Assembly: GCA_047495785.1 (NCBI GenBank)
Contig: JBLDXI010000127.1
Coordinates: 1 to 21,163, forward strand
Source: Lepidodermella squamata
Lineage: Eukaryota; Animalia; Gastrotricha
Direction: 5' to 3'
DNA length: 21,163 nucleotides
The position numbers were made by a program, and so were the translations under genes. Each line of letters begins with the position of its first letter. The stretch's first letter is position 1. Positions 1 through 21,163 of the stretch are shown one piece after another. The notes beneath the pieces were generated by a model. That model had not been told where the DNA came from, did not search any database, and worked only from the letters and a program-made list of their open reading frames with translations.

Positions 1-893
1 AATGGGGTCGGCTTGAAATTGCGGAGTTGCTGATGAATCGCGCCGCTAATAAAGAAGCGATAGATGACAAACAGGTAGCTACAAAAATTGCCATTCAAAT
101 ACCGAATTTTGGTTTAAAAGTTCAAAATTATGAAAACAAGAATATGAAATTTTGAAATTAAAATTAAAATATTTTGTCTCCAAGTTCTAAAATTCAAAGT
201 TTTGAAAAATTTCAGTTTTGATAACAAAATTTGATTTGACTATTCTTTTTTAATTTCAAAATTTTTTTACAGACTTTTTCAAATTTTGAAATTTGATTAA
301 ATTTGTGCATTTTCCAGCTTTATCGGCCTCTTCATCTAGCCGCCCGTCATCAACACCCTGACGTAGTCCAGCTATTTCTCGATCGAAGGGCAAACCCGTT
401 CGCCCAGGATGAATACGGTCACACGCCTCTGCACCTCGCAGTTCGCGAGGGCCAAAGTGGGGCCTCCTTGCTCGACGCAAGGCGATGGCGAGAGGCCGAA
501 GTCAAGGCCAAAACGGGGCTAGGCTCGAAAACTATCGAAGACGCGGTAACAGCCGGTCGTTGGGAGATGACTGAAGACATCCTACGCAGTACAATTTTGA
601 ACCAGTCGCCGGAAAAGCGACTCGATGAACCGTCACGGAAACAGAGCTTGGTCATTCACATGTTGCTAGACCATAGCCCGGATTTGCTATGCATCAAAAC
701 GAATAGGTTCGGCCGCACGGTTTTACACGTTGCGGCGCAGGCTGGCCAGTTGATGGCGTGCCAGACTTTGATATCGCGAGGGGCTGATCCGAGAGCTCGC
801 GACAAAATTGGCAAAACGCCGCTCAGACTGGCGTTTGACAACAGCAAATATGATATTGTTAGACTTTTTGTCAAACTCGGAATTCCTCAATAA
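1..893 (+). CDS. Ankyrin-repeat protein, 3' part (5' end outside window); exons <1-74 and 318-893
   Basis: Exon 3-74 reads WGRLEIAELLMNRAANKEAIDDKQ. A phase-0 GT..AG intron (75-317) joins it in frame to LYRPLHLAA. ANK motifs GHTPLHLAV, GRTVLHVAA and GKTPLRLA follow; stop at 891-893 with overlapping AATAAA. Confidence 0.9.
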
Positions 894-1300
894 AAACGCG
901 ATGATTAATAAATTGGTAGATAACTCAATAAAATAATTAATATTTAATAGTTTATTTTTTTATTAATTATTTTTCATCTCTTTCAAAAATGTTCTAAATT
1001 GGTCGATAATCGCTGAGGAGAAAGGCTATCCGAAAATCAGCCTTAATTGAAATGTAATGGCTCCTGATTGAATAAAGAAAACAAGGAATTATAGCAACGG
1101 TTGTAAAAGTGGGGAGAGTCTTTAGCTTTAGACGGGATGGCTGTTTTTCGAATCTGATCTTGACGAGTGATAAACCTTGAGTCTCAGTGAATTGTTCATT
1201 TTATTGTGTGTTTCACCTTTTTAGATTTCAAGAATGAAAAAATATTCGATTTAAACGTCGAATTTCGCATCTCTGTCTGTTAGGCTCGATTTTTTTTTAA

Positions 1301-1492
1301 AGAAGCTGCTAGAAATGAAAATCTTTATAATGAAGCTTTGTATAATGCTACAACGCGTTACGTTCTACAATCTCAGTATAATTCAAAAGGTGTCTAGCCA
1401 ACTGGTTCAGTGAGAGTACTGAGATTGTAGAACGTAACGCGTTGTAGCATTATACAAGCTTCATTATAAGATTTTCATTTCTAGCAGCTTCT
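1301..1492. repeat. Inverted repeat/hairpin, 78- and 76-bp arms with a 38-bp loop (MITE-like or hairpin RNA)
   Basis: 1301-1378 is the reverse complement of 1417-1492 apart from two extra T in T-runs of the left arm. No clear target-site duplication. Confidence 0.9.
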
Positions 1493-2212
1493 ACAATTAG
1501 AACGGCAAAAATGTGTGTTTTCTTTTGGAAAGTTTCATGCGCTATTTATGTCGTGGGGGTACAATTGACCTTTCGCGGAGACAGCTTTTGTAACTCGACG
1601 AAAATATGATAATATGAGCGCACTAAGTGCCCGAGTTAAGGTTACACCGTTTTGAAGACTAATTTGTGTACTACCTAATTAATGCTACTTGGATCATTTC
1701 CCGACAATAGGCCAGATTCAGGAACGCCCGAAATAATCCGATGATAAATGGTTTCATCGGGACTACTTCAAAACAGCTAGAGAAACAAAAGATCCAGAAA
1801 GAATAGGCAAAAAAATGATCGCAGAACCGCCGAAGCTAAAGGAAACAATGTGCGCGCGTCACATTGTCTCAATCATCAAGTTTATTGACCTAATGTAATC
1901 AAGAGATCGTCATTTTTTGTGGAATCGCAGTAGACCAAATTTTCGGCATTTTACCTGGCTTTTCCCGGACTATTTATTTTTTTGTCAAGTTGCGTGGTTG
2001 ATTATCAATTTTATATTTCGAAATCCCTCTGACCTTAAGATCGGACATACCGCACCATACTTGAGGATGCGGGATCCTGACCTCTGGTTTTAAATCGGCT
2101 GCGTTACTTACTAGAGATCAAACTTTCTTCAACCGTAATATGCTTTATTAAGAAAAAAAAACGCTGAAACATTCATATAAAGCAAAACATTCAGGTGAGA
2201 TCAAAACTGCGG

Positions 2213-2661
2213 TTAAAAGTAATTGCGGTTTTCCACTTTGAAGAAGCAGTTGTTGATCGCATTGTTGACGACGATTAGGCTCAGAATAACGTAAGGCACT
2301 GAAAGCTGAGATATCATCAAATTAGCGGTCTCAGCATACAAATAGTGGAACATGGGGAACAGCAGGGCCGTCGCAGCGACAGCAACGTGCATAGCGTAGA
2401 AGCATATCACTGGCCAGTTGAGCATCATTTTTGCAGTGGCCGCGCATTCATAATACAAACCTAAATAAATATATGCTTAGAGAAGTCAGGTAACTTGTAT
2501 AATGGTTGGCATAAGAGCTAAAAGCAAGAATGAACAATGCTGGTTCAATGTATGCACTATAAAATGTACTACAGAAATGCAATTTAACCTCGGAAAGATT
2601 CCTGGAAGGGTTATAGCTCTTTCGTTGTGGTTATAGGTATTAGGAATGAGGATGAAGGATA
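2213..2661 (-). CDS. Possible small multi-pass membrane protein; terminal exon 2460-2213, upstream exons uncertain
   Basis: Hydrophobic open frame 2458-2213 preceded by an acceptor (TTTATTTAG, ending 2461). An in-frame upstream model needs introns of 32 and 34 bp, shorter than the ~50 bp seen elsewhere. Start codon not identified. Confidence 0.35.
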
Positions 2662-3304
2662 CTAAAATGTGTTATTTGTAACATTTTGACTTCCAAGACA
2701 TGGAATGACACCACTTGGGCTGGCGTGCGACAGAGTTGATCCAGTTAGGACGACAAAAATCCAGTCGAATTAGAGGGTACTACTGGCAACTGCGTCTTAA
2801 CCACACGCAAGTTTGCTTGGAAAAAAACTGATTTCGTGACTGCCTTTCTCCCATCCCCTACGCTTCCCCGCCGCCGTACGCAGCTGGGCACGCTTGAATG
2901 TTTGACTCATCTGAGATTATAAGAGTGTTGTCGCTTGCTCCAGCTTTGGCATACATGTCATGCATATAATTACTACTAGGTATTTGTTTATGAAACCACG
3001 TGCACCGCTGTTGGATCCATTTCACTGTATTCAGATTAAAAAATACCTAGTAAAATACTATTAAAATGCTTTGGACACACCGTCAAGTCTCCCACCATCA
3101 TATTATTCGATGAAACGCTGGCAACCCAGTTTTTGAGCAGCCCAGCTTCTCATGCACATCTGCTGAAGGGTTTTTGCACCTAATTCGGCGAAGCTGTTGT
3201 ACGAAGTAACTGTTAAGTTTGCACGTTCAACGAATTAAGTCATCTGACAACAGAAGTTCGAGACATTTCTTTTATGAATTTATGGAGTGACAATTATCTA
3301 GCAT

Positions 3305-3996
3305 TTATTTGTTCATCAATCCCGCAAGTCTTCGCATTTCTTCCCTTCGACGTGCCAATCGGCGCTTTTTGTTGCGAGCTTTTATAGCTGCGGTGATGGC
3401 GAAATACAGACCCAGCGCAATGATGCGGAATAGGAAGAAGACAGACGTTGCGACCGACGATCCGAAAGCCAAACCATAGTGAACACCGTGAACTGCGAAT
3501 CTAATGCTCACTGCGATCATTGAAACGAAACCGGTGATAGAAGTGAGTAGGGTTGTAAGACCAGAAGTATAAGCAGCTGAAAAAGCTATCATACACTGAG
3601 CGACTGGATAATGAAACTGAACTCACCCTTATACCAAAGCTTGCAATCATCGACCAAACAGATGTAGATTGAAACGAAAGCAGCGACCATGACGTCGACT
3701 AGAATGAACGTAATCGCTATAGCGGCTCCGATTCTGAAGACAGCCAAGAGCATGTCATTCAAAGCATCACCTGAGCCGCCTTCATCCGCTGAGTGATCCA
3801 GAGACTTCGAATCAGCTCGTGGAGCAGAGACCAAAACAAGGATTGCGAAAACAGCTAAGCCGCTAGCTATGAGAAGATCAATCGACTTGGCGATGAAGCA
3901 ATAGATTCGAAACTTTTCACCTTCCTTTCGCTTTGCTTCTTCATCACCATCAGTAGAGCTAGATAGGCTCATCATATCAGCAGTTACGTGAGGCAT
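3305..3996 (-). CDS. Uncharacterised four-transmembrane protein, ~213 aa; exons 3996-3627 and 3576-3305
   Basis: A 50-bp phase-1 GTGAGT..TTTTCAG intron (3626-3577) joins the listed ORFs 3589-4038 and 3305-3592 in frame. Four hydrophobic segments and a basic C-tail. HYGLAF before TM4 loosely recalls claudin/PMP22-type proteins (weak inference). Confidence 0.75.
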
Positions 3997-4074
3997 TTTG
4001 ATAGTTCGAAATGAACCCCATGAAAAAGAAAAACTCAATTTTTTAAAAAATTAAGGCGGACGTTTTATTATTAT

Positions 4075-4412
4075 TCAACATAGATAGGAATCTTCAGTAC
4101 CATCTTGAACGCAAAATTTATAGCATGATAACTGAGCTTGAATGTTAACTCCACCCGCTGTTACAAAGCATGGGCACAGTCCAAATCGGCAGGTGTAGTT
4201 TCGCGTTAGCTTGTCAAAGTTGCACACCCGACCAACTTGATAGCAGTCTGAGCAAGGGCTGGAAAAACGCATTGGTTTTCCTTGATTATAAGCTTTAAAA
4301 ATCTGGCTCACCAATGTCGATGGGAGTTTGTTGGATCACCAAATAATGCATGGCCATAGCAGAAGGTGATTGAAATTATGCTGAGACATACAATATTCCA
4401 GAATACACGCAT
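4075..4412 (-). CDS. Small secreted cysteine-rich peptide, 94 aa; exons 4412-4312 and 4258-4075
   Basis: Signal-peptide-like N-terminus MRVFWNIVCLSIISITFCYG, a 53-bp phase-2 GTGAGC..TTTCCAG intron, 10 Cys in the mature part, and AATAAA just after the stop. Confidence 0.8.
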
Positions 4413-5300
4413 GATTTAAACTTAGTGTGAGTGTAAATAATAAGTTATCGCTCTTTTCGCTTTGTTTCTCTTTACCATTGCTCATGAGTTAAATCTTATC
4501 ACCCATTTATCATTCATGATAGCCTAGATATACAAGCTGGGATAAACTTGTCTCTGAGCAGCGGGATCAGATAACACATGAAAAGCAAAAAGCAATTTCG
4601 GCCCATGATCCGGGGGGAGAGATGGATTTTCGCAAATTGATTTTAATACAAGTTGTCTCAAGGGGCGGAAGATAACCGAGTATTAGCGGGTGCGACCTTA
4701 AGTACGCGTTGCTTATGCCAGCGCGTATATGCGTGTCAAGATTATTGATGCATGACGCATGAATCGTGTGTGACACTAATCAAACTTGTAAGTCGATCAA
4801 TCAGGATGCGGATTACCACGCCCGATGGTCAAAATAGAACTGCTGTATGCGGAAATAGAGCGATGAAAGCTGCATCCGAAGTTCAAGATTCACATTGATC
4901 GATATACATTCGGCCTTTTGACCGGTTTTTTAAACGCCATTGCACAATAAAATCACCGAAATTCGTCAGCGTTCCTTCACACTTTGAAATTATTTCCTGC
5001 GGAACTAGCAGTTAGACTCGGCCCATCGATTTATTTTTCTTCCTCTCCCTCTTGAGAATGCATGCAGTTAACAACATTGTCCTCTGACAGGAACAAAACC
5101 TATAGTCTCAAGTTTTTTGATCCGATAACGATAAGAAGACTGCGTAAAACCACTTTGTAAATGCGTCAGAGCAGCACTTGATCAGCAATTTTCCCTGGAA
5201 TTTTAGAAATAATTAGCCGATGACCTTGCCAAAAGAAGAGCAAATTTTTCTATTAAATTGTCGTCTTTTTAATAGATTTTCTTTCAATTTTTTATAATTA

Positions 5301-6547
5301 ATGGGCTTTCTGACGAATATATCCAGTAAGACGGCAAGTTTCTGCCCGGACGAGGCTAAAACCGACTGTCCTTTCCTAATTTTTCTGGTTCTGTATGGAG
5401 TCCCGATTATGAGTACCCTCGGCATCATCGGGAATGCGCTGAACTTCGTCATCTTGAAAGATTCACGGACTTTCAGATCCCCAACTTACGTATTTTTGAC
5501 CTTTCTTGCCGCAATTCAAATAGTCAACTTGACCGGTCAATTGTCTTTCACAATCCTAAATTGGCACCTAGCCAACTACCCAGAATGGACCCAGCCTATA
5601 TCAGCATACTTTGCATGGCCGCTGGCGTGTTGGGGCAGGACCCAGTCCGTCATTTTTACAGTAGCGTACACTGTCGAACGCTATATCTTCATTACAACGA
5701 ACAAAGCCTCGCAAAGCGACATTGTAGCGCTATTCGAGCAAAGAAAGAGAGCCCGTTACTACTGCTACGTCATAATGGCATTAGTAACTGTGGTAAATCT
5801 CCCGCGAATGGCAATGTTCGTCCTCCAGCCTTCGTTAAGATGCAACGAAAGCGAGGATTATATCGGTTTGGAAGACTATTTATTCTACTATTCATTGATC
5901 CGCTTCATGATTTACAACGTTGGAATATTGCTGGTTTTGATTGTTTTCAACGCGTTACTCATCGCTGCTGTTCACCGCGACTCCTTTCATCGGAAAATGG
6001 GCATTCCATTGCCTAAAAATTGCGCTAATCGACACCAGCATTACCTTACTCTAACTTTGATCCCTGCGACTTGTGCTACTGTTTTAGGAGAGATACCGGT
6101 AAGAAACTAAAAATTTGTTGAACATATTTACAAATTCGCTCATGTTAATAGATGACTATGATAAGTCCTATCAGCCGAATGCTCATATGGGACAGGTTTT
6201 TCGTCGTCGATGAGTCCTTAATGCGAAATGCAACATCCGGTGTTGTGATTCTCCTCTCAATCGAGTACAGCCTCAATTTCTTCATCTACTTTATTGGAAA
6301 CAGGCTGTTTCGGCGGACCCTCTTCCGAAAGTTCACGAAGAACCGAGGAGTGATGAGGAGACCCAGTACGTCAAGCTTCGAATCCCATTTATCAGCCAGC
6401 CACTTCCAGAAAAGACTTGACAGCGTTCTCTTGGAAAGCAGCATCAACGTTGTTTCGCCTAATACTAAATCGAGTGAAGAATCCACGAGTTTTTTCGACG
6501 ATATTAAGACAGACAGTAGTAGTAGAACATGTGGGACTCAAAATTGA
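5301..6547 (+). CDS. GPCR1: rhodopsin-class (class A) invertebrate peptide GPCR, FMRFamide-receptor-like group, 397 aa; exons 5301-6098 and 6152-6547
   Basis: TM1 LGIIGNALN, TM2 YVFLTFLA, TM3 TVERY, TM4 NLPR, TM7 SLNFFIY followed by helix-8 FRRTL. A 53-bp phase-0 GTAAGA..AATAG intron lies in TM6. Confidence 0.92.
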
Positions 6548-6956
6548 TCATGGATGAAATAAAGTGAAAGATGTCCTGCGGAGGATTGTAGTTTGAATTA
6601 GGTGTAACGAATTACACGCTCAATTTGTCTAATATTTCTCAGTTTTGGTGGGAATGCTAATTATGGTTTTTAATTTTTCGAATATTTACAGACCGTCTTG
6701 AAAAGGAAGTTTTCCAGTGCTCTAGATTATCCGCTTTCAAAGAAGATAGACTGCCGTTTCCTGTTTTATTTTCTACGTCCAGGTTTTACCACGCAGCATT
6801 GTGATGCATAATTCTCGCTTGAGTAAACTGATGAATACTAATCTTTATAAGACCACGCTACTACTTTCACCACGCCTGGCGAGAACACAATTGAATTCAA
6901 ATTATCACCACTTGAATAGAACGTTCTCTCCAGTATCTGAAAGTTGATTGTTATCT

Positions 6957-9509
6957 ATGAAATTTGACAATTCCTTTCTACTCGTAATTGCTGTAAAACA
7001 GGTGTGTGCCAGGGAGTTTACTGAGTTCTATGAATCTTCAGCTTTTGCTTCGCAGATTATTTATGCATTAACGGCCTCAGCAAACACTTGCCGTATTCCG
7101 GTGATAGAAAATGCAGTTTTCAGCTCGATTTCGGGCGAAAAGCTCTCTGCAGGTAACAAAGTTGTTTCTGGGACGATTGTCACGATAAAATGTCCAACGG
7201 ATTACCAACCTCGAGGAGCTGTTTGCTATCGGAATAACATCTGGCTACCGCCATTCGAGATATGTAAATCCGAATCTATCCAAGAAATGGTAGACTTTGC
7301 TCTGCTCCTATGATACACAGCTACCGTGTTTAATTTTAAAGGCTCCAGTTGAAGCTTTTTCAGCATGTTCCGGGTTTGTTTGCGCCAACAAAAAATGCAT
7401 ATCTGGCGCGTTCAGGTTAGCAAGAATCGACTTAAAAAAGCATTATACCCTGACATTCCGATAATTAGATGCGACGGCGATGATGACTGTGGTATGAAAA
7501 TTCCTGAAAGTTCCATTTCGTCAATCATTTCCACGCCCAGGTGATGGCAGTGACGAATTGAAATGCGGATCTGCTGAGTTGAACGCAAGTAATTTCTTGA
7601 CTGAAGTATCAACTAATTCGTGTCTGTTTCTTAGAAATGTGGATCCGACAAGTTTCCTTGTTTAGTGAGCAAACAATGCATCGACCGGCAATATGTGTTT
7701 CGTCTTTTAAATAAGCCTTTGAGACCGAGATAACCTTTTTCTTTATAGATGTGACTACGATTCTGACTGCGATGATGCTAGCGATGAAATTGGATGTTTT
7801 GAACGAGTTTTTGTAAGACAATTAAACCTTCGACTATTGGTATTATGATTTGCTTATCTAGGTAACAACCACAACAGCAGCAACAACAAAGAGAGCGCCG
7901 ATTTGCAGAGGTTTCACTTGCGCGAATGGTAAGTGCATAAATTCTACGAACGTATGCGATCGGAAGGACGATTGCGGCGACAGTAGCGAAGAGGAAAACT
8001 GCACCCTTACTACGTCGATCGCAAGCACGACCTTGAGAGCAGTAACTACGGTATTTAATTCGCTTATACTTATGATTATATGAATAACTTTTGAGTAATT
8101 TTAGCTACCCTCAAGGGCAGCAAATCGATGCTCAAATTTTGAATTCCAATGCGCGAATTCGAAATGCGTATCGATACTATACAGGTGAGGATTAAAGTTT
8201 TGATTTTTTCCCGGCAATTCTTAAAAAATTACTTAGATGCGATTCAGAAAACGATTGCGGAGACAACTCTGACGAAATAGGTTGCGCGGCCGAGGCCCGT
8301 CAGGTTACATTTTCAACCGCGCTGTAGATGACCAATTCATTTTCCCCATGCAGCCTCCAATTTGCAATGGATTTCGTTGCCGGTCCAGTGGCAAATGCAT
8401 ACAAAGGTTTAATCTCTGAAGTGCATTCTCTTTACATTCTGAAACTCTTCTGTTCTCTTAGCCCTTGGGTTTGCGACGGGGAGGGTTTGTTAAATTTGTA
8501 TTCACAAGTTCCTTTTTAACTTGGATCTTTCAAGAGGACTGCCCCGATGGGTCGGACGAGACAAACTGTCAAGCCACTACGACTAGATCGCGAACAGCGG
8601 CTAGAATGAGACCAACCACTCGGCAGCCTGGTCAAACAACGGTAACCCCGACATCATCCTGGAATTCAAGCCAATGTGGTGTTGTCCATATTCCTCGCAC
8701 GATTTTCGGTGGGTCATTTGCAACTCCGGGCGAATTCCCGTGGGTTGTCAAAATCTACACGAAATTCTCCGGGGCAAGCTCGCTGTCGGGATGTGGAGCA
8801 GCCTTGATATCCAACCAGTGGTTACTAACCGCCGCCCACTGCATAACGGATGACGAAAGAGGTGCCAGAATTGAATGGGTGAAAGCTCTTCTAGGTCGCT
8901 ACGACCTTTCAGCGCGCGATGAAGGCGGCGATGAGAAGAGGTCAACACAGGTTTTTCGACACCCAAACTACGACCAGAGCCGTAACTGGAACTACGACTT
9001 TGCGCTGATCAAACTCAGTTCAGTCGTTAATTTAAATGAAGCGATTCACCCGGTTTGTCTGCCTGATGAAACAAACTGCCAAAGCAGCGTATCTTCGACC
9101 TCAACCTCGATTGATGGCTGCGAGAATGTTGTAGTTGCAGGTTGGGGTAGAACGGAATGTAAGTCTCTACCTCTTCAAGTTTCATCCAATTTTTGAATTT
9201 TAAATCTTAGCTAATACCTCATCCCCCGTACTCAAAATGGCTGAACTGAACATCAATAGCCGTACAGCTTGCAACAGGGCTTACTCCGGTGGGTTATCAG
9301 ACGCTCAACTTTGCGTGGGCAATGGAAGCCCATCGACTTGTACTGGAGACAGCGGAGGACCGTTACTCTGCAAATCCGAGGGCAGAACCAGAGTTATCGG
9401 CGTTGTTTCATGGGGAGCGTCCCGTTGCGGTCTAGGCGGTGCTCCTTCGGTTTTCGCCCGCGTCTGCAGCGTCTTATCCTGGATTAAACAAACCATGGCC
9501 ACGAAATAA
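6957..9509 (+). CDS. SP1: secreted modular S1A serine protease (signal, Sushi/CCP, 5 LDLa, Thr/Arg-rich linker, protease), ~626 aa, 14 exons
   Basis: Exons 6957-7001, 7056-7289, 7342-7415, 7469-7491, 7541-7584, 7635-7696, 7749-7812, 7862-8050, 8105-8184, 8237-8303, 8354-8406, 8462-8484, 8535-9158 and 9211-9509 sum to 1881 nt in frame. Motifs: DCxDxSDE-type LDLa ends, IFGG, TAAHC, DFALIKL, GDSGGP. Confidence 0.9.
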
Positions 9510-9770
9510 TGTTTCTTAAATTGTTTTCAAGAATAAATTAAAGTTCCGGTCCTTTAATCTATTTTGCGGAAACTGCTGTACAGCTTGATATGACAAGTTT
9601 TAGAAGAACATGGATATTCCAATTTCGTGTTCAACTTCCAAGAAAAAAAATCTTTTTATGTGGATGAAAAATCTTCAACACGTATTTTTCACTACGGCGA
9701 ATAAAGTAGTAGTTGTAATGTCATACATGGTAAATTGCCCTGAATAGTGGTTATTGTTTTATTCCTGGCA

Positions 9771-12112
9771 ATGCAACGTGTTTTCATTTGTGTTATTGAT
9801 ATCCTGTTGATTCAGGTTTGGTTATCTTGCCAAATTCAAACGATCCATCATGATTTTTGTGCCCAGCTATCAGTGGGTGCTCGTTATCCATGCAATGGAT
9901 TCGTCTGTTCAAACCAGCGTTGTATAAAAGGAATTCAAAGGTTAGGCTTATCTTACGAATTCAGACTTTTTTCAAATCTTGAATTTATAATCAAGATGTG
10001 ACGGGGCTAATAACTGTGGTTGGCTGCAATTTAGGTGTATTTTGACCTATTTCTCCGATTTTTCACTAGGAGACGGAAGTGATGAACTCAGATGCAGCAT
10101 TCATGTGAGCATATAAATTCAAACTTAACACTCAGCTTACCTCCAATCTGGTTTAGGAATGTGGCGCCGATGAGTTTCCTTGCTTCAGAGGTACCAAATG
10201 TATCAACCGCAAATACGTGTAAGACAAGAATAATCTAGCATGGACTTTTATAATTGCTTGAAAAGGTGCGATTACTACCAGGATTGTCCAGATGGGAGCG
10301 ATGAAGTTGGTTGTTTCGAGCTGAGAGCAGTAGGCGCAGTAGGTTTAACGATCACTAGCAGGCTTTTCAATCCTGAAAATTCAGACAACTCGCAGAACAA
10401 CAACCGAACGACCAGTTTGCAAGGGCTTTTCATGCATGAATGGAGGTTGCATCAATGCTGCTTACGTCTGCGACAATGAAAACGATTGCGGCGACAGCAC
10501 TGATGAGATGAACTGCCGAACTTCGGCTTCCGAGACAACAACTTTGGCCCCCGTTAAAACCACGAGAACAAGAATAGTTAGCTTTCTATTTTTTGTAATT
10601 CGTAACATTTTCAACTACGCTTTCAGCAGACCACTACGTCTACAATGGCGCCATGCTCGATTTATGATTTCCAGTGCAAGAACTTCCGATGCATCTCTTC
10701 CTCGAAAAGGTTAACCGAAAAGATTTGTTTGCGATAAGTCATTCACGTCGTGGATTAGATGTGATTCCTATGATAACTGTGGAGACAACAGCGATGAGAC
10801 GGACTGCCCATCTATGCGTTGGACCACAAGAACAAGGCCAGTCACTTTAATTGCCTCAAATAAAGACACAGTTTGTTGAGCCATATGCACCACTGAATGT
10901 ATTGCATCCGTCTTTTTCCAGGCTTCAATCCCGTATTTATGCTCAATAGAACAATTCAAATGCGATAACTCGAAATGCGTACATCGGAATTTTAGGTCAG
11001 TTACAATTTTATGCTCAACTTCGTAATTATTTCATTAAATAAAGATGCGATGGTGATAACGATTGTGGAGACCATTCGGATGAGCAAAACTGTGGCCAGG
11101 TTCATTATCTTACAACAAGGAGTTTTGAGATTAAAAGAAATTCATAGATGGTCTGTGACGGCTTTCGCTGTACTTCAAATGGCCTCTGTATTCGCAAGTA
11201 AGTGTCCCCTTACTTAATTGGCCTTCCTAACGTATCATACTTATTAGATCTTGGGTTTGTGATGGTGACGGTTTGTTGTCTTGTAGATGCATAGGCCTGG
11301 CTCTATTTTGAGCTTATAAAAGGGGACTGCCCCGATTCCTCCGATGAGCGAAGTTGCAACCGAGTGTATGAATCGGATACAACTCGACGAACCACAACCA
11401 GCACCACACGAACGACTACTACGCAGACTAGCACTACCGAGCATACTACAACAACCAGACGAACTACAACTAGAAAACCCCCCACAACATCATCTGAAAG
11501 ACTTACTTCAACGATATCGTCGCAACCTAATGACCAATGCGGTACTACGGCGTTAAATCCAATCTATGGAGGGACCATTGCTAACCACGGCGACTTCCCT
11601 TGGGTAGTCAAAACTTACACCAAATTCTATGGCTCCGATTTGATGATTGGTTGCGGGGCGGCCCTCATTTCAGACCAATGGCTGCTGACAGCCGCCCATT
11701 GCATCACCGACAGAGTGAGGGACGCCCGGGTTGAATATGTCAGAGCTCTCATCGGCCGGCATGACCTCTCGCTTGGCGACGAAGGTGGGTATGACGTTCG
11801 AATCGAATCAGGTTTTCCGTCATCCAAGCTACGATGTCAAAAGATAACTGGAATCATGATTTTGCTCTGGTGAAGCTGAGCGCTCCTGTCATATTTCAGT
11901 CATTTATACAGCCCATCTGCCTGCCTGAAGCATCTACATGCCAGAGCACCATTTCGCCTACGGCTGACGTCTATCGATGGTTGTGAAAGAGTGATGGTTG
12001 CCGGATGGGGAAGGGACGGAGTTTGTAAGTTGAGCCTGAAATAAAAATCATCCGTTTGAACTCGCTATCTCATTTCGCAGCGAGTTACGACTCCGATGTG
12101 TTGCGAATGGCC
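9771..12112 (+). pseudogene. SP2 left-arm copy, frameshifted from ~11801 and truncated in its last exon (lacks the catalytic Ser)
   Basis: Matches the right-arm SP2 up to 11800, then shows six indels and breaks at 12112 after ...DVLRMA, before GDSGGP. May be an assembly artefact rather than a real pseudogene. Confidence 0.8.
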
Positions 12113-12573
12113 AAAATAACACCCAAACATCGCCGTTTTGCAGCATGCCGTTGCCTCGACAGAGCCAAAGTGTCGTTTTGTGAGATTCGATTTCTCGTTA
12201 TGAACACATACCTCTCGAGTGTAAGCGCGCATGTGAGAACAAATGATGTTGTTAATCCCCAAGTAGTAAGTGGCCATGAGATGTAATTCGAAATGAAGCG
12301 CAGCCATTCAACCTCTAAATCGCTTTGCCTGGCGATGATGAACAAGATTTGGCTGATATTATGCACGAGTTGCACAGCAGCCAATGCTGTTAAGTAAACG
12401 TAAGTAGGCGCTTTGAAGATCTTAGAATCTCGCATTATCGAAATGCTGAGTGAATTGTAAAAAAATGCGACAAAGACCAAGGGTGGGATGACATAATAAG
12501 ATATGGAGTCATAATACCCTCTTTGAACAATACAGTTGCTTGAATTGGATGTCTTGAAATCAACTATGGCCAT
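12085..12573 (-). pseudogene. GPCR2: paralogue of GPCR1, truncated in TM4 at the palindrome junction
   Basis: IMRDSKIFKAPTYVYLTALAAVQLV aligns with GPCR1 ILKDSRTFRSPTYVFLTFLAAIQIV, and TLERYVFIT with TVERYIFIT. After RCLGVILAI the frame runs into antisense SP2 sequence (RNTSES-stop). Confidence 0.88.
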
Positions 12574-12962
12574 TTTATTATATATTATTACAACTGCGCT
12601 TCTCTACTGGACGGTTTTTAGTAGATTTCTGTTTTGAATTGATGTGCGCAATCAAGATAGCTCGGTATATTTTTGGATCATCTTTGAACAGAAATCGATT
12701 AGTTTCTCGCCATTGTGTCTCTAATCCATGGAAGAACAGCGCAGACCCTGCTAAATACAGCGGGCGTTTCTAATCCACATCGCGCTGATCCCCAGGAAAC
12801 TACGCCTATTACTTTCGCTAGGCCTGAGGCGGTGCAAATCAACGGTCCTCCGCTATCACCGACACAAGTAGTAGGCCGTCCATCACCTACACAGATTTGA
12901 GCATCGGACAAAGTAATACCAAAGGCGTTGAGACAAGCTTCAGTGCTGTTTACTCTCATTTG
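12113..12962. other. Unique 850-bp spacer (loop) of the palindrome
   Basis: Arm identity stops at 12112/12963. The spacer carries most of the SP2 last exon and the GPCR2 5' part, both on the minus strand. Confidence 0.93.
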
Positions 12963-15299
12963 GGCCATTCGCAACACATCGGAGTCGTAACTCGCTGCGA
13001 AATGAAGATAGCGAGTTCAAACGGATGATTTTTATTTCAGGCTCAACTTACACTCCGTCCTTCCCCATCCGGCAACCATCACTCTTTCACAACCATCGAT
13101 AGACGTAGCCGTAGGCGAAATGGTGCTCTGGCATGTAGATGCTTCAGGCAGGCAGATGGGCTGTATAAATGACTGAAATATGACAGGAGCGCTCAGCTTC
13201 ACCAGAGCAAAATCATGATTCCAGTTATCTTTTACATCGTAGCTTGGATGACGGAAAACCTGATTCGATCGAACGTCATACCCACCTTCGTCGCCAAGCG
13301 AGAGGTCATGCCGGCCGATGAGAGCTCTGACATATTCAACCCGGGCGTCCCTCACTCTGTCGGTGATGCAATGGGCGGCTGTCAGCAGCCATTGGTCTGA
13401 AATGAGGGCCGCCCCGCAACCAATCATCAAATCGGAGCCATAGAATTTGGTGTAAGTTTTGACTACCCAAGGGAAGTCGCCGTGGTTAGCAATGGTCCCT
13501 CCATAGATTGGATTTAACGCCGTAGTACCGCATTGGTCATTAGGTTGCGACGATATCGTTGAAGTAAGTCTTTCAGATGATGTTGTGGGGGGTTTTCTAG
13601 TTGTAGTTCGTCTGGTTGTTGTAGTATGCTCGGTAGTGCTAGTCTGCGTAGTAGTCGTTCGTGTGGTGCTGGTTGTGGTTCGTCGAGTTGTATCCGATTC
13701 ATACACTCGGTTGCAACTTCGCTCATCGGAGGAATCGGGGCAGTCCCCTTTTATAAGCTCAAAATAGAGCCAGGCCTATGCATCTACAAGACAACAAACC
13801 GTCACCATCACAAACCCAAGATCTAATAAGTATGATACGTTAGGAAGGCCAATTAAGTAAGGGGACACTTACTTGCGAATACAGAGGCCATTTGAAGTAC
13901 AGCGAAAGCCGTCACAGACCATCTATGAATTTCTTTTAATCTCAAAACTCCTTGTTGTAAGATAATGAACCTGGCCACAGTTTTGCTCATCCGAATGGTC
14001 TCCACAATCGTTATCACCATCGCATCTTTATTTAATGAAATAATTACGAAGTTGAGCATAAAATTGTAACTGACCTAAAATTCCGATGTACGCATTTCGA
14101 GTTATCGCATTTGAATTGTTCTATTGAGCATAAATACGGGATTGAAGCCTGGAAAAAGACGGATGCAATACATTCAGTGGTGCATATGGCTCAACAAACT
14201 GTGTCTTTATTTGAGGCAATTAAAGTGACTGGCCTTGTTCTTGTGGTCCAACGCATAGATGGGCAGTCCGTCTCATCGCTGTTGTCTCCACAGTTATCAT
14301 AGGAATCACATCTAATCCACGACGTGAATGACTTATCGCAAACAAATCTTTTCGGTTAACCTTTTCGAGGAAGAGATGCATCGGAAGTTCTTGCACTGGA
14401 AATCATAAATCGAGCATGGCGCCATTGTAGACGTAGTGGTCTGCTGAAAGCGTAGTTGAAAATGTTACGAATTACAAAAAATAGAAAGCTAACTATTCTT
14501 GTTCTCGTGGTTTTAACGGGGGCCAAAGTTGTTGTCTCGGAAGCCGAAGTTCGGCAGTTCATCTCATCAGTGCTGTCGCCGCAATCGTTTTCATTGTCGC
14601 AGACGTAAGCAGCATTGATGCAACCTCCATTCATGCATGAAAAGCCCTTGCAAACTGGTCGTTCGGTTGTTGTTCTGCGAGTTGTCTGAATTTTCAGGAT
14701 TGAAAAGCCTGCTAGTGATCGTTAAACCTACTGCGCCTACTGCTCTCAGCTCGAAACAACCAACTTCATCGCTCCCATCTGGACAATCCTGGTAGTAATC
14801 GCACCTTTTCAAGCAATTATAAAAGTCCATGCTAGATTATTCTTGTCTTACACGTATTTGCGGTTGATACATTTGGTACCTCTGAAGCAAGGAAACTCAT
14901 CGGCGCCACATTCCTAAACCAGATTGGAGGTAAGCTGAGTGTTAAGTTTGAATTTATATGCTCACATGAATGCTGCATCTGAGTTCATCACTTCCGTCTC
15001 CTAGTGAAAAATCGGAGAAATAGGTCAAAATACACCTAAATTGCAGCCAACCACAGTTATTAGCCCCGTCACATCTTGATTATAAATTCAAGATTTGAAA
15101 AAAGTCTGAATTCGTAAGATAAGCCTAACCTTTGAATTCCTTTTATACAACGCTGGTTTGAACAGACGAATCCATTGCATGGATAACGAGCACCCACTGA
15201 TAGCTGGGCACAAAAATCATGATGGATCGTTTGAATTTGGCAAGATAACCAAACCTGAATCAACAGGATATCAATAACACAAATGAAAACACGTTGCAT
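12699..15299 (-). CDS. SP2 intact copy: secreted modular S1A serine protease (signal, 6 LDLa, Thr-rich mucin-like linker, protease), ~627 aa, 15 exons
   Basis: The 13 upstream exons mirror 9771-11270, followed by 13747-13052 and 12994-12699; total 1884 nt in frame. Motifs: IYGG, TAAHC, DFALVKL, GDSGGP. Confidence 0.9.
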
Positions 15300-15560
15300 T
15301 GCCAGGAATAAAACAATAACCACTATTCAGGGCAATTTACCATGTATGACATTACAACTACTACTTTATTCGCCGTAGTGAAAAATACGTGTTGAAGATT
15401 TTTCATCCACATAAAAAGATTTTTTTTCTTGGAAGTTGAACACGAAATTGGAATATCCATGTTCTTCTAAAACTTGTCATATCAAGCTGTACAGCAGTTT
15501 CCGCAAAATAGATTAAAGGACCGGAACTTTAATTTATTCTTGAAAACAATTTAAGAAACA

Positions 15561-18113
15561 TTATTTCGTGGCCATGGTTTGTTTAATCCAGGATAAGACG
15601 CTGCAGACGCGGGCGAAAACCGAAGGAGCACCGCCTAGACCGCAACGGGACGCTCCCCATGAAACAACGCCGATAACTCTGGTTCTGCCCTCGGATTTGC
15701 AGAGTAACGGTCCTCCGCTGTCTCCAGTACAAGTCGATGGGCTTCCATTGCCCACGCAAAGTTGAGCGTCTGATAACCCACCGGAGTAAGCCCTGTTGCA
15801 AGCTGTACGGCTATTGATGTTCAGTTCAGCCATTTTGAGTACGGGGGATGAGGTATTAGCTAAGATTTAAAATTCAAAAATTGGATGAAACTTGAAGAGG
15901 TAGAGACTTACATTCCGTTCTACCCCAACCTGCAACTACAACATTCTCGCAGCCATCAATCGAGGTTGAGGTCGAAGATACGCTGCTTTGGCAGTTTGTT
16001 TCATCAGGCAGACAAACCGGGTGAATCGCTTCATTTAAATTAACGACTGAACTGAGTTTGATCAGCGCAAAGTCGTAGTTCCAGTTACGGCTCTGGTCGT
16101 AGTTTGGGTGTCGAAAAACCTGTGTTGACCTCTTCTCATCGCCGCCTTCATCGCGCGCTGAAAGGTCGTAGCGACCTAGAAGAGCTTTCACCCATTCAAT
16201 TCTGGCACCTCTTTCGTCATCCGTTATGCAGTGGGCGGCGGTTAGTAACCACTGGTTGGATATCAAGGCTGCTCCACATCCCGACAGCGAGCTTGCCCCG
16301 GAGAATTTCGTGTAGATTTTGACAACCCACGGGAATTCGCCCGGAGTTGCAAATGACCCACCGAAAATCGTGCGAGGAATATGGACAACACCACATTGGC
16401 TTGAATTCCAGGATGATGTCGGGGTTACCGTTGTTTGACCAGGCTGCCGAGTGGTTGGTCTCATTCTAGCCGCTGTTCGCGATCTAGTCGTAGTGGCTTG
16501 ACAGTTTGTCTCGTCCGACCCATCGGGGCAGTCCTCTTGAAAGATCCAAGTTAAAAAGGAACTTGTGAATACAAATTTAACAAACCCTCCCCGTCGCAAA
16601 CCCAAGGGCTAAGAGAACAGAAGAGTTTCAGAATGTAAAGAGAATGCACTTCAGAGATTAAACCTTTGTATGCATTTGCCACTGGACCGGCAACGAAATC
16701 CATTGCAAATTGGAGGCTGCATGGGGAAAATGAATTGGTCATCTACAGCGCGGTTGAAAATGTAACCTGACGGGCCTCGGCCGCGCAACCTATTTCGTCA
16801 GAGTTGTCTCCGCAATCGTTTTCTGAATCGCATCTAAGTAATTTTTTAAGAATTGCCGGGAAAAAATCAAAACTTTAATCCTCACCTGTATAGTATCGAT
16901 ACGCATTTCGAATTCGCGCATTGGAATTCAAAATTTGAGCATCGATTTGCTGCCCTTGAGGGTAGCTAAAATTACTCAAAAGTTATTCATATAATCATAA
17001 GTATAAGCGAATTAAATACCGTAGTTACTGCTCTCAAGGTCGTGCTTGCGATCGACGTAGTAAGGGTGCAGTTTTCCTCTTCGCTACTGTCGCCGCAATC
17101 GTCCTTCCGATCGCATACGTTCGTAGAATTTATGCACTTACCATTCGCGCAAGTGAAACCTCTGCAAATCGGCGCTCTCTTTGTTGTTGCTGCTGTTGTG
17201 GTTGTTACCTAGATAAGCAAATCATAATACCAATAGTCGAAGGTTTAATTGTCTTACAAAAACTCGTTCAAAACATCCAATTTCATCGCTAGCATCATCG
17301 CAGTCAGAATCGTAGTCACATCTATAAAGAAAAAGGTTATCTCGGTCTCAAAGGCTTATTTAAAAGACGAAACACATATTGCCGGTCGATGCATTGTTTG
17401 CTCACTAAACAAGGAAACTTGTCGGATCCACATTTCTAAGAAACAGACACGAATTAGTTGATACTTCAGTCAAGAAATTACTTGCGTTCAACTCAGCAGA
17501 TCCGCATTTAAATTCGTCACTGCCATCACCTGGGCGTGGAAATGATTGACGAAATGGAACTTTCAGGAATTTTCATACCACAGTCATCATCGCCGTCGCA
17601 TCTAATTATCGGAATGTCAGGGTATAATGCTTTTTTAAGTCGATTCTTGCTAACCTGAACGCGCCAGATATGCATTTTTTGTTGGCGCAAACAAACCCGG
17701 AACATGCTGAAAAAGCTTCAACTGGAGCCTTTAAAATTAAACACGGTAGCTGTGTATCATAGGAGCAGAGCAAAGTCTACCATTTCTTGGATAGATTCGG
17801 ATTTACATATCTCGAATGGCGGTAGCCAGATGTTATTCCGATAGCAAACAGCTCCTCGAGGTTGGTAATCCGTTGGACATTTTATCGTGACAATCGTCCC
17901 AGAAACAACTTTGTTACCTGCAGAGAGCTTTTCGCCCGAAATCGAGCTGAAAACTGCATTTTCTATCACCGGAATACGGCAAGTGTTTGCTGAGGCCGTT
18001 AATGCATAAATAATCTGCGAAGCAAAAGCTGAAGATTCATAGAACTCAGTAAACTCCCTGGCACACACCTGTTTTACAGCAATTACGAGTAGAAAGGAAT
18101 TGTCAAATTTCAT
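15561..18113 (-). CDS. SP1 right-arm copy (Sushi + 5 LDLa + serine protease)
   Basis: Mirror of 6957-9509. One noticed substitution, 17510 vs 7560, changes SDELKC to SDEFKC. Confidence 0.9.
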
Positions 18114-18522
18114 AGATAACAATCAACTTTCAGATACTGGAGAGAACGTTCTATTCAAGTGGTGATAATTTGAATTCAATTGTGTTCTCGCCAGGCGTGG
18201 TGAAAGTAGTAGCGTGGTCTTATAAAGATTAGTATTCATCAGTTTACTCAAGCGAGAATTATGCATCACAATGCTGCGTGGTAAAACCTGGACGTAGAAA
18301 ATAAAACAGGAAACGGCAGTCTATCTTCTTTGAAAGCGGATAATCTAGAGCACTGGAAAACTTCCTTTTCAAGACGGTCTGTAAATATTCGAAAAATTAA
18401 AAACCATAATTAGCATTCCCACCAAAACTGAGAAATATTAGACAAATTGAGCGTGTAATTCGTTACACCTAATTCAAACTACAATCCTCCGCAGGACATC
18501 TTTCACTTTATTTCATCCATGA

Positions 18523-19769
18523 TCAATTTTGAGTCCCACATGTTCTACTACTACTGTCTGTCTTAATATCGTCGAAAAAACTCGTGGATTCTTCACTCGA
18601 TTTAGTATTAGGCGAAACAACGTTGATGCTGCTTTCCAAGAGAACGCTGTCAAGTCTTTTCTGGAAGTGGCTGGCTGATAAATGGGATTCGAAGCTTGAC
18701 GTACTGGGTCTCCTCATCACTCCTCGGTTCTTCGTGAACTTTCGGAAGAGGGTCCGCCGAAACAGCCTGTTTCCAATAAAGTAGATGAAGAAATTGAGGC
18801 TGTACTCGATTGAGAGGAGAATCACAACACCGGATGTTGCATTTCGCATTAAGGACTCATCGACGACGAAAAACCTGTCCCATATGAGCATTCGGCTGAT
18901 AGGACTTATCATAGTCATCTATTAACATGAGCGAATTTGTAAATATGTTCAACAAATTTTTAGTTTCTTACCGGTATCTCTCCTAAAACAGTAGCACAAG
19001 TCGCAGGGATCAAAGTTAGAGTAAGGTAATGCTGGTGTCGATTAGCGCAATTTTTAGGCAATGGAATGCCCATTTTCCGATGAAAGGAGTCGCGGTGAAC
19101 AGCAGCGATGAGTAACGCGTTGAAAACAATCAAAACCAGCAATATTCCAACGTTGTAAATCATGAAGCGGATCAATGAATAGTAGAATAAATAGTCTTCC
19201 AAACCGATATAATCCTCGCTTTCGTTGCATCTTAACGAAGGCTGGAGGACGAACATTGCCATTCGCGGGAGATTTACCACAGTTACTAATGCCATTATGA
19301 CGTAGCAGTAGTAACGGGCTCTCTTTCTTTGCTCGAATAGCGCTACAATGTCGCTTTGCGAGGCTTTGTTCGTTGTAATGAAGATATAGCGTTCGACAGT
19401 GTACGCTACTGTAAAAATGACGGACTGGGTCCTGCCCCAACACGCCAGCGGCCATGCAAAGTATGCTGATATAGGCTGGGTCCATTCTGGGTAGTTGGCT
19501 AGGTGCCAATTTAGGATTGTGAAAGACAATTGACCGGTCAAGTTGACTATTTGAATTGCGGCAAGAAAGGTCAAAAATACGTAAGTTGGGGATCTGAAAG
19601 TCCGTGAATCTTTCAAGATGACGAAGTTCAGCGCATTCCCGATGATGCCGAGGGTACTCATAATCGGGACTCCATACAGAACCAGAAAAATTAGGAAAGG
19701 ACAGTCGGTTTTAGCCTCGTCCGGGCAGAAACTTGCCGTCTTACTGGATATATTCGTCAGAAAGCCCAT
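18523..19769 (-). CDS. GPCR1 right-arm copy; exons 19769-18972 and 18918-18523
   Basis: Translations identical to those of 5301-6547. Confidence 0.92.
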
Positions 19770-20657
19770 TAATTATAAAAAATTGAAAGAAAATCTATTA
19801 AAAAGACGACAATTTAATAGAAAAATTTGCTCTTTTTTTGGCAAGGTCATCGGCTAATTATTTCTAAAATTCCAGGGAAAATTGCTGATCAAGTGCTGCT
19901 CTGACGCATTTACAAAGTGGTTTTACGCAGTCTTCTTATCGTTATCGGATCAAAAAACTTGAGACTATAGGTTTTGTTCCTGTCAGAGGACAATGTTGTT
20001 AACTGCATGCATTCTCAAGAGGGAGAGGAAGAAAAATAAATCGATGGGCCGAGTCTAACTGCTAGTTCCGCAGGAAATAATTTCAAAGTGTGAAGGAACG
20101 CTGACGAATTTCGGTGATTTTATTGTGCAATGGCGTTTAAAAAACCGGTCAAAAGGCCGAATGTATATCGATCAATGTGAATCTTGAACTTCGGATGCAG
20201 CTTTCATCGCTCTATTTCCGCATACAGCAGTTCTATTTTGACCATCGGGCGTGGTAATCCGCATCCTGATTGATCGACTTACAAGTTTGATTAGTGTCAC
20301 ACACGATTCATGCGTCATGCATCAATAATCTTGACACGCATATACGCGCTGGCATAAGCAACGCGTACTTAAGGTCGCACCCGCTAATACTCGGTTATCT
20401 TCCGCCCCTTGAGACAACTTGTATTAAAATCAATTTGCGAAAATCCATCTCTCCCCCCGGATCATGGGCCGAAATTGCTTTTTGCTTTTCATGTGTTATC
20501 TGATCCCGCTGCTCAGAGACAAGTTTATCCCAGCTTGTATATCTAGGCTATCATGAATGATAAATGGGTGATAAGATTTAACTCATGAGCAATGGTAAAG
20601 AGAAACAAAGCGAAAAGAGCGATAACTTATTATTTACACTCACACTAAGTTTAAATC

Positions 20658-20995
20658 ATGCGTGTATTCTGGAATATTGTATGTCTCAGCATAATTTCAA
20701 TCACCTTCTGCTATGGCCATGCATTATTTGGTGATCCAACAAACTCCCATCGACATTGGTGAGCCAGATTTTTAAAGCTTATAATCAAGGAAAACCAATG
20801 CGTTTTTCCAGCCCTTGCTCAGACTGCTATCAAGTTGGTCGGGTGTGCAACTTTGACAAGCTAACGCGAAACTACACCTGCCGATTTGGACTGTGCCCAT
20901 GCTTTGTAACAGCGGGTGGAGTTAACATTCAAGCTCAGTTATCTTGCTATAAATTTTGCGTTCAAGATGGTACTGAAGATTCCTATCTATGTTGA
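20658..20995 (+). CDS. Secreted 10-Cys peptide, right-arm copy; exons 20658-20758 and 20812-20995
   Basis: Mirror of 4075-4412 with the same intron and translation. Confidence 0.8.
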
Positions 20996-21076
20996 ATAAT
21001 AATAATAAAACGTCCGCCTTAATTTTTAAAAAAATGGAGTTTTTCTTTTTCATGTGGTTTATTTCGAACTATCAAA

Positions 21077-21163
21077 ATGCCTCACGTAACTGCTGATATG
21101 ATGAGCCTATCGAGCTCTACTGATGGTGATGAAGAAGCAAAGCGAAAGGAAGGTGAAAAGTTT
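21077..21163 (+). CDS. 5' start of the four-TM protein, right-arm copy (runs off window)
   Basis: Reads MPHVTADMMSLSSSTDGDEEAKRKEGEKF; mirror of 3996-3910. Confidence 0.75.
   Translation, partial: MPHVTADMMSLSSSTDGDEEAKRKEGEKF

What the first reader, a model, noticed from the sequence alone, without database searches (positions are those of the whole stretch)
3910..21163. Giant gene-bearing palindrome with arms of at least 8.2 kb and an 850-bp spacer
Seen: about 80% of the window is one inverted duplication covering five genes, with no net indel between 4075 and 11800. Known: such structures form in vivo by fold-back priming, breakage-fusion-bridge cycles or ODIRA-type amplification, and in vitro as phi29/MDA inverted chimeras or fold-back long reads. 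Inference: if real, this is a very young or gene-conversion-homogenised amplification of a protease/GPCR cluster. An artefact is at least as likely.
Basis: partly seen in the sequence, partly recalled or inferred. Interest (0 to 1): 0.85.

Follow-up and report, generated by a model that had tools for sequence, protein, structure and literature searches.

The report
Fold-back chimera, not a genomic palindrome
The 17-kb mirror-image duplication is truly in the assembled sequence, but an independent set of reads shows a normal unduplicated locus, so it is most likely a chimeric long DNA molecule kept by the assembler and not a feature of the animal's genome.

Summary
Arms 3910-12117 and 12958-21163 are 99.8% identical in inverted orientation around an 840-nt spacer.

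The biological reading does not hold. There is only one unnatural junction, at 12107-12117. Arm 2 plus the spacer is a normal, colinear locus. It holds a complete LDLa-trypsin protease, an intergenic stretch and the start of a GPCR gene.

In public run X1, one unbranched 9.9-kb contig (word depth 126) carries the spacer and the arm-2 version. It then leaves the window at 12107 into other sequence. That sequence keeps the GPCR frame open and matches the paralogue's next motif, NLPRM. The window's version stops six codons after the junction.

The arm differences are clustered. Seven events lie within 317 nt of the junction, seven within 217 nt of the outer end, and two in the 7.7 kb between. Six of the seven inner events and the mismatch at 7560 are private to arm 1 in X1; the seventh (12113) was not reported. 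The indels frameshift its protease.

The junction sits in a 6-nt microhomology (ATGGCC/GGCCAT). This matches the inverted chimeras made by strand-displacing amplification (PMC1855051, PMC6218980).

First readers noted many similar 12-21-kb palindromes elsewhere in this assembly, which suggests a systematic artefact. Only contigs were available, so raw-read depth was not tested. Confidence in the artefact reading is about 0.85.

The parts
1..3909 (.). Unique left flank: ankyrin-repeat gene fragment, a 192-nt hairpin, and the body of a small membrane-protein gene. This is the natural continuation of the locus beyond arm 1. Its mirror would lie past the window's right end.
   Evidence: No inverted match in the window. 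Ankyrin Pfam hits for 303-893. The X1 contig runs about 3.4 kb past position 7000 in this direction (record length 9936 against the pieces laid).
3910..12117 (+). Arm 1, the copy that carries private errors. Its inner 317 nt (11801-12117) hold 5 inserted letters in 4 events, 1 deletion and 1 mismatch relative to arm 2. The indels break the reading frame of the second protease.
   Evidence: alignment; the trypsin ORF is 169 aa here against 224 aa in arm 2. tables 3 and 4: X1 lacks every one of these indels and reads T at 7560, as arm 2 does. X2 agrees at 7560 and 11966.
3589..3996 (-). First coding exon of a small membrane-protein gene (ATG near 3996). It crosses the outer edge of arm 1, and its arm-2 copy is cut by the window end.
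   Evidence: Translations. No Pfam family.
5301..6547 (+). GPCR1, a rhodopsin-like 7TM receptor in two exons (arm-2 copy at 18523-19769, minus strand).
   Evidence: ORFs. Weak 7TM Pfam hit. 43% identity to GPCR2.
6948..9509 (+). Protease 1: LDL-receptor class A repeats followed by a complete trypsin domain, with introns of about 50 nt.
   Evidence: Trypsin Pfam hits for 8465-9196 and 9237-9509. LDLa motifs in the spliced translation. GT..AG joints in the RNA-like run X2 (table 5).
9747..12112 (+). Protease 2, arm-1 copy: LDLa repeats plus the N-terminal two thirds of a trypsin domain. It is frameshifted and cut off at the fold-back junction.
   Evidence: Junction sequence.
12107..12117 (.). 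The only unnatural junction. There is a 6-nt exact microhomology, ATGGCC (12107-12112), whose inverted partner GGCCAT lies at 12963-12968. Allowing one indel, the match is 10 of 11.
   Evidence: three-way comparison of the junction. In one search, the two pieces of the X1 contig overlap on 12107-12117, and the contig's other letters begin before 12107.
12118..12573 (-). GPCR2 N-terminal part (ATG at 12573). In the window it stops six codons past the junction. In run X1 it continues in frame.
   Evidence: X1 gives ...LAITIFNLPRML, against GPCR1 ...VTVVNLPRMAM.
12705..12957 (-). Last exon of protease 2 (trypsin C-terminal third with the GDSGGP motif). It is continuous with arm 2, so the junction 12957/12958 is natural.
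   Evidence: Trypsin profile positions 146-220, E 7.8e-17. X2 spliced contigs join 12117 to 12957 on opposite strands, which is the arm-to-last-exon continuity (table 5).
12958..21163 (-). Arm 2, the copy that agrees with the independent runs. It is colinear with the spacer and carries an intact protease 2 reading frame.

Best explanation
The palindrome is an inverted (fold-back) chimeric DNA molecule. It was formed in vitro, or at most in a rare molecule, and was read as one long read or a few and kept by the assembler as a contig or contig end.

The natural locus, read right to left in the window, is: arm 2 (21163 to 12958), then the last exon of protease 2, then an intergenic stretch, then GPCR2.

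A growing strand copying in that direction reached 12107 inside GPCR2. Its 3' end (GGCCAT) came loose and re-annealed about 850 nt behind, on a strand of its own polarity at 12963-12968. It then copied back out through the same 8.2 kb and 3.9 kb further. This gives window 12112 down to 1.

Shown here: the single novel junction, its microhomology, its absence from the dominant DNA of run X1, and the private errors of arm 1.

Inferred: that the switch happened during library amplification or preparation rather than in a cell. Also inferred: that the errors remain next to the junction and the window end because the consensus there rests on very few reads and polishing reads prefer the true copy.
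For: (1) Only one of the two arm/spacer junctions is unnatural. Arm 2 plus 12705-12957 encodes a complete trypsin domain, and spliced X2 contigs join them (table 5). At 12107-12117 both the arm-1 protease and GPCR2 are cut.

(2) In run X1, one 9936-nt contig with word depth 126 runs as follows: 613 nt of other sequence, then 12107-12957, then the arm. It does not break or branch at the junction (tables 7 and 8). Its 30 reported letters before 12107 keep the GPCR2 frame open and give NLPRM, the motif that follows at the same place in the paralogue GPCR1.

(3) X1 shows the arm-2 state at 7560 and at the six indel events 11801-12069. X2 does so at 7560 and 11966 (tables 3 and 4). The arm-1 indels frameshift the protease.

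(4) Of 16 difference events, 7 lie within 317 nt of the junction (binomial P about 1e-6) and 7 within 217 nt of the outer end. Only 2 lie in the 7.7 kb between. That is a consensus-quality pattern, not a divergence pattern.

(5) X1 holds 0.93 of the sampled 31-mers. About 4.6% of the words are specific to arm-1 errors and the junction, so the shortfall is of that order.

(6) The geometry is inverted, intramolecular, with an 850-nt single-copy segment and a 6-nt priming homology. This matches the predominant chimera class of multiple displacement amplification: more than 85% inverted with intervening deletions, and 2-21 nt complementarity in over 70% of junctions (PMC1855051). Such molecules are known to create false inverted duplications in long-read assemblies (PMC6218980, PMC13265396).

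(7) First readers logged many palindromes of 12-21 kb, roughly long-read size, in the same assembly. Two of those notes mention a PacBio barcode. These notes are unchecked leads only.
Against: Only contigs of the runs were available, and contigs drop rare variants, so they show that the normal locus dominates, not that the junction is wholly absent. Depth on arms versus spacer could not be measured.

I do not know whether X1 is the sample used for the assembly, or what library chemistry was used, so amplification is inferred. I do not know that the window is a whole contig or a contig end.

The outer cluster of differences (3961-4126 / 20944-21112) was not covered by the reads laid, so which arm is wrong there is unknown. 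Fold-back inversions formed in cells have the same geometry and the same kind of microhomology.
Confidence: 0.85

Rival explanations
1. A real germline palindromic duplication (fold-back priming, breakage-fusion-bridge or ODIRA-like). It would be fixed or heterozygous in the assembled individual, very young or homogenised by gene conversion between the arms. Run X1 would then come from a lineage that lacks it.
For: Arms are 99.8% identical, with a short inverted microhomology at the centre, as in cellular fold-back inversions. Many palindromes are reported in the same assembly.
Against: The X1 contig is letter-for-letter the arm-2/spacer version over about 6 kb. It is therefore the same or a near-identical lineage, yet it passes the junction unbranched into an intact GPCR2. 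The differences are insertion-type single-base events that frameshift one copy and are packed next to the junction, while 7.7 kb is almost identical. The older RNA-like run X2 also carries the arm-2 states.
Confidence: 0.05
2. A real but rare fold-back molecule made in the animal, such as a somatic rearrangement or an extrachromosomal amplicon. It would have been sampled by chance as one long read.
For: Contigs cannot exclude rare variants (tool note). The geometry and microhomology are the same as for replication-based template switching in cells.
Against: Nothing distinguishes it from an in-vitro chimera. A rare molecule is not a feature of the genome. The many similar read-sized palindromes across unrelated loci noted by first readers fit a library-wide process better (unchecked).
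Confidence: 0.07
3. A read with a missed SMRTbell hairpin adapter (forward strand, adapter, reverse strand), or a purely computational mis-join by the assembler at an inverted repeat.
For: Both are known sources of palindromic long-read sequence (PMC6218980).
Against: A missed adapter gives arms that meet at the insert end with adapter sequence between them. Here 840-850 nt of ordinary genomic sequence lies between the arms. A 6-nt homology is far too short for an overlap-based mis-join.
Confidence: 0.03

Closest known systems
Inverted chimeras of multiple displacement amplification (Lasken and Stockwell 2007, PMC1855051) and the palindromic long reads and false inverted duplications they cause in assemblies (Warris et al. 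2018, PMC6218980; Vecchi et al. 2026, PMC13265396)
   Same: Inverted orientation. Both parts come from the same small region, with a single-copy segment between them (the 'intervening deletion', 850 nt here). Priming homology is short (6 nt here; 2-21 nt reported). The total size is that of one long read. The junction is absent from the dominant DNA.
   Different: I could not show that the library was amplified. The structure here is a single fold-back, not the multi-inversion reads described for high-gain kits.
   Same: The same geometry: arms in inverted orientation, a short spacer bounded by a short inverted repeat, and one novel junction.
   Different: A real event should be seen in independent reads of the same lineage, should double the depth of the arms, and has no reason to carry clustered single-base insertions beside the junction in one arm only. 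The first point was tested and not met.
Large gene-bearing palindromes kept alike by arm-to-arm gene conversion, such as the human Y-chromosome palindromes P1-P8 (arm lengths 8.7-1450 kb, as cited in PMC6218980)
   Same: Kilobase-scale arms above 99.7% identity that carry genes, with a unique spacer.
   Different: Those are supported by many reads and by doubled depth, and both gene copies are intact. Here one copy of protease 2 and GPCR2 are cut and frameshifted, and the junction is missing from run X1.

Membership tests
In-vitro inverted (fold-back) chimera of strand-displacing amplification | Two segments of the same locus joined in inverted orientation, with a nearby segment present once between them | tested here: met
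   Arms 3910-12117 / 12958-21163 with an 840-850-nt single-copy spacer
In-vitro inverted (fold-back) chimera of strand-displacing amplification | Short complementarity (2-21 nt) where the 3' end primed on the new template | tested here: met
   ATGGCC at 12107-12112 and GGCCAT at 12963-12968. The X1 sequence before 12107 differs from arm 1.
In-vitro inverted (fold-back) chimera of strand-displacing amplification | The junction is absent from the bulk of the organism's DNA, and the normal locus is continuous through the breakpoint | tested here: met
   One unbranched X1 contig, word depth 126, runs from the arm through the spacer into 613 nt of other sequence that continues GPCR2 in frame. Caveat: contigs cannot exclude rare molecules.
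In-vitro inverted (fold-back) chimera of strand-displacing amplification | The library was made by whole-genome or long-range amplification, and the contig is supported by one or very few reads | not testable with these tools
   Run records are coded and kept as contigs, and no raw reads of the assembly were available
Real genomic palindrome or fold-back inversion duplication | Junction present in independent reads of the same lineage | tested here: not met
   The X1 contig lacks it and is otherwise identical to arm 2 plus spacer
Real genomic palindrome or fold-back inversion duplication | Arms at twice the depth of the spacer and flanks | not testable with these tools
   Runs are kept as contigs, so depth is one figure per contig
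Real genomic palindrome or fold-back inversion duplication | Differences between arms look like mutations: spread along the arms, or graded by gene conversion | tested here: not met
   14 of 16 events lie in the terminal 317 and 217 nt. The inner ones are mostly single-base insertions private to arm 1.
Palindromic read from a missed SMRTbell adapter | Arms meet at the insert end with adapter sequence, and no genomic spacer | tested here: not met
   There is an 840-nt genomic spacer encoding real exons.

The most novel reading that the evidence does not exclude
The fold-back is a real molecule made in the animal. It would be a rare somatic or extrachromosomal palindromic amplicon formed by replication template switching at a 6-nt inverted repeat. 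The many read-sized palindromes noted across this assembly would then reflect a genome-wide tendency of this small-genome animal to form such amplicons.
Probability: 0.07. Interest if true: 0.55.

Novelty: not a real feature. Interest (0 to 1): 0.08.

Why it matters
Its value is as quality control. If taken at face value, this window would add false copies of a GPCR and two LDLa-trypsin proteases, a false truncated GPCR2 and a false pseudogenised protease to the gene set. It would also suggest palindrome-driven gene amplification in an animal lineage where such claims attract attention.

First readers flagged dozens of similar 12-21-kb palindromes in the same assembly. The signature found here could be used to screen them together:
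- one unnatural junction in a microhomology
- errors packed beside the junction and the contig end
- the normal locus continuous in an independent run

If the palindrome were real, it would be a very young gene-bearing fold-back duplication. That would be interesting, but it would not be a new kind of event.

Tried and rejected
1. I tried to fetch an independent copy of the locus through proteins. The search for homologous proteins with the arm-2 trypsin ORF gave nothing above 39% identity. The exact-sequence look-up of the GPCR1 exon found no record. The organism is therefore not in that collection at these lengths. Full-length LDLa-trypsin products would fall outside the length filter, so this blank is weak.

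There were no matches. The missed-adapter model is rejected mainly because of the genomic spacer.

3. I looked for the true locus elsewhere in the same genome through earlier notes, by sequence.

4. I tried to use coding potential to decide which arm is wrong at the outer end. All differences there are upstream of the ATG or synonymous, so there is no verdict.

5. Depth comparison of arms and spacer was not possible, because all three runs are contigs.

6. The organism was not identified. It is an animal with introns of about 50 nt and, according to earlier notes, spliced-leader trans-splicing.

Full report
**Observation**

A self-comparison of the window confirms one large inverted duplication. 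Positions 3910-12117 match the reverse complement of 12958-21163 at 99.77% over 8212 columns, with 9 mismatches and 7 gap openings. A gapless core of 7737 nt spans 4065-11801 / 13269-21005. The spacer is 12118-12957. Arm 2 ends only because the window ends. Base composition is even along the window.

**Anatomy**

Each arm carries four recognisable genes:
- the first exon of a small membrane-protein gene (ATG near 3996, minus strand in arm 1)
- a rhodopsin-like receptor, GPCR1 (5301-6547)
- protease 1, with LDL-receptor class A repeats followed by a trypsin domain (6948-9509)
- protease 2, of the same kind (from about 9747)

Introns are about 50 nt with GT..AG ends, as shown by spliced contigs of the RNA-like run X2 (table 5).

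The spacer is not neutral filler. Its right part (12705-12957, minus strand) is the last exon of protease 2, covering trypsin profile positions 146-220 with the GDSGGP motif. It is continuous with arm 2. Its left part (12573 down to 12118, minus strand) is the N-terminal part of a second receptor, GPCR2, which is 43% identical to GPCR1.

So arm 2 plus the spacer reads as an ordinary, colinear piece of genome. The structure has one unnatural junction, at 12107-12117. There the arm-1 copy of protease 2 and GPCR2 are both cut.

**The differences between the arms**

The alignment gives 16 events:
- Seven lie at 11801-12113, the last 317 nt before the junction.
- Seven lie at 3961-4126, within 217 nt of the arm's outer end, which is the window's right end.
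- Two lie in the 7.7 kb between.

Under an even spread, seven or more of 16 events in either terminal zone has a probability of 1e-6 or less.

The inner events are four insertions (five letters), one deletion and one mismatch in arm 1 relative to arm 2. Most are not in homopolymers. They shorten the trypsin ORF from 224 aa in arm 2 to 169 aa in arm 1. A duplication young enough to have two changes in 7.7 kb would not have gathered six frameshifting indels in 300 nt by ordinary mutation. This is what a poorly supported consensus looks like.

**Independent reads**

One search for public runs found three:
- X1 (2024) holds 0.93 of the sampled words.
- X2 (2015, RNA-like) holds 0.30.
- X3 is an unrelated organism from X1's study.

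All three are kept as contigs. I laid them on 7000-12957, which is arm 1 plus the spacer. I left arm 2 out so that the stretch held no long repeat.

X1 gave a single 9936-nt contig with word depth 126. Its letters 1465-6577 lie on 12117 down to 7000 on the minus strand. Its letters 614-1464 lie on 12107-12957 on the plus strand. Its first 613 letters lie on nothing in the stretch.

Read in one direction, the contig is therefore: other sequence, then 12107-12957, then the arm. That is the arm-2 arrangement. It shows no fold-back and no break or branch at the junction.

The same contig lacks the six arm-1 indel events (11801, 11838, 11966, 12015, 12022 with two letters, 12069) and reads T at 7560, as arm 2 does. 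X2 agrees at 7560 and 11966. X2 also joins 12117 to 12957 on opposite strands, which is the protease 2 mRNA running from the arm into its last exon.

About 4.6% of the 31-mers in the searched stretch are specific to arm-1 errors and the junction. This is of the order of the 7% that X1 lacks.

**GPCR2 is intact in X1**

The 30 letters that X1 has before 12107 (table 7) keep the GPCR2 frame open. They extend it as ...CLGVILAITIFNLPRML. GPCR1 has ...CYVIMALVTVVNLPRMAM at the aligned place. The window's version runs into a stop six codons after the junction.

**The junction**

A three-way comparison shows that arm 1 and the arm-2 complement share ...GTTGCGAATGGCC, while the X1 locus and the window share ATGGCCAAAATAACACCC.... 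The switch therefore lies in a 6-nt exact microhomology: ATGGCC at 12107-12112, with its inverted partner GGCCAT at 12963-12968. Allowing one indel, the match is 10 of 11.

**Mechanism**

Read on the complementary strand, a growing strand copied from 21163 leftwards through arm 2 and the spacer to 12107. Its 3' end then re-annealed 850 nt behind, on a strand of its own polarity, and copied back out through the arm and 3.9 kb further.

This is the predominant chimera of multiple displacement amplification. In that study, more than 85% of chimeras were inverted with an intervening deletion, they were mostly intramolecular, and priming used 2-21 nt of complementarity (PMC1855051). Such molecules give palindromic long reads and false inverted duplications in assemblies (PMC6218980; PMC13265396).

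The placing of the residual errors fits this reading. Next to the chimeric junction and next to a contig end, reads or read pairs that extend past the point fit the true copy better, so the false copy keeps its raw-read errors. This step is inference.

**What I could not show**

- I could not show that the library was amplified.
- I could not show how many reads support the contig, or whether the window is a whole contig.
- I could not determine which arm is wrong at the outer end. The differences there are non-coding or synonymous, and the reads laid did not cover them.
- Contigs show that the normal locus dominates in X1. They do not show that no fold-back molecule exists.

Cellular fold-back inversions share the geometry and the microhomology. 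A rare real molecule therefore cannot be excluded, but it would not be a feature of the genome.

**Rivals considered**

- A fixed or heterozygous germline palindrome is contradicted by the unbranched X1 contig, which is otherwise identical to arm 2 and the spacer. It is also contradicted by the error pattern.
- A missed SMRTbell adapter would leave no genomic spacer.
- An assembler mis-join needs far more than 6 nt of overlap.

**Context from the scan**

First readers logged 55 notes mentioning palindromes in this genome. Several describe arms of about 8 kb in windows of 12-21 kb. Two mention a PacBio barcode inside such structures. None of those shown had a follow-up, and I did not test them. 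They are leads suggesting a library-wide artefact. A note on my own window (s1-421519) also points to inverted microhomology at the junction, which I confirm. I read that microhomology as the mark of a template switch, and it does not by itself show an in-vivo origin.

**Verdict**

The structure is most likely (about 0.85) an inverted chimeric long molecule retained in the assembly, not a genomic palindrome. Interest is low, apart from its use as a template for screening the other palindromes of this assembly.

Noticed in passing
window 1301-1492: A 192-nt self-complementary hairpin in the unique left flank. It has nested perfect arm pairs of 25 nt (1301-1325 / 1468-1492) and 41 nt (1338-1378 / 1417-1457). 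It could be a small foldback or MITE-like element, or a structured RNA.
   Followed up: partly
window 6948-9509 and 9747-12112 plus 12705-12957 (minus-strand copy 12705-15380): Two tandem genes encode LDL-receptor class A repeats fused to a trypsin domain. They are flanked on both sides by paralogous rhodopsin-like receptors (GPCR1 and GPCR2, 43% identical). The best database relatives of the protease domain reach only 30-39% identity.
   Followed up: partly
window 7585-7634: RNA-like contigs of run X2 skip a 50-nt intron with GC..AG ends, among neighbours that are all GT..AG and 46-53 nt long.
   Followed up: no
window 3961-4126 versus 20944-21112: This is the second cluster of arm differences: five substitutions, a TAA-unit indel and one further substitution. 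All lie in the promoter, 5' region or a synonymous site of a small membrane-protein gene, within 220 nt of the window's right end. Which arm is correct was not tested.
   Followed up: partly
other pieces of the same genome (earlier notes s1-404935, s1-404937, s1-422744, s1-422699, s1-398308, s1-421500, s1-422908): First readers report many near-perfect palindromes of 12-21 kb in total, and two cases of a PacBio barcode inside such structures. Together with this window, that suggests a systematic fold-back-read artefact in the assembly, worth one batch check.
   Followed up: no

What the first reader, a model, noticed from the sequence alone, without database searches (positions are those of the whole stretch)
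12100..12970. Fold-back junction with inverted microhomology reveals how the palindrome formed
Seen: on the minus strand the locus is continuous and intact (SP1, SP2, GPCR2) down to ~12113, then switches to the complement of the SP2 last exon. 12106-12117 (AATGGCCAAAAT) pairs 11/12 with 12958-12969 (ATTTGGGCCATT). Four of these matches (12114-12117) lie beyond the arm end, and the overlapping codons VILAI still fit TM4 (GPCR1 has VIMAL). Inference: a 3' end inside GPCR2 annealed to a short inverted repeat ~850 nt back on its own strand and was extended, so the left arm is the fold-back copy.
Basis: partly seen in the sequence, partly recalled or inferred. Interest (0 to 1): 0.75.

Follow-up and report, generated by a model that had tools for sequence, protein, structure and literature searches.

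The report
Fold-back chimera from genome amplification
The 8-kb palindrome and its 11-base inverted microhomology are really in this contig, but the same locus lies un-inverted on a 1.5-Mb contig and nine of ten read-sized orphan contigs of the assembly are built the same way, so it is almost certainly a test-tube strand-switching artefact of whole-genome amplification and not a feature of the animal's genome.

Summary
Observation confirmed. The window is a whole 21,163-bp orphan contig (C127) with inverted arms 3910-12117 / 12958-21163 around an 840-nt spacer. Native GPCR2 reads ATTTTGGCCAT at the junction, so the inverted microhomology with the SP2 last exon is real: 10 of 11 bases, chance about 2.5e-5. 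The setting, however, is very probably in vitro. C127 duplicates C26: the right part is 100% identical over 9,057 nt. Its two arms carry different haplotype alleles. The 316 nt next to the junction carry six frame-breaking indels. The contig has no second junction and no telomere. Nine of ten contigs of 13.5-23.7 kb that I could examine are the same kind of fold-back, each with an un-inverted counterpart on a Mb-scale contig. The assembly statistics fit the published Lepidodermella squamata genome, made from one animal by phi29 multiple displacement amplification. That method is known to give inverted chimeras at 2-21-nt complementarities. The scan has noted many other fold-backs in this genome. 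Low interest, except as an assembly-quality warning.

The parts
1..3909 (+). Unique left flank (ankyrin-repeat gene, small membrane-protein ORFs). It is the allelic version of C26:1020853-1024761 read in reverse, about 3.5% diverged between about 500 and 4126, mostly substitutions.
   Evidence: the only relative in the genome is C26, 96%; Pfam Ank
3910..12117 (+). Left arm of the palindrome: reverse complement of native C26:1012647-1020852. Carries GPCR1, SP1 and SP2 (LDLa repeats plus trypsin domain).
11801..12113 (+). Noisy stretch of the left arm next to the junction: 5 insertions, 1 deletion and the C-to-A change relative to both the right arm and C26. It breaks the SP2 reading frame (ORF 11364-11873 runs out of frame after ...GGYDVR).
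12107..12117 (.). The only chimeric junction: ATGGCCAAAAT, shared by both alignments. Identical to native GPCR2 (C26:1011796-1011806) and 10/11 to the reverse complement of the SP2-exon site.
12118..12957 (-). Spacer: native single-copy sequence (5' part of GPCR2, intergenic DNA, most of the SP2 last exon), 100% identical to C26:1011807-1012646.
12958..12968 (.). Partner of the microhomology (ATTTGGGCCAT) inside the SP2 last exon (codons M-A-Q-M on the minus strand). Not a breakpoint, only the place where native sequence starts to be mirrored by the left arm.
12958..21163 (-). Right arm: native orientation, 100% identical to C26. It runs to the contig end, so there is no outer junction.
12085..12573 (-). 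GPCR2 exon 1, cut by the junction after ...RRCLGVILAI. The native gene on C26 runs on (217-aa exon plus further exons).
12699..12977 (-). SP2 last exon (C-terminal part of the trypsin domain, GDSGGP active-site motif).
13032..13706 (-). SP2 exon with a Thr-rich linker and the N-terminal part of the trypsin domain; intact copy.
5301..6547 (+). GPCR1 (rhodopsin-type, Srw/Srsx-like receptor), paralogue of GPCR2 (40% identity in exon 1).

Best explanation
C127 is a leftover assembly contig built around one or a few chimeric long reads. It is not a structure of the animal's chromosome. During phi29 multiple displacement amplification, a nascent minus-sense strand of the SP2-GPCR2 locus ended, or was displaced, inside GPCR2 with the 3' end ...ATTTTGGCCAT. 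This end annealed to ATGGCCCAAAT, 840 nt behind it, either on the same strand (snap-back) or on a sister displaced strand of the same sense. The pairing was 6 perfect 3'-terminal pairs, one T:C mismatch, then 4 more pairs. The polymerase then extended the end and re-copied SP2, SP1 and GPCR1 in inverted orientation. The chimeric molecule was sequenced. In the assembly graph it linked the locus to its own reverse complement, and ordinary reads extended both sides. The result is a 21-kb orphan contig. Shown: the anatomy, the native counterpart, the microhomology and which version the junction keeps, the haplotype mosaic, and the systematic occurrence. Inferred: that the switch happened in vitro, the identity of the assembly, and the read-level make-up of the contig.
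For: (1) The native un-inverted locus is on the 1.49-Mb contig C26. Window 12107-21163 matches it at 100% over 9,057 nt, and window 1-12117 matches its reverse complement. C127 therefore adds nothing but the junction and an allelic 4 kb. (2) The junction has 10/11 inverted homology already present in the native sequence, P about 2.5e-5 for a random join. It is the nearest of only two such sites within 10 kb. (3) The arms are not copies of one molecule. They differ at 7 sites 7991-8156 nt from the junction and at 2 further sites. At all of these the right arm equals C26 and the left arm carries the alleles of the about 3.5%-diverged flank. (4) Five insertions and one deletion lie within 316 nt of the junction on one arm only, breaking the SP2 frame. 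No substitutions accompany them, apart from the C-to-A at the microhomology mismatch itself. This fits uncorrected read error where only the chimeric read gives support. (5) The contig is 1.6 mean read lengths long, and both ends lie in ordinary coding DNA. There is no telomere and no second junction. (6) The pattern is systematic. C114, C120, C134, C136, C138, C143, C147 and C151 (13.5-22.7 kb) are all arm-spacer-arm fold-backs centred near mid-contig. In every case the stretch searched has a counterpart on a Mb-scale contig; the three searched across the turn (C134, C138, C147) align to theirs un-inverted. Their spacers are 265-1,366 nt where measured. The three junctions resolved show 14, 14 and about 97 nt of overlap. 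Only C125 is not a fold-back. (7) G000 has 151 contigs and 121.2 Mb, the window GC is about 42-43%, and allelic divergence is about 3.5%. The L. squamata assembly of PMC11660948 has 157 contigs, 122.8 Mb, GC 43.3% and heterozygosity 2.99%. It was made from one animal with the REPLI-g MDA kit, 13.4-kb HiFi reads and hifiasm. Its chimera screen removed only reads whose two ends map to different contigs, so it is blind to fold-backs. (8) In MDA, 85% of chimeras are inverted, mostly less than 10 kb apart, and primed at 2-21 nt of complementarity (PMC1855051). 40-50% of PacBio reads from amplified Arabidopsis DNA are palindromic, against 0.5% without amplification (PMC6218980).
Against: No reads were available, so junction read support and arm copy number are untested. 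The identity of G000 with the MDA-based L. squamata assembly rests on near-matching statistics (151 vs 157 contigs) and on unchecked notes of this scan, not on a sequence match. In-vivo fold-back duplications have the same anatomy: spacer 766 bp to 70 kb and 2-8-bp or repeat-sized inverted homology (PMC3907307). The junction alone therefore cannot tell the two apart. The authors' own Alvis screen reported no chimeric contig in this species. Why the indel noise lies only on the left-arm side of the junction is not explained without reads.
Confidence: 0.87

Rival explanations
1. A real inverted duplication in the animal (germline-heterozygous or somatic). It would have formed in vivo by the fold-back route: a break in GPCR2, resection, intrastrand annealing at the 11-nt inverted repeat, then fill-in or replication. 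A replicative template switch (FoSTeS/MMBIR) is an alternative route.
For: The anatomy is exactly that of in-vivo fold-backs: single-copy spacer plus inverted microhomology (PMC3907307). The left flank belongs to the haplotype that is not in C26, so C127 could in principle be the other allele. Indels near a junction recall error-prone break-induced replication (my own knowledge, not tested).
Against: The arms carry different haplotypes at 9 sites, which a single-chromosome fold-back does not predict. An allele at half depth should assemble far beyond 21 kb and reach a second junction or a healed end, but the contig stops inside the right arm in coding DNA, without a telomere. About 2% indels with no substitutions is far above any reported replication error rate and looks like read noise. 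Nine read-sized orphan contigs share the same build, each with a normal counterpart on a large contig. As real variants these would require many independent heterozygous fold-backs, none of them placed in a chromosome.
Confidence: 0.07
2. A pure assembler mis-join: no chimeric molecule existed, and the assembly graph joined the two orientations of the locus at the short inverted repeat.
For: The outer limits of the arms and both contig ends seem to be set by graph structure. The divergence switch at 4126 mirrors to within 216 nt of the right contig end. Arm sequence away from the junction is error-free, like ordinary corrected reads.
Against: Overlap assemblers for long reads need kilobase overlaps, as far as I know, and an 11-nt imperfect repeat cannot create an edge. 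The junction-proximal 316 nt differ from every native copy by indels, so they come from a distinct read that really crosses the junction. The other fold-back contigs also switch at 14-nt homologies, which is the signature of polymerase priming, not of graph errors.
Confidence: 0.04
3. A sequencing-platform palindrome: a missed SMRTbell adapter, so that both strands of one insert are read as a single read.
For: Such reads exist at about 0.5% in unamplified PacBio data (PMC6218980) and also give read-sized palindromic contigs.
Against: That artefact turns at the physical end of the insert and leaves no single-copy spacer. Here there is an 840-nt native spacer and the turn sits on a pre-existing inverted microhomology. 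The other fold-back contigs also have spacers, 265-1,366 nt where measured.
Confidence: 0.01

Closest known systems
Inverted chimeras of phi29 multiple displacement amplification (Lasken and Stockwell 2007, PMC1855051); palindromic long reads after whole-genome amplification (Pacasus, PMC6218980)
   Same: The second segment is inverted. The two segments lie less than 1 kb apart in the native genome. Priming occurred at a short complementary stretch (11 nt with one mismatch, within the reported 2-21 nt). The product is a read-sized palindrome, and many such products occur in one data set.
   Different: Here the chimera survived into a published-quality primary assembly as a separate contig. It was also extended by normal reads of two haplotypes, so the contig's arms are longer than any single chimeric molecule need have been.
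In-vivo fold-back inverted duplications (Hermetz et al. 2014, PMC3907307); breakage-fusion-bridge and ODIRA-type inverted amplifications (PMC4689423, PMC10766183, seen only)
   Same: Single-copy spacer between the inverted copies, inverted microhomology at the spacer/duplication boundary, and self-annealing of a 3' end followed by extension.
   Different: No terminal deletion, telomere healing or second junction; the arms are of different haplotypes; the normal locus is present in the same assembly; the junction-proximal sequence is noisy; the same build recurs in most read-sized orphan contigs.
Palindromes reported in the first Adineta vaga (bdelloid rotifer) assembly and later attributed to assembly error
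   Same: Palindromic contigs in the assembly of a microscopic, asexually reproducing animal invite a biological reading (ameiotic genome structure).
   Different: Different organism and technology. Here the un-inverted locus in the same assembly resolves the matter directly.

Membership tests
MDA (phi29) fold-back chimera | Second segment inverted relative to the first, both from the same small genomic neighbourhood (less than 10 kb apart) | tested here: met
   Window 1-12117 = reverse complement of C26:1012647-1024761; window 12107-21163 = C26:1011796-1020852. The switch points are 840 nt apart.
MDA (phi29) fold-back chimera | Short complementarity (2-21 nt) between the 3' end and the new template at the junction | tested here: met
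   ATGGCCAAAAT vs ATGGCCCAAAT, 10/11, present in native DNA; P about 2.5e-5 by simulation.
MDA (phi29) fold-back chimera | The DNA that was sequenced had been amplified by MDA | tested here: inconclusive
   G000 (151 contigs, 121.2 Mb) nearly matches the MDA-based L. squamata assembly (157 contigs, 122.8 Mb, GC 43.3%, heterozygosity 2.99%). No sequence-level proof of identity was possible.
MDA (phi29) fold-back chimera | Many independent chimeras of the same type in the same data set | tested here: met
   9 of 10 contigs of 13.5-23.7 kb examined across the middle are fold-backs at different loci.
MDA (phi29) fold-back chimera | Junction absent from unamplified DNA, or supported by few clonal reads | not testable with these tools
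   No reads and no bench.
In-vivo fold-back inverted duplication | Single-copy spacer and inverted microhomology at the spacer/duplication boundary | tested here: met
   This feature is shared with the in-vitro artefact, so it does not discriminate.
In-vivo fold-back inverted duplication | Both arms derive from one chromosome (identical alleles apart from later mutation) | tested here: not met
   The arms differ at 9 sites where the right arm equals C26 and the left arm carries the other haplotype.
In-vivo fold-back inverted duplication | Outer end of the duplication resolved: terminal deletion with telomere, translocation junction or second junction | tested here: not met
   The right arm runs off the contig in coding DNA; no TTAGGG repeats.
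Missed-adapter (SMRTbell) palindromic read | Palindrome without a spacer, turning at the insert end | tested here: not met
   840-nt native spacer.

The most novel reading that the evidence does not exclude
The fold-backs are real. On this reading, the parthenogenetic microscopic animal carries, in germline or soma, many young inverted duplications seeded at 11-14-nt inverted repeats or MITE ends. The assembler could not place them because each coexists with the normal allele. That would point to frequent break-induced snap-back repair in an asexual lineage.
Probability: 0.05. Interest if true: 0.65.

Novelty: not a real feature. Interest (0 to 1): 0.12.

Why it matters
As biology it does not matter. 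The palindrome, the truncated GPCR2 and the frameshifted SP2 copy should not be annotated or interpreted as gene duplication, pseudogenisation or genome instability. As quality control it does matter. The assembly's small contigs are dominated by fold-back chimeras, which the published screen could not see because it used read ends mapping to different contigs. The many palindromes that this scan has flagged elsewhere in this genome (rDNA, satellites, transposons) should therefore be read with the same suspicion. The case is also a clean worked example of junction logic: the retained primer base at a mismatched microhomology gives the direction of a strand switch.

Tried and rejected
I used own-genome searches of 4-kb stretches instead. 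(3) A paper search for '151 contigs' plus 'rotifer' found nothing. The rotifer lead came from the Atlas neighbours of GPCR1 and probably only reflects the lack of gastrotrich proteins there. (4) I tried to prove the species through its published microRNAs. The main text holds no sequences, so I dropped this. (5) Rfam scan of the window: no match. Telomere repeat search: none. (6) The large protein searches were not used. (8) I considered and rejected the idea that the indels at 11801-12070 are alleles of the second haplotype. Four separate 1-nt insertions in a coding exon, with no accompanying substitutions beyond the one at the microhomology mismatch, do not look like allelic variation, and the neighbouring 7.7 kb show only 2-3 substitutions.
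Full report
WHAT IS THERE. The window is a complete contig, C127, of 21,163 bp. It belongs to a 121.2-Mb assembly of 151 contigs. It contains one large inverted repeat. The arms are 3910-12117 and 12958-21163, with an 840-nt spacer at 12118-12957. The right arm runs to the last base of the contig. On the minus strand of the right half the genes are colinear: SP1 and SP2 are two LDLa-repeat/Thr-rich-linker/trypsin proteases, and a rhodopsin-type receptor, GPCR2, follows them. The left arm carries the mirrored copy together with GPCR1, and beyond it lie a membrane-protein ORF and an ankyrin gene.

The spacer occurs a second time in the assembly, on the 1.49-Mb contig C26. I fetched 40 kb around it and aligned it to the window. 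Window 12107-21163 equals C26:1011796-1020852 with no mismatch in 9,057 nt. Window 1-12117 is the reverse complement of C26:1012647-1024761 at 98.4%. C26 therefore holds the ordinary, un-inverted locus, and the two alignments overlap by 11 nt (12107-12117).

Native GPCR2 reads, on its sense strand...GGTGTT ATTTTGGCCAT AACC.... The homology is ATGGCC[A/C]AAAT, 10 of 11. The twelfth base (12106) is not native GPCR2. In 200,000 simulated inverted joins on the native 40 kb, homology this long with at most one mismatch occurred at 2.5e-5. For a 3' end at this GPCR2 site, only two sites within 10 kb offer it, and the nearer one was used.

Native GPCR2 is an intact paralogue of GPCR1 (40% identity in exon 1). 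It continues ...GVILAITIFNLPRMLAF... past the break.

DIRECTION. The junction carries A at 12113, the GPCR2 version, whereas the SP2-exon site has C. In primed synthesis the primer's bases are kept. The opposite order would need the proofreading exonuclease to remove five bases. That is possible but less simple (inference).

WHY THIS IS NOT A GENOMIC PALINDROME. There are five lines of evidence.

- Redundancy. Apart from the junction, C127 contains nothing that C26 lacks. The one exception is a 4-kb stretch that is about 3.5% diverged from C26, mostly by substitutions. This stretch has C26 as its only relative in the genome, so it is the other allele.
- Haplotype mosaic. The two arms differ at seven sites 7,991-8,156 nt from the junction and at two more sites. 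At all nine the right arm equals C26 and the left arm carries the diverged-allele state. A fold-back of one molecule gives identical arms. A contig stitched from reads of two haplotypes around a chimeric read gives this mosaic.
- Local noise. Relative to both C26 and the right arm, the last 316 nt of the left arm carry five insertions and one deletion and no substitution other than the microhomology mismatch itself. This is about 2% error inside a contig that is otherwise exact, and it destroys the SP2 frame. I read this as a stretch supported only by the chimeric read and left uncorrected (inference).
- Contig ends. The contig is about 1.6 read lengths long, and both ends fall in ordinary coding DNA without telomere repeats or a second junction. 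The change from 3.5% to about 0.03% divergence at 4126 mirrors to within 216 nt of the right contig end. This suggests that both ends are set by a heterozygous bubble of the assembly graph, not by the molecule.
- Systematic occurrence, which decides the matter. I sampled the first 10 kb of 20 other small contigs. Three had a fold-back inside those 10 kb. Own-genome searches showed that each of the three aligns un-inverted to a Mb-scale contig, with the two alignments overlapping by 14, about 97 (a multicopy MITE-like repeat) and 14 nt. Of six more contigs tested with a 4-kb probe near their middle, five (C114, C120, C136, C143, C151) matched themselves in reverse at 100% a few hundred bases further on, and each probe also matched a large contig at 90-100%. 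Only C125 did not match itself. Including C127, 9 of 10 contigs of 13.5-23.7 kb are arm-spacer-arm fold-backs centred near mid-contig.

THE LIKELY SOURCE. Other agents' notes in this scan name the gastrotrich Lepidodermella squamata as the probable organism (unchecked leads). The published genome of that species (PMC11660948) has the following properties.

- It came from one animal amplified with the REPLI-g phi29 kit.
- It was sequenced as 13.4-kb HiFi reads and assembled with hifiasm.
- After decontamination it has 157 contigs, 122.8 Mb and GC 43.3%, with heterozygosity of 2.99%.

G000 has 151 contigs and 121.2 Mb. The window has about 42-43% GC and about 3.5% allelic divergence. This is a near match, not a proof.

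That paper screened for chimeras by removing reads whose two 500-bp ends map to different contigs. A fold-back read has both ends on the same contig and passes. Lasken and Stockwell (PMC1855051) showed that 85% of MDA chimeras are inverted, mostly less than 10 kb apart, and primed at 2-21 nt of complementarity. Warris et al. (PMC6218980) found 40-50% palindromic PacBio reads after amplification, against 0.5% without. Every feature of C127 fits this class.

WHAT REMAINS OPEN. In-vivo fold-back duplications have the same junction anatomy (PMC3907307), and I had no reads. Junction support and arm copy number are therefore untested. The side-specific noise is unexplained in detail (notebook). I put 0.87 on the amplification artefact, 0.07 on a real variant, 0.04 on a graph-only mis-join and 0.01 on a missed adapter.

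The big protein searches were not used. Nothing in the contig looks human.

VERDICT. The strand-switch mechanism and its direction are supported. The event is very probably a test-tube product preserved by the assembler. It has low biological interest but is a useful warning for every palindrome reported from this genome.

Noticed in passing
G000 contigs C114, C120, C134, C136, C138, C143, C147, C151 (L013, L016, L025, L026, L027, L029, L030, L031): Eight further orphan contigs of 13.5-22.7 kb are fold-back palindromes. Spacers are 265-1,366 nt where measured, and the searched stretch of each has a counterpart on a Mb-scale contig (C1, C32, C42, C17, C33, C15, C55, C3). The published screen reported no chimeric contig.
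   Followed up: partly
L027:3808-3904 and 4619-4715 (C138): This fold-back turns at a pre-existing inverted repeat of about 97 nt belonging to a short multicopy element (dozens of 85-95% hits of about 100 nt across many contigs), probably MITE ends. Such elements seem to be preferred snap-back sites.
   Followed up: partly
window:1301-1492: Small nested hairpin (arms of 25 nt and 41 nt, 38-nt loop) in non-coding DNA. The surrounding 500 nt are the most diverged from the C26 allele (46 differences, about half of them indels).
   Followed up: no
window:500-4126 versus 4127-11800: Allelic divergence from C26 drops abruptly from about 3.5% to about 0.03%. This may be a tract of lost heterozygosity in the parthenogenetic animal, or a change of read haplotype inside the contig.
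   Followed up: partly
window:7900-9509 and 10277-12020 (mirrored at 13032-17115): Two tandem genes encode proteases with several LDL-receptor class A-like Cys repeats, a Thr/Arg-rich mucin-like linker and a trypsin domain. Each is followed by a rhodopsin-type receptor gene of the same subfamily (GPCR1, GPCR2), so the pair protease plus GPCR appears to have been duplicated as a unit.
   Followed up: partly
G000:C26:978834-979440: A further GPCR2-like copy (73-84% nucleotide identity to parts of the spacer) lies 33 kb away on C26, so the receptor family is locally expanded.
   Followed up: no
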